Part shown: positions 1 through 56,168 of the stretch, piece after piece | Layout of the letters: every line of letters starts with the position of its first letter | How positions within the stretch are numbered: the stretch's first letter is position 1 | Assembly: GCA_035759945.1 (NCBI GenBank) | Contig: DASTTX010000202.1 | Span: 1-56,168, forward strand | Length of the DNA stretch: 56,168 nt | Direction: 5' to 3' | Origin: Candidatus Limnocylindria bacterium | GTDB lineage: Bacteria; Chloroflexota; Limnocylindria; QHBO01 | Made by a program: the position numbers and the translations under genes | The notes under the pieces: model-generated | What the model saw: only the letters and a program-made list of their open reading frames with translations | Told to the model about the DNA's origin: nothing | The model's database searches: none

Positions 1-1677
1 AGCGTGCTGGAGTACTTCATCTCCAGCCACGGCGCCCGCAAGGGCCTCGCCGACACCGCGCTGCGCACCGCCGACTCCGGGTACCTGACCCGGCGCCTGG
101 TGGACGTGGCCCAGGACGTCATCACCCGCGAGGACGACTGCGGCACGGATCTCGGCACGTGGATCACGCGCGACGAGTCGGAGCAGATCCCCGAGCCGTT
201 CGTCGAGCGGTTGATCGGCCGCATGGCGGCCATCGACGTGGTCGACGAGAAGAGCGGAGAGGTGATCGTCGCCCGCAACGCCGAGATCGACGAGGCAGCG
301 ATCGAGAAGATCGACGCCGCCGGACTCGATCGGGTCAGTGTGCGCTCGCCGCTGACCTGCGCCGCGCGTCACGGCGTGTGCCGCATGTGCTACGGCCGCA
401 ACCTCGCTACCGGCGAGCTGGTCGAGCTGGGCCAGGCGGTCGGCATCATCGCCGCGCAGTCGATCGGTGAGCCGGGCACGCAGCTCACGATGCGGACGTT
501 CCACACCGGCGGCGTCGCCGGCGAGGACATCACGCAGGGCCTGCCGCGCGTCGAGGAGCTGTTCGAGGCGCGCATCCCCAAGGGCCAGGCGACCATGACC
601 GAGATCGACGGCACCGTCGAGGTGCCGCCCGCCGCGGGCGATCAGCCGATCACGGTGCGGGTCACCCATCGCGAGGCGTATGACACGAGCTTCAAGCTCA
701 CGCCGCAGCACGAGATCCTGGTCACCAACGGCGACGAGGTCACCGAGGGCCAGCTGATGGCCCGGCTGGGCGAGGGCGACGACCTGGTGGAGGTCAAGGC
801 CCCGACCGCGGGGCGTGTCACGAAGAAGGGCTCGACCCTGACCCTGCACACCGAGGAGGTGGACGTCCGGGAGTACCCGGTGCCGCACTCGGCGCGCCTG
901 CGCGTCGCCGATGGCGACACGGTCGAGGCCGGCGACTCGCTGACCGAGGGATCGCTCAACCCGAAGGAGCTGCTCGAGATCAAGGGCGTGGACACCGTCC
1001 AGCGCTTCCTGGTCGCCGAGGTCCAGAAGGTGTACCGATCACAGGGCGTGACGATCGCCGACAAGCACATCGAGATCATCGTGCGCCAGATGCTGCGCAA
1101 GGTGACCGTCGACAACCCCGGCGACACCGAGCTGCTGCCGTCGGAGCTCATCGACCGCTTCGAGTTCGAGGAGACGAACAACCGCATCCTGGCCGAGGGC
1201 GGCGAGCCGGCCACGGCACAGACCGTCCTGCTGGGCGTGACCAAGGCGTCGCTCAACACCTCGTCGTTCCTCGCGGCCGCCTCCTTCCAGGAGACGACGC
1301 GGGTGCTGACCGAGGCTGCCATCAACGGCGCCAAGGACCACCTCATCGGCCTCAAGGAGAACGTCATCATCGGAAAGCTGATCCCTGCCGGGACCGGCGC
1401 CGAGGCGCGACGCCTCCAGGCCGAGCGGGCCGCGCAGATCTCCCCCGCGGAGGAGGAGCAGCAGCGCGAGGCCGCGGCGGCGCGGGCCTTCCTGTCGGGC
1501 GATCCCGACGCGGACGGCGATGGCGATGTCGACACGTCGGAGGCGGAGGCCGCTGCCGAGGCCGAGGGCGAGACGATCGCCGAGCTCATGGGCGCGGGCG
1601 ACAACCCCGACATCGAGGCGACCGTCGAGGAAGAGACGTTCGAGGAGCTCAAGGAAGAGGAGCCGGCCAAGAGCTGA
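1..1677 (+). CDS. rpoC: DNA-directed RNA polymerase subunit beta' (C-terminal part; 5' end lies outside the window)
   Basis: The frame is open from the left edge. Conserved beta' blocks are present: [61 protein letters not shown]. Stop is TGA at 1675-1677. The C-terminus is an acidic low-complexity tail. Confidence 0.97.
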
Positions 1678-1700
1678 GCCTCCGATTCCACGCCACGACA

Positions 1701-1738
1701 GGGGAGCGGGTCTGCGAGGGCCCGCTCCCTTCGTGTTC
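1701..1738 (+). terminator. Putative intrinsic terminator after rpoC
   Basis: A 9-bp GC-rich stem (GGGAGCGGG 1702-1710 pairing with CCCGCTCCC 1721-1729) and 10-nt loop are followed by TTCGTGTT. The U-tract is weak. Confidence 0.45.
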
Positions 1739-1878
1739 CTGGCACCTCGGCCGATGAATCGGCCGCGGATGGGGTGGAACGCGCTCGAATCCGCTCTCCG
1801 TCGAGCGTCGGCCAGGGACGTGGACGGGTGGCCCCCGGGTGCTCCCTCGCGCATCCTGCGAGCGCACCGCGCGTGCGG

Positions 1879-1907
1879 TTGACGCTCGAACCGGTGTTCC
1901 GTATACT
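1879..1907 (+). promoter_or_regulatory. Sigma-70-type promoter for the str operon
   Basis: TTGACG (1879-1884), a 17-nt spacer, then TATACT (1902-1907). It lies about 185 nt upstream of the rpsL start. Confidence 0.55.
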
Positions 1908-2091
1908 CCACCGTCGGTGTCCCGCGTGCGGGACGCCTTCGTGTGTGGCCCGCTGATGAGCTGATGATGACGCTCGTCTGGGCAGCCCAATATCGGCCTC
2001 CCGGGCCATGTCGCATGGGATCGCCGTGGGCGCCGGCTCGGACGCCACGATCGCAGAAAGCACTCAACGCGATACGAACGCGAGGTTCTCG

Positions 2092-2511
2092 TTGCCAACC
2101 ATCAGCCAGCTGGTCCGCAAGGGTCGCAAGCCGGCCATCAAGAAGGTCAAGGCCCCGGCGCTGCGCCGGACGCTGAACACCCTCAAGCAGACGACCAGCG
2201 AGGGGCGTGGCGCGCCGCAGCGACGCGGCGTCTGCCTGCAGGTCATGACGCGCACTCCGAAGAAGCCGAACTCGGCACTTCGGAAGGTCGCCCGTGTCCG
2301 GCTGACGAACGGGATGGAGGTCACGGCCTACATCCCCGGCATCGGTCACAACCTCCAGGAGCACTCGATGGTGCTCGTGCGCGGTGGTCGCGTGAAGGAC
2401 CTTCCCGCGGTCAAGTACCACATCATCCGCGGCACCCTCGATGCGGCCGGGGTCCGCGACCGCAAGCAGGGCCGCAGCAAGTACGGCGCGAAGGCGCCCG
2501 GGAAGTCCTAG
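2092..2511 (+). CDS. rpsL: 30S ribosomal protein S12
   Basis: An in-frame TTG at 2092 gives the canonical N-terminus (L)[11 protein letters not shown], with GAGG 8 nt upstream. Conserved [20 protein letters not shown] and GHNLQEHS...RGGRVKDLP are present. The ORF-track start at 2008 adds 28 non-homologous residues. Confidence 0.95.
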
Positions 2512-2514
2512 ACC

Positions 2515-2988
2515 ATGCCTCGTCGTCCCACGGTCGCGCGCAAGACGAAGTACGCGGAGCAGCTCACCGGCACCGCGCTCACGCTCGACCAGTTCACCAA
2601 CAAGCTCATGTATGGCGGCAAGCGCCACCTCGCGCATCGCATCCTCGAGGATGCCCTGGCGCGCTGCGAGGCGCAGGCCGGTCGTGCCGGCGTCGAGGTC
2701 CTGGAGCAGGCCCTCCGCAACGCCATGCCCCTCATCGAGGTCAAGCCCAAGCGCGTGGGTGGCTCGACCTACCAGATCCCGGTGGAGGTTCGCGCCGACC
2801 GCCGCGTCAGCCTCGGCATGCGCTGGCTGATCGACTCGGCTCGCAAGCGCAACGGCAAGAGCATGTCCGACAAGCTCGCCGCCGAGCTCATGGACGCCAG
2901 CAACGGCATCGGCGCCGCGGTCAAGCGCCGCGAGGACACGCATCGCATGGCCGATGCCAACAAGGCCTTCAGCCACTTCAAGTGGTAG
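2515..2988 (+). CDS. rpsG: 30S ribosomal protein S7
   Basis: [11 protein letters not shown]-terminus and the [14 protein letters not shown] motif. Position is right after rpsL. Confidence 0.97.
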
Positions 2989-2992
2989 ACCG

Positions 2993-5104
2993 ATGACCAC
3001 CAGCGCCGCCACCAGGACCGACCGCGCGGGCACCAGCGTGCCGCTCGAGCGCACCCGGAATATCGGGATCATCGCGCACATCGACGCCGGCAAGACGACG
3101 GTGACCGAGCGGATCCTGTTCTACACCAAGAAGATCTACAAGATCGGCGAGACGCACGAGGGTGCGGCCACGATGGACTGGATGGAGCAGGAGCAGGAGC
3201 GGGGGATCACGATCACCGCGGCCGCCACGACCTGCTTCTGGCATGACCATCGCATCAACCTGATCGACACGCCCGGGCACGTGGACTTTACGGTGGAGGT
3301 GGAGCGCAGCCTGCGGGTGCTCGATGGCGCGGTCGTCGTCTTCGACGGCGTCGCGGGCGTCGAGCCTCAGTCGGAGACGGTCTGGCGCCAGGCGGACAAG
3401 TACCACGTGCCGCGCTTCTGCTTCGTCAACAAGCTCGACCGCACCGGCGCCGACTTCTGGCACGTCGTCGAGACGATCAAGAACCGGCTCGGCGTGACCG
3501 CGGTGCCGCTCCAGGTCCCGATGGGGATCGAGGATCAGTTCCGCGGCGTGATCGACCTGATCAACATGAAGGCGATTACCTACGGCAACGACCTGGGCGA
3601 CCAGATCGAGGTCGGGGACATCCCGGCCGAGTTCCAGGCGAAGGCCGACGAGTGGCGCGAGAAGATGATCGAGGCGCTCGCCGATCTCGACGACGACATC
3701 GCGCACAAGTACCTCGAGGCCGAGGAGATCGGCGCCGATGAGCTTCGCCGCGCCCTGCGCGCCGGCACCCTCGCGTACCGGATCGTGCCGGTGCTGTGCG
3801 GCTCCGCCCTCAAGAACAAGGGCGTCCAGCCGATGCTCGACGCCGTGATCGACTACCTTCCCAGCCCGCTTGACGTGCCGGCGGTCAGTGGCACGGACCC
3901 GCGCTCCGGCGAGGAGCTGACGCGCGAGACCGACCCGAGCGCGCCGTTCTCCGCGCTGGCGTTCAAGATCGCGGCCGATCCGTTCGTCGGCAAGCTGGCG
4001 TTCTTCCGGGTGTACTCCGGCACGCTGAAGACGGGCTCGTACGTGTACAACAGCACGAAGGGCACGAAGGAGCGCGTCGGCCGCATCCTCCAGATGCACG
4101 CCAACCACCGCGAGGAGATCGACCAGGTCAGCGCCGGCGACATCGCCGCCGCGGTCGGCCTGAAGAACACCACCACCGGCGACACCCTCACCGAGGAGGG
4201 CAAGCCGATCGTGCTGGAGTCGATCACCTTCCCGGAGCCCGTCATCGAGCTGGCGGTCGAGCCGAAGACGAAGGCCGACCAAGACAAGATGGCGGTCGCC
4301 CTCCAGCGGCTGGCCGAGGAGGACCCCACCTTCCGCGTCCATACCGACCAGGAGTCGAGCCAGACCCGCATCGCCGGCATGGGCGAGCTGCACCTCGAGG
4401 TGCTGGTCGACCGCATGCTGCGCGAGTTCAAGGTTCAGGCCAACGTCGGGCGCCCGCAGGTCAGCTACCGCGAGGCGATCCGACGCAGCGTGCCGAAGGC
4501 CGAGGGTCGCTTCGTGCGCCAGACCGGTGGCAAGGGCCAGTATGGCCACGCCGTGCTGACGCTCGAGCCGCTCGAGCGCGGCGCGGGATTCGAGTGGGAG
4601 TCGAAGGTCGTGGGCGGCGCCGTGCCGCGCGAGTACTGGCGCGCCATCGAGGAGGGCGTCAAGGACGCGCTCGCCGGCGGGGTGGTGGCCGGGTACCCCG
4701 TCATCGACGTCAAGGCCACGCTCATCGACGGCTCGTTCCACGAGGTCGACTCGTCGGAGATGGCCTTCAAGATCGCCGGTAGCATGGCCGCCAAGGATGG
4801 GGTCGCCAAGGCGGACCCGGCCATCCTGGAGCCGGTCATGAAGGTCGAGGTGACGACGCCCGACGAGTTCATGGGCGACGTCATCGGCAATCTCAACGCC
4901 CGCCGCGGGCAGATCGACGGGATCGACGAGCGCGGCAGCAGCCGCATGATCCGGGCGCACGTGCCGCTGGCCGAGATGTTCGGCTACGCGACCGAGCTAC
5001 GCAGCATGACGCAGGGTCGTGCCACCTACTCGATGGAGTTCGGCCGCTATGCCGAAGTGCCATCGAATCTCGCCAACGAGCTCATCGCCAAGTCAAAGAC
5101 CTAA
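2993..5104 (+). CDS. fusA: Elongation factor G
   Basis: ATG at 2993 lies just after the rpsG stop. G1-G4 motifs are present ([21 protein letters not shown]), with the full EF-G domain order through the C-terminus. Confidence 0.97.
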
Positions 5105-5174
5105 GCACCGGCGGGAACGCCCGCCGACCCATCTTTCGAGTGGGACCAGAACAGAGGAGCGACGAAGGACCAAC

Positions 5175-6377
5175 ATGGCCAAGCAGAAGTTCGACCGCAG
5201 CAAGCCGCACGTGAACGTCGGCACGATCGGTCACGTCGACCACGGCAAGACGACCCTGACCGCCGCGATCACGAAGTACCTGTCGCTGTCCGGTCTCGCC
5301 GACTTCAGCGCGTTCGACCAGATCGACAACGCGCCGGAGGAGCGCCAGCGCGGCATCACGATCGCGATCAGCCACGTCGAGTACCAGACCGCGAATCGCC
5401 ACTACGCGCACGTCGACTGCCCCGGGCACGCCGACTACATCAAGAACATGATCACCGGCGCCGCCCAGATGGACGGCGCGATCCTGGTCGTGTCCGCCGC
5501 CGACGGCCCGATGCCGCAGACGCGCGAGCACATCCTCCTGGCCCGCCAGGTCGAGGTGCCGAGCCTGGTCGTCTTCCTCAACAAGGTCGACATGGTCGAC
5601 GACGAGATGCTCATCGACCTCGTCGAGATGGAGGTGCGCGAGCTCCTCAGCAAGTACGAGTTCCCCGGCGACGACATCCCGGTCGTCCGCGGCTCGGCCC
5701 TCAAGGCCCTCGAGTCGACCAGCGACGACCCGGAGAACGCCGACTACGCCTCCATCAAGGAGCTGATGGACGCGGTCGACTCGTACATCCCGACCCCGGC
5801 CCGCGAGACCGAGAAGCCGTTCCTGATGCCGATCGAGGACGTCTTCGGCATCAAGGGTCGCGGCACCGTGGCCACCGGCCGCATCGAGCGCGGTGTGGTC
5901 AACACCGGCGACACGGTCGAGCTGGTCGGCATCCATGAGAAGACGCGCGACCTGGTCGTGACCGGCGTCGAGATGTTCAAGAAGACGCTCGACCAGGGCC
6001 AGGCCGGCGACAACGTGGGGCTGCTCCTGCGCGGCATCGAGCGCGACGAGCTCGAGCGCGGCCAGGTGCTGTCCAAGAAGGGCAGCGTGAAGCCCGGCAC
6101 GAAGTTCAAGGCCGAGGTGTACGTGCTCTCCAAGGAGGAGGGCGGCCGCCACACGCCGTTCTACGCGGGCTACCGGCCGCAGTTCTATCTGCGCACGACG
6201 GACGTGACCGGCGCGATCATCCTGCCGCAGGGCGTCGAGATGATCATGCCTGGTGACAACGTCAACATCGACGTCGAGCTGATCACGCCGATCGCCATCG
6301 AGCAGGGCCAGCGCTTCGCCATCCGCGAGGGTGGCCACACCGTCGGCGCCGGCGTCATCACCGAGGTCACCGGCTAG
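5175..6377 (+). CDS. tuf: Elongation factor Tu
   Basis: [36 protein letters not shown] and NKVD motifs. ATG at 5175 is preceded by GGAGCGACGAAGGA. Confidence 0.98.
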
Positions 6378-6382
6378 CCATC

Positions 6383-6691
6383 ATGGCCAAGCAGCGCATC
6401 CGCATCCGGCTCAAGGCGTACGACCACAAGCTGCTCGACCAGTCGGCCGAGCAGATCGTGGAGACCGCGCAGCGCACCGGCGCCGACGTCGCCGGTCCGG
6501 TGCCGCTGCCGACTCGGATCGAGAAGTACACCGTCATTCGCGGCCCGTTCGTCCACAAGGACGGGCGGGAGCAGTTCGAGATCCGGACGCACAAGCGCCT
6601 CATCGACATCATCGACCCGTCCACCAAGACGGTCGATGCGCTGATGCGGCTGTCGCTGGCGGCCGGCGTCGACATCGAAATCAAGATGTGA
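6383..6691 (+). CDS. rpsJ: 30S ribosomal protein S10
   Basis: [19 protein letters not shown]; 102 aa; first gene of the S10 operon order. Confidence 0.97.
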
Positions 6692-6758
6692 ACCGCCTGC
6701 GACGGGGCGACCCGCCGCAGGAAGTTCCGCCATCAGACCAGAAGGGAAACCACCAACA

Positions 6759-7382
6759 GTGCCGGCAGGATTGATCGGGAGGAAGCTCGGAATGACGCGC
6801 ATCTTCGCGGACGACGGAAGCGTCGTCCCGGTGAGCGTCATCGAGGCTGCCCCGAACACCGTCACGCGACTTCGCTCCGTCGAGACCGACGGCTATACGG
6901 CCGTGCAGCTCGGCAGCGGGACCGCGAGGCGCTCGACAAAGCCGGTTGCCGGCCAGTTCAAGCACCTTGACAAGGACCAGCAGCGCCCGAAGGACGTGCG
7001 CGAGTTCCGGCTCGACGCGACCGATGGCTACGAGGTCGGACAGCAGCTCGGCGTCGACGTCTTCGCCGCGGGTGAGCTGGTGGACGTCATCGGCGTCAGC
7101 AAGGGCCATGGCTTCACGGGTGTCATCGCGCGCCACAACTTCCGGCGCGGACCGAAGTCGCACGGCTCCGACCATCATCGCGCGCCAGGATCCATCGGCG
7201 CGGGAACCTATCCCGGCCGGGTCTGGAAGGGCACGCGCATGGCCGGTCACATGGGCAACGAGCGAGTGACCGTGAAGAAGCTGAAGGTCGTGAAGGTCGA
7301 TCCCGAGCGCAACCTCATCCTCGTCAAGGGGGCGGTTCCGGGGGCGCGCAACGGCCTCCTGCTGGTGCAGAAGGCGAAGTGA
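6759..7382 (+). CDS. rplC: 50S ribosomal protein L3
   Basis: GTG start; GLIGRKLGMTRIF and the FRRGPKSHGS motif. Confidence 0.96.
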   Translation: MPAGLIGRKLGMTRIFADDGSVVPVSVIEAAPNTVTRLRSVETDGYTAVQLGSGTARRSTKPVAGQFKHLDKDQQRPKDVREFRLDATDGYEVGQQLGVDVFAAGELVDVIGVSKGHGFTGVIARHNFRRGPKSHGSDHHRAPGSIGAGTYPGRVWKGTRMAGHMGNERVTVKKLKVVKVDPERNLILVKGAVPGARNGLLLVQKAK

Positions 7383-8011
7383 CGATGCCGCAGACGACGA
7401 CGATCCTCAAGGCCGATGGCGCCGAGGCCGGCAAGCTCGAGCTTGCCGACAGCCTCTTCGGCGCGCCGGTCAACGAGTCACTCATCCACCAGGCCGTGGT
7501 CCGCCAGCTGGCGGGACGCCGCCTCGGCACCTCCGACACGCTGACGCGTGGCGAGGTGCGCGGCCGCGGCGCCAAGCCGTGGCGGCAGAAGGGGCCCGGC
7601 CGCGCGCGGCAGGGCACCAAGTCGGCGCCGCACTGGGCCGGCGGCGGCGTGGTCTTCGGGCCGCACCCGCGCAGCTACGACCAGAAGATGCCGGCCAAGA
7701 TGCGACGCAGCGCCCTGCGCGGCGTCCTCTCCGCCAAGCGCGCCGACGACGAGCTGCGCGTGGTCGAGGGCTTCGGCATCGACGAGATCAAGACGAAGAC
7801 GATGCTCGAGCGGCTCGCCGCCTGGAAGGCGGGCGGCAAGGTGCTGCTCGTCCTGCCGGCGCGCGACGAGAAGGTCGAGCTGTCGTGCCGCAACCTGCGC
7901 GAGGTCCGCGTGGTGCTGGCCGACAGCCTGAACGTGGTCGACCTGCTGGAGGCCGATACGGTCGTCTTCACCCGCGACGCGCTCGAGCGCGCACAGGAGG
8001 TGTACGGATGA
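7379..8011 (+). CDS. rplD: 50S ribosomal protein L4
   Basis: KPWRQKGPGRARQG motif. GTG at 7379 overlaps the rplC stop (GTGA); an alternative ATG lies at 7385. Confidence 0.94.
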   Translation: MTMPQTTTILKADGAEAGKLELADSLFGAPVNESLIHQAVVRQLAGRRLGTSDTLTRGEVRGRGAKPWRQKGPGRARQGTKSAPHWAGGGVVFGPHPRSYDQKMPAKMRRSALRGVLSAKRADDELRVVEGFGIDEIKTKTMLERLAAWKAGGKVLLVLPARDEKVELSCRNLREVRVVLADSLNVVDLLEADTVVFTRDALERAQEVYG

Positions 8012-8304
8012 CCGCCAGCAGCGTGCACGACGTGCTCCTGCGCCCCGTGATCAGCGAGAAGAGCACGCTCGAGGCCGAGCGCAACAACTACACCTTCGCC
8101 GTCGCGCGTGACGCGAACAAGTTCGTCATCAAGGCCGCCGTCGAGACCGAGTTCAAGGTCACCGTCCTCGGCGTGCGGGTCGTCAGCGTCCGTCCCAAGC
8201 AGAAGCGGCGTGGCCGCCGAACGATGGGGATGGTGCCGGGCTGGAAGAAGGCCATCGTGACGATCGCGCCGGGTGACAAGATCGAGCTCTTCGAGGCCGT
8301 CTGA
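8008..8304 (+). CDS. rplW: 50S ribosomal protein L23
   Basis: ATG at 8008 overlaps the rplD stop (ATGA). [10 protein letters not shown]...YTFAV...ANK..IK.AVE is L23-like. The gene is hidden in the 3' part of the longer ORF 7579-8304. Confidence 0.95.
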
Positions 8305-8305
8305 C

Positions 8306-9139
8306 ATGCCACTTCGCAACTATCGACCCACGTCGCCCGGCCTCCGGGAGATGACCCGCTCGACGTTCGAGGAGGTCACCACCGATACGCCGCACAAGCC
8401 GCTCACCGAGCGGCTGGTTCGGCGTGCCGGCCGCAACAGCCAGGGCAAGCTGACCGTTCGCCACCAGGGTTCGGGGCACAAGCGGCTGTACCGCGTCATC
8501 GACTGGAAGCGCGACAAGTTCGGCGTTCCGGCACGGATCGCGACGGTCGAGTACGACCCGAATCGCTCGGCGCGCATCGGCCTCCTCCACTACGCGGATG
8601 GCGACAAGCGCTACATGCTCCTGCCGCACGGCCTGGGCGTCGGCGACACGGTCGCCGCCGGTCCGGACGTCGAGGCGCGCACCGGCAACGCATTGCCGAT
8701 GAGCCGCATCCCGCTGGGCACGCAGATCCACAACATCGAGCTGGTCGCCGGCCGCGGCGGGCAGATCGTGCGGAGCGCCGGCAGCAGCGCGCAGCTGCTT
8801 GCCAAGGAGGGCGACTACGCCACCATCCGCCTCCCGTCGGGCGAGGTGCGCCGCGTGCGCATCGAGTGCATGGCCACCATCGGCCAGGTCAGCAACCTGG
8901 ACCACGAGAACCAGAAGATCGGCAAGGCCGGTCGCGCCCGCCACATGGGCAAGCGGCCGACCGTGCGCGGATCGGCGATGAACCCGCGCGACCATCCGCA
9001 TGGTGGTGGCGAGGGCAAGCAGCCGACCGGCATGCCGCCCAAGACGAAGTGGGGCAAGCCGGCCATGGGCCTCCGCACCCGGGTCAAGAAGAACAAGTCA
9101 AGCAAGCTGATCGTCCGCCGACGATACGGGCGAGGTTAG
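8306..9139 (+). CDS. rplB: 50S ribosomal protein L2
   Basis: [12 protein letters not shown] start at ATG 8306. [16 protein letters not shown] motif. Confidence 0.97.
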
Positions 9140-9148
9140 GGCAGAGAG

Positions 9149-9436
9149 ATGAGTCGTTCCGTCAAGAAGGGACCATTCGTCGACGCGCGCCTGCTCGGCC
9201 GCATCGACGACATGAACAAGCGCAGCGAGCGCAAGGTCCTCAAGACCTGGTCGCGCGCCAGCGTGATCTTCCCGCAGATGATCGGTCACACGATCGCCGT
9301 CCACGACGGCCGTCGCCACGTGCCGGTCTTCATCACCGAGAACATGGTCGGGCACCGGCTCGGCGAGTTCGCACCGACCCGCACCTACCGCGGGCACGCC
9401 GGACGCGCCACCGAGCGCTCGTCGGCGCTGAAGTAG
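9149..9436 (+). CDS. rpsS: 30S ribosomal protein S19
   Basis: [12 protein letters not shown]...[23 protein letters not shown]. Confidence 0.97.
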
Positions 9437-9443
9437 GGGATCG

Positions 9444-9785
9444 ATGCAAGTCAGCGCCACCGCCAAGTACATCCGCATCAGCCCCCGCAAGGTGCGGCTG
9501 GTGACCGACCTCATCGCCGGCAAGCCGGTCGAGGAGGCCGCGGCGATCCTGCGCTTCCTGCCGAACGCGGCGGCGAAGGACGTTGCCAAGGTGCTCAAGA
9601 GCGCCACGGCCAACGCGGAGAACAACTACAACCTGTCGGCCGATGAGCTGCGCGTGGTGAGCGCGGTGGCCAACGAGGGCCCGACCCTGAAGCGCGGACG
9701 CCCGCGTGCGCAGGGCCGCTACTTCCAGGTGTTGAAGCGAACCAGCCACATCACCGTCGCGGTGGCTGACCGAGAGGAGTCGTAA
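9444..9785 (+). CDS. rplV: 50S ribosomal protein L22
   Basis: [14 protein letters not shown] and PTLKR.RPRA.GR motifs. Confidence 0.96.
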
Positions 9786-10852
9786 TGGGTCACAAGGTTC
9801 ACCCCTACGGCTTCCGGATCGGCATCATCAAGCCCTGGCTGGCGAAGTGGTACGCGGATCGCGACTACGCCACGCTGCTCCAGGAGGACATGCGGATCCG
9901 GGAGCTGGTCGCCAAGCAGCTCTCGAACGCCAGCGTGAGCCAGGTCGAGATCGAGCGCGGCATCAACCACGTCACCGTGACGGTGCACACCGCCAAGCCC
10001 GGGATCGTCATCGGCAAGGGCGGCGCGAACGTCGAGGCGCTGCGCACCAACGTGGGCAAGCTGACCAACAAGAAGGTCAAGCTCGAGATCAAGGAGATCC
10101 TCCAGCCGGAGCTGGACGGCATGCTGCTGGCCCAGAACGTCGCCGGTCAGCTGGAGCGGCGCATCGCGTTCCGCAAGGCGATCAAGCAGTCGATCCAGCG
10201 CACGATCAAGGCCGGCGCCAAGGGCGTCAAGATCCAGGTCTCCGGTCGCCTCGGTGGCTCGGAGATGAGCCGCACCGAGTGGGACAAGGAGGGACGCATC
10301 CCCCTCGGAACGCTGCGCGCCGACATCAGCTACGGCGTCGTCCACGCGCACACTACCTACGGGCGCATCGGCGTCAAGGCGTGGGTCTACCGCGGTGAAC
10401 AGCTCGGCGAGCGCCCGGGCAGCGCCCGAACGGAGCCGCGCGCTCCGCGACGCGGCACCGCGCCGGCACGCACGCGCGGCGCGCGTGCGGCGACTGCGCG
10501 ACCTGAGGACGGCGGCGCGCCGACGGCAACCGCCGTCGAGGAGCCGGCGCCGAAGCCGCGCGCGCCTCGACGCACGTCGAAGGCGGCCGTCGAGCCGACG
10601 CCGGCCGAGCCGACGCCGGCCGAGCCGGAGACCGCGGCTGACGCGCCGAGCAAGGCGACCCAGGCCACCGAGACGGCACCGACGGCCGATCAGACCGAAG
10701 CGCCGGCAGCTGCCACGGCCGCGGACACCGAGCCTGCGGCGGCATCGGCTCCGGAGGTTGGTCCGACGGACGACGGCGACGGCGCCGCGGAGGCGAGCGC
10801 TTCGGACGCGTCGGACGCATCGGCATCCGAGCCGAGCGACAAGGAGTCCTGA
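9785..10852 (+). CDS. rpsC: 30S ribosomal protein S3 with a long low-complexity C-terminal extension
   Basis: [13 protein letters not shown], the KH-domain GIVIGKGG and RIGVKAWVY define the core (about residues 1-205). Roughly 150 further residues are rich in A/P/T/E/R. The start overlaps the rplV stop (TAATG). Confidence 0.95.
10591..10630 (+). repeat. Tandem 15-nt repeat inside the rpsC tail
   Basis: CGAGCCGACGCCGGC occurs at 10591-10605 and 10606-10620, followed by a degenerate third copy. It encodes the [15 protein letters not shown] repeat. Confidence 0.7.
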
Positions 10853-10854
10853 CG

Positions 10855-11283
10855 ATGTTGATGCCAAAGCGGGTCAAGCACCGCAAGGTGCAGCGCGGCC
10901 GTCGCGCCGGGCTGGCCAAGGGCGGCACCACCGTCAGCTTCGGCGACTTCGGCCTGATGGCCGAGGAGGTCTGCTGGCTGACGAGCCGTCAGATCGAGGC
11001 CGCTCGACGGGCGATGACCCACCACATCAAGCGTGGCGGCCGCGTCTGGATCCGGGTCTTCCCGGACAAGCCGGTCACCAAGAAGCCTGCCGAGGTCCGC
11101 ATGGGCTCAGGCAAGGGAGCGCCCGACCATTGGGTCGCGGTGGTCAAGCCGGGTCGTGTCATGTTCGAGATGTCGGGCGTGCCGGAGCCGGTCGCGCGCG
11201 AGGCGATGCGCCTCGCCGGCCACAAGCTGCCGATCAGCACGAAGTTCGTCATGAAGGAGGGACTCGAGCATGGACATCAGTGA
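10855..11283 (+). CDS. rplP: 50S ribosomal protein L16
   Basis: [12 protein letters not shown]-terminus and the RMGSGKG motif. Confidence 0.97.
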
Positions 11284-11497
11284 GGTTCGTGCCCTCTCCG
11301 ACAAGGACCTCGAGGGCGCGCTTCGCGATGCGAAGCAGGAGCTGTGGAAGGTCCGCTTTGACCTCGCCACACGACAGGAAAGCAACTACAGCAGGCTGCC
11401 GGCGACGCGCAAGCGCATCGCCCGCATCCTGACCGTCATGACTGAGCGCCAGCACGCCGCCGAGGCGGCCGCGGCTGACGCAGAGAAGGCCAGCTGA
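11270..11497 (+). CDS. rpmC: 50S ribosomal protein L29
   Basis: The pattern L..L...EL...RF is present; 75 aa; position between L16 and S17. Confidence 0.92.
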
Positions 11498-11781
11498 TGC
11501 AGGGCAAGCGAAGAACGAAGGTCGGGCGCGTCGTGTCCGACAAGATGGACAAGACCGTCGTGGTCAGCGTCGAGCGGCTGCGGAGGCACCCGATCTACAA
11601 GCGGGTCGTTCGCCTCAGCAGCAAGTTCAAGGCGCACGACGCCGAGAACACCGCCCACGTCGGCGACACCGTGCGCATCGAGGAGAGCCGCCCGCTCTCC
11701 CGTGACAAGCGCTGGAGCGTCGTCGAGGTCGTGGCGCGCGGCTCGCACGAAGAGCTGGTGGACGGGACGGAACAGGCATGA
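11497..11781 (+). CDS. rpsQ: 30S ribosomal protein S17
   Basis: [17 protein letters not shown]...HP.YKR and the H.HDE-like KAHDAEN motif. Confidence 0.95.
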
Positions 11782-12146
11782 TCCAGAAGTACAGCAGGCT
11801 GCGCGTGGCCGACAACTCCGGCGCGCGAACGCTGTCGTGCATCTCCATCATCGGCCGCTCGACCAGCGACACCGCGGAGATCGGCGACGTGATCGTCGCG
11901 AGCGTCAAGCAGGCGCTCCCGAACTCCGGCGTCAAGAAGGGCGAGGTGGTGCGCGCCGTGGTCGTGCGAACGACCAAGGAGTACGGCCGCCCCGATGGCA
12001 GCCACATCCGTTTCGATGAGAACGCGGCCGTCCTGATCAACGCGCAGGGCAGCCCGCGCGGCACCCGCATCTTCGGACCGGTGGCCCGCGAGTTGCGCGA
12101 GCGCAACTACATGAAGATTGTCTCGCTCGCCCCGGAGGTGCTCTAG
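11778..12146 (+). CDS. rplN: 50S ribosomal protein L14
   Basis: [17 protein letters not shown]...IRFDENA; ATGA overlap with rpsQ. Confidence 0.97.
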
Positions 12147-12476
12147 ATGAACGTACGCAGGGGCGACACCGTGCTCGTGCTTGCCGGCAAGGACCGTGGC
12201 AAGCGCGGGACCGTCGAGCGCGTCGAGAAGACGAAGCGCGGCTTCGGCGTGGTGATCCCCGGAATCAACATGGCCAAGCGTCATCAGCGCGCGCGGACGC
12301 GCACGCAGACGGCCGGCATCCTCGACATTCCGGTGCCGATCCACATCAGCAACGTGCAGGTCGTCTGTCCGCGCTGCAACCAGCCGACACGCGTTTCGCA
12401 CGGCCACCTGGAGAGTGGGCGCCGCACGCGCATCTGCAAGAACTGCGGCGAGCAGATCGAGGTCAGCAGCAAGTGA
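12147..12476 (+). CDS. rplX: 50S ribosomal protein L24 (with a CxxC...CxxC segment)
   Basis: The KOW motif [18 protein letters not shown] is present. The C-terminal part carries CPRC (C74, C77) and CKNC (C97, C100). Confidence 0.94.
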
Positions 12477-13192
12477 GCCCCGAGGAGAAGAAGACGACCC
12501 GCAGCCGCGCCGCCACGGCGACGAAGGCTCGAGGCAAGGACGCTGCGAAGGACGGCGCCCCGGCTGCCGGCGACGGCGCGGCGACGGGTGCGGCGAAGGC
12601 CGCTCCGAAGGCCGAGAAGTCGGGCAACGGCGCGTACCGCCGGCCGGAGTACCACGGCCTACGGCAGCGCTATCGCGACGAGGTCGTGCCGGCGCTGCAG
12701 CGGGAGTTCAGCTACGCCAATCCGATGGAGATTCCCTCCGTCGAGAAGGTGGTGGTCAACATCGGACTGGGCGAGGCGATCGCCAACGCCAAGGCGCTCG
12801 ATGCCGCGGTGGGCGACCTGACCACGATCACCGGCCAGAAGCCGATCGTGACGCGCGCGAAGCGCAGCATCGCGCAGTTCCGTCTCCGGACCGGGATGCC
12901 GATCGGCGCGAAGGTGACGCTGCGCGGCCAGCGGATGTACGACTTCCTCGAGCGCACGATGTCGCTCGCGCTGCCGCGCATCCGCGACTTCCGGGGCATC
13001 CCGACGCGCTCGTTCGACGGCCGTGGCAACTTCAGCCTCGGCCTGCGCGAGCAGCTCGTCTACCCGGAGATCGACTACGACCGAATCGACCGCCTGCGCG
13101 GTCTCGAGATCAGCATCGTGACCACGGCGAAGACCGATGAGGAGGGGCGCAAGCTCCTCGAGCTCATGGGAATGCCGTTCCAGAGCAACTGA
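12473..13192 (+). CDS. rplE: 50S ribosomal protein L5 with an N-terminal Lys/Ala-rich extension
   Basis: The core runs from [17 protein letters not shown] to the end ([14 protein letters not shown] motifs). No ATG, GTG or TTG lies between the GTG at 12473 (GTGA overlap with rplX) and the conserved core, so the ~60-aa extension appears obligatory. Confidence 0.92.
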
Positions 13193-13202
13193 GGGATACC
13201 AC

Positions 13203-13388
13203 GTGGCAAAGAAGTCGATGATCGCCAAGGCCAAGCGCGGATCGCGCTTCCCCGTGCGCGATCACAACCGATGCCAGGTCTGCGGCCGGCCGCGCGGCTA
13301 CATGCGTCGCTTCGCGATGTGCCGCATCTGCTTCCGGGAGCGAGCGCTCCTGGGGCAGCTGCCGGGCGTCACCAAGTCGAGCTGGTAG
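13203..13388 (+). CDS. rpsZ: 30S ribosomal protein S14 type Z (zinc form)
   Basis: GTG at 13203 gives (V)[11 protein letters not shown]...[10 protein letters not shown]...CRICFRE...LPGVTKSSW, 61 aa. Confidence 0.94.
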
Positions 13389-13493
13389 GGCTCGGCATCA
13401 ACCCGGCCGCCTGATCGCGGCCACCATCAGCGGCAGGCGCCACCCGCGTTGAGGCGGGAGCGAACCACCGCCGAGGAGACGAACGAACACCAC

Positions 13494-13892
13494 ATGAACG
13501 TAACCGACCCGATCGCCGACATGCTGACGCGCATCCGCAATGCCAGCGCGGCGCGGCACAAGGAGCTGAGCCTTCCCTCGTCGCGGATGAAGCGCGAGAT
13601 CGCGCGCATCCTGGTAGAGGAAGGTTTCATCGACACGTACGAGACGCAGGCCGATGGCGCGCAGGAGCGCCTCACCCTGCGCCTCAAGTACGTCGAGGGA
13701 CGCACGCCGGTCGTGACCGGCATCAAGCGCATCAGCAAGCCCGGACTGCGGGTCTACGCCCGCAAGACCGAGATTCCGCGCGTGCTGGGAGGCCTGGGCC
13801 TGGCGATCCTGTCCACCTCCCACGGGATCATGACCGGCACCGAGGCCCGCAAGCAGAACCTCGGCGGCGAAGTCCTCTGCTACGTCTGGTAA
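13494..13892 (+). CDS. rpsH: 30S ribosomal protein S8
   Basis: [17 protein letters not shown] start at ATG 13494. The ORF-track start at 13449 adds 15 non-homologous residues. Confidence 0.96.
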
Positions 13893-13902
13893 GGAGCAAC
13901 GG

Positions 13903-14448
13903 ATGTCTCGAATCGGAAGACTGCCGATTCCGCTCCCCGACGGAGTGGAGGTCACGCAGAACGGAAGCCATCTCAGCGTCAAGGGGCCCCTGGGCACCCT
14001 CGAGCGAACGATCCATCCGGAGATGAAGCTGGAGCGGGAGGACGGCACCCTGCGCATCGTCCGCCCGACCGATGAGCCGCGCCACCGCGCGCTGCACGGC
14101 CTCACCCGGACCCTGGTCAACAACATGATCACCGGCGTCACCAGCGGCTTCACGAAGAACCTCGAGATCAGCGGCGTGGGCTACCGGGCCCAGCTGCAGG
14201 GCTCGAAGCTGGTCCTCGCGCTCGGCTACTCGCATCCGGTCGAGGTCGATCCTCCGGCCGGCATCGAGTTCCGGGTCGAGACGCCCACCCGTCTCGGCGT
14301 CTTCGGCGCCGACAAGGAGCTGGTCGGCCAGGTGGCCGCCTACATCCGCTCGCAGCGCAAGCCGGAGCCGTACAAGGGCAAGGGCATTCGCTATGCGGGC
14401 GAGCAGATCCTCCGCAAGGCCGGCAAGGCCGGCAAGGTCGGAGGCTAA
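13903..14448 (+). CDS. rplF: 50S ribosomal protein L6
   Basis: [14 protein letters not shown] and GVGYRA motifs. Confidence 0.96.
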
Positions 14449-14458
14449 GGAAAGACCG

Positions 14459-14812
14459 ATGACGAACCCCTCCCGCGACGCCCTGCGTCGCAAGCGACAC
14501 GAGCGACTCCGGCTCCGCATCAGCGGCAGCGCGGAGCGCCCGCGCCTGTCGGTCTTCCGCAGCGCGAAGTACATCTATGCCCAGGTGATCGACGACACGA
14601 CCGGCCGCACGCTGGCAGCCGCCTCGAGCCGCGAGACCGATCTCGGCGGCGACTCGAAGGTGGACGCGGCGCGCTCCGTGGGTCGGGCGCTCGCCGAGCG
14701 GGCGAAGGCCGCCGGCGTCAGCGCGGTGGTCCTCGACCGGGGCGGATACCAGTACCACGGGCGGGTCCGCTCGCTCGCCGAGGGCGCCCGCGAGGGCGGC
14801 CTCAACCTGTAG
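14459..14812 (+). CDS. rplR: 50S ribosomal protein L18
   Basis: ATG at 14459. [18 protein letters not shown] and [20 protein letters not shown] motifs. Confidence 0.95.
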
Positions 14813-14827
14813 CGAGAGGAGACACGC

Positions 14828-15415
14828 ATGGCACGCATCGACGCGTCCAAGCTCAACCTGGAAGAGAAGGTCGTCCAGATCAACCGCGTGAGCAAGGTGG
14901 TCCAGGGTGGCCGCCGCTTCAGCTTCAGCGCGGTGGTCGTGGTGGGCGACGGCAACGGCACCGTCGGCGCCGGTATCGGCAAGGCCGGTGAGGTGCCCGA
15001 GGCCATTCGCAAGGGCGTCGAGGACGCCAAGAAGCACCTCATCAAGGTCCCGCTCGTGGGATCGACCATCCCGCACGAGGTGCATCGTCACTTCGGCGCG
15101 GCGAAGGTCATGCTCAAGCCGGCGAGCGCCGGTACCGGCGTCATCGCCGGGGGCTCGGTGCGCTCCGTCGTCGAGGCGGCCGGCATCCGCGACCTGCTGA
15201 GCAAGGTGCAGGACTCGACGAACCCGATCAACGTCGTGCGGGCCACGATCGAGTGCCTCTCCGCACTGCGCTCGGCCGACGACATCGCGGCGCTGCGCGG
15301 CCGCACCGCCGAGCAGCTGCTCGGCAAGCGCGGCGCACAGCTGGCGCGCACGCCCCACGAGATCCCGGAGCGGCGCGAGCCGATGAACACGTTCGGAGGT
15401 GGACGTGGCCGCTGA
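14828..15415 (+). CDS. rpsE: 30S ribosomal protein S5
   Basis: V.INRV.KVV.GGRRF.F.A.VVVGD.NG.VG.G.GKA.EVP.AI.K pattern. Confidence 0.96.
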
Positions 15416-15626
15416 TACCCGCACCCCGAAGATCAAGGTCACCTGGGTGCGGTCCACGATCGGGCACAACGCCGCGGCGCGTGGCACCATCCGCGCGCTC
15501 GGCCTGCATCGGCTCAACCAGAGCGTCGAGATCGCCGACACCCCCGAAAACCGAGGCATGCTCCGTCGGGTCGCCTTCCTCCTCGAGGTCGAGGGACAGT
15601 CCGCCGGGCAAGAGGATTCGAAGTGA
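15399..15626 (+). CDS. rpmD: 50S ribosomal protein L30
   Basis: [10 protein letters not shown]......TIRALGL.RLNQ.V......P...GML..V..L pattern. Start is GTG 15399 or GTG 15405; both overlap the rpsE 3' end. Confidence 0.9.
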
Positions 15627-16279
15627 AGCTCCACGATCTGCACCCGACCCCCGGGTCGCGCAAGCCGGCCCGTCGCGTCGGCCGCGGCCACGGCTCCGGC
15701 CGCGGCAAGACGGCCGGCCGCGGCACGAAGGGCCAGAAGGCGCGCGCCGGCGGCAACCTGCCGGCGTGGTTCGAGGGTGGCCAGACCCCGCTCCACGTCC
15801 GCACGCCGAAGCTGCACGGCTTCAAGAACCGGTTCCGCGTCGCGTATGCCCCCCTCAACCTGGCCAAGCTGGCCGGCGTCGACAAGGGCACGCTGGTCAC
15901 GCCGGACGTGCTCGAGCATGACGGCCTGATCCGCGACACGAAGCTGCCGGTCAAGGTCCTCGGCGTCGGCGACGCGCCGGCCGGGATCACGATCCACGCG
16001 CACGCCTTCAGCAAGTCGGCGCTGGACAAGCTCGCCGCCGCCGGCAGCACGGTTCAGCTGCTGAGCTGGCCGGACAACGCGCCAATCGACGCGCGGCCCG
16101 CGAAGCCCGAGGGGAAGCGAACCGCTCGACGCCGCCCAGGGCCAGGTGCCGCTCGCGACCGTAACGCAGAGGCCGCAGATGCCGATGCCGGCGAGTCGGA
16201 TGCGGCCGAGGCATCCGCCACGGCCGACGAAGCCGACGAGGCTGAAGACAGCGAAGGCGAAGGCGGGCCCGAGGCTTGA
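15623..16279 (+). CDS. rplO: 50S ribosomal protein L15 with an acidic C-terminal extension
   Basis: MKLHDL.P.PGS...RRVGRG.GSG.GKTAGRG.KGQKAR core. About 70 extra residues are rich in D/E/A. GTGA overlap with rpmD. Confidence 0.94.
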   Translation: MKLHDLHPTPGSRKPARRVGRGHGSGRGKTAGRGTKGQKARAGGNLPAWFEGGQTPLHVRTPKLHGFKNRFRVAYAPLNLAKLAGVDKGTLVTPDVLEHDGLIRDTKLPVKVLGVGDAPAGITIHAHAFSKSALDKLAAAGSTVQLLSWPDNAPIDARPAKPEGKRTARRRPGPGAARDRNAEAADADAGESDAAEASATADEADEAEDSEGEGGPEA

Positions 16280-17562
16280 TCGAGACGGTCGTCACCGCCT
16301 TCCGCGCGCCGGACATCCGGCGCAAGCTCCTCTTCACGCTCGGGATCCTGCTGATCTTCCGGGCGCTGACGAACGTTCCGATCCCGAACGTGAACACGAC
16401 CGCCCTGGCGAACCTGTTCACCGACAACCCGTTGCTCGGGATCCTGAACATCTTCTCCGGAGGCGGCCTGGCGGCCGCGTCGATCATCGGCCTCGGGGTG
16501 AACCCCTATATCAACGCCAGCATCATCATGCAGCTGATGCGCGGCGTGATCCCGTCGCTGGAGGAGCTGAGCCGCGAGGGCGAGTACGGCCGCAACAAGA
16601 TCAACCAATACACGCGCCTGCTGACCGTGCCGCTGGCCGCGGCCCAGGGCTACGGCATCAGCGTGCTGTTGAGCGCGAACAACGTCATCCCGTCGAACCC
16701 GCTCTTCAGCATCGAGACGCTCAGCCTGCTGCTCAGCTTCACCGCGGGCACCGTGCTGCTGATGTGGCTCGGCGAGCTGATCAGCGAGAAGGGGCTGGGC
16801 AACGGCATCAGCTTCATCATCTTCGCCGGCATCGTCGGCAGCGTCCCGCAGCAGATCGGACCCATCCTGTCCGGCCCGGACGCGCTCGCGCGCCTGATTC
16901 CCTTCGTCATCGTCGCCGTCGTGGTCGTCGCCGCGGTCGTGTTCATCAACGAGGGCCAGCGGCGCGTGCCGGTCCAGTACGCCAGCCGTGTGCGCGGCCG
17001 TCGCATGTACCAGGGCCAGACCCAGTACCTGCCGCTCAAGGTGACGATGGCCGGCGTCATCCCGATCATCTTTGCGGTCAGCATCCTGCTCTTCCCGGCG
17101 CAGATCGCCAGCTACTTCACCGCCAGCGACATCGACTGGGTGCGGAACGCCGCGGTGTTCATCCAGAACAACCTGAACGGCACGAACAACCTGCTGGTGT
17201 ACGGGTCGCTGTACTTCATCCTGGTCGTCTTCTTCACCTACTTCTATACCGCCTTCCAGTTCCGGCCCGACCAGACCGCCGACTACCTGCGCAAGAACGG
17301 GGGCTTCATCCCCGGCATCCGGCCCGGCAAGCCGACCGAGGAGTTCCTGGGTCGCGTCACGAACCGGATCACGCTCGGCGGCGCGCTGTTCCTCGGCCTG
17401 ATCGCCGTGCTGCCGTACATCGTGTCGGCTTTCATCCCCGGCACCAGCAACCTTCAGCTCGGCGGGACCAGCATCCTGATCATCGTCAGCGTGGTGGTCG
17501 AGACGATGAAGCAGCTCGAGGCACAGATGATGATGCGTCACTACGAGGGCTTCATTCGGTGA
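16276..17562 (+). CDS. secY: Preprotein translocase subunit SecY
   Basis: TTG start in a TTGA overlap with rplO. Ten hydrophobic segments, GI.PYI.ASII.QL and the WLGE.I...G.GNG.S.II motifs. Confidence 0.96.
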   Translation: MIETVVTAFRAPDIRRKLLFTLGILLIFRALTNVPIPNVNTTALANLFTDNPLLGILNIFSGGGLAAASIIGLGVNPYINASIIMQLMRGVIPSLEELSREGEYGRNKINQYTRLLTVPLAAAQGYGISVLLSANNVIPSNPLFSIETLSLLLSFTAGTVLLMWLGELISEKGLGNGISFIIFAGIVGSVPQQIGPILSGPDALARLIPFVIVAVVVVAAVVFINEGQRRVPVQYASRVRGRRMYQGQTQYLPLKVTMAGVIPIIFAVSILLFPAQIASYFTASDIDWVRNAAVFIQNNLNGTNNLLVYGSLYFILVVFFTYFYTAFQFRPDQTADYLRKNGGFIPGIRPGKPTEEFLGRVTNRITLGGALFLGLIAVLPYIVSAFIPGTSNLQLGGTSILIIVSVVVETMKQLEAQMMMRHYEGFIR

Positions 17563-18251
17563 CCGATCCGGCGGCTGCCATCGGCGAGCGCCTCATCCTT
17601 CTGCTCGTCGGCGCGGTGGGCGCCGGAAAGGGGACCCAGGCGGACAACCTGTCGCGCGAGCTCGGGCTGCCGCACCTCGCGTCGGGCAACCTCTTCCGAA
17701 CCGCCATGGCCGATGGGACGCCGCTCGGCGAGCAGGCGCGCGAGTACATGGAGCGTGGCGAGCTGGTGCCGGACGACATCACGATCCGCATGTTCATGGA
17801 CGAGCTCGCGCGGCCGATCGCCGCGCGTGGCGCGATCCTGGACGGCTTCCCGCGCACCGTCGGTCAGGCGCGCGCGCTCGACGAGACCCTCGCCTCGCAC
17901 GGCGAGCGCATCCGGCGCGTGATTTACATCGACGTCCCGACCGAGGAGCTCATTCGTCGCGTGGCCGGCCGCTGGATCTGCCCGGAGTGCGGGACGCCGT
18001 ACCACGAGACGACCGACCCGCCACGCGTCCCCGGCCGCTGCGATCGCGAGGGTGCCGTCCTGACGCAGCGCGACGACGACCGCCCGGAGGTCGTCACGGC
18101 ACGCCTCGGCCGGCAGGTGCCACCGATGCTCGAGGTGATCGAGCACTACGAGCGCGCCGGGATCGTCGACCGCATCGACGGCACCCGGCCGATCGAGGCC
18201 GTCACCGACGACATCCTGTCGCGCATCGGCGCCCGGGCGGGGGAGTCGTGA
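17559..18251 (+). CDS. adk: Adenylate kinase (Cys3-Asp zinc lid)
   Basis: GTG at 17559 overlaps the secY stop. P-loop GAVGAGKGTQA, DGFPRT, and lid CPECG...16 residues...CD. It lies at the 3' end of the chimeric 701-aa ORF 16146-18251. Confidence 0.95.
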   Translation: MTDPAAAIGERLILLLVGAVGAGKGTQADNLSRELGLPHLASGNLFRTAMADGTPLGEQAREYMERGELVPDDITIRMFMDELARPIAARGAILDGFPRTVGQARALDETLASHGERIRRVIYIDVPTEELIRRVAGRWICPECGTPYHETTDPPRVPGRCDREGAVLTQRDDDRPEVVTARLGRQVPPMLEVIEHYERAGIVDRIDGTRPIEAVTDDILSRIGARAGES

Positions 18252-19033
18252 TGGGCATGCGCAGCGCCGGCGCCGCGACGATCAAGCGCGCGAGCGAGAT
18301 CGAGCGGATGCGCGCCGCCGGGCAGATCCTGGCCGACATCCTCGATGTCCTGAAGGCGGAGATCCGGCCCGGCGTGACGACCGGCGACCTGGACCGCATC
18401 GCCGACCGCATGATGGCCGACGCCGGTGCGGTCTCCTCGTTCCGTGGCTACGGCAGCCACCCGCCGTTCCCCGGCGTCATCTGCGCCAGCGTCAATGACG
18501 AGGTGGTGCACGGGATCCCGTCACCGCGCCGCCGGCTGGCCGACGGCGATCTCGTCAGCATCGACATCGGCTGCATCGTCGACGGCTGGCATGCCGACTG
18601 CGCCCGGACCTGGATCGTCGGCGACGTGCCGCGCGAGGTCCGTGAGCTGGTCGACACGACGCGGCGCGGCATGGAGGCCGGCATCGCGGCCGCGGTGGCG
18701 GGCAACCGCCTCGGCGACATCGGCCATGCCATCGAGACCGTGGCGCACGAGCGCGGCTACGGCATCGTCCGCCCCTTCGTCGGCCACGGCATCGGCCGCG
18801 CCATGCACGAGGAGCCGCAGGTCCCGAACTACGGCCGTCCGGGCACCGGCCTGCTCATCGAGACGGGCATGTGCTTCGCCATCGAGCCGATGTACAACCT
18901 GGGCGGCGACGAGGTCTACGTGGACGACGATGGCTGGACCGTTCGCACCGCCGATGGGGCCCTATCGGCCCACTTCGAGAACACCATCGCGGTCAGCGAG
19001 GACGGCCCCGTGGTGCTCACGGAGCACCAGTGA
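18251..19033 (+). CDS. map: Type I methionine aminopeptidase
   Basis: ATG at 18251 (alternative GTG at 18248). IKRASEIERMRAAG, D..ISIDIG...GWH.D, HGIG...HE.P and the FAIEPM metal-ligand pattern. Confidence 0.95.
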   Translation: MGMRSAGAATIKRASEIERMRAAGQILADILDVLKAEIRPGVTTGDLDRIADRMMADAGAVSSFRGYGSHPPFPGVICASVNDEVVHGIPSPRRRLADGDLVSIDIGCIVDGWHADCARTWIVGDVPREVRELVDTTRRGMEAGIAAAVAGNRLGDIGHAIETVAHERGYGIVRPFVGHGIGRAMHEEPQVPNYGRPGTGLLIETGMCFAIEPMYNLGGDEVYVDDDGWTVRTADGALSAHFENTIAVSEDGPVVLTEHQ

Positions 19034-19039
19034 GCAGCC

Positions 19040-19069
19040 TTGTGCGTGATCCGGCGGGTGATGTATACT
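19040..19069 (+). promoter_or_regulatory. Putative internal promoter upstream of infA
   Basis: TTGTGC (19040-19045), an 18-nt spacer, then TATACT (19064-19069). It sits in a 126-nt, visibly less GC-rich spacer about 90 nt before the infA TTG start. Confidence 0.4.
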
Positions 19070-19159
19070 TCCCGTTCGGGTCGCCCGTCGCGCGGCGGCC
19101 TTTCCGTGTGTCAGTCCCATTTGATGAGTCATTGAGCTTGAAACGAGGGTGCGTGTCGG

Positions 19160-19378
19160 TTGGCGAAAAAGGATGCAATTGAGGTCGAGGGAGAGGTGAT
19201 CCTCCCCCTCCCGAACGCGATGTTCAAGGTGCGCCTGGAGAACGGGCACGAGGTGCTCGCACACATCTCCGGGAAGCTGCGCCAGAACTTCATCCGCATC
19301 CTGCCGGGCGACACCGTTCGAGTCGAGCTTTCCCCCTACGACCTCACCCGGGGTCGCATCACGTACAGGATGAGATGA
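19160..19378 (+). CDS. infA: Translation initiation factor IF-1
   Basis: (M)[12 protein letters not shown]...[18 protein letters not shown]...[22 protein letters not shown]; TTG start at 19160. Confidence 0.95.
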
Positions 19379-19488
19379 AGGTTTCTGCGTCCGTGAAGCC
19401 CCGCTGCGAGCGCTGCAAGGTCATCAAGCGCTCCGGCGTGGTGATGGTCATTTGCGTCGTTCCCAAGCACAAGCAGCGGCAGGGGTAG
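19375..19488 (+). CDS. rpmJ: 50S ribosomal protein L36 (zinc form)
   Basis: Hand-translated: ATG at 19375 (ATGA overlap with infA) gives [37 protein letters not shown], with stop TAG at 19486-19488. Its 37 aa are shorter than any ORF in the supplied track (shortest 60 aa). C-x2-C-x12-C-x4-H motif. Confidence 0.93.
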
Positions 19489-19495
19489 TCGAATC

Positions 19496-19867
19496 GTGGC
19501 ACGCATCGCCGGCGTCGACATTCCCCGCGAGAAGCGGGTGATCGTCAGCCTGACCTACATCCACGGCATCGGCCCGACCTCGGCCACGCGCGTCATCGGC
19601 GCGGCGAACGTGTCTCCGGACACGCGCGTCCGCGACCTGACCGAGGACGAGGTCAACCGCCTGCGCGAGGTGGTGGAGCGCCAGTTCAAGGTCGAGGGCG
19701 ACCTTCGGCGCGAAGTGAACCTGAACGTGAAGCGGCTGATGGAGATCGGGTCCTACCGGGGCCTGCGCCATCGGCGAAACCTGCCCGTCCGCGGGCAACG
19801 AACGAAGACGAACGCGCGGCAGCGCCGTGGCGCGAAGAAGACGGTCGGCGTCCGCCGCAAGAAGTAA
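19496..19867 (+). CDS. rpsM: 30S ribosomal protein S13
   Basis: (M)[22 protein letters not shown] pattern; GTG start. Confidence 0.97.
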
Positions 19868-19879
19868 TACGGGAGTTCC

Positions 19880-20275
19880 ATGGCAGAGCGTAAGCAGGCG
19901 AAGCGCGGGAAGAAGCGCGAGCGAAAGAACGTGCCGGCGGGGCACGCGCACATCCAGTCGACGTTCAACAACACGATCGTGACCATCACGGACACGACGG
20001 GCAACGTCGTGTCCTGGGGCAGCGCGGGCCTGGTCGGGTTCAAGGGCTCGCGCAAGAGCACCCCGTACGCCGCGTCACAGACCGCGGACCTGGCCGCCAA
20101 GCGGGCCATGGAGCACGGCATGCGTCAGATCGAGGTCTTCGTGAAGGGCCCGGGCGGCGGCCGCGAGCAGGCCATCCGCTCACTCCAGGCCGCCGGCCTG
20201 GAGGTCACCGCCATCACCGACGTGACGCCGATCCCACACAACGGCTGCCGCCCGCCGAAGCGGCGGAGGGTCTGA
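19880..20275 (+). CDS. rpsK: 30S ribosomal protein S11
   Basis: [18 protein letters not shown]...[16 protein letters not shown] pattern. Confidence 0.97.
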
Positions 20276-20278
20276 TCC

Positions 20279-20905
20279 ATGGCACGTTATAACGACGCGG
20301 TCTGTCGCATCTGCCGTCGCGAGGGCCTCAAGCTCTTCCTCAAGGGCAGCCGCTGCTACAGCCGCAAGTGCAGCTTCGAGCGGCGCAGCACGCCGCCGGG
20401 GATGAACACCATGCGCCGCCGCAAGGTGAGCGAGTACGGCCTCCAGCTGCGCGAGAAGCAGAAGGTCCGCAAGAGCTACTCGGTCCTCGAGCGCCAGTTC
20501 CGCAACTACTTCGAGAAGGCGGACCAGCGCAAGGGCGTGACCGGCGAGAACCTGCTGCGCATGCTCGAGATGCGCCTCGACAACGTCGTGTACCGGATGG
20601 GCTTCGCCGCCAGCCGCGCCCAGGCGCGTCAGCTGGTGACGCATGGCCACTTCTCGGTCAACGGCCGCCCCACCAACGTCGCGAGCTTCGCGACCAAGGT
20701 CGGCGACCGGATCGAGGTCCGCGAGAGCCGTCGCAGCCGCGAATACTTCAAGACCGCCGCCGACACGATGCGTGCGGCCCAGATCCCCGAGTGGGTGAGC
20801 GTCGACCCGACGAAGCTGTCCGGCTCGATCCTCGCCGAACCGGCGCGCGAGCAGATGCCGCTCGAGTTCAACGAGCAGCTCGTCGTCGAGTACTACTCGC
20901 GCTAG
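20279..20905 (+). CDS. rpsD: 30S ribosomal protein S4
   Basis: MARY...VCR.CRREG.KLFLKG.RC pattern and the S4 domain [22 protein letters not shown]. Confidence 0.97.
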
Positions 20906-20921
20906 GAGTCACTTTCCTCTC

Positions 20922-21965
20922 ATGATCGAACTCGAAACCCCGCAGCCGCAGCAGCCGCAGCCGGCACCGTCTCCGCGCATCGACGAAGTGTTCGCCGAGG
21001 GCAACCTCAGCCGCTTCGAGGTGACGCCACTCCAGGAGGGCTACGGCGTCACGCTCGGCAACGCGCTGCGCCGCGTGCTCCTCAGCTCGCTCGAGGGCGC
21101 GGCCGTCACCAGCATCCAGATCAACGGCGTGTTCCACGAGTTCAGCACCATCGAGAACGTCAAGGAAGACGTCACCCAGATCGTGCTGAACGTCAAGAAG
21201 CTTCGCCTCCGCTCCTTCGCGCGCCACCCGCTGACGCTCAAGCTCGTCAAGCGCGGCGCCGGCCCGGTCACCGCGGCCGACATCAGCGAATCGGCGGACG
21301 TCGAGATCGTCAACCCCGAGCTCGTGCTGCTCACGCTGGACTCCGACTCCGGCTCCATCGAGATGGACCTGACGGTCGAGACCGGCATGGGCTATCGCCC
21401 GGCCGAGCACACCGAGGACATGCCGATCGGCGTCGTCCCGGTCGACGCGATCTTCTCGCCGGTGCGACGCGTCAACTACCAGGTCGAGAAGACCCGCGTT
21501 GGCCAGATGACGAACTACGACAAGCTGATGCTCGAGATCGAGAGCGATGGGACGACCACCGCCGAGGCTGCCCTCAGCCAGGCGGCCGACATCCTCGTCC
21601 GCGAGTTCGGCCGCTTCGCCGAGATCGGCCGCCCGTCGGTGTCGGCCTCGGACGAGTCGCCGGTCGCGCCGAGCGCGAACCTGCTGGACGCGCCGATCGA
21701 GGAGCTCGACCTGCCGATGCGGGCCTACAACAGCCTCAAGCGCAACAGCATCACCAAGATCGGCCAGGTCCTCTCGCTCAGTGACGACGAGTTCCTGCGC
21801 ATGCGCAACTTCGGCCAGAAGAGTCTGGATGAGCTCAAGGAGCGCCTGGCGCTGCGCGGCTTCATCAGCCCCGAGTCGACCTCGATGAGCACCGACGAGT
21901 CGGACCTGCCGTCATCGGCGGAGCTCGACGAGGGCGCGGTGGCCGAGGCGGACCGGGAGGCCTAG
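20922..21965 (+). CDS. rpoA: DNA-directed RNA polymerase subunit alpha
   Basis: GYG.TLGNALRRVLLSS..G.A pattern and the C-terminal-domain motif L.LP.RAYNSLKR..I..IG.L. Confidence 0.97.
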   Translation: MIELETPQPQQPQPAPSPRIDEVFAEGNLSRFEVTPLQEGYGVTLGNALRRVLLSSLEGAAVTSIQINGVFHEFSTIENVKEDVTQIVLNVKKLRLRSFARHPLTLKLVKRGAGPVTAADISESADVEIVNPELVLLTLDSDSGSIEMDLTVETGMGYRPAEHTEDMPIGVVPVDAIFSPVRRVNYQVEKTRVGQMTNYDKLMLEIESDGTTTAEAALSQAADILVREFGRFAEIGRPSVSASDESPVAPSANLLDAPIEELDLPMRAYNSLKRNSITKIGQVLSLSDDEFLRMRNFGQKSLDELKERLALRGFISPESTSMSTDESDLPSSAELDEGAVAEADREA

Positions 21966-21969
21966 ACCG

Positions 21970-22323
21970 ATGCCGCATCGCGTCGCCGGGCGCAAGCTGA
22001 GCCGGGAGCACGCGCATCGCGTCTCGATGCTCGGCAACCTTGCCGTCTCGGTCATCCGCTACGAGCGGGTCAAGACCACCGAGGCCAAGGCCAAGGAGGT
22101 CCGTGGCCTGATCGACGGCATGATCACGCTCGCCAAGCGCGGCGACCTGCATGCCCGTCGTCAGCTGGTCAGCAAGATGCCGCACGAGCCACTCATCGTC
22201 GAGAAGCTGATGGGGGAGATCGCGACGAAGTACGCCGACCGACCGTCGGGCTTCACGCGCATCGTCAAGATCGGGCAGCGTCCTGGTGACGCGGCCTCGA
22301 TGGTCCAGATCGAGCTCGTCTGA
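21970..22323 (+). CDS. rplQ: 50S ribosomal protein L17
   Basis: MPHR..GRKL.R...HR..ML.NL..S.I..E.V.TT..KAKE.R pattern. Confidence 0.96.
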   Translation: MPHRVAGRKLSREHAHRVSMLGNLAVSVIRYERVKTTEAKAKEVRGLIDGMITLAKRGDLHARRQLVSKMPHEPLIVEKLMGEIATKYADRPSGFTRIVKIGQRPGDAASMVQIELV

Positions 22324-22360
22324 AACCAGGCGCGCTCGGATAACAAACCGATACGGATCG

Positions 22361-23116
22361 ATGGCCGCCACGGCGCAGCGCGTGCTGCGGGCGGTGATCG
22401 AATACGACGGGACGGCCTTCGCCGGCTCCCAGGTCCAGCCGAATGCTCGGACCGTGCAGGGAGAGCTGGAGACGGCCCTTAACAGGCTGATCGGCGAGCG
22501 GACGAGAGTCCAGCTCGCCGGACGAACCGATGCCGGGGTGCACGCCACCGGCCAGGTCGTGGCATTTCGCCATCCGCGGGAGCTCCCGCGTGGGGCCGAT
22601 CTGCCCGCGTTCCAGCGACGGCTCAACGCCGCGCTGCCGCGCGACCTGGCGGTGCGCTCGCTCAGACTCGCGCCGGCGGGCTTCGACCCGCGGCGCGACG
22701 CGCGACGGCGGGTCTACCGCTATCGCATCCTGATGAATGGGATGCGGCGGCCGCTCGAGGCGCATCGGACGCTCGAGATCGACGACCGGCTCGACGTGGA
22801 CGCCATGAGGGCGGCTGCGGCGCGCATGGTCGGCGAGCGTGACTTCGCATCGCTCGGCAGCCACGTCCACGGCAGGACCGTGCGCGAGCTGGCCGAGGTG
22901 CGGATCACCCGCCGCGGCGATCTCGTCGAGGTTCGCGTCACGGCGAACGCCTTCCTGCGGCGCATGGTGCGCAGCATGGTCGCCCTCCTGCTGGAGGTCG
23001 GCCGCGGACGGCTGGCGCCGGAGCGCGTCGACGAGATCCTGTCCGGGCGGGCTCGAGCTCTCCATGGCCGGGCCGCACCGGCGCGCGGGCTCACGCTCGA
23101 GCGGGTCGTCTACTGA
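22361..23116 (+). CDS. truA: tRNA pseudouridine(38-40) synthase
   Basis: ATG at 22361. IEYDGT.F.G.Q.Q and the catalytic GRTDAGVHA motif. Confidence 0.93.
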
Positions 23117-23160
23117 TCAGCCAGGCAACCGAACCAAGGAAATCCGGAGAGCAGAGAGAC

Positions 23161-23589
23161 GTGAAGACTTACGCCGTCAAGGCGAGCGAGATCGAGCGCA
23201 GCTGGTGGGTCGTCGACGCGACGGACCAGACCCTCGGCCGGCTGGCGACGCGCATCGCCACGCTGCTCGAAGGCAAGCACAAGCCGATCTACTCGCCGCA
23301 TCTCGATACCGGCGACCACGTCGTCGTCGTCAACGCCGGCAAGGTGCGCGTCACCGGTGACAAGCTGCGGCAGAAGAGCTACTTCCGCCATTCCGGCTAT
23401 CCGGGTGGACTGCGCGAGGAGAGCCTCGGCACGCTGCTCGAGCGCAAGCCGGAGCTCGTCATCGAGCGCGCGGTGAAGGGGATGCTTCCGCAGAACCGGC
23501 TCGGCCGCGCCATGTTCCGCAAGCTGAAGGTCTACAAGGGTGGCGATCACCCTCACCAGGCGCAGCAGCCGACCGCGGTCGAGCTGTAA
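23161..23589 (+). CDS. rplM: 50S ribosomal protein L13
   Basis: GTG start. W.VVDA....LGRLA..IA..L.GKHKP.Y.PH.D.GD.VVV.NA pattern. Confidence 0.96.
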
Positions 23590-23604
23590 CGGGAAGGACA
23601 CGCA

Positions 23605-23997
23605 TTGAGCACGAACTACGTCTACGGGACCGGCAGGCGCAAGACCGCCGTCGCGCGGGTCCGCCTGCTGCCTGGTGATGGCGGCATCGTCGTCAACGGC
23701 AAGCCGGCCGCGGAGTACTTCGGCGGCGCCGCCCGCGAGGGCATCCTCGTGCAGCCCTTCCGCGTGACCGAGACCGAGGGCCGCTACTCGGCCAGCGTGC
23801 TCGTCGCCGGCGGCGGCGTGTCCGGCCAGATCGGCGCCATTCGCCACGGCATCGCGCGCGCCCTGCTCTCGGCCCACCCGGATGCGCGCCGCTCCCTGCG
23901 CGAGGCCGGGCTCCTGACCCGCGATCCGCGGGCCAAGGAGCGCAAGAAGTACGGCCTGAAGCGTGCCCGCAAGGCACCGCAGTACACCAAGAGGTAG
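23605..23997 (+). CDS. rpsI: 30S ribosomal protein S9
   Basis: TTG start. GTGRRK.A.ARV.L.PG.G and R...GLLTRD.R.KERKK.G.K.ARK.PQ..KR C-terminus. Confidence 0.96.
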
Positions 23998-24012
23998 CCA
24001 TCACACACCGAT

Positions 24013-24042
24013 GAGCCCCGGCCGGACGGCCGGGGCTCTTTG
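24013..24042 (+). terminator. Intrinsic terminator closing the ribosomal-protein array
   Basis: A perfect 11-bp stem (GAGCCCCGGCC 24013-24023 pairing with GGCCGGGGCTC 24028-24038) and GGAC loop are followed by TTTGGTAT. Confidence 0.65.
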
Positions 24043-24049
24043 GTATCAT
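24041..24049 (+). promoter_or_regulatory. Possible extended -10 element (TGGTATCAT) upstream of cdaA
   Basis: A TGn-TATCAT motif lies directly after the terminator, about 40 nt upstream of the GTG at 24091. No convincing -35 was found. Confidence 0.3.
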
Positions 24050-24090
24050 CGGCATCCCATCGCCGCACCCGGCAAGGCACACTGCCCATC

Positions 24091-25023
24091 GTGATCGACG
24101 CGCTCAGGGACTTCTTCGAGACCTACCTGCGGGGCAGCTGGACGTCGATCGTCGACATCCTGCTGGTCGCGTTCGTCATCTACTGGCTGTTCATCCTCAT
24201 CCGCGGCACGCGCGCGGTGCGGATCGTCATCGGTCTCTCGATCCTGTACCTGGTCTACCTCGCCGCGATCTTCTTCGGCTTCGACCTGCTGCGGCGCCTG
24301 ATGGAGACCGCGGCGGTGGTCGGGCTCTTCGCCGTGGTGGTCGTCTTCCAGCCCGAGCTGCGTCGCGCGCTGGAGCAGATCGGCCGGATCGGCAGCGTGA
24401 ACCGCTTCTTCGTCTCGGCGGAGGTGGCCGGCGCCGAGCGCGTCGCCCGCGAGATCAGCCGCGCGTCGCGGATCCTCGCCGGTTCGCGGCACGGCGCACT
24501 CATCGTCCTGGAGCGCGAGACAGGGCTGACGGACCTCGCCACCGAGTCCGGCGTGCCGGTCCACGCCGACCTGCGGGCCGAGCTGCTGGTCACCATCTTC
24601 TATCGCGGCACGGCGTTGCACGATGGCGCGGTGATCATCTCCGGCGACCGCATCAGCGCGGCCGGCGTGCTGCTGCCGATGAGCCAGACGGCGCTCGACT
24701 CGGAGCGCTACGGCACGCGTCACCGCGCCGCGATCGGCATCAGCGAGCAGACCGATGCGGTCGTGGTGGTGGTCAGCGAGGAGACCGGCTCGATCAGCCT
24801 GGTCGTGCGCGGCCGCATCGAGCGCAACCTGACCGAGGACCAGCTCCGCCGGCGCATCTTCAACCTGATCCGGCCACAGCCACCGCGACGCGCCGTGCCG
24901 TTCCTGCGACGCTCCCTGGACGGTCGCTGGCAGGTGGGCCGTGCCGAGCCCGACCCCGCCGAGCCGGTCGATCCCGAGGCGCGCGTCGTGGCGGCGCCCG
25001 ACCGCGGTGCGCTGAGGCGCTGA
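24091..25023 (+). CDS. cdaA: Diadenylate cyclase CdaA (c-di-AMP synthase)
   Basis: Three N-terminal TM segments precede a DAC domain with HGALIV.ER, ALHDGAVII and GTRHRAA.GISE.TDA....VSEETG.IS. GTG at 24091 is preferred because the ORF-track start (TTG 24040) lies in the terminator T-tract. Confidence 0.9.
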   Translation: MIDALRDFFETYLRGSWTSIVDILLVAFVIYWLFILIRGTRAVRIVIGLSILYLVYLAAIFFGFDLLRRLMETAAVVGLFAVVVVFQPELRRALEQIGRIGSVNRFFVSAEVAGAERVAREISRASRILAGSRHGALIVLERETGLTDLATESGVPVHADLRAELLVTIFYRGTALHDGAVIISGDRISAAGVLLPMSQTALDSERYGTRHRAAIGISEQTDAVVVVVSEETGSISLVVRGRIERNLTEDQLRRRIFNLIRPQPPRRAVPFLRRSLDGRWQVGRAEPDPAEPVDPEARVVAAPDRGALRR

Positions 25024-25030
25024 CCGACCG

Positions 25031-26263
25031 ATGGGATTCCTGCTCCGCAACTGGCACCTGAAGCTGTCGGCGGTCGCCCTGTCGACGGTGCTCTACACCG
25101 GCCTCGTCTTCTCCGGCGAGTTCGCCGACTCCAGGCTCGAGCTGCCGGTGCGGCCGACCGGTCAGCCCGACGCGTCTGTCGTGCTCAGTGGCGGCCTCGG
25201 GACGGTCGAGGTGGTGTATCGCGCCCCACGGGCCAGCGCCGCCCTGTCCAGCGACTCGTTCCGCGCGACGGTCGACCTGTCCGAGTACGACATGACACGA
25301 GCGCCCGAGGCCCAGGTCCTGCCGATCAAGATCGAGGCCCTCGTCGACGGGGCGCAGGTCGTCGGCCGTGAGCCCGAGTTCGTGACGGTCGAGCTCGACC
25401 GGATCGCCGAGAAATCGGTGCCGGTCGCGCTCGACTACGGCGACGTTCCCGAGCAGCTCGAGGTCGACGACGCGACGGTCTCGCCCGAGGCGGTGCAGGT
25501 GCGCGGTGCCGCGTCGCTCGTGGGCCGCGTCGATCGTGCGGTGGCGCGCGTGCTGATCGACGAGTCCGGGATCGGCGTCCATCGCTCCGTCACGCTGGAG
25601 CCGGTGAACATCGACGGGCAGCCCGTCGAAGGCGTCCAGATCGAGCCGCAATCGGTGGACGTCGACATCGACGTCCACCAGGTCGAGACGAACAAGACGG
25701 TGCCCGTCCGCCCGGACATCGAGGCGGGAACGCCCGCGGCGGGCTTCGCGCTGGCCGGCCTGAACGTCGAGCCCTCCACCGTGACGCTGCGCGGCCTGCC
25801 GGACGTGCTCACCGGCATCACCGAGGTGCTCACCGAGCCACTCAGCATCAACGGCGCGGCCGAGGACCGCACCTTCGAGGCCGAGCTCATCCTGCCCGAT
25901 GGCGTGACGTTGACCGATGGCGACGACCCCGTCGTGAGCGTCACCGCCAGGATCGAGCCGTCGGTGTCCAGCCGCACCTTCGTCGTCGGCGTGCTCTGCC
26001 AGAACTCGGGCGCGAACTCGTGCGTCGCCGGGGTCGACCAGCTCACCGTCACGGTCGGCGGTCCTGGCGGCGCGCTGGCCGACCTTACGGCGGCTGACGT
26101 CACGCCACTGGTCGACGCGAGCGGGCTGACGCCCGGCAGCTACTCGCTGACGCCGTCGATTCCGGCGCTGCCCGAGGGCCTCGACCTCATCGGCATCTCG
26201 CCCAATGCGGTGCCGGTCACCATCGTGGCGCCGTCGACGCCCGCGCCGACGCCAGCGCCGTAG
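25031..26263 (+). CDS. cdaR: YbbR-repeat protein, CdaA regulator-like
   Basis: N-terminal signal-anchor NWHLKLSAVALSTVLY, then repeated beta-rich V.V......P segments typical of YbbR domains. Position is immediately after cdaA and before glmM. Confidence 0.8.
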   Translation: MGFLLRNWHLKLSAVALSTVLYTGLVFSGEFADSRLELPVRPTGQPDASVVLSGGLGTVEVVYRAPRASAALSSDSFRATVDLSEYDMTRAPEAQVLPIKIEALVDGAQVVGREPEFVTVELDRIAEKSVPVALDYGDVPEQLEVDDATVSPEAVQVRGAASLVGRVDRAVARVLIDESGIGVHRSVTLEPVNIDGQPVEGVQIEPQSVDVDIDVHQVETNKTVPVRPDIEAGTPAAGFALAGLNVEPSTVTLRGLPDVLTGITEVLTEPLSINGAAEDRTFEAELILPDGVTLTDGDDPVVSVTARIEPSVSSRTFVVGVLCQNSGANSCVAGVDQLTVTVGGPGGALADLTAADVTPLVDASGLTPGSYSLTPSIPALPEGLDLIGISPNAVPVTIVAPSTPAPTPAP

Positions 26264-27592
26264 ATGGGAGGGCGGTTCGGCACCGACGGCATCCGCGGTC
26301 CGGTCGGCAGCGAGCTCACGGCAGGGCTCGCGGTCGGGCTCGGTCGCGCGGTCGGCCACCTGCTGGGCGGCGGCGGTCGGAGCGTGGTGATCGGACGCGA
26401 CACGCGTCGCTCGGGCGAGATGCTGAGCGCCGGGCTGGCCGCCGGGCTGACTGCGACGGGCACCGATGTCGTGGACCTGGGCATCGTCACCACGCCCTGC
26501 TTGGTGCACGCCAGCGCCGATGACCGTCATGCGGCCGGCATCATGGTCTCCGCCTCGCACAACCCCGCGGAGGACAACGGCCTCAAGGTCGTGGCAGGCG
26601 GGCGCAAGGTCGACGATGCGATCGAAAGGCAGCTCGACCAGCTGATCGACGACGAGCGGGCGATTCCGGAGCTGCCGAACGCCGAGCTGGGACGGCTGCA
26701 CAGCGAGCCCGAGGCGATCATCGCCTACCGGCGCCACCTGGCGGACATCGCCGGCGACGCGTTTCGCGGCCTGCGCATCGGCATCGACTGCGCCAACGGG
26801 TCGGCCAGCGTCATCGCCCCGGACCTGTTCCGCGGCCTCGGTGCGGAGGTCACCGTGCTCTTCGATGCGCCGAACGGGGTGAACATCAACGACGGCTCCG
26901 GCTCGACCCATCCGGAGCGGCTGGCCGAGACTGTCGGTGCCGCCGGGCTCGATATCGGCCTCGCCTTCGACGGCGACGCTGACCGGCTCATCGCGGTCGA
27001 CGAGCGAGGCGAGCTGGTCGATGGCGACGCGGTGATGGGCATCTGCGCACTGGAGCGGCTCGCCGCGGGCACGCTGCGAAACAACCTGCTCGTCGCGACC
27101 GTGATGAGCAATGGCGGCCTCGAGCGCGTCATTCGCGAAGCAGGGGGTCGGGTGGTGCGCACGCCGGTCGGCGATCGCAACGTGTACGAGGCGATGGAGC
27201 GCGACGACGCAGTGTTGGGCGGAGAGCAATCGGGCCACATCATCTTCAGGGACCGCGCCACCACCGGCGACGGGCTGTTGACCGCGATCGAGCTGGTGCG
27301 TGCCGTGCGAGCGGCCGGCGTCCCGCTGTCGGAGCTGGCCACGCGGATTCCGAGGCTGCCACAGGTGGTGATAAACTCAGCCGTCCGGCGCCGGGACGAC
27401 TGGCGCAGCGACACCGAATTCGTGGCCGCCATCGAGCGCGCCACGCAGCAGATGGGGGATCGCGGACGAGTGCTCGTCCGCCCATCCGGCACCGAAGCCA
27501 AGATCAGGATCATGGTCGAGGGTGACGATGCCAACGAGATCGACACAATCGCCCGCGAGCTCGCCACACTCGCCGAGGCACGTCTCAACTAG
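26264..27592 (+). CDS. glmM: Phosphoglucosamine mutase
   Basis: FGTDGIRG N-terminus, active-site SASHNPAEDNG, the metal loop FDGDADR and GGEQSGH. Confidence 0.95.
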   Translation: MGGRFGTDGIRGPVGSELTAGLAVGLGRAVGHLLGGGGRSVVIGRDTRRSGEMLSAGLAAGLTATGTDVVDLGIVTTPCLVHASADDRHAAGIMVSASHNPAEDNGLKVVAGGRKVDDAIERQLDQLIDDERAIPELPNAELGRLHSEPEAIIAYRRHLADIAGDAFRGLRIGIDCANGSASVIAPDLFRGLGAEVTVLFDAPNGVNINDGSGSTHPERLAETVGAAGLDIGLAFDGDADRLIAVDERGELVDGDAVMGICALERLAAGTLRNNLLVATVMSNGGLERVIREAGGRVVRTPVGDRNVYEAMERDDAVLGGEQSGHIIFRDRATTGDGLLTAIELVRAVRAAGVPLSELATRIPRLPQVVINSAVRRRDDWRSDTEFVAAIERATQQMGDRGRVLVRPSGTEAKIRIMVEGDDANEIDTIARELATLAEARLN

Positions 27593-27618
27593 CGCCGCGG
27601 TGCGGCAAGGGAGGGCAC

Positions 27619-29448
27619 ATGTGCGGCATCGTCGGATATGTCGGGCCGCGTGACGCCGCCCCGATCCTGATCGAGGGCCTGCGGCGCCTCGAGTATCGCG
27701 GCTACGACTCGGCCGGGATCGCCGTGCTGACCGAGGACGGCAAGGTCTTCATCGAGAAGAAGGCCGGCAAGCTCAGCAACCTGACCGATCACCTCAACGG
27801 CGACGCGCCGGCCGGACATCCGGGCATCGGCCATACGCGCTGGGCGACCCATGGACGGCCGAACGACACGAACGCCCATCCGCACACCGACTGCACCGGC
27901 AAGCTGGCGTTGATCCACAACGGCATTATCGAGAACTACGCCGAGATCAAGAACCGGCTCGTGGCCGAAGGCCATCGGTTCACCAGCGAGACCGATACCG
28001 AGGTGCTGGCACACCTGATCGAGTCGAAGTACAGCGGCGAGCTCGTCGACGCGGTTCGCGCGGCGCTCAACGAGGTGCGCGGCGCGTACGCCATCGGCGT
28101 CATGCATACCGACCACCCCGACCGGATCGTGGGCGCCCGCATGAACGTGCCGCTCATCGTGGGCCTCGGCGACGGCGAGGGATTCATCGCCAGCGACGTG
28201 CCGGCCATCCTGGAGCACACCAAGAACGTCGTCATCCTGCACGAGGGCGACATCGCCGACGTCACGCCGACGGGAACGCGGATCCTCTCGCTCGACGGGA
28301 CGGAGCTCCAGCGGGACGTCACCGAGATCCACTGGAACATCGAGGCCGCCGAGAAGGGCGGCTTCGCGCACTTCACCCTCAAGGAGATCTACGAGCAGCC
28401 GCACGCCATCCAGGAGTGCCTGCGCGGTCGCGTCGACCCGAGCGGTGCGGTCAGCCTGCCGGAGCTTGATGCCATCGCCGACAAGCTCGCGCGCGCGGAG
28501 CGCGTCTACGTCGTCGGCTGCGGCACGGCGAGCTACGCCGCGCACGTCGGCGCGTACCTGATCCAGGACTGGGTCGGGCTGCCGGCGACGATGCAGATCG
28601 GCTCCGAGATGCGCTACAGCCCGCCGCCGATCGATGATCGGACCCTGGTCATCGGCGTCAGCCAGTCCGGCGAGACGGCCGACACCCTGGCGCCGCTGAA
28701 GCTGGCCGAGGAGCGCGGCGCGACCGTGGTGGTCGTCACCAACGTCGTTGGCAGCGCCATCACCCGCGAGGCCGATGCGGTCTGCTACCTCCAGGCCGGC
28801 CCGGAGATCGCGGTGGCCAGCACCAAGGCCTTCGTGACGCAGGTGCTGGTGCTGCAGATGATCGCCCTGCATTTGGCCGGAGCGCGCGGGACGCTGTCCG
28901 AGAACCGGCTGCGCACCTTCGGGCAGGCGCTGCGCAGCCTGCCACGGCTGGCGGCCGAGACGCTGCGCACCGCGCCGCAGATCAAGAAGCTGGCGCAGCG
29001 CTACGCACGAGCCCGCGACTTCATCTTCATCGGCCGTGGCGTCGGCTTCCCGATCGCCATGGAGGGCGCGCTGAAGCTCAAGGAGCTGTCGTACGTCCAC
29101 GCGGAGGGCTACGCGGCCGGCGAGCTGAAGCACGGGCCGATCGCGCTCCTGGATCCGGAGACGCCGCTGCTGGCCGTGGCGACCGCTGGAGCCGTCTACG
29201 AGAAGGTCGTCAGCAACGTCGCCGAGGCACGCGCGCGGTCGGCGCCGATCATCGCGATCGCCACCGAGGGCGACGAGCACATCGATCACTATGCGCACGA
29301 CGTCATCTACGTCCCGGAGACGCCTGAGCCGATCAGCCCGGTCATCGCCGTGCTGCCGCTTCAGCTTCTTGCGTACGAGATCGCCGTGGCCCGCGGGACC
29401 GACGTCGACCAGCCGCGCAACCTCGCCAAGTCGGTAACGGTCGAATAG
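27619..29448 (+). CDS. glmS: Glutamine--fructose-6-phosphate aminotransferase
   Basis: MCGIVGY N-terminal nucleophile, two SIS domains (GCGTASYA, SQSGETADT) and C-terminal NLAKSVTVE. Confidence 0.97.
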   Translation: MCGIVGYVGPRDAAPILIEGLRRLEYRGYDSAGIAVLTEDGKVFIEKKAGKLSNLTDHLNGDAPAGHPGIGHTRWATHGRPNDTNAHPHTDCTGKLALIHNGIIENYAEIKNRLVAEGHRFTSETDTEVLAHLIESKYSGELVDAVRAALNEVRGAYAIGVMHTDHPDRIVGARMNVPLIVGLGDGEGFIASDVPAILEHTKNVVILHEGDIADVTPTGTRILSLDGTELQRDVTEIHWNIEAAEKGGFAHFTLKEIYEQPHAIQECLRGRVDPSGAVSLPELDAIADKLARAERVYVVGCGTASYAAHVGAYLIQDWVGLPATMQIGSEMRYSPPPIDDRTLVIGVSQSGETADTLAPLKLAEERGATVVVVTNVVGSAITREADAVCYLQAGPEIAVASTKAFVTQVLVLQMIALHLAGARGTLSENRLRTFGQALRSLPRLAAETLRTAPQIKKLAQRYARARDFIFIGRGVGFPIAMEGALKLKELSYVHAEGYAAGELKHGPIALLDPETPLLAVATAGAVYEKVVSNVAEARARSAPIIAIATEGDEHIDHYAHDVIYVPETPEPISPVIAVLPLQLLAYEIAVARGTDVDQPRNLAKSVTVE

Positions 29449-29470
29449 CGCGCAGGTCCGCTCGACGCCG

Positions 29471-29848
29471 ATGAGCCGCCACGAGATCGGGATCGACCTC
29501 ATCGACATCGATCGCATCGTCGGCGTGCTCGGGCGCTTCCCGGACCGCTTCCGTGAGCGCGTCCTGACCGACCACGAGCGCCGCTACGTCGGCCGCAAGG
29601 TGGAGCGCCTGGCTGGACGCTGGGCGGCGAAGGAAGCCATCAGCAAGGTGCTCGGGCTCGGGGTGCGCGGGGTTGGCTGGCGAGAGATCGAGATCCTGCC
29701 GAACCGCGCCGGGCAGCCCCAGGTCTACCTTCACGGACGCGCGGCGGCGCGAGCCGATGACATGGGCCTCGACGAAGTCAGCGTGTCGATCTCCCACGAG
29801 CGCCACATGGCGGTCGCCGTGGCGGTCGCGCACCGGCGGCACGACTGA
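29471..29848 (+). CDS. acpS: Holo-[acyl-carrier-protein] synthase
   Basis: IGIDLIDIDRI and AGRWAAKEA..K motifs; 125 aa. Confidence 0.92.
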   Translation: MSRHEIGIDLIDIDRIVGVLGRFPDRFRERVLTDHERRYVGRKVERLAGRWAAKEAISKVLGLGVRGVGWREIEILPNRAGQPQVYLHGRAAARADDMGLDEVSVSISHERHMAVAVAVAHRRHD

Positions 29849-29849
29849 G

Positions 29850-30746
29850 GTGGCCGCCGCCCGCACGATGACCCAGCGCTGGGTCGCCGGCCACCTGCCG
29901 CAGCGGCCCGAGCGCGCACACAAGGGCGACTTCGGCCGCCTGCTGGTCGTGGCGGGCTCGATCGACTATCCGGGCGCCGCGCTCCTCGCCGCGCTCGGCG
30001 CCATGCGTGCCGGCGTCGGGCTGGCCCGCGTCGCCGCGGCCGAGTCGGTCGTCGCCAGCGTGGCCGGAGCGATTCCGGAGCTGACCTGGATGGCGCTCGA
30101 CGAGGAGGCGCCCGGCCTGATCGCTCCCGGCGGATGGCGTCGTGTCGCCACCGAGGCGCCCGACTATGACGCGGTGGTCATCGGCCCGGGGCTCGGCCGC
30201 CAGCCGGCCACGCAGCGTCGCACGCGGCAGCTCATCGCCTCGCTCGAGATGCCGGTGGTCGTCGACGCCGACGGCCTCAACGCCCTCGCCGATGGCGCTC
30301 GTTGGTGGCAGGCAGTGCGTGGCTCCCTCGTCCTCACCCCGCATCCCGGCGAGTTCGCGCGCCTGACCGGGGCCGACGCCCCGGACGGCGACGACGACGA
30401 CGCGCGCGCAGCGGCCGCCGCGGACGCCGCGCTGCGCTGGGACCAGGTCGTCGTCCTCAAGGGCGCTCACACCGTCGTCGCCGAGCCGGGCGGGGAAGCG
30501 CTTCGGTCCAACGTCGCGACGCCCGCCCTGGCCACCGCCGGCAGCGGCGACGTGCTGGCCGGCGTCATCGGGGCCTTCCTCGCCGGCGGTGCGGCACCGC
30601 TCGATGCGGCCGCGTGTGGCGTTGCCGTCCACGGCGCGGCGGGACTCCTCGCCGCCCAGCGAATCGGGTCCGCGGGCGTCATGGCCACCGACATCGCGTC
30701 GCTCGTGCCGGAGGCGATCGCCCAGCTGCGCGGCGAGGGCACATGA
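29850..30746 (+). CDS. nnrD: ADP-dependent NAD(P)H-hydrate dehydratase (YjeF C-terminal domain only)
   Basis: HKGDFGRLLVVAGS, VIGPGLG, LTPHPGEFARL and GSGDVLAGVIGAFLA motifs. Start is GTG 29850 or ATG 29868, just after the acpS stop. There is no room for an N-terminal epimerase domain. Confidence 0.87.
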   Translation: MAAARTMTQRWVAGHLPQRPERAHKGDFGRLLVVAGSIDYPGAALLAALGAMRAGVGLARVAAAESVVASVAGAIPELTWMALDEEAPGLIAPGGWRRVATEAPDYDAVVIGPGLGRQPATQRRTRQLIASLEMPVVVDADGLNALADGARWWQAVRGSLVLTPHPGEFARLTGADAPDGDDDDARAAAAADAALRWDQVVVLKGAHTVVAEPGGEALRSNVATPALATAGSGDVLAGVIGAFLAGGAAPLDAAACGVAVHGAAGLLAAQRIGSAGVMATDIASLVPEAIAQLRGEGT

Positions 30747-31864
30747 CCGAGCCGCGCAGCCCACATCGCGCGTGGGTCGAGGTCGACCACGCCGCGATTC
30801 GTTCCAACCTGGCCACAATCCGCGACCGCGCGCCCGGCGCCGAGGTCATCGCCGTAGTCAAGGCCAACGCCTACGGCCACGGAGCCGAGGCGGTGGCCCG
30901 CACGCTCGTCGCGGCGGGGGTCGAGCGCCTGGCGGTGGCGACGGTCGACGAGGGCGTTGCGCTGCGAGATGCCGGCATCGGCGTGACGATCCTCGTCCTG
31001 TGGGGCATCGGGCCCGGCGAGGCGAAGGTGGTCGCCGATGCGAGGCTGGAACCGATCGTCTACGACGAGCGATCCATCAAGCTGCTGGAGGGGGCGACCG
31101 ATGCCGTCATCGGAGTCCATCTCAAGGTCGACACCGGGCTCGGCCGGCAGGGGGCCGCACCCGACGATGCGGTCGCTCTGGCGGCCGCGATCGCCCGCAG
31201 CCCGCACCTCGAGCTGGCCGGGACGATGAGCCACCTCGCCGTGCCGGGCGAGGACGATGCCTACACCGAGGTCCAGGTCCTGCGCCTTGCGCGCACGCTC
31301 GACGCGATGCGCTCGGCCGGCATCGACCCGGGGCTCGTCCACGTCAGCGCGACCGGGGGGATCCTGGCCGGCGACCCGGGTCTCGCCGGCGGCATCCGGC
31401 CCGGCCTGGCGTTGTACGGGCTACTGCCGGCGTGGGCGGCCGGCGATCCCATCGCGCTGCGGCCGGCGCTGAGCGTGAAGGCGCTGGCGCTGCGCATCTT
31501 CGATCTGCCTGCCGGGGAGGCCATCGGCTATGGCCTGCGCTTCCGCGCGCGGACCGCGACGCGCATCGCGACCCTCGGCATCGGCTACGGCGACGGCTGG
31601 CCACGAGCGCACGCCAACAACGGCTTCGCGCTCGTTCGTGGCCAGCGCGTGCCGATCGTCGGGGCGGTCAGCATGGATGGGCTGACGGTCGATATCGGCG
31701 GGGTGCCTGGTGTAACCTACGGCGACGAGTTCGTGCTCATCGGCAGCCAGGACGGCGAGCGGATCACCGCCGAAGAGGTCGCCGACGAGCGTCGCACCAT
31801 CAACTATGAAGTCACGACCGCGCTCCGCGGCCGGCTTCCGCGGCTCCACCTCGGAGCGGATTGA
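30743..31864 (+). CDS. alr: Alanine racemase
   Basis: ATG at 30743 (ATGA overlap with nnrD). PLP-lysine motif VVKANAYGHG, and VSMD near the C-terminus. Confidence 0.94.
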   Translation: MTEPRSPHRAWVEVDHAAIRSNLATIRDRAPGAEVIAVVKANAYGHGAEAVARTLVAAGVERLAVATVDEGVALRDAGIGVTILVLWGIGPGEAKVVADARLEPIVYDERSIKLLEGATDAVIGVHLKVDTGLGRQGAAPDDAVALAAAIARSPHLELAGTMSHLAVPGEDDAYTEVQVLRLARTLDAMRSAGIDPGLVHVSATGGILAGDPGLAGGIRPGLALYGLLPAWAAGDPIALRPALSVKALALRIFDLPAGEAIGYGLRFRARTATRIATLGIGYGDGWPRAHANNGFALVRGQRVPIVGAVSMDGLTVDIGGVPGVTYGDEFVLIGSQDGERITAEEVADERRTINYEVTTALRGRLPRLHLGAD

Positions 31865-31894
31865 ACCGGGCAGACCGCACCGAACGAAGGCACC

Positions 31895-32425
31895 ATGGCA
31901 GAACCGATCGAGATCGACGTCTGGCAGGGGGAGATCGCTGAACTCGAGGTGGATGCGATCGTCGTCGCCGCCAACGAGTCGCTCTTCATGACGGTTGGCG
32001 CCGGCGCTGCGGTGAAGCGCGCCGGTGGTGACGAGATCGAGCGCGCGGCCGTCGACCAGGGGCCGATTCGACCCGGAACGGCGGTGGCCACCGGCGGTGG
32101 CTCGCTGGTCGCCCCGTACGTGATCCACGCAGTCGCCGCCGGTCACGATCGTCGCGCCGATCCCGAGGCGTTGGCGGGTGCCGTCAAAGCTGTGCTTGCC
32201 TTCGCCGAACCGCTCCAGCTGCGCCGCATCGCGATGGCGCCGCTCGGGATCGAGCACGGGGTCTTCGCCGCCGCCGATGCGGCCACGATCATCGTCTCGA
32301 CCCTTCGCGCCGAGGCGCCGTCGACGCCGGTCGAGACGATCGTCCTCGCCGCCCCGCACGCCTCCGAGGTCCGCGCGCTGTCCGACGCCCTGCAGGCCGC
32401 CGAGGCCGGAGCGCGCTCCCGGTGA
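31895..32425 (+). CDS. Macro-domain protein (divergent)
   Basis: GEIAELEVDAIVVAANESL...AG......PG.A..T.GG.L.A.YVIHAV matches the macro fold order. The usual GGGV loop reads VGAG. Confidence 0.72.
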   Translation: MAEPIEIDVWQGEIAELEVDAIVVAANESLFMTVGAGAAVKRAGGDEIERAAVDQGPIRPGTAVATGGGSLVAPYVIHAVAAGHDRRADPEALAGAVKAVLAFAEPLQLRRIAMAPLGIEHGVFAAADAATIIVSTLRAEAPSTPVETIVLAAPHASEVRALSDALQAAEAGARSR

Positions 32426-32688
32426 GCGGCGGACCGGCGCGCCGGGTGGCCGAGACGCTCGACCGCCGAGGGCTCGCCGCGCCCGCGCGGCTCTTTGCCG
32501 ACGCTCATCGACCGCTCGCGCCGCTTCTCTCCGACCTGGGCGTCGCGCTCGGACCGCTCCTCGGCGCCGCGTTCGGGGGTCTGACCGCCGACGCGAGCGC
32601 GCTGCTCGAGGACGAGGACGGCCTCGATCTCCTCATCGACCAGCTGGATCGTCGCAGCCAGGGGGCCGGCGGTGCCGAGCCCGACTGA
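32422..32688 (+). CDS. Hypothetical small soluble protein (cluster gene A, 88 aa)
   Basis: GTG at 32422 overlaps the macro-domain stop (GTGA). Third-position G/C bias is strong in this frame. I recognise no family. Confidence 0.45.
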   Translation: MSGGPARRVAETLDRRGLAAPARLFADAHRPLAPLLSDLGVALGPLLGAAFGGLTADASALLEDEDGLDLLIDQLDRRSQGAGGAEPD

Positions 32689-33523
32689 ACTCGTCGCGGA
32701 CGTCATCCGCTTCGTCGGCGAGATCCTCGGCGCCTCGTCGCTCCGCTTCGAGACCGGTCCGACGCTGGTCGTCCTCGGGGTGCTCCTCGTGTTCCTTCAG
32801 CTCGTGGCCCGCCCGGTCAGCCGCTGGGTGACGAGCGATGCCGGCGGCCTGGCCAGCCTCGGACGCGCGATGGCACTGGCCGCGGAGGCCGGCACCGATG
32901 CGGTGATGTCGCTCGGCACGGCCGGCGTCGCGCGCTCGACCGACGTCCACGGCCGCCTCCAGACACTCGCGGCGCTGCCCGTGCTGGGCCACGTCGCCCG
33001 CGCCGCCGCGCGCAGCGGCGTCCCGCTGCGCGTCCTCACCAACGATCCATTGGCCGCCGCGGCCGCGGCGGCAACGCTGGACGCCGCACACGCGGCGACC
33101 TCGACGCAGGAGCGCGTCGGCCGCTCGCGGATCGTCATGGTGGGTGAGGGGCGGCTCGCGCCGGCCGGCCTGGTCATGACGGCGCGGGCGCGCCCGGCCG
33201 CCGCGGTTGCGGCCGGCAGCATGCGCGAGGAGGCAACGCTCCATCTCGAGGGCCTGCGTGGCGGCGCCGGCTCGCTCGCCGCGGCATCGGCCGAGGTGGC
33301 GCAGGCGCCATCGCTGCTGCTCGCCGGTGGCGGGGCGCTCGTCGGGGCCGAGGCCTTCCAGGTCGCGGCGGACCTGCGTGCCGACGTCGGTGAGCGGACC
33401 ATGGTCATCGCGGCCAACAGGCTGATCGGCTTCGCCGTGGCCGCCATCGTGATCGGCACGGCGCTCGCGCTCATGGGCATCATCCATCCAGCCGATCTGC
33501 TGCTCGGGATCGGCGAGGCGTGA
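32672..33523 (+). CDS. Hypothetical membrane protein, two TM segments flanking a ~200-aa Ala-rich domain (cluster gene B)
   Basis: TM1 is TLVVLGVLLVFLQLVA and TM2 is FAVAAIVIGTALALMGII. The coding frame has high GC3. GTG at 32672 is the only start upstream of TM1. Confidence 0.6.
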   Translation: MPSPTELVADVIRFVGEILGASSLRFETGPTLVVLGVLLVFLQLVARPVSRWVTSDAGGLASLGRAMALAAEAGTDAVMSLGTAGVARSTDVHGRLQTLAALPVLGHVARAAARSGVPLRVLTNDPLAAAAAAATLDAAHAATSTQERVGRSRIVMVGEGRLAPAGLVMTARARPAAAVAAGSMREEATLHLEGLRGGAGSLAAASAEVAQAPSLLLAGGGALVGAEAFQVAADLRADVGERTMVIAANRLIGFAVAAIVIGTALALMGIIHPADLLLGIGEA

Positions 33524-34137
33524 AGCGGGCGACCATTCCGGCCCTTGTCGTGGTCGTCGGGGTGCTGGTCCTCGCCGACCTGCTCCTCGTCAACGACTCC
33601 CTCTCCGAGCTGGCCGGCGTCGCCATCGACGCGGCCATCCTCGTCGCGGCCGGAGCGGCGCTGGCCGCGGTCGCGTCCCTCGCTGTCCGGCGCGCGCGCG
33701 ACCTGTGGCGCCGTCGTGGCGACCCCATCGGCGCCGCACTCGTGCTCGCCGGCATGGCAGCCGTGCTCATCGCCGGCCTGCGGCCCGGGGCCGCCGGCGC
33801 CAGCGACCCGGCGGTCGGCTGGCTGGTCGCCGCGCTCCTGATCCCGATCGGCGCGACGCTGTTCGGCCTGCTGTTCGTCACGACGCTCGCCGCATCGCGC
33901 CGTTCGCTGGCGTCGCGCAGCCGCGAGGCCACGGTCCTCGTCGGCGCTGCGCTCGTCGTGCTGCTGATGCTCCTGCCGATCGGCGGCGTCGTCGGGGAGC
34001 GGCTGTCCGACGCCGCCGGCTGGGCGCTCGCCGTGCCGATCGGGGCGGTCTTTCGCGGGATGCTCATCGGCGTCGCCATCCTGGCGGCGGTTTTCGCCGC
34101 GCGCACGCTGCTGGGGGTCGGCGCGACCGATGAGTGA
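33520..34137 (+). CDS. Hypothetical polytopic membrane protein, about 6 TM (cluster gene C)
   Basis: GTGA overlap with gene B. Six hydrophobic stretches are separated by short Arg-rich loops. Confidence 0.65.
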   Translation: MKRATIPALVVVVGVLVLADLLLVNDSLSELAGVAIDAAILVAAGAALAAVASLAVRRARDLWRRRGDPIGAALVLAGMAAVLIAGLRPGAAGASDPAVGWLVAALLIPIGATLFGLLFVTTLAASRRSLASRSREATVLVGAALVVLLMLLPIGGVVGERLSDAAGWALAVPIGAVFRGMLIGVAILAAVFAARTLLGVGATDE

Positions 34138-34957
34138 GCGGAGCGCCCTCGCCACGCGGCTGGCCCCGCTGCTGCTGGTTGTCGCCCTGGCGGCCGCGCT
34201 GCTGGCCGGCCTCGACGACCGTCTGATGCTCGAGAGCGCCGATGACGCCACGGCACGCGCCGTGACGGCGGCCTTCGACGCGATGCCCGACGACGCGCTC
34301 GTGCTGGTCGGCTTCGATCCGGACGTGGGCACCTATGCCGAGATTCGACCGACGGTACGGGCCGTGCTGGCCGATCTCCTCAACCGCGGGGCGACGCTCG
34401 CGGTCGTCAGCCTGACCACGGATGGACGCGCGCTGGCCATCGCCGAGCTGGCGCGCATGGATCGGGCGGAGGCGAACCCGCGGCAGCTCATCGACCTTGG
34501 CTTCCTGCCCGGGGCCGAGGCGGCGCTCGTTGCGCTGGCGCGCGGCATCGACGGCGCGTCGCAGGACCCCATCCGCGCGGATCTGCCCTCGGCCCCGGAC
34601 CTTGCCGTGGTGATCGGCGGCATCGACCTCGGGCCCCGCAGCTGGGTCGAGCAGGTCCAGCCGCGTATCGACGGCATGCCGATCGTGGCCGTCGCGCCGA
34701 CGGTGCTGCTGCCCGAGCTGGAGCCGTATCGCGCCAGCGGCCAGCTGGCGGCGTTGATCGGGACGCCGCGCGACGGTGCGGCGTACCGCGCACATGCGGA
34801 GCTCGGCCGGCTGGAGCGCATGGTCGACCCGTCCGCCGGCCCGTCGCCGGCAGCCATCCTGCTCGGCCTGCTGGTGGCGATCGGCGTGCTGGGGCAGGCC
34901 TTCGGCAGCCGGCTGGCTGCCGTCATGCGGGCCGCGCGACCCCGGGACGTCGCGTGA
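34130..34957 (+). CDS. Hypothetical membrane protein, N- and C-terminal TM anchors flanking a ~210-aa domain (cluster gene D)
   Basis: ATG at 34130 overlaps the gene C end by 8 nt. Anchors are LAPLLLVVALAAALLAGL and AAILLGLLVAIGVLGQAF. Confidence 0.65.
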   Translation: MSERSALATRLAPLLLVVALAAALLAGLDDRLMLESADDATARAVTAAFDAMPDDALVLVGFDPDVGTYAEIRPTVRAVLADLLNRGATLAVVSLTTDGRALAIAELARMDRAEANPRQLIDLGFLPGAEAALVALARGIDGASQDPIRADLPSAPDLAVVIGGIDLGPRSWVEQVQPRIDGMPIVAVAPTVLLPELEPYRASGQLAALIGTPRDGAAYRAHAELGRLERMVDPSAGPSPAAILLGLLVAIGVLGQAFGSRLAAVMRAARPRDVA

Positions 34958-35598
34958 GCGGCTTCTTCGGCACCGCCCAGGCCGATCAGATCGCGACCTG
35001 GGTCGCGGCACTGGCCACGATCGTCGTGCTCGGTGGACTGCTCGGGGAGCGGCGCGTCTTCGGCTGGTCGCAGCACCTCCTCGCCGGCCTGGCGACCGGC
35101 TTCCTGGCGCTGCTTGCGATCACCGAGGTCATCGTGCCGCGCGTCGTGGAGCCGCTCGTCGCCGACCCGGCCGGCCGCCCCGAGCTGTGGCTCGGGCTGC
35201 TTCTCGTGGCTGCGGCCGCAGCGGTGCCGTGGCTGCCGCGAGTCGTCGCCGGCCTCCCGCTGTCCATCACCATCGGCACGCTGGCCGCGTTCGCGCTGGG
35301 CGGCGCGGTGGTGGGGACGTTGCTGCCGCAGCTGGCGGCGACTGTCGCCGGTCGAGAGGCAACCCTTACCGACACCGTCGTCGGCGTCGCCGCGGCCGGC
35401 GTGAGCGGCCTGGTCCTCATCGGCTTCGTGCACGGCACTCCGCGAGGTCGTGTCGTGTCGCTGGCGGCGGCGGGCGGGCGTTGGCTCATGCTGGCCGGGC
35501 TGGGCGGCTGGCTCGGCTATCTGCTCTTCTCCAGGCTCGTCCTCCTGGTCGATCGGGTCGCCTTCCTCGTCGGCGACTGGCTCGGGCTGGCGAGATGA
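34954..35598 (+). CDS. Hypothetical polytopic membrane protein, about 6 TM (cluster gene E)
   Basis: GTGA overlap with gene D. Six hydrophobic stretches. Confidence 0.65.
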   Translation: MSGFFGTAQADQIATWVAALATIVVLGGLLGERRVFGWSQHLLAGLATGFLALLAITEVIVPRVVEPLVADPAGRPELWLGLLLVAAAAAVPWLPRVVAGLPLSITIGTLAAFALGGAVVGTLLPQLAATVAGREATLTDTVVGVAAAGVSGLVLIGFVHGTPRGRVVSLAAAGGRWLMLAGLGGWLGYLLFSRLVLLVDRVAFLVGDWLGLAR

Positions 35599-37217
35599 GC
35601 GACGTGAGCACCGAGCTCGCGCTCCTCGTCGACGTCGGCTCGGCGTGGGCCAAGGCGGGCGTGATCGGACGCGTGCGCGGACGCTGGCGGCTGGTCACGC
35701 AGGTCGCACAACCGACGGCCTGGGGCGCGGCCGAGCTGCGGCGCGGTCTCATCGATCGGCTCGTGGCCGCGGGCGATCCCCGGCTGGCGAACGAATGGGA
35801 CGCGCTCCTCGATGGTGCGACGCGGATCGAGTGCCACACGGCGCACAATCCGGGCCGGTTGGCGGTGGTCGCCGTGTCGCGCGAGGTCTCCGGCAGCAGC
35901 GCGCGTCGCGCCGCCGAAGCGGCCGGCTGGCAGGTCATCGAGGCGGTGACGCTGGACGACGGCCGCACGCTGGCCGATCGGCTCTCGCGGCTGCAATCCG
36001 CCGAAGTCGATGCCTGGCTGGTCGCCGGCGGCTTCGACGACGGGCGCAGCCCACGCGCCATGGAGGCCGCAGCGCTGGTGGCATCGGCGCGTCTTCCCGA
36101 TTCCGGCCCGGTCATCTGGGCGGGGTCCGCCCTGCTCGGCGACGATGTCGCGCTCCTGTTCGAGGAGGGCGCCGTCTCCACGGTGGCGAACCCACGGCCG
36201 GATGCGCGTCGCGAGGAGACGGGGCCGCTGCGCGACCATCTCCAGGCCGTCCTTCGCGCCATCGTCGCCGATGAGGACGAGCGACATCTCGCCTCGGTCG
36301 CGTTTCCGCGTGCGATCGCGACGATGGCGTCCGACGGCGGCCTGCGCATCCTGGGCATCGACGTCGGGGCTCGGGGAGCGGTGCATGCCGTCGCCGAGCC
36401 GGACGGGACAAGCGCGGTGCGGGTGTACTCGACCGGCGGTCTGGCGGGCGCGGTCGACGTACCAGGCGCCGCCGCGCGGGTCACCCGCATCGCGGGCGAT
36501 GCAGGTGACGAGGCCGCCGTGGCGGACACGCTGCAGACGCTGAGGGCGCGGCCGACGACGGTGCCCCAGCTTGCGGAGGAGCTGAGCGCGACGCAGGCGG
36601 CTGTCCGCATGCTCATCGCCGGCATGGTCGAGGATGGGCCGCCGGAGGCGGTCGACCTGGTCGTCGGTGCCGGACGCACGATCGCCGCCGCGCCCCATCC
36701 GGGCGCCGCCGCGCGCATGCTCCTCGACGGCGTTCGGCCGATCGGCGTCACGCAGCTCGCGGTCGATGCCGGCTCCGTGCTCGGACCGCTCGGCTCGCTG
36801 CCGGACGACGAGATCCACGAGGGCATCACCCTGCTGGCAGACGACCTGGTCGTGCCGCTCGGCACGTCCGTGGTGTGCCGCGGTGGCAGCGCGGGGCAGC
36901 TCGCCATGCGGGTCACCGTCCATCGTCCCGGCTGGCCGAGCCACGCGCCGATCGAGGTTCGCGTCGGTCAGCTGCAGGTCGTCCCGCTCGCCGCCGGCCA
37001 GGAGGCGGAGCTGCTGATCGAGCCCGGGCCCGGCATCACGCTGGGCGCGTCGCGCCGCTCGCCGCGCATCCAGGCCCGGGCGACCGGTGGCGCAGTGGGC
37101 ATCATGCTCGACGGCCGGGGAGTGCCGATCGCCCTGCCGCGGCGCGGCGACGATCGGCGCGCGGTGCTCGCCGCCTGGCACGACGCGCTGTCTCGGGACC
37201 TGGACCGCGTCACATGA
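35595..37217 (+). CDS. ASKHA (actin/Hsp70/sugar-kinase fold) ATPase, MutL/GlmL-like (cluster gene F, 540 aa)
   Basis: ATG at 35595 (ATGA overlap with gene E). It has a phosphate-1-like LLVDVGSAWAKAG and a second ILGIDVGARGAV motif. The motif order LAVVAVS...AGW.VIE...VDAWLVAGGFDDG...PVIWAGS resembles my recollection of glutamate-mutase component L. The track's 813-aa ORF 34776-37217 includes an out-of-frame shadow over genes D and E. Confidence 0.7.
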   Translation: MSDVSTELALLVDVGSAWAKAGVIGRVRGRWRLVTQVAQPTAWGAAELRRGLIDRLVAAGDPRLANEWDALLDGATRIECHTAHNPGRLAVVAVSREVSGSSARRAAEAAGWQVIEAVTLDDGRTLADRLSRLQSAEVDAWLVAGGFDDGRSPRAMEAAALVASARLPDSGPVIWAGSALLGDDVALLFEEGAVSTVANPRPDARREETGPLRDHLQAVLRAIVADEDERHLASVAFPRAIATMASDGGLRILGIDVGARGAVHAVAEPDGTSAVRVYSTGGLAGAVDVPGAAARVTRIAGDAGDEAAVADTLQTLRARPTTVPQLAEELSATQAAVRMLIAGMVEDGPPEAVDLVVGAGRTIAAAPHPGAAARMLLDGVRPIGVTQLAVDAGSVLGPLGSLPDDEIHEGITLLADDLVVPLGTSVVCRGGSAGQLAMRVTVHRPGWPSHAPIEVRVGQLQVVPLAAGQEAELLIEPGPGITLGASRRSPRIQARATGGAVGIMLDGRGVPIALPRRGDDRRAVLAAWHDALSRDLDRVT

Positions 37218-38248
37218 GCGTCCTGCATCGGGTTCGCCTGCCCGTCGGCGCGACCGTGCTGGTCGAGGTGGGACACAGCGTCGAGCCGGCCGAGGTGCTC
37301 GCCACCCGACGCCCGGCGTCGGGAGGGATGAGCGTGCCGATCGCCTCGCGGCTGCGCCGGTCGGCCGCCGACGCGGCGGACCTGCTCGCCGTCCGCCCCG
37401 GGACCGCGCTCGAGGCCGGTGACCGGATCGCGGACGACGGTCACGGTCGCGAGGTTCTCGCGCCGCAGGCGTGCCTGTTCCTTGGCTACGACCTCGATGA
37501 CGGCTCGGCGCTGGTCGCGCCACTCGGCCCGACGGAGCCGATCCTCGGCCACGTCCGCGGCGAGGTCACCTCCGTCACGCCGGACGCGATCGAGATTCGC
37601 GTGGCCGGAGCGCTCGTGACCGGGGTCGGTGGGAGCGGCAAGGCGGTCCACGGCGAGCTCCGAATGGCGGTCCATGAGCCCGGCGACGAGCTCAGAGCCG
37701 GCGGCATCGACGTCAGCGCGACCGGACGCATCCTGGTCGGCGGCTCCCGAGCCTCGGCCGAGGCGCTGACCAGGGCACGTGCCATGGGCGTGGCCGGGAT
37801 CGTGGTCGGTGGCGTGCTCGACAAGGAGCTGCGCGACTTCGAGGCCGCCCAGCGCCGTCGGCGCGAGGTCGGCGGTGCGCGCGGCGACCTGGCGATCGTG
37901 ATCGTCGAGGGCTTCGGCAAGGTCGGCATCGGCGCGGAGCTGTTCGCCTGGTTCCGTTCGCACGAGGGCCGCGTGGCCAGCGTCTTCGGCGCGACGGCAC
38001 GCGTCTACGTCTACGAGGCCGATGCACCGCCTCCGCGGCGAATCCTGGCACGGCCGGGGAACCGCGTCCTGGCGCTGCGGCGACCCTTCGCCGGCATCGG
38101 TGGGGAGCTCCTGCGCGTCCTCGACCAGCCCCATGCCAATGGGGCGGGCGTCGTGTCTCGCTCGGCACTGGTTCGTTTCGAGGACGGGCGCACCGCGGTC
38201 GTGCCGCTCGCCAACCTCGAGGCGACGGGGGACCTGTCCGGCGGCTGA
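37214..38248 (+). CDS. Hypothetical multi-domain protein with a barrel-sandwich-hybrid-like N-terminus (cluster gene G, 344 aa)
   Basis: ATG at 37214 (ATGA overlap with gene F). The lipoyl/biotinyl-like pattern VLVEVGHSVEPAEVLA...LEAGDRIA is followed by a GIVVGGV alpha/beta segment and a C-terminal KOW/SH3-like GNRVLAL...VRFEDGRTAVVPL. Confidence 0.62.
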   Translation: MSVLHRVRLPVGATVLVEVGHSVEPAEVLATRRPASGGMSVPIASRLRRSAADAADLLAVRPGTALEAGDRIADDGHGREVLAPQACLFLGYDLDDGSALVAPLGPTEPILGHVRGEVTSVTPDAIEIRVAGALVTGVGGSGKAVHGELRMAVHEPGDELRAGGIDVSATGRILVGGSRASAEALTRARAMGVAGIVVGGVLDKELRDFEAAQRRRREVGGARGDLAIVIVEGFGKVGIGAELFAWFRSHEGRVASVFGATARVYVYEADAPPPRRILARPGNRVLALRRPFAGIGGELLRVLDQPHANGAGVVSRSALVRFEDGRTAVVPLANLEATGDLSGG

Positions 38249-38273
38249 GCCTGCCGTTCCTATACTTTCCCGC

Positions 38274-38795
38274 ATGCAACGCAGCACGCTGCCGGGCGTC
38301 GCAGGTGAGGGCGCGCCGGCCTCCGGGAGCGACGCCGTCACCAGCGACGGGCCCGACCGGACCAGGGCGATCGGCCGCGCCATCGGCGAAGCGGCCACGC
38401 CGGGCACCGTCCTGGCACTGGTCGGTGAGCTCGGTGCCGGCAAGACGCAGCTCGCAAAGGGCGTCGCCGAAGGGCTGGGCGTGTCGACGGTCGTCAACAG
38501 CCCGACCTTCGTGCTCATGAACGAGCATGCCGGCCGCTTGCGCCTGTATCACATCGACGCCTATCGCCTCGACGATCCGGAGGACGCCGTCGCAGCAGGG
38601 CTCATCGACGAGCGCCAGGCCGATGGCGTGGTCGTGATCGAGTGGGCGGATCGAATCCGGGACTGGTTACCGGCCGAGCTCCTCGAGGTCGTGATCACGG
38701 CGCCATCCGCCGATCCCGACCTGCGCGAGCTGCGCTGGACCGCCATCGGCGACGCGCATCGCCGCCTGGCCGATGCGGCCCTGCGGGACCGATGA
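38274..38795 (+). CDS. tsaE: tRNA t6A37 biosynthesis ATPase TsaE
   Basis: GELGAGKT Walker A, SPTF and LYHIDAYRL motifs. ATG at 38274. Confidence 0.9.
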   Translation: MQRSTLPGVAGEGAPASGSDAVTSDGPDRTRAIGRAIGEAATPGTVLALVGELGAGKTQLAKGVAEGLGVSTVVNSPTFVLMNEHAGRLRLYHIDAYRLDDPEDAVAAGLIDERQADGVVVIEWADRIRDWLPAELLEVVITAPSADPDLRELRWTAIGDAHRRLADAALRDR

Positions 38796-39427
38796 TCATC
38801 GCCATCGACGCCGCCTCGACCGACCTCTCGGTTGCCATCGCGAACGCCGACGGCAGCTCGATCGACGAGGTGGCCTGGACGAGCGAGCAGCGCCAATCGG
38901 CCGAGCTGCTGCCGCGCCTGCTCGAGCTGCTCGAGACGAACGGGCGCTCGCTGCACGATGCAGCCGCCGTGGCGACCGGCACCGGGCCGGGGTCCTTCAC
39001 CGGCCTGCGCGTCGCGATGGCGCTCGCCAAGGGCCTCGCCGTCGGCGTCGGGTGTCCGATCGTCGGCGTTCCGAGCCTGGCCGCGTGGCTCGCTGCCGAG
39101 CCCCATGCCGTGGCTGCGCTCGCTCGGGCCGGCGCGCGCGAAGCCTATCTGCTGACCCGCGACGCGGACCGGCCGGCCATCGTGGAGCACGTGGCGCTCC
39201 CCGGCGGCATCGAATCGACGCTCGTCGTGGCGCCGGCGGAGCTGACCGCTGCCTTGGAGCTTCGCGACGCACGCCGTCCGCGCGGCGCGGGAGCCATCGC
39301 GCGCCTCGCCGCCGAGCGCCTGGCAGCCGATCCGGCGGGTGACGACCTTCGGCGCCTGGAGCCGGCCTACCTGCGCGCGCCGCGCGGCGTGAGCGTCGAG
39401 CCGGAGGGGACCGTGAAGTGGCTCTGA
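38792..39427 (+). CDS. tsaB: tRNA t6A37 biosynthesis protein TsaB
   Basis: ATGA overlap with tsaE. IIAIDAAS....VAI and GTGPGSFTGLRV..A.AKGLA motifs. Confidence 0.9.
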   Translation: MIIAIDAASTDLSVAIANADGSSIDEVAWTSEQRQSAELLPRLLELLETNGRSLHDAAAVATGTGPGSFTGLRVAMALAKGLAVGVGCPIVGVPSLAAWLAAEPHAVAALARAGAREAYLLTRDADRPAIVEHVALPGGIESTLVVAPAELTAALELRDARRPRGAGAIARLAAERLAADPAGDDLRRLEPAYLRAPRGVSVEPEGTVKWL

Positions 39428-39930
39428 CCGCGCGCGTCCGGGTCGAGCCGATGACCCTCGACGACGTGGCCGCCGTGCACGAGATCGAGAAGCTCAGCTT
39501 TGCCACGCCCTGGCCGGCACACGCCTTCGAGCAGGAGCTCAGGGGCAATCGACTGGCGCGATACGTGGTCGCCCGGGCGGGGGAGCAGGTCGTCGGGTTC
39601 GCCGGACTGTGGCTGATGGTCGATGAGGGCCACGTCACGACGTTCGGTGTGCACCCGGACTGGCGGCGCCAGGGCATCGGCCGCCAGCTCCTGCTCAACC
39701 TGGCAGAGCTGTCGATCGCCATCGGCGCGCGGCGCATGACGCTCGAGGTCCGCGTCTCGAACGAGGCGGCACAGGCGCTGTATCGCGGGTTCGGCTTCGA
39801 CCATGCCGGGCGACGCGCGCGCTACTACACCGACGATGGCGAGGACGCGCTGGTCATGACCACCCCCGCGCTCGACGATCCGCGGATGCGAGAGATCCTC
39901 GCCACCGAGCGCGAGCGACTCACGCGATGA
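39418..39930 (+). CDS. rimI: Ribosomal-protein-alanine N-acetyltransferase (GNAT)
   Basis: P.W....F..EL, the GNAT motif A V.P.WRRQGIGR.LL, and the conserved position between tsaB and tsaD. Confidence 0.87.
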   Translation: MALTARVRVEPMTLDDVAAVHEIEKLSFATPWPAHAFEQELRGNRLARYVVARAGEQVVGFAGLWLMVDEGHVTTFGVHPDWRRQGIGRQLLLNLAELSIAIGARRMTLEVRVSNEAAQALYRGFGFDHAGRRARYYTDDGEDALVMTTPALDDPRMREILATERERLTR

Positions 39931-40973
39931 GCGGTCCCCGCATCCTGGCCATCGAGTCGTCCTGCGACGAGACCGGCGTCGCGGTGGTCGTCGGCGGCCG
40001 CCGGATCGAGGCCAACCAGGTCGCATCGCAGGTCGCGCTGCATGCCGCGACGGGTGGCATCGTGCCGGAGGTCGCGGCTCGCCAGCAGCTGCGCTGGATC
40101 ATCCCGACGCTGGAGGCGGCGATCGAGCAGGCCGAGGCCGGCTGGGACGACATCGACGCCGTGGCCGTGACCTACGGCCCGGGCCTCATCGGCTCGCTGC
40201 TGGTCGGCGTCAACGTCGCCAAGGCACTGGCCGTCGCGCACGGCAAGCCGCTGGTCGGGGTGAACCACATCGAGGGCCACATCTACGCCAACTGGCTGAC
40301 CGATGCGCCTGCCGGCGAGCCCCTGCCGCCGGAGCCGGAGTTCCCGCTGCTGTGCCTGGTCGTCAGCGGTGGACACAGCCAGCTCGTGCTCATGCACGAC
40401 CACGGCCGCTACACGCTGCTCGGCCAGACGGTCGACGACGCGGCCGGCGAGGCGTTCGACAAGGTCGGCCGGCTGCTCGACCTTCCGTACCCGGGCGGCC
40501 CGGCCATCTCACAGGCGGCGCAGGGCGCCACCCCGGTGACCCGCTTCCCGCGTGCCCGAACCGATGGTGCCTACGACTTCAGCTTCTCCGGGCTCAAGAC
40601 GGCCGTGCTGCGCGAGGTCCAGGGCTACCGCGACCGTGGCGAGCCGATCCCGGTCGACGGCATCGCGGCCGCCTTCGAGGAGGCGGTGGTCGACGCGCTG
40701 GCCACCAAGACGGTTGCCGCGGCTCGCGACCATGGGGTGGCGACCGTCGCCCTCGGGGGCGGCGTGGCGGCCAACCGCGCGCTGCGCGCGACGCTCGGCG
40801 ATCGGCTCGCTGCGGACGGGCTGTCGCTCCGCGTGCCGCCGCCGGCGTGGTGCACCGACAACGGCGCGATGATCGGCGCTGCGGCAGCCCATCGTCTCGC
40901 GGCCGGTGACCGCGCCGACGCGACGCTCGAGGCGATCCCAAACCTGTCACTGTCGTGGCTGGACGGCGCGTGA
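39927..40973 (+). CDS. tsaD: tRNA N6-adenosine threonylcarbamoyltransferase TsaD
   Basis: ILAIESSCDET, GPG..GSLLVG....KALA, NHIEGH and VSGGHS motifs. ATGA overlap with rimI. Confidence 0.96.
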   Translation: MSGPRILAIESSCDETGVAVVVGGRRIEANQVASQVALHAATGGIVPEVAARQQLRWIIPTLEAAIEQAEAGWDDIDAVAVTYGPGLIGSLLVGVNVAKALAVAHGKPLVGVNHIEGHIYANWLTDAPAGEPLPPEPEFPLLCLVVSGGHSQLVLMHDHGRYTLLGQTVDDAAGEAFDKVGRLLDLPYPGGPAISQAAQGATPVTRFPRARTDGAYDFSFSGLKTAVLREVQGYRDRGEPIPVDGIAAAFEEAVVDALATKTVAAARDHGVATVALGGGVAANRALRATLGDRLAADGLSLRVPPPAWCTDNGAMIGAAAAHRLAAGDRADATLEAIPNLSLSWLDGA

Positions 40974-41839
40974 CGGATCCGCTGGCGCCGGATCGCCTCG
41001 TCCCGCCGACGCCGGGACAGCTGCGCCGGCTGATGGGAGCCGAACGCCTGCGGCCGCGCAAGAGCCTCAGCCAGAACTTCCTGACCGATCCGACCGCGCT
41101 GGATGCCATCGTCGACGCCGCCGAGCTGTCACCGGGCGACCGCGTCGTCGAGATCGGTCCGGGCCTCGGCGTGCTCACTCGCCGGCTCCTCGCGGCGGGC
41201 GCATCGGTCCTCGCGGTCGAGCTTGACGCGCGCCTGGCCGAATACCTCCGCCGCGAGCTGTACGGCGTGGCCGGCTTCGAGCTGATCGAGGCCGATGCGC
41301 TCTCCCTCCACCCGCGCGAGATGTTTCCCGGGGAACGGTTCAAGGTCGTCGCGAACATCCCGTATCACATCACCAGCCCGCTCCTGCATGCGTTCCTGGA
41401 GGGCGAGCGGCCGCCGGACCTCACGGTGCTCCTGGTCCAGCTCGAGGTTGCCGAACGTGTCGCCGCTCCGCCCGGGCAGATGAGCTACCTGTCGGTATTC
41501 GCCCAGAACGTGGCCAGCGCCGAGGTGGTCGCGCGTGTCCCGGCCGATGCCTTCGAGCCCGCACCGGACGTCGACTCGGCGGTGCTGCGGCTCCGATGCC
41601 GCGACGAGCCGGTAGTGCCGGTGGGCGAGGGCCGTGAGCCGTTCTACCGGATCGTGCAGGCCGGCTTCCGCCAGCGTCGCAAGCAGGTCCACAACGGCCT
41701 GACGCGGGAGCTGCCCGTCGATCGAGACGTGGTGGAGGCGGCGCTCGCCGCCTGTGGCGTCGATCCCGAGCGCCGCCCGCAGACGCTCAGCGTCGACGAG
41801 TGGGCCTGCCTGGCGGCCGACCTCGGGCCGCGCCTGTGA
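40970..41839 (+). CDS. rsmA: 16S rRNA (adenine1518/1519-N6)-dimethyltransferase
   Basis: R.RKSLSQNFL.D, the SAM motif VVEIGPGLG.LT, and NIPY.ITSP. GTG at 40970 is in a GTGA overlap with tsaD; an alternative GTG lies at 40955. Confidence 0.92.
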   Translation: MTDPLAPDRLVPPTPGQLRRLMGAERLRPRKSLSQNFLTDPTALDAIVDAAELSPGDRVVEIGPGLGVLTRRLLAAGASVLAVELDARLAEYLRRELYGVAGFELIEADALSLHPREMFPGERFKVVANIPYHITSPLLHAFLEGERPPDLTVLLVQLEVAERVAAPPGQMSYLSVFAQNVASAEVVARVPADAFEPAPDVDSAVLRLRCRDEPVVPVGEGREPFYRIVQAGFRQRRKQVHNGLTRELPVDRDVVEAALAACGVDPERRPQTLSVDEWACLAADLGPRL

Positions 41840-42660
41840 GCGTCGCGCTGCGGCTCGACGCTCCGGCAAAGCTCAACCTGTCGTTGCGTGTCGTCGGCCG
41901 CCGCAACGACGGCCTTCACCTGCTCGAGAGCGAGATGGTGCTGCTCGATCTGGCGGATCGGCTGCTGCTCATGCCCGGATGCAGCGGGCTCCGCGTGGAA
42001 GGTGCCGCCGACGGCGTGCCGCCCGGCCAGGACAACCTCGCCTGGCGCGGCCTCGTGGCCGGACTGGGCGCTGAGCCGGACGTCGCCTGTCTGACGCTCG
42101 AGAAGCGCGTGCCGAGCGCGGCGGGTCTCGGTGGCGGGTCGTCGGACGCGGCCGCCGCCTGGCGGCTCGGCCGCGCGTGGCGCGGTGAACGGGCGGCGCC
42201 CGATGCGGAGCAGCTGGCGGAGCTCGCCGCGATCGGCGCCGACGTGCCGTTCTTCGCCGCCGAGGTCGCCGCCGCCCGCGTCACCGGCATCGGCGAGGCG
42301 GTTCAGCCGGCGCCCGCGACGCGGCAACACGTGGTGCTGGTCCATCCGCCGTTCACGCTCTCGACGGCCGATGTCTTCTCGGACCTGCGGCCCGACGAGT
42401 GGGGGCGGCTGGAGAACGACCTGCTGGCCCCAGCGGGCCGGCTGGCGCCGGCGCTGGGCGACCTGTTCGAGCTGGTCGTCGCCGCGGGTGGCACGCCGCG
42501 GCTCACCGGGACCGGGCCGACGATCTTCAGCGTGCACGACGACCCCGATCAGGCCGCGGCCGTCGCCGCGGCCGTCCAGGCACGTGGCGTCCGTGCGACC
42601 ATCACCGCCACCCGCACGAGCGCGACCGAGATCGAACGAGCAGACGAGGAGGAACTCTGA
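41836..42660 (+). CDS. ispE: 4-diphosphocytidyl-2-C-methyl-D-erythritol kinase
   Basis: APAKLNL.L.V.G.R.DG.H.L.S and the GHMP motif P...GLGGGSSDAAA. GTGA overlap with rsmA. Confidence 0.92.
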   Translation: MSVALRLDAPAKLNLSLRVVGRRNDGLHLLESEMVLLDLADRLLLMPGCSGLRVEGAADGVPPGQDNLAWRGLVAGLGAEPDVACLTLEKRVPSAAGLGGGSSDAAAAWRLGRAWRGERAAPDAEQLAELAAIGADVPFFAAEVAAARVTGIGEAVQPAPATRQHVVLVHPPFTLSTADVFSDLRPDEWGRLENDLLAPAGRLAPALGDLFELVVAAGGTPRLTGTGPTIFSVHDDPDQAAAVAAAVQARGVRATITATRTSATEIERADEEEL

Positions 42661-43050
42661 TTGAGCAACCGAGAGGCGATCAGCACCGATGGCGCCCCCG
42701 CGGCGGCCGGGCCGTACAGCCAGGCGGTCCGCGCCGGCGAGCTCGTCTTCACCGCCGGCCAGCTCGGAATGGATCCCGCCAGCGGCGAGCTGGCGTCCAA
42801 CATCGGCGGACAGGCAGAGCGTGCGCTGCGCAACCTCGAGGCCATCCTGATCGCCGCGGGCAGCGGCCTCGATCGGCTGGTGAAGGTGACGGTCTACCTC
42901 GCCGACATCGGCGACTGGCCGGCCGTGAACGAGGTCTACGCCGCCATCCTGCCGGAGCCGTATCCGGCGCGCAGCGCCTTCGCGGTGAAGGACCTGCCGA
43001 AGAGCGCGCTGGTGGAGATCGAGGCCGTCGCGACCGTCGGGGTCGGTTGA
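42661..43050 (+). CDS. ridA: RidA/YjgF-family reactive-intermediate deaminase
   Basis: APAAAGPYSQAV.AG.LVF.AGQ and AR.A..V..LPK.ALVEIEA motifs. TTG start abuts the ispE stop. Confidence 0.9.
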   Translation: MSNREAISTDGAPAAAGPYSQAVRAGELVFTAGQLGMDPASGELASNIGGQAERALRNLEAILIAAGSGLDRLVKVTVYLADIGDWPAVNEVYAAILPEPYPARSAFAVKDLPKSALVEIEAVATVGVG

Positions 43051-43084
43051 CGCTGCGAATCGGCCACCTCTACCATCGCGCAAC

Positions 43085-44518
43085 GTGTCTTCACAGCTGA
43101 CCGCCCCCGCGGCCGTCGTCCTGGCCGCCGGCCAGGGTACCCGCATGCGCTCGCGCATCCCGAAGGTCCTCCATCCGCTGGCCGGCCGCACGATGATCGA
43201 CCACGTGCTCGACTCGCTCGCGATGGCGGGCGTGGGCCGTCCGGTGGTGGTGACCGGACACGGGGCCGACGCGGTCGAGGCGGCCGTGCGGAGCCGCGCC
43301 ACCACGGTGCGACAGGAGCCACAGCGTGGCACTGCCGACGCGGTTCGCATCGGCATCGAGTCGCTCACGGATGACGTGGAGACGGTCCTGGTGACGATGG
43401 GCGACGCCCCGCTCCAGTCGCCGGAGCTGTATCGCGAGCTCCTGGAGCGCCAGCGCGCGACCGGTGCGCCGGTGGTCATGCTGACGGCCCGCATGCCGGA
43501 CCCCAGCGGCTACGGCCGCATCGTTCGCCGGGCCGACGGCACCGCGGAGGCCGTGGTGGAGGAGGCCGATGCCGACGCCGCGGTCCGCGCCATCGACGAG
43601 ATCAACGTCGGCACCTACGCCTTCGATGCCGGCTGGCTGCGTGCCTCGCTCGGCCGGGTCGCGGCGTCGGCATCGGGCGAGTACTACCTGACCGATCTGG
43701 TGGCGCTGGCCGCTGGGGACGGACGCCCGGCGGCCATCGTCGAGTCGGCGGATGCGGAGGACGCGATCGGCATCAACGATCGGGTCGCGCTGGCGGCCGC
43801 CGAGGAGCGCCTGCGGCGGCGCATCGCCGAGCGGCACATGCGCAACGGCGTGACCATCGTCGATCCATCGACCACGCGCATCGACGCCGCCGTCGAGATC
43901 GGCCAGGACGCGCGCATCGAGCCGTGGACGATCCTGGAGGGCGACTCGGTCATCGCCCAGGACGCGGTCATCGGGCCGAACGCCCACGTCCGGGACAGCC
44001 GGATCGGTCCGCGCACTCGCGTCTGGGCCAGCGTGATCGAGGAGTCGAGCGTGGCCGAGGATGTCCAGATCGGCCCGTACGCGCACCTGCGCCCGGGCTC
44101 GCAGATCGGCGCGCGCTGCCGGATCGGCAACTTCGCCGAGATCAAGCGCAGCAGCCTGGGTGCGGGCACGCAGCAGCACCACTTCAGCTATATCGGCGAC
44201 GCGCAGGTCGGCGAGAACGTCAACATCGGCGCCGGCTCCGTGACGGCCAACTTCGACGGCACGGCCAAGCACCGCACCGAAGTCGGCGACGACGTGAAGC
44301 TCGGCGTCGACACCATGATGGTTGCGCCGGTCACGATCGGCGAGGGAGCGACCACCGGCGCCGGCTCGGTCGTCACGCGCGACGTCGCGCCGGGCAGGAC
44401 CGTGGTTGGCGTCCCCGCACGTCCGATCGAGCTTCGACGCCGGCACAAACCCGAGCCCGACGGCGCACCGGCTGCGGAGGCGACCCCGCTCCCCAGCGCG
44501 CCGGACCGGAACCCGTAG
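43085..44518 (+). CDS. glmU: Bifunctional UDP-N-acetylglucosamine pyrophosphorylase / GlcN-1-P acetyltransferase
   Basis: LAAGQGTRM.S..PKVLH, then left-handed beta-helix hexapeptide repeats in the C-terminal half. Confidence 0.95.
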   Translation: MSSQLTAPAAVVLAAGQGTRMRSRIPKVLHPLAGRTMIDHVLDSLAMAGVGRPVVVTGHGADAVEAAVRSRATTVRQEPQRGTADAVRIGIESLTDDVETVLVTMGDAPLQSPELYRELLERQRATGAPVVMLTARMPDPSGYGRIVRRADGTAEAVVEEADADAAVRAIDEINVGTYAFDAGWLRASLGRVAASASGEYYLTDLVALAAGDGRPAAIVESADAEDAIGINDRVALAAAEERLRRRIAERHMRNGVTIVDPSTTRIDAAVEIGQDARIEPWTILEGDSVIAQDAVIGPNAHVRDSRIGPRTRVWASVIEESSVAEDVQIGPYAHLRPGSQIGARCRIGNFAEIKRSSLGAGTQQHHFSYIGDAQVGENVNIGAGSVTANFDGTAKHRTEVGDDVKLGVDTMMVAPVTIGEGATTGAGSVVTRDVAPGRTVVGVPARPIELRRRHKPEPDGAPAAEATPLPSAPDRNP

Positions 44519-44579
44519 AGGAGGCGCAATCAGCTCCGCCCATGCCAGAAGGCAGTAGTACCACCGGCAACCGGGTTCT

Positions 44580-45932
44580 GTGATGGAACTCCTGGTTGTC
44601 GTCATCCTCATCCTCGTCGGCGGATTCTTCGCCGCCAGCGAGATGTCCCTGATCACCGTCAAGCGCCACCGTCTCAGCCAGCTGGCCGATGACGGCAGCG
44701 GCGCCGCGCGGACCGCCCGACGCCTGACCGAGGAACCCGGCCGCTTCCTGGCCACGATCCAGATCGCGATCACCTTCCTCGGGTTCCTGGCCGGAGCCGT
44801 CGGCGCCAACACCTTCTCCCACGCGCTCGGCGAACTGATCGACGACATTCCGTTTGCGCCGATCCAGAACGCTGCCGGCTCGATCGCCTTCGTGATCGTC
44901 ACGCTCGTCATCGCGCTGGCCTCGATCATCGTCGGCGAGCTGGTGCCGAAGACCATGGCGCTGAACTTCCCCGAGCGCCTGGCGCTGCTGGTGGCCGGCC
45001 CGATCAGCTTCATCCAGACGCTGTTCGCGCCGATCGTGTGGTTCGTGACCCGCATCAGCTCGCTGCTCGTGCGCCTGCTGGGCGGAACCGAGCGGCCGCA
45101 GGGCGGCTACCTCTCGACCGAGGAGCTCAAGCTGCTGGTCGAGACCGGTTCCGAGCAGGGCGGCATCGAGGAGGAGGAGAAGGAGATGATCCACGGGGTC
45201 ATCGAGCTCGCCGAGAAGCGCGTGCACGAGGTGATGGTGCCGCGCATCGGCATCCGCGCCGTCAACGTCGATGACTCGCTCGACGAGGTGCTCGACATGA
45301 TCGTGCGCGCCGGCCACTCCCGTCTGCCGGTCTTCGACGACAGCCTCGACAACATCGTCGGCATCCTGTACGCCAAGGACCTGCTGCCATACCTGAAGGG
45401 CAATTCGCGCGGCAACGGAGCGATCGACATCCGCGAGCTGGTCCGCCCGGCGGTGTACGTGCCCGAGTCCAAGCCGGTTGACGATCTGCTGCACGAGATG
45501 CAGGTCGCCAAGCGGCACATCGCGATCGTCGTCGACGAGTACGGTGGCACGGCCGGCCTGGTGACCATGGAGGACGTGGTCGAGGAGATCGTCGGCGAGA
45601 TCCAGGACGAGTACGACAGCGAGGATTCATCGGTCGAGGACATCTCAACCGACGACGAGCTGGCCTTCCGCCTCGACGGCCGCGTCAGCATGGACGACCT
45701 GCGCGACCTGTTCAACCTGTCCGACGACGACGAGCCCGACGAGGAGGCGTACGACACCGTGGGCGGGTTCATCGTGCACCGTGTCGGACGGATCCCGCTC
45801 CCCGGTGCCGAGGTCGCCTTCCGCGACGGCGTCCGCATCATCGTCGAAGCGGCCGAGCCGCGCCGGGTGGCCCGGGTCGTCGCCTCGCGCCGGCGCGGCT
45901 CGGAAGAGGAGCCGGAGCCGGGGGCGGAGTAG
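44580..45932 (+). CDS. CNNM/CorC-family protein (DUF21 membrane domain + CBS pair + CorC_HlyC)
   Basis: FFAASEMSL TM block, EEEEKEMIHGV.EL..K.V.EVM.PR, and H.AIVVDEYGGTAGLVT.EDV.EEIVGEI.DE. GTG at 44580 or ATG at 44583. Confidence 0.9.
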   Translation: MMELLVVVILILVGGFFAASEMSLITVKRHRLSQLADDGSGAARTARRLTEEPGRFLATIQIAITFLGFLAGAVGANTFSHALGELIDDIPFAPIQNAAGSIAFVIVTLVIALASIIVGELVPKTMALNFPERLALLVAGPISFIQTLFAPIVWFVTRISSLLVRLLGGTERPQGGYLSTEELKLLVETGSEQGGIEEEEKEMIHGVIELAEKRVHEVMVPRIGIRAVNVDDSLDEVLDMIVRAGHSRLPVFDDSLDNIVGILYAKDLLPYLKGNSRGNGAIDIRELVRPAVYVPESKPVDDLLHEMQVAKRHIAIVVDEYGGTAGLVTMEDVVEEIVGEIQDEYDSEDSSVEDISTDDELAFRLDGRVSMDDLRDLFNLSDDDEPDEEAYDTVGGFIVHRVGRIPLPGAEVAFRDGVRIIVEAAEPRRVARVVASRRRGSEEEPEPGAE

Positions 45933-46041
45933 GCGCCCGCCCCGTGCGACCCGCGACTGGAAATCTGCACGCTGGACGGCACGTTATGCGGCCGGTCGCG
46001 TTATGCCGCTCCTGGTCGAGGAATAGGCGCCGCCCGGCTCC

Positions 46042-46485
46042 TCAGTCGTTGCGCCGCCAGACCTCGTAGGTGAGTGCCGTGGCGAAGGTGACCCAGGCGA
46101 GATAGGGGAGCATGAGCACGCCGGCGAGGGTGCGGCGCGAGAAGAACGCGAAGGTGGTCGCGACGATGGCGGCCCACATGACGACGATCTCGACCAGGGC
46201 GGCGCCGCGCGCACGGGCGCCGAAGAACAGCGGCGTCCACGCCGCGTTCAGCACGAGCTGGACGCCCCACAGGCGCAATGCGCCCTCAGACCCGCCGCGC
46301 CGGCTCACCAGCCAGGCGGCGGTGCCGATGAGCGCGTACAGGGCCGTCCAGACCGGTCCGAACGCCTGCTTCGGCGGCGCCCAGCCAGGCTTCCGCAGCC
46401 GCTCGTAGTAGCCCGGCCGCACGAACGGGGCGCCGATGACCGCGGGGACGAAGGCGGCCGCCAGGAAGCCGATGGCGCGTTTCAT
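46042..46485 (-). CDS. tspO: TspO/MBR tryptophan-rich sensory protein
   Basis: L.KP.WAPP...FGPVWT.LY.LIG.AAWLV and five hydrophobic helices; 147 aa. Confidence 0.87.
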   Translation of the reverse strand: MKRAIGFLAAAFVPAVIGAPFVRPGYYERLRKPGWAPPKQAFGPVWTALYALIGTAAWLVSRRGGSEGALRLWGVQLVLNAAWTPLFFGARARGAALVEIVVMWAAIVATTFAFFSRRTLAGVLMLPYLAWVTFATALTYEVWRRND

Positions 46486-46524
46486 GGCGCCGCGTTGCGC
46501 ACGAACGGTGCCACCCGCCGGCAG

Positions 46525-47610
46525 CTAGGCGGCGATGACGGAGCGCACGAAGCGCTCGAGGTCCTCCCGTCGCTCCGGCGGACAGGGCAGCTCCTCGAGC
46601 AGGGCAAGCGCGCGATCGCGGTAGCGGCGCGCCTCGGAGGAAGCGTGCTCGCGCGCGCCGCAACGGGCGAGGATGTCGAGGACCTCCGTGACCAGCTCGT
46701 CCGACATCGGCTCATCGGCGACGGCGCCTTCGTCGCGCGCATAGATGGCGCGCAGGCGGGCCCGATCGGCGTCGCTGCCGTGCTCGAGCGCCCAGACCAC
46801 CGGGAGGGTCTTCTTGCGGCGGCGAACGTCGCCGGCCTCCGGCTTACCCGACTCGGCCGATGCCCAGAACGTGCCCTTCACGTCATCGGCCATCTGGAAG
46901 GCCATGCCGAGGTCGTAGCCGAAGCGCCGATAGGCCTCGATGACCTCGGGGTCATCGGTGGCCAGGATGGCGCCTGCCTGGACCGACGCCCCGAGCAGCG
47001 CCGCCGTCTTCTTGCCGATCATCTCCAGGTAGGCGTCGACGGTGACGCTGTCGTGACGCTCGAAGGTGATGTCGAGGTACTGGCCCTCGCACAGGGCCAG
47101 GCACGTCTCGTCGTAGATGCGCATCAGCTCGAGCACGCGACGCTCGTCGAACCCATCGTCGAGCAGCCGATAGATGGCGAGCCGGCTGAGGGCGAACAGG
47201 GCGTCGCCGGCATTGATGGCCAACGGGATGCCCCAGATGGCCCACAGCGTGGGCCGATGGCGACGCTCGCGATCGCCGTCCTCGATGTCGTCGTGCACCA
47301 GGCTGAAGTTGTGCCCCAGCTCCACGGCGGCCGCGCCCGGCAGCGCGGCGTCGTAGTCGCCGGTGAGCGAGTGGTACGCCAGTAGTCCCAGCAGCGGGCG
47401 CAGGCGCTTCCCTCGCGCGACTTCGGTCCCGTCCAGGCCGAGGTGGTAGGCGAGCATCTCGTACAGCGGACGGGCATGCCCGCCACGCTCGTTGAGGACG
47501 CGCGTCATCTCGCCGTCGATCTTGGCCAGCTCGCGCGTAAACTCGACCCTGATGTCCACGCCGGAAGCGTACCCGACCTCCTCGACGAGGCGCGTCATGG
47601 GTGTGGCCAT
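46525..47610 (-). CDS. Polyprenyl (trans-isoprenyl) diphosphate synthase family protein
   Basis: GKRLRP, the first Asp-rich motif LVHDDIEDGDRERRHRPT, GKKTAAL, and a second motif FQMADDVKG (DDxxG rather than DDxxD). Confidence 0.88.
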   Translation of the reverse strand: MATPMTRLVEEVGYASGVDIRVEFTRELAKIDGEMTRVLNERGGHARPLYEMLAYHLGLDGTEVARGKRLRPLLGLLAYHSLTGDYDAALPGAAAVELGHNFSLVHDDIEDGDRERRHRPTLWAIWGIPLAINAGDALFALSRLAIYRLLDDGFDERRVLELMRIYDETCLALCEGQYLDITFERHDSVTVDAYLEMIGKKTAALLGASVQAGAILATDDPEVIEAYRRFGYDLGMAFQMADDVKGTFWASAESGKPEAGDVRRRKKTLPVVWALEHGSDADRARLRAIYARDEGAVADEPMSDELVTEVLDILARCGAREHASSEARRYRDRALALLEELPCPPERREDLERFVRSVIAA

Positions 47611-47672
47611 GTCAGTCTGGCGCGCGAGCGATTCATGATACCGAAGTGTAGCAAGTTACTGAGTGGCCCGCC

Positions 47673-48458
47673 ATGAGCCCACGGCCGCGCGTCTACAAGA
47701 CCGAGGCGATCGTGCTGCGCAGCATGGATCTCGGAGAGGCCGATCGCGTCCTGACGGTGCTCACGCCGCGTCTCGGCAAGCTCCGCGTCATCGCCAAGGG
47801 CGTGCGCCGGCCACGCTCGCGCATCGGCGGGGGGCTGCAGCCGTTCAGCGACGTGCAGCTCGTTCTGGCGGTCGGCCGCACGTGGGACGTGGTCACGTCG
47901 TCGTCGCTCGAGGATCCACACCTCGGCCTGCGCAACGACCTGCACTCGACCGCGGCCGCCTGGTACGTCGTCGAGCTGGCGGATCGCTTCTGCGAGGGCG
48001 CGGCCGATTCCCACGACGCCTTCCGGCTGCTGGCGCAGGCGCTGTCGGCCCTGGACGCGGGCGGCGAAGTCGTCCGCGAGGTGGTCGCCCGCTGGTTCGA
48101 GCTCGCCCTGCTGGATGCGATGGGCTTCCGGCCCGAGCTTCGCCGCTGCCTCGAGTGCGGCGCCGAGCTCGAGCCCGACGGCAACGCCTTCTCGGCCACG
48201 GGCGGGGGAGTGCTGTGCCCGCAATGCCGTCACGCCGCGCTCGCCGCACGGCCGATCTCCGCCGACGGCCTCAAGGTGCTGCGCCACCTGCAACGCTCGC
48301 CGCTGGTCGGCGTCCTTCGCCTCAAGCTGGTGCCGCCCCTGCATCGGGAGGTGGAGCGGCTGCTGCACGCCACCGTCTCGGCCGTGCTCGAGCGCGAGCT
48401 TCGTTCACGCGACTTCCTCGAGGAGGTCGCCGCGCGCGAAGTGGCCACGACGGCCTGA
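47673..48458 (+). CDS. recO: DNA repair protein RecO
   Basis: AIVLRS.D.GEADR.L.VLT...GK....AKGVRR..SR pattern and the zinc motif C..CG...17 residues...CP.C. Confidence 0.9.
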
Positions 48459-48462
48459 AGCG

Positions 48463-49338
48463 ATGACCGTGGCCGCCGACGGCGAATCGGGCGGCTCGGC
48501 TCCGGCTTCTTCGCCGCCCTCGGCCATCGGCGACCTGGGGCGTGCGTTCGTCCGCGCGTCGCGCCGCGCGGAGTTCCTCGCCGTGCTGGTGGCCGCGGTG
48601 GGCGTTCCGCTCGTCACCGTCCCGCTCACCATCGCGATCGGCATGAGCCCGCTCGGCCGGATCTGGAACGAGTTCCCGGCTCCGTGGCTGTCACTTTCGA
48701 GCGTCACGTTCATCGCGCTTCTCGTCGTCGTCTGGACGTTCGCCGCGATCCGCCTGCTGCCCGCGGACCTGCGCCCCGCATTCGAGGTCTTCGCCTGGGC
48801 CGGAGAGCGGGGATTGGCGGCGCTCCGCGCCGCGACGGGCAGCGATTACACCCCGACATCTCCGGCCGCCGCGCGCCGATGGCTGCTCCAGCACGCGGAG
48901 ACCGAGGCCGATCGCTGGTTCCGCGTCCAGGTTCGGCTCATCGCGGGCGACACCGACGGAGCGCAGGAGACCGTCGCGCGCATGTCCGAAGCGGACCCCC
49001 AGGCGCGCTGGCTCAAGGCCGAGGCGGCGGCGCTGACCACGCTCAGCATGTCCGGTGATGTCGACCTCGTGGCGCTGCGCGCCGCAGCCGAGACGCTGGA
49101 CGGCGAGGCGCGCCTCGGTGCTGAGACGGATATCGCCGTCATCGAGAGCCGCATCGCGGTCGCGCGGGGCGGCGACTGGCGCCAGCCGCTGGCGGCGTTG
49201 CGCGACCGCATCGGACCTGCCGCGGACGGGATCCTGTGGCGGGCGTACGGCATGCGCCGCATCCGCGCCGCACTGCCGCTCGCACTCGCGCTCGCCATCG
49301 GCCTCAACCTCCTGGGCCTGCTGCTCGGGGGAGCGTGA
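48463..49338 (+). CDS. Hypothetical membrane protein (291 aa)
   Basis: ATG at 48463, 5 nt after the recO stop. Hydrophobic segments (FLAVLVAAVGVPLVTVPLTIAIG, VTFIALLVVVWTFAAI) precede a ~170-aa helical domain and a C-terminal TM (ALPLALALAIGLNLLGLLL). I recognise no family. Confidence 0.55.
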   Translation: MTVAADGESGGSAPASSPPSAIGDLGRAFVRASRRAEFLAVLVAAVGVPLVTVPLTIAIGMSPLGRIWNEFPAPWLSLSSVTFIALLVVVWTFAAIRLLPADLRPAFEVFAWAGERGLAALRAATGSDYTPTSPAAARRWLLQHAETEADRWFRVQVRLIAGDTDGAQETVARMSEADPQARWLKAEAAALTTLSMSGDVDLVALRAAAETLDGEARLGAETDIAVIESRIAVARGGDWRQPLAALRDRIGPAADGILWRAYGMRRIRAALPLALALAIGLNLLGLLLGGA

Positions 49339-49433
49339 ACGCTCGACGGCGGGGCCGAGTTCGGCCGGTCCGCTAGACTCGACCACCCCACCACCCGGTC
49401 AACATCCGTCGCATCAGGAGCCAACGTCCGACC

Positions 49434-50804
49434 GTGCCAGCGCCGAACTTCGACGTTATCGTCAGCCTCGCAAAGCGCCGTGGATTCGTGTTCCCGTCCA
49501 GCGAGATCTACGGCGGCATGGCCGGCTTCTGGGATTACGGGCCGCTCGGCGTCGAGCTGAAGAACAACGTCAAGGCGGCGTGGTGGCGGCACATGGTCCA
49601 CCTGCGGGACGACGTGGTCGGCCTCGACGCGGCGATCATCATGAACCCTCGCGTGTGGGAGGCGTCCGGGCACGTCGCGGGCTTCAGCGACCCGATGGTC
49701 GACTGCCGCAACTGCAAGCTGCGCTTCCGCACCGACGACCTCAAGGGCAACCCATCCGAGATCGCCTGCCCCAACTGCGGCCAGCGAGGCACCCTGACCG
49801 AGCCACGCCAGTTCAACCTGATGTTCGCCACCCACGTCGGGCCGGTGGCGGAGTCCGCATCCGTCGCCTACCTGCGCCCCGAGACCGCGCAGGCGATGTT
49901 CGTGCAGTTCGAGAACGTCGCGACCAGCATGCGCAAGAAGCTGCCGTTCGGGATCGCGCAGATCGGCCGCAGCTTCCGCAACGAGATCACGCCAGGCAAC
50001 TTCATCTTCCGCGACCGTGAGCTCGAGCAGATGGAGATGGAGTTCTTCGTCCATCCCCGCGACGAGGACGAGTGGTTCGCCCACTGGGTCGACGCGCGTC
50101 ACCGCTGGTGGACCGATGTGCTCGGCATCAACCCCGATCGCCTCCGCCTGCGTCCGCACGAGACGGACGAGCTCAGCCACTACTCGAAGCAGACCACCGA
50201 TATCGAGTACGAGTTCCCGATCGGCTGGTCGGAGCTGGAGGGCATCGCCGACCGCACCGACTACGACCTGAAGGCGCACGCCGCCGCATCGGGCAAGAAG
50301 CTGGAGCTGTTCGACGCCGAGACCGATGCGCACGTGGTGCCCTACGTGATCGAGCCCGCCATGGGTGTCGACCGCGCCGTGCTGACCATCCTGGTCGACG
50401 GCTACACGGAGGAGCAGCTGGCAAGAGAGAAGCGGGTCGTGCTGCGCATCAAGGCGGACCTGGCGCCAATCAAGGTGGCCGTGCTCCCGCTGCTGCGCAA
50501 CCGTCCCGAGCTCGTGGAACGCGCCCGGCGCCTCACGGGCGACCTCAAGCAGCGCGTCACGGCGACGTACGACGACACCGCCTCGATCGGCAAGCTCTAC
50601 CGGCGCCAGGACGAGATCGGGACGCCGTTCTGCGTGACCGTCGATGTCGACTCGCTGGAGGATGGCGCGGTCACCATCCGTGAGCGCGACACGATGACGC
50701 AGGAGCGCGTCGCATTCGACCTGGTTGCGCAGCGCATCGCCGACCTGCTGGACGGTCGGACCGCCTGGGAAGGCGTCGCGCGCGAGGCGGCCGGTGGGGA
50801 CTGA
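49434..50804 (+). CDS. glyQS: Glycine--tRNA ligase (dimeric class II, GlyQS type)
   Basis: L.KRRGF.FPSSEIYGG..G.WDYGPLG, FRNEI.P....FR.REF.QME.E.F, and the Cys insertion C..C...13 residues...CP.CG. Confidence 0.96.
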   Translation: MPAPNFDVIVSLAKRRGFVFPSSEIYGGMAGFWDYGPLGVELKNNVKAAWWRHMVHLRDDVVGLDAAIIMNPRVWEASGHVAGFSDPMVDCRNCKLRFRTDDLKGNPSEIACPNCGQRGTLTEPRQFNLMFATHVGPVAESASVAYLRPETAQAMFVQFENVATSMRKKLPFGIAQIGRSFRNEITPGNFIFRDRELEQMEMEFFVHPRDEDEWFAHWVDARHRWWTDVLGINPDRLRLRPHETDELSHYSKQTTDIEYEFPIGWSELEGIADRTDYDLKAHAAASGKKLELFDAETDAHVVPYVIEPAMGVDRAVLTILVDGYTEEQLAREKRVVLRIKADLAPIKVAVLPLLRNRPELVERARRLTGDLKQRVTATYDDTASIGKLYRRQDEIGTPFCVTVDVDSLEDGAVTIRERDTMTQERVAFDLVAQRIADLLDGRTAWEGVAREAAGGD

Positions 50805-50826
50805 CCCGAGCGTGGACGCCAGTGCC

Positions 50827-51567
50827 ATGGACCACGATGCGTTGCGCGAGGCGTACGAGCGTGGCGACCACGAGGAGGTCCTGCGACAGACCGATGCGCT
50901 GATCGCGCAGCGGCCGGGCGACGACGCCGCCCACGAGCTGCGGGCTCGCTCGCTCCTGGCGCTCGGCCGGCTCGGGGAGGCGGAGCGCCACGCCCAGGAC
51001 GCGGTTCGGCTCGATCCCGAGGAGATCCGCTACCGCGAGCTGCTGGCCGAGGTGCTCGCCGCCGGTGGCGCGCATCGCGACGCCGCGGCCGAGTTCGGCC
51101 GGCTGGCCCGCAACGATCCGGCGCAGGGTGAGTGGCAGGTCGCGGAGGCGCACGAGCGGATCGAGGCGGCACAGCCGGACATGGGTGTCGACGCCGCCCG
51201 GCGCGCCGTGCGCCTCGACCCCAGTGATGGCCGTGCCCAGCTGGAGCTCGCGCGGGCCCTGGTGCGCACTGGCGACGCTCGAGGCGCGGTCCAGGCCGCG
51301 TCGACGGCCGCGCAACTCCGTCCGGACGACCCGACCGCGCGTGAGGCCCTGGCCGATGCCCGCTGGCTGGCGGACGACGATGCCGCAGCATTCGCCGAGT
51401 TCCGCGCGCTGGCCGACGAGCTCCACGGCGCCGACCGCGATCGAGTCGTCGGCAAGGCGAGGACACTGTACCGCCAGCACGCGGGATGGCTCGGACGGCT
51501 CGTTGCGGGGATTGGTCCGCTCTTCGAGCTCGCCTTCGCTCGCGGCTGGCTGCACGCGGGGCGATGA
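50827..51567 (+). CDS. TPR-repeat protein
   Basis: The pattern A...A..A..LDP recurs at least three times. Start is ATG 50827 (GTG alternatives at 50794 and 50812). Confidence 0.68.
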   Translation: MDHDALREAYERGDHEEVLRQTDALIAQRPGDDAAHELRARSLLALGRLGEAERHAQDAVRLDPEEIRYRELLAEVLAAGGAHRDAAAEFGRLARNDPAQGEWQVAEAHERIEAAQPDMGVDAARRAVRLDPSDGRAQLELARALVRTGDARGAVQAASTAAQLRPDDPTAREALADARWLADDDAAAFAEFRALADELHGADRDRVVGKARTLYRQHAGWLGRLVAGIGPLFELAFARGWLHAGR

Positions 51568-51917
51568 ACGTCGGGCTGCTGCGGCAGCGCATGAGCGCCG
51601 CGCTCGAGACCGCCATGCGCACCCGCGAGGCGAGCGCGATCGCGCTCACCGCCGATCGGACCAAGGCCATGGCGGTGGCGCTCGCCGGCCTGCCCGACGA
51701 CGCGGAGGTCGAAGTTGACGTGCTCGACCTGCCGACGCGCGCTGCCGCCACCGTCCTCGGCTTCCACCCCGAGCACGTGCGCCGCCTCATTCGGAGCGGC
51801 CGGCTCCGGGCCCGGCGCATCGGCGGCGACTACCGGCTGGCATTGGACGACCTGTGGCCGCTGATCGAGGCGCGCTACCGCGAGCCTGGCCGGCGACGCG
51901 TGGCCCGACGCCGGTGA
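51564..51917 (+). CDS. Excisionase/MerR-type helix-turn-helix DNA-binding protein (117 aa)
   Basis: ATGA overlap with the TPR gene. The C-terminal LPTRAAATVLGFHPEHVRRLIRSGRLRARRIGGDYRL matches the HTH_17-type consensus. Confidence 0.6.
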   Translation: MNVGLLRQRMSAALETAMRTREASAIALTADRTKAMAVALAGLPDDAEVEVDVLDLPTRAAATVLGFHPEHVRRLIRSGRLRARRIGGDYRLALDDLWPLIEARYREPGRRRVARRR

Positions 51918-52465
51918 ACGATCTCCGCGTCGTGGTGAGACAGACCGACGAGCTCGGTCCCGACCTCACCGCGGACCTCATCGGCCTGTGCGAAGCGGCC
52001 TTCGCCGAGCCGTTCGCGGCCGCCTGGGAGCAGGTGGGGCCGGGACTGCATGTCATCGGCGAGCTCGCGGGGCAGCCGCTTGCGCATGCCCAGATCGTCG
52101 ATCGGCGGCTCTACCTGGGCCACGAAGCGGACCTTGCGATCGACGTCGGCTACGTCGAGAGCGTCGCGACCCGGCCCGATGCGCAGCGGCGCGGGTACGC
52201 CACGGCCGTCATGCGGCGGGTCGGAGAGCTCATCGCCGAGGAGTACGCGCTGGGCGGTCTCGCCACCGGCAGCAACGCCTTCTACGAGCGGCTCGGCTGG
52301 GAGACCTGGCGCGGCCCGGTCGGCGTTCGGATGCCCGACGGTGAGCGCGTTCGCGACGCGGGCGAGGATGGCCATGTCATGGTGCTGCGCACCTCCCGCT
52401 CGCCCGCCGGCCTGTCGATCGACGCTCCGGTCTTCGTCGACTGGCGGCCGGGCAACCCGTGGTAG
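51914..52465 (+). CDS. GNAT acetyltransferase of the aminoglycoside 2'-N-acetyltransferase AAC(2')-I family
   Basis: GTGA overlap with the HTH gene. It aligns along its length with my recollection of mycobacterial AAC(2')-Ic: AF...F....WE, AHA.I..RRL, GYVE.VA.R.D..RRG, Y.LG.L......FY...GW..W.GP, and the terminal DWRPGNPW against DWRAGDVW. Confidence 0.83.
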   Translation: MNDLRVVVRQTDELGPDLTADLIGLCEAAFAEPFAAAWEQVGPGLHVIGELAGQPLAHAQIVDRRLYLGHEADLAIDVGYVESVATRPDAQRRGYATAVMRRVGELIAEEYALGGLATGSNAFYERLGWETWRGPVGVRMPDGERVRDAGEDGHVMVLRTSRSPAGLSIDAPVFVDWRPGNPW

Positions 52466-52505
52466 GTCGCACCCGCCGGGCACGGGGGTTGCATTGGCTT
52501 GCTCG

Positions 52506-53462
52506 GTGAGCATCGAAGCAATCCTCTGGCATCCGGACGGGCGCGACGAAGAGATCGACCTGAGCGAGCCGAAGCGCAGGCGCCTCTCCAAGGATCAGCT
52601 CCTGTGGGTCGACCTCGAGTCCGCCGACGAGGACGAGCGCGCCAGCGTGGCCACCGCCCTCGGCCTCAGCGACGATGCGATCGAGGCGCTCCAGTCGGAG
52701 CTGAGCACGCCCGATGCTCGCGTCCTGGAGGGCGCTGTGGAGGTCGACGTCCTGTCCATGAACGATGGCAAGGAGCTCGAGCCGGTGCCGCTCCGGATCC
52801 TCATGGGCCGTGAGTGGCTCATCACCCGCCACGACGCACCGCTGCCGTACCTGGCCCAACACCGCGAGCGCCTGCGCGACGAACGCCCGATCGGTCTCCT
52901 CAAGCCGGTCGAGTTCCTCGTCTCCATCCTCGACTGGCACGTCGACTCCTTCTTTGCCGCCGCGGACGAGCTCGAGCACAAGGTCGACGAGCTCGACGAG
53001 GCGGCGCTGCGCCGCGACGACGACCTGCTCCAGGTGCTTGTCGCGATGCGTCGGCGCATCGCCAAGGTTCGGCGCATCGTCGGGAGGCATCGCGAGGTGT
53101 TCGCCGAGCTGGTGCGCCCCGATTTCGTGGCGGACATGGACGAGGCGCAATCACGTGCGCTCGCTCACGAGGCTGAGCGGCTCACGCGCGCCAGCGACGC
53201 GGTGTCGCACGTGCGCGAGATGCTCATCGGCACGTTCGACGTGCACATGACTCGCACTGCACAGCGCACGAACGACATCATGCGGGTCCTGACCTGGACG
53301 TCGGTCATCCTGCTGCCGGGCGTCGTGCTCGCCGGCATCATGGGCATGAACTTCAAGGTGGGCCTGTTCGACAACCCGAACATGTTCTGGGTCGTGATCG
53401 GCTTCATGATCTTCACTGCGGTCGCCACGCTCGTCGTCGCCCGGTGGCGCGGCTGGCTCTGA
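52506..53462 (+). CDS. corA: Magnesium/cobalt transporter CorA
   Basis: C-terminal VLTWTSVILLPGVVLAGIMGMNF (the GMN motif) plus a second TM. GTG at 52506 (alternative TTG at 52494). The upstream part of ORF 52050-53462 is a shadow over the acetyltransferase gene. Confidence 0.92.
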   Translation: MSIEAILWHPDGRDEEIDLSEPKRRRLSKDQLLWVDLESADEDERASVATALGLSDDAIEALQSELSTPDARVLEGAVEVDVLSMNDGKELEPVPLRILMGREWLITRHDAPLPYLAQHRERLRDERPIGLLKPVEFLVSILDWHVDSFFAAADELEHKVDELDEAALRRDDDLLQVLVAMRRRIAKVRRIVGRHREVFAELVRPDFVADMDEAQSRALAHEAERLTRASDAVSHVREMLIGTFDVHMTRTAQRTNDIMRVLTWTSVILLPGVVLAGIMGMNFKVGLFDNPNMFWVVIGFMIFTAVATLVVARWRGWL

Positions 53463-53609
53463 CACGGCGTGCCTTCGACGGTGATCCCTTGGCCGACCGC
53501 CGGTGCACTGGCCCTATTCCACATGACGCCGGTCTCGCGTTGAGTTTCGCCAGTGTCCTGGAGCCCTCGCCGCACGAGCAGCGCGCCAACGAGGGCTTCA
53601 TGCGTACCA

Positions 53610-53680
53610 GGCGCCAAATGAACTGGCGAAATCGCACACCACACGCGTCTCTAGCGGAATAGCGCCAATCAACTGGCGCT
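53610..53680. promoter_or_regulatory. Two related palindromic boxes (candidate operator sites) upstream of ppdK
   Basis: Site 1 (53610-53628) is GGCGCCA-AATGAAC-TGGCG. Site 2 (53661-53680) is AGCGCCA-ATCAAC-TGGCGCT with perfect 7-bp arms. Centres are about 51 nt apart, and a TACAAT -10-like hexamer lies at 53738-53743. Confidence 0.3.
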
Positions 53681-53786
53681 GCCGTCAGCTATCACGACTG
53701 CCCAGGCAGCCGGAGTCGCCCTTCAGCCCGCCCGCGGTACAATCGTCGTTCCCCACGAAGCTCACGAACGAGGACCGATTCGCCGC

Positions 53787-56168
<2,382 letters not shown>

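Follow-up and report, generated by a model that had tools for sequence, protein, structure and literature searches.

The question raised by this locus is whether seven consecutive genes (A-G) in a Candidatus Limnocylindria (Chloroflexota) genome, which lie on the + strand at 32422-38248 of the window (the whole stretch of DNA analysed, 56,168 nucleotides), encode one system and, if so, of which kind. The first-pass annotation had described seven + strand ORFs of 88, 283, 205, 275, 214, 540 and 344 aa with a strong third-position G/C bias, and both points held at the same coordinates, with GC3 of 0.84-0.93 vs GC2 of 0.52-0.56 across A-G. The genes are chained by overlaps of 4-17 nt, and the junctions are exactly as described: GTGA for macro/A, 17 nt for A/B, GTGA for B/C, 8 nt for C/D, GTGA for D/E, and ATGA for both E/F and F/G. 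The A/B overlap hangs on an uncertain start of B; family homology of B begins near residue 24, so that the 17-nt overlap could be a short gap. A-G are under purifying selection in the range of alr and tsaD. Against two 96-97%-identical relatives, dN/dS was 0.03-0.24 across the seven genes and up to 0.42 in D, the fastest-evolving member (0.11-0.42); gene A gave 0.13-0.24, and the flanking alr and tsaD gave 0.11 and 0.07, respectively, in the same comparison. Family HMMs matched the window proteins at E=5e-24 to 2.5e-190, and A-G are real, co-inherited genes.

The window is entirely + strand and tightly spaced from ~1 to 45 kb, so the overlaps alone are weak evidence of a unit, and A-G could be chance neighbours in a long co-directional housekeeping array that do not act together. 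The comparative data refute this reading, to which we assign almost no probability. First, 20 of 22 well-flanked Limnocylindria loci, reaching down to ~48% F identity, have the order A-B-C-D-E-F-G, and so do 47 of 50 well-flanked Anaerolineae loci, which lack alr/tsaE flanks; the order of B-G recurs away from these genes, which is what the annotation had suggested checking. Second, in the other phyla all seven families were found as (X)-A-F-G-B-C-D-E or related permutations (31/48 well-flanked loci), including Nitrospira, Planctomycetota/Brocadia (anammox), Eisenbacteria, Zixibacteria, Ignavibacteria, Calditrichota, Latescibacterota, WOR-3, Fermentibacteria, Marinimicrobia, Sumerlaeota and others. 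Over the three lineage groups, the seven families stand together in 98 of 120 well-flanked loci, and the window has all seven as well. The same seven are found together in three different gene orders among more than 15 phyla, and both fusions and block duplications occur. A set that stays together while its order is shuffled points to a functional link and not to synteny by descent. In six loci, the B-C-D-E block occurs as a tandem duplicate beside one F-G, as would fit a membrane unit of modular character. The proposal that the seven genes behave as one unit is thus supported.

Judged by sequence comparison, A-G is a diverged copy of a cluster common to more than 1000 bacterial species in more than 15 phyla. 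The F subfamily comprises at least 8000 clusters at 90% identity, and two scans of at most 600 stretches each gave at least 1150 species, so the earlier description of F as an orphan has to be given up. Between phyla, mainstream F shares 60-70% identity, as is typical of core machinery. RefSeq lists A, C, D and E as hypothetical, a literature search for these families found no characterisation, and PADLOC defence models gave no match to the seven window proteins or to three mainstream orthologues.

The neighbours of the cluster are housekeeping genes in every lineage examined. In the window, cdaA, ybbR/cdaR, glmM, glmS, acpS, nnrD, alr and the macro gene lie upstream, and tsaE, tsaB, rimI, tsaD and later glmU lie downstream, so that cdaA, glmM, glmS, alr and glmU are indeed present as annotated. 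An envelope-related role had been derived from these genes, but the link is unsupported, as the genes on either side change from one lineage to another. Limnocylindria alone have the alr...tsaE flank, which Anaerolineae lack, and in other phyla the cluster stands after gcvT-H-P, beside tolQ/tolB, after cdsA or before a Memo-like gene.

Gene F (35595..37217, + strand, 540 aa) encodes a cytoplasmic ASKHA-fold protein, with no TM segment by hydropathy, that carries a C-terminal beta-rich domain. It belongs to Pfam PF13941 of the hydantoinase branch (E=1.7e-24, 86.8 bits vs a gathering threshold of 27, model positions 2-434 of 450), and an AF2 model (pLDDT 82, pTM 0.74) found its best PDB folds in N-methylhydantoinase, acetophenone/acetone carboxylase, PilM, Ppx/GppA and DnaK, with FtsA also among the matches. 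The MutL/GlmL-like ASKHA assignment of the annotation was therefore confirmed at the level of the fold. Public records name relatives of F 'glutamate mutase L' or 'methylaspartate mutase', and F could accordingly be GlmL/MutL itself, which assists or reactivates a B12-dependent mutase, with unrelated neighbours. We regard this as very improbable. F shares the ASKHA fold and the Pfam family with GlmL (NF040745, TIGR01319; PF13941), and the N-terminal ~400-480 residues align, but window F scored only 37.1 bits vs a cut-off of 475 (equivalog) and 32.8 vs 204 (glmL_fam), and mainstream F also stayed below, with 233.8 vs 475 and 170 vs 204. In addition, F differs from GlmL in its extra family-specific C-terminal domain (~130 aa, with a GGxxGxxxDxRGxP motif), in its constant partner G, to which it is sometimes fused, and in its four membrane-protein associates. 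No B12-mutase subunit gene was found among the Pfam-annotated window genes, which lie outside the ribosomal-protein stretch below ~24 kb, or in the annotated neighbourhoods of three loci.

The annotation had also proposed a machine driven by the ATPase F, which is uncertain for the window copy because its nucleotide motifs are degenerate when compared with the mainstream family. Mainstream F has intact DxGSTTTK, DIGGATTD and GSGG motifs. Window F retains D13, G15, S16, K20, G145-G146, D256 and G258, but STTTK is changed to SAWAK, DIGGATTD to DVGARGAVH and GSGG to GAGR; the phosphate-1, phosphate-2 and adenosine motifs are degenerate. In this lineage F has lost most canonical nucleotide-contact residues and may be mainly a structural or regulatory subunit. 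This degeneracy in the window copy also speaks against the machine that we propose below.

Gene G (37214..38248, + strand, 344 aa) encodes a cytoplasmic protein of three domains, a barrel-sandwich hybrid, a Gly-rich alpha/beta domain and a KOW/SH3-like barrel, without a TM segment by hydropathy. Its description as beta-barrel-rich was correct for both ends: the N-terminal domain is the barrel-sandwich hybrid, with weak RnfC_N/RPOC_hybrid matches, and the C-terminal barrel matched KOW/NusG/Spt5. The AF2 model is confident for residues 1-130 and 280-340 and poor in the middle, where the central domain carries several invariant Gly-rich loops and an invariant E232-G233. G adjoins F without exception in Chloroflexota. 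Moreover, natural F-G fusion proteins exist (P0313, P0314 and P0340), and residues 8-337 of G align to 641-992 of a 995-aa F homologue (E=1e-22); of the data at hand, these fusions speak most strongly for a joint action of F and G.

How F and G might work together can be read in more than one way. F-G could, on one reading, be a soluble hydantoinase/carboxylase-type enzyme that depends on ATP and converts a small metabolite, with B-C-D-E carrying its substrate or product into or out of the cell; the cluster would then be a metabolic or salvage module, possibly with a link to glycine cleavage or the use of lipoate. Among PDB structures, the F model is best matched by N-methylhydantoinase and acetophenone/acetone carboxylase subunits (PDB 9h03, 5l9w, 5svc and 5m45), which belong to the same ASKHA branch, although at TM-scores of only 0.22-0.31 and 10-12% identity, and mainstream F gave weak Hydantoinase_A Pfam matches. 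The Gly-rich loops and E232-G233 of G look like an active or ligand-binding site; gcvT-gcvH-gcvPA-gcvPB precedes the cluster in 13 loci, and a lipoate-protein ligase lies directly 3' of it in 7 loci, with overlapping junctions in L047. However, the hydantoinases and carboxylases are soluble and have no membrane partners, the F cluster has no Hydantoinase_B-type partner, and the gcv/lplA context is confined to a few related lineages, being replaced elsewhere by tolQ/tolB, cdsA, a Memo-like gene or alr/tsaE. The hairpin Lys/Arg of the barrel-sandwich domain is not invariant, so G is not a lipoyl or biotinyl carrier. Furthermore, none of B-E resembles a known transporter family, and the purifying selection on a window F with degenerate ATP motifs is difficult to reconcile with catalysis as its sole role. 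We consider the enzyme reading unlikely. It also counts against a membrane machine, however, that in structure F stands nearest to hydrolases and carboxylases that are soluble and ATP-dependent.

The remaining five genes encode a small protein and four membrane proteins, and the topology given in the annotation was largely reproduced, with two TM segments in B, six in C, two in D, five to six in E and none in F and G; A (32422..32688, + strand, 88 aa, with the GTGA overlap to the macro gene), which had been called soluble, has one marginal hydrophobic stretch at residues 32-50 (score 1.54, threshold 1.5). Its prolines P31 and P45 are conserved, some 90 loci contain a homologue (window A vs the family HMM, E=4.9e-24), and in other phyla A stands directly before F or B. 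B (32672..33523, + strand, 283 aa) has two TM segments by hydropathy, plus a weak third, and a ~200-aa domain between them that makes it a bona fide member of Pfam DUF6754 (PF20539; E=1.6e-13, 50.8 bits vs a cut-off of 27, model positions 17-252 of 257), as is the Nitrospira orthologue, named 'DUF6754 domain-containing protein' in RefSeq. Mainstream B relatives carry an extra N-terminal signal peptide and an extracytoplasmic FN3 domain, both found in most non-Chloroflexota members and missing from window B, and this arrangement suggests that the DUF6754 domain is cytoplasmic. The invariant residues of B are E72, G74, G82, T98, G182, E187 and G225. C (33520..34137, + strand, 205 aa) has six hydrophobic segments by hydropathy, and its K+R charge bias of 13 to 2 favours an N-in orientation; its family HMM matched at E=1.7e-70, with invariant G14, L118, A125, R128 and G184, and window C contains no Cys. 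D (34130..34957, + strand, 275 aa) has an N- and a C-terminal TM segment enclosing a ~210-aa domain that is predicted to be extracytoplasmic, with an N-in orientation in 63 of 82 family members and a conserved D63-x-D65...E71 (E71 in 100%), W172 and Q205. E (34954..35598, + strand, 214 aa) is a membrane protein with five to six TM segments by hydropathy (family HMM, E=1.6e-72; invariant T22, G45, Q126, F158, G175, G184 and R201). E as a paralogue of C was rejected (hhalign probability <1%).

When these proteins were compared with known systems, the statement that no characterised family is represented apart from the fold of F proved correct in part: B matches DUF6754 and F matches PF13941, yet neither has a described function, and DUF6754 membership brings no functional information to B. 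A, C, D and E had no family match in Pfam, NCBIfam, PADLOC or the PDB, and PDB-sequence profile searches of C and E found no relatives. Homology to a characterised transporter, secretion or division system was sought by Pfam, NCBIfam and PDB searches, and no member of A-G matched a known component of these or of a redox system; there was likewise no ABC_tran or permease family match (Pfam, NCBIfam). A superficial likeness to Rnf/Nqr exists, as the barrel-sandwich of G weakly matches RnfC_N, C and E agree with RnfA/E in length (about 200 aa) and in having some six TM segments, and D, a bitopic protein whose domain lies outside, resembles RnfG. However, the RnfC match was 15 bits vs 246, Fe-S and flavin motifs and any Rnf-Nqr Pfam match are lacking, and C and E show no mutual homology, unlike RnfA/E and NqrD/E; on the RnfC score, the non-homologous C/E and the absent Pfam match, A-G as an Rnf/Nqr complex was rejected.

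A bitopic protein with an outside domain next to a cytoplasmic ASKHA protein also recalls the logic of PilM-PilN/O/P in type IV pili and of FtsA. F could be a membrane-tethered, actin-like scaffold or cytoskeletal element that organises B-E as an envelope or division complex without transport. PilM and FtsA are among the fold matches of F, A could tether F as the PilN N-terminus tethers PilM, tolQ...tolB adjoins the cluster in nine FCB-group loci, and degenerate nucleotide motifs in a retained protein are what would be expected of a scaffold. Nevertheless, we find this reading improbable, since no component is related in sequence to PilM, FtsA, MreB, PilN/O, MreC/D or FtsQ and sequence searches place F in the hydantoinase/GlmL branch rather than the actin/FtsA branch. 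The likeness of F is at the fold level only, and none of A-G gave a Pfam or NCBIfam match to MreB, FtsA, PilM or their partner families. Genes for PilN, PilO, PilQ or pilins are lacking, nothing in the PilM system corresponds to G, C or E, polymerisation of F is without support, and the Tol association is restricted to certain lineages.

Considering these data, the reading we prefer, to which we give slightly less than an even chance, is that A-G is the Limnocylindria version of an ancient and widespread multi-subunit system in which cytoplasmic F-G docks on B-C-D-E and moves or assembles a substrate. The membrane module would comprise the bitopic B, whose DUF6754 domain faces the cytoplasm, the six-TM protein C, the bitopic D, whose domain lies outside, and E with its 5-6 TM segments. 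In the cytoplasmic module, G would bind F, which contributes the ASKHA nucleotide-binding fold and the C-terminal domain particular to its family, and the two modules would be connected by the small protein A and, probably, by DUF6754 of B. For the mainstream family, we propose that F binds and hydrolyses nucleotide and so causes conformational changes, which G, A and B would relay to the membrane core of C/E and to the D domain that faces outward, and as a result a substrate would be moved or assembled at or across the cytoplasmic membrane. The analysis shows the gene set and its conservation, the F-G fusions, the fold of F, the domains of G and the predicted membrane topologies. From these we infer that the products form a physical, stoichiometric complex, how its modules are coupled, in which direction it acts and what kind of substrate it has, and it is genomic association that points to complex formation. 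As there are no known transport or secretion relatives, the moving or assembling of a substrate is without direct support. The function of the cluster would be of a housekeeping rather than an accessory type.

Known transporters and secretion systems are powered by P-loop ATPases. Whether the cluster represents an unrecognised class of membrane machine, in which an ASKHA (actin/Hsp70-fold) ATPase together with G, not P-loop ATPases, powers a four-subunit module of unknown families, is a more tentative proposal that we consider possible but less likely than not. If true, it would serve a core housekeeping task at the cytoplasmic membrane in more than 15 phyla, including nitrite oxidisers, anammox bacteria and Anaerolineae.

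Not every F gene stands beside the membrane genes. F occurs without G or B-E within 8 kb in Armatimonadota and some Planctomycetota and Poribacteria, and three deep Limnocylindria loci have F-G alone between alr and tsaE; F or F-G is thus apparently encodable apart from the membrane genes, or functional without them, and these loci count against the machine proposed above. In the window itself, a terminator-like hairpin (38240..38258, + strand) overlaps the stop codon of G upstream of tsaE. It is weak, with a 6-bp stem and a poor T tract, comes only from a consensus scan that gave four sites vs 1.2 expected in shuffles, and does not in itself indicate a function; it may mark the 3' end of the A-G unit.

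The cluster under study in the window is composed of seven + strand genes, A (32422-32688, 88 aa), B (32672-33523, 283 aa), C (33520-34137, 205 aa), D (34130-34957, 275 aa), E (34954-35598, 214 aa), F (35595-37217, 540 aa) and G (37214-38248, 344 aa), and all of them were found with exactly the coordinates and lengths reported in the first-pass annotation. The start/stop chaining claimed there was also confirmed, with overlaps of 4 nt between the preceding macro-domain gene and A, 17 nt (A/B), 4 nt (B/C), 8 nt (C/D) and 4 nt at each of D/E, E/F and F/G, and the claimed third-position G/C bias was evident from GC3 values of 0.84-0.93 for A-G, in a window with 68-75% G+C. Hydropathy agreed with the soluble and membrane make-up that had been read from the sequence: F and G are soluble, and A shows no more than one marginal hydrophobic stretch; one N-terminal and one C-terminal TM segment occur in each of B and D, six in C and five or six in E. 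When compared with two relatives of 96-97% identity, each of A-G showed a dN/dS of 0.03-0.24, similar to alr and tsaD, which indicates that they are real coding genes; the start codon of B is uncertain because its homology starts only near residue 24. The sigma-70 promoter scan returned no site, and the Rfam scan of window positions 1-56168 gave no family at the gathering score. Despite the gene content, no glmS ribozyme, c-di-AMP riboswitch or ribosomal-protein leader was recognisable by Rfam in the window, the spots of note being those upstream of glmS (27619) and cdaA (24040).

The cluster is widely conserved as a set. Using an exhaustive search with F, 943 representatives were obtained from a database clustered at 50% identity, and these form three groups: a mainstream group (~600 aa), an Anaerolineae group (~584 aa, at least 567 species) and the Limnocylindria group. 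Mainstream F, which is 60-70% identical between phyla, occurs in at least 591 species, with carriers in Nitrospira (including one cultured strain), Planctomycetota/Brocadia, Eisenbacteria, Zixibacteria, Ignavibacteria, Calditrichota, Latescibacterota, Poribacteria, WOR-3, Fermentibacteria, Marinimicrobia, Sumerlaeota, Nitrospinae and Armatimonadota. Two scans together place the cluster set in at least about 1,150 species, and F can thus no longer be called an orphan, as it had been labelled. The order alr-(macro)-A-B-C-D-E-F-G-tsaE is held in 42 Limnocylindria/Chloroflexota loci, down to ~48% F identity. The three most divergent loci (L036, L037 and L041; F identity 40-47%) have just F-G in the interval from alr to tsaE and lack A-E there (F at 8001-9542 in L037). 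The first-pass annotation had proposed checking whether the gene order recurs independently of alr and tsaE, and it does: the Anaerolineae loci have the window's A-B-C-D-E-F-G order without either gene. In mainstream loci, homologues of all seven window proteins were detected with family HMMs, usually in the order (X)-A-F-G-B-C-D-E, where X is an additional two-TM protein that the window does not have. Variant orders are F-G-A-B-C-D-E, a divergent (E-D-C-B) block opposite F-[265-aa gene]-G, and a tandem B-C-D-E-B-C-D-E, which stands beside a single F-G pair in L048, L050, L057, L069, L115 and L118. Whatever the gene order, A adjoins F or B; three representatives are F-G fusion proteins. In L043, L044, L046, L060, L066, L094 and L113, from Armatimonadota and some Planctomycetota, Poribacteria and Zixibacteria, mainstream F is solitary and has neither G nor B-E within 8 kb.

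When the count was limited to well-flanked loci (at least 6 kb either side of F), the complete set was kept in 20/22 loci of Limnocylindria, 31/48 of the mainstream and 47/50 of Anaerolineae, and adjacency of A-G by chance is effectively excluded by these numbers. The operon and complex claimed in the first-pass annotation are strongly supported by comparative genomics, although not proven; the physical association, direction and substrate are what we infer.

Pfam, NCBIfam and PADLOC scans of A-G and their mainstream orthologues gave nothing beyond PF13941 (MutL/GlmL-like, E=1.7e-24) for F and the Pfam family DUF6754 for B. The initial view that, beyond a fold-level assignment of F, none of the proteins resembles a characterised family holds for A, C, D, E and G, and is to be amended for B and F. 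Searches against PDB sequences, run with single sequences and family profiles of F, G, B, D, C and E, matched just a KOW motif at the C-terminal end of G and an FN3 domain at the N-terminal end of mainstream B. The AF2 model of F was good (pLDDT 82), and its best structural neighbours, N-methylhydantoinase, acetophenone and acetone carboxylases, PilM, Ppx/GppA, DnaK and HgdC-type activators, place F in the hydantoinase branch of the ASKHA proteins. That F is GlmL, as its annotation would have it, is effectively excluded since it falls far short of the NCBIfam GlmL models (37 vs 475 bits). In the AF2 model of G, the N-terminal barrel-sandwich hybrid domain and the C-terminal KOW/SH3-like barrel are confident, and the Gly-rich central alpha/beta domain is poor (pLDDT 62, from a shallow alignment). 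A lipoyl/biotinyl carrier role of G was ruled out for lack of a conserved hairpin Lys, as were B/D and C/E as paralogous pairs of a duplicated two-gene module (all hhalign probabilities <2%) and, by membership test, an Rnf/Nqr-like system (RnfC match of 15 bits against a cut-off of 246; C and E not homologous). Compared by sequence and, to a limited extent, by structure, the whole A-G system matches no known kind and appears categorically new.

The names that databases currently give to F and G are actively misleading. Relatives of F are called 'glutamate mutase L' or 'methylaspartate mutase', a name that sequence-based membership tests do not support, and G is named 'biotin carboxyl carrier protein'. 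For the cultured Nitrospira sp. BLG_1, RefSeq lists the A, C, D, E and G orthologues as 'hypothetical protein' and the B orthologue as 'DUF6754 domain-containing protein'. Full-text literature searches, within what the library covered, returned nothing relevant on these protein families, and together with the hypothetical annotation this leads us to regard the system as undescribed within the same limits.

Loci nearly identical to this one come from Candidatus Limnocylindria (Chloroflexota). In the window, A-G sit within a long co-directional housekeeping array, with ribosomal protein operons and then cdaA, ybbR, glmM, glmS, acpS, nnrD, alr and the macro-domain gene upstream, and tsaE, tsaB, rimI, tsaD, rsmA, ispE, ridA and glmU downstream. 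The macro-domain gene (PF01661, 31895-32425, GTGA overlap with A) is missing in eight Limnocylindria loci that have alr and A (L013, L014, L018, L024, L025, L029, L031 and L040) and in all other phyla, so it is a lineage-specific add-on outside the conserved set. An envelope role had been suggested from the neighbours but is not supported: other lineages place the cluster in quite different surroundings, and the cell-wall-precursor neighbours are a trait of this lineage's housekeeping array. The arrangement alr-tsaE-tsaB-rimI-tsaD is commonly contiguous in other bacteria, so that A-G look inserted between alr and tsaE; taken with the differing surroundings elsewhere, the neighbours point to 'housekeeping', not 'envelope'.

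Glycine-cleavage genes lie upstream of the cluster in 13 loci, and lipoate-protein ligase directly after it in 7. L047 (2970-15016) embeds the cluster in a tightly packed gcvT-gcvH-gcvPA-gcvPB-X-A-F-G-B-C-D-E-lplA array, and gcv-type arrays were also seen in L045, L062, L063, L068, L079, L089 and L092. Such surroundings may be a functional lead or merely a shared super-operon. F-G could alternatively be a soluble enzyme of the hydantoinase/carboxylase type with B-E as its transporter, a reading favoured both by the fold matches of F and by the gcvT-H-PA-PB ... lplA frame in 7-13 loci; however, this frame is confined to certain lineages, and a HyuB-type partner is lacking. An additional conserved gene of 265 aa, without a family match, lies between F and G in Zixibacteria, Ignavibacteria and Calditrichota (loci including L057, L064, L073, L088, L115, L118 and L122; e.g. 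L073 2657-3451 and L088 12341-13060), and G is followed by tolQ (MotA_ExbB), with tolB further on. The tolQ/tolB adjacency in FCB-group loci and the fold matches of F are compatible with F as a PilM/FtsA-like scaffold, although this finds no support at the sequence level.

F and G are predicted to be cytoplasmic, and C to have six TM segments with its N-terminus inside; conserved residues include R128 and R179 in C and Q126, R194 and R201 in E. An N-in orientation is likewise predicted for D, which would turn its conserved domain (D63-x-D65, E71, W172, Q205) outward, and mainstream B starts with a signal peptide and the FN3 domain, which would make its DUF6754 domain (E72, T98, E187, Q211, E227) cytoplasmic. 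The most economical reading would be a membrane-spanning B-C-D-E module with a cytoplasmic F-G(-A) module docked on it, and this two-module layout is supported by the F-G fusions, the placement of A beside F or B and the duplication of B-C-D-E as a block. Mainstream F has intact nucleotide-binding motifs (DCGSTTTK, DIGGATTD, GSGG), and its ASKHA nucleotide cycle would supply the work or the switch there. Limnocylindria F has degenerate motifs (DVGSAWAK, DVGARGAVH, GAGR; residues 13-20, 256-264 and 358-361 in window F, 35595-37217), and this decay extends throughout Limnocylindria F, yet the protein is under purifying selection with low dN/dS. The role of F in this lineage may be chiefly structural, and its ATPase activity is predicted to be weak or absent.

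If the complex model is true, an ASKHA-powered membrane system would join the known repertoire, and five or six dark protein families would gain names and partners. The three gene orders, F-G fusions and B-C-D-E duplications can serve as testable predictions of which subunits touch. For so conserved and housekeeping-placed a set, it is rare that function and literature are both missing, and its carriers, Nitrospira, anammox Brocadia, Anaerolineae, soil Limnocylindria, Zixibacteria and Ignavibacteria, are of large environmental importance. The cluster is absent from classical model bacteria, which would explain its being overlooked.

Several unusual homologues were also seen. A fourth F subgroup of ~547 aa (proteins P0282, P0310, P0337, P0338, P0348, P0375, P0380 and P0387) is ~32% identical to window F and more distant from the mainstream; the one member scanned, P0282, had no Pfam match. 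The Anaerolineae D homologue (L128 4630-7269) is ~880 aa long and has its D-like part at the C-terminus, after a ~600-aa N-terminal extension without a Pfam match. Of the unusual F homologues (P0299 and P0328, ~1300 aa, and P0258 and P0360), two entries resemble E-F or D/E-F fusions, which may be gene-calling artefacts, and some have long N-terminal extensions with a TSP3 repeat or a Peptidase_M1 domain.
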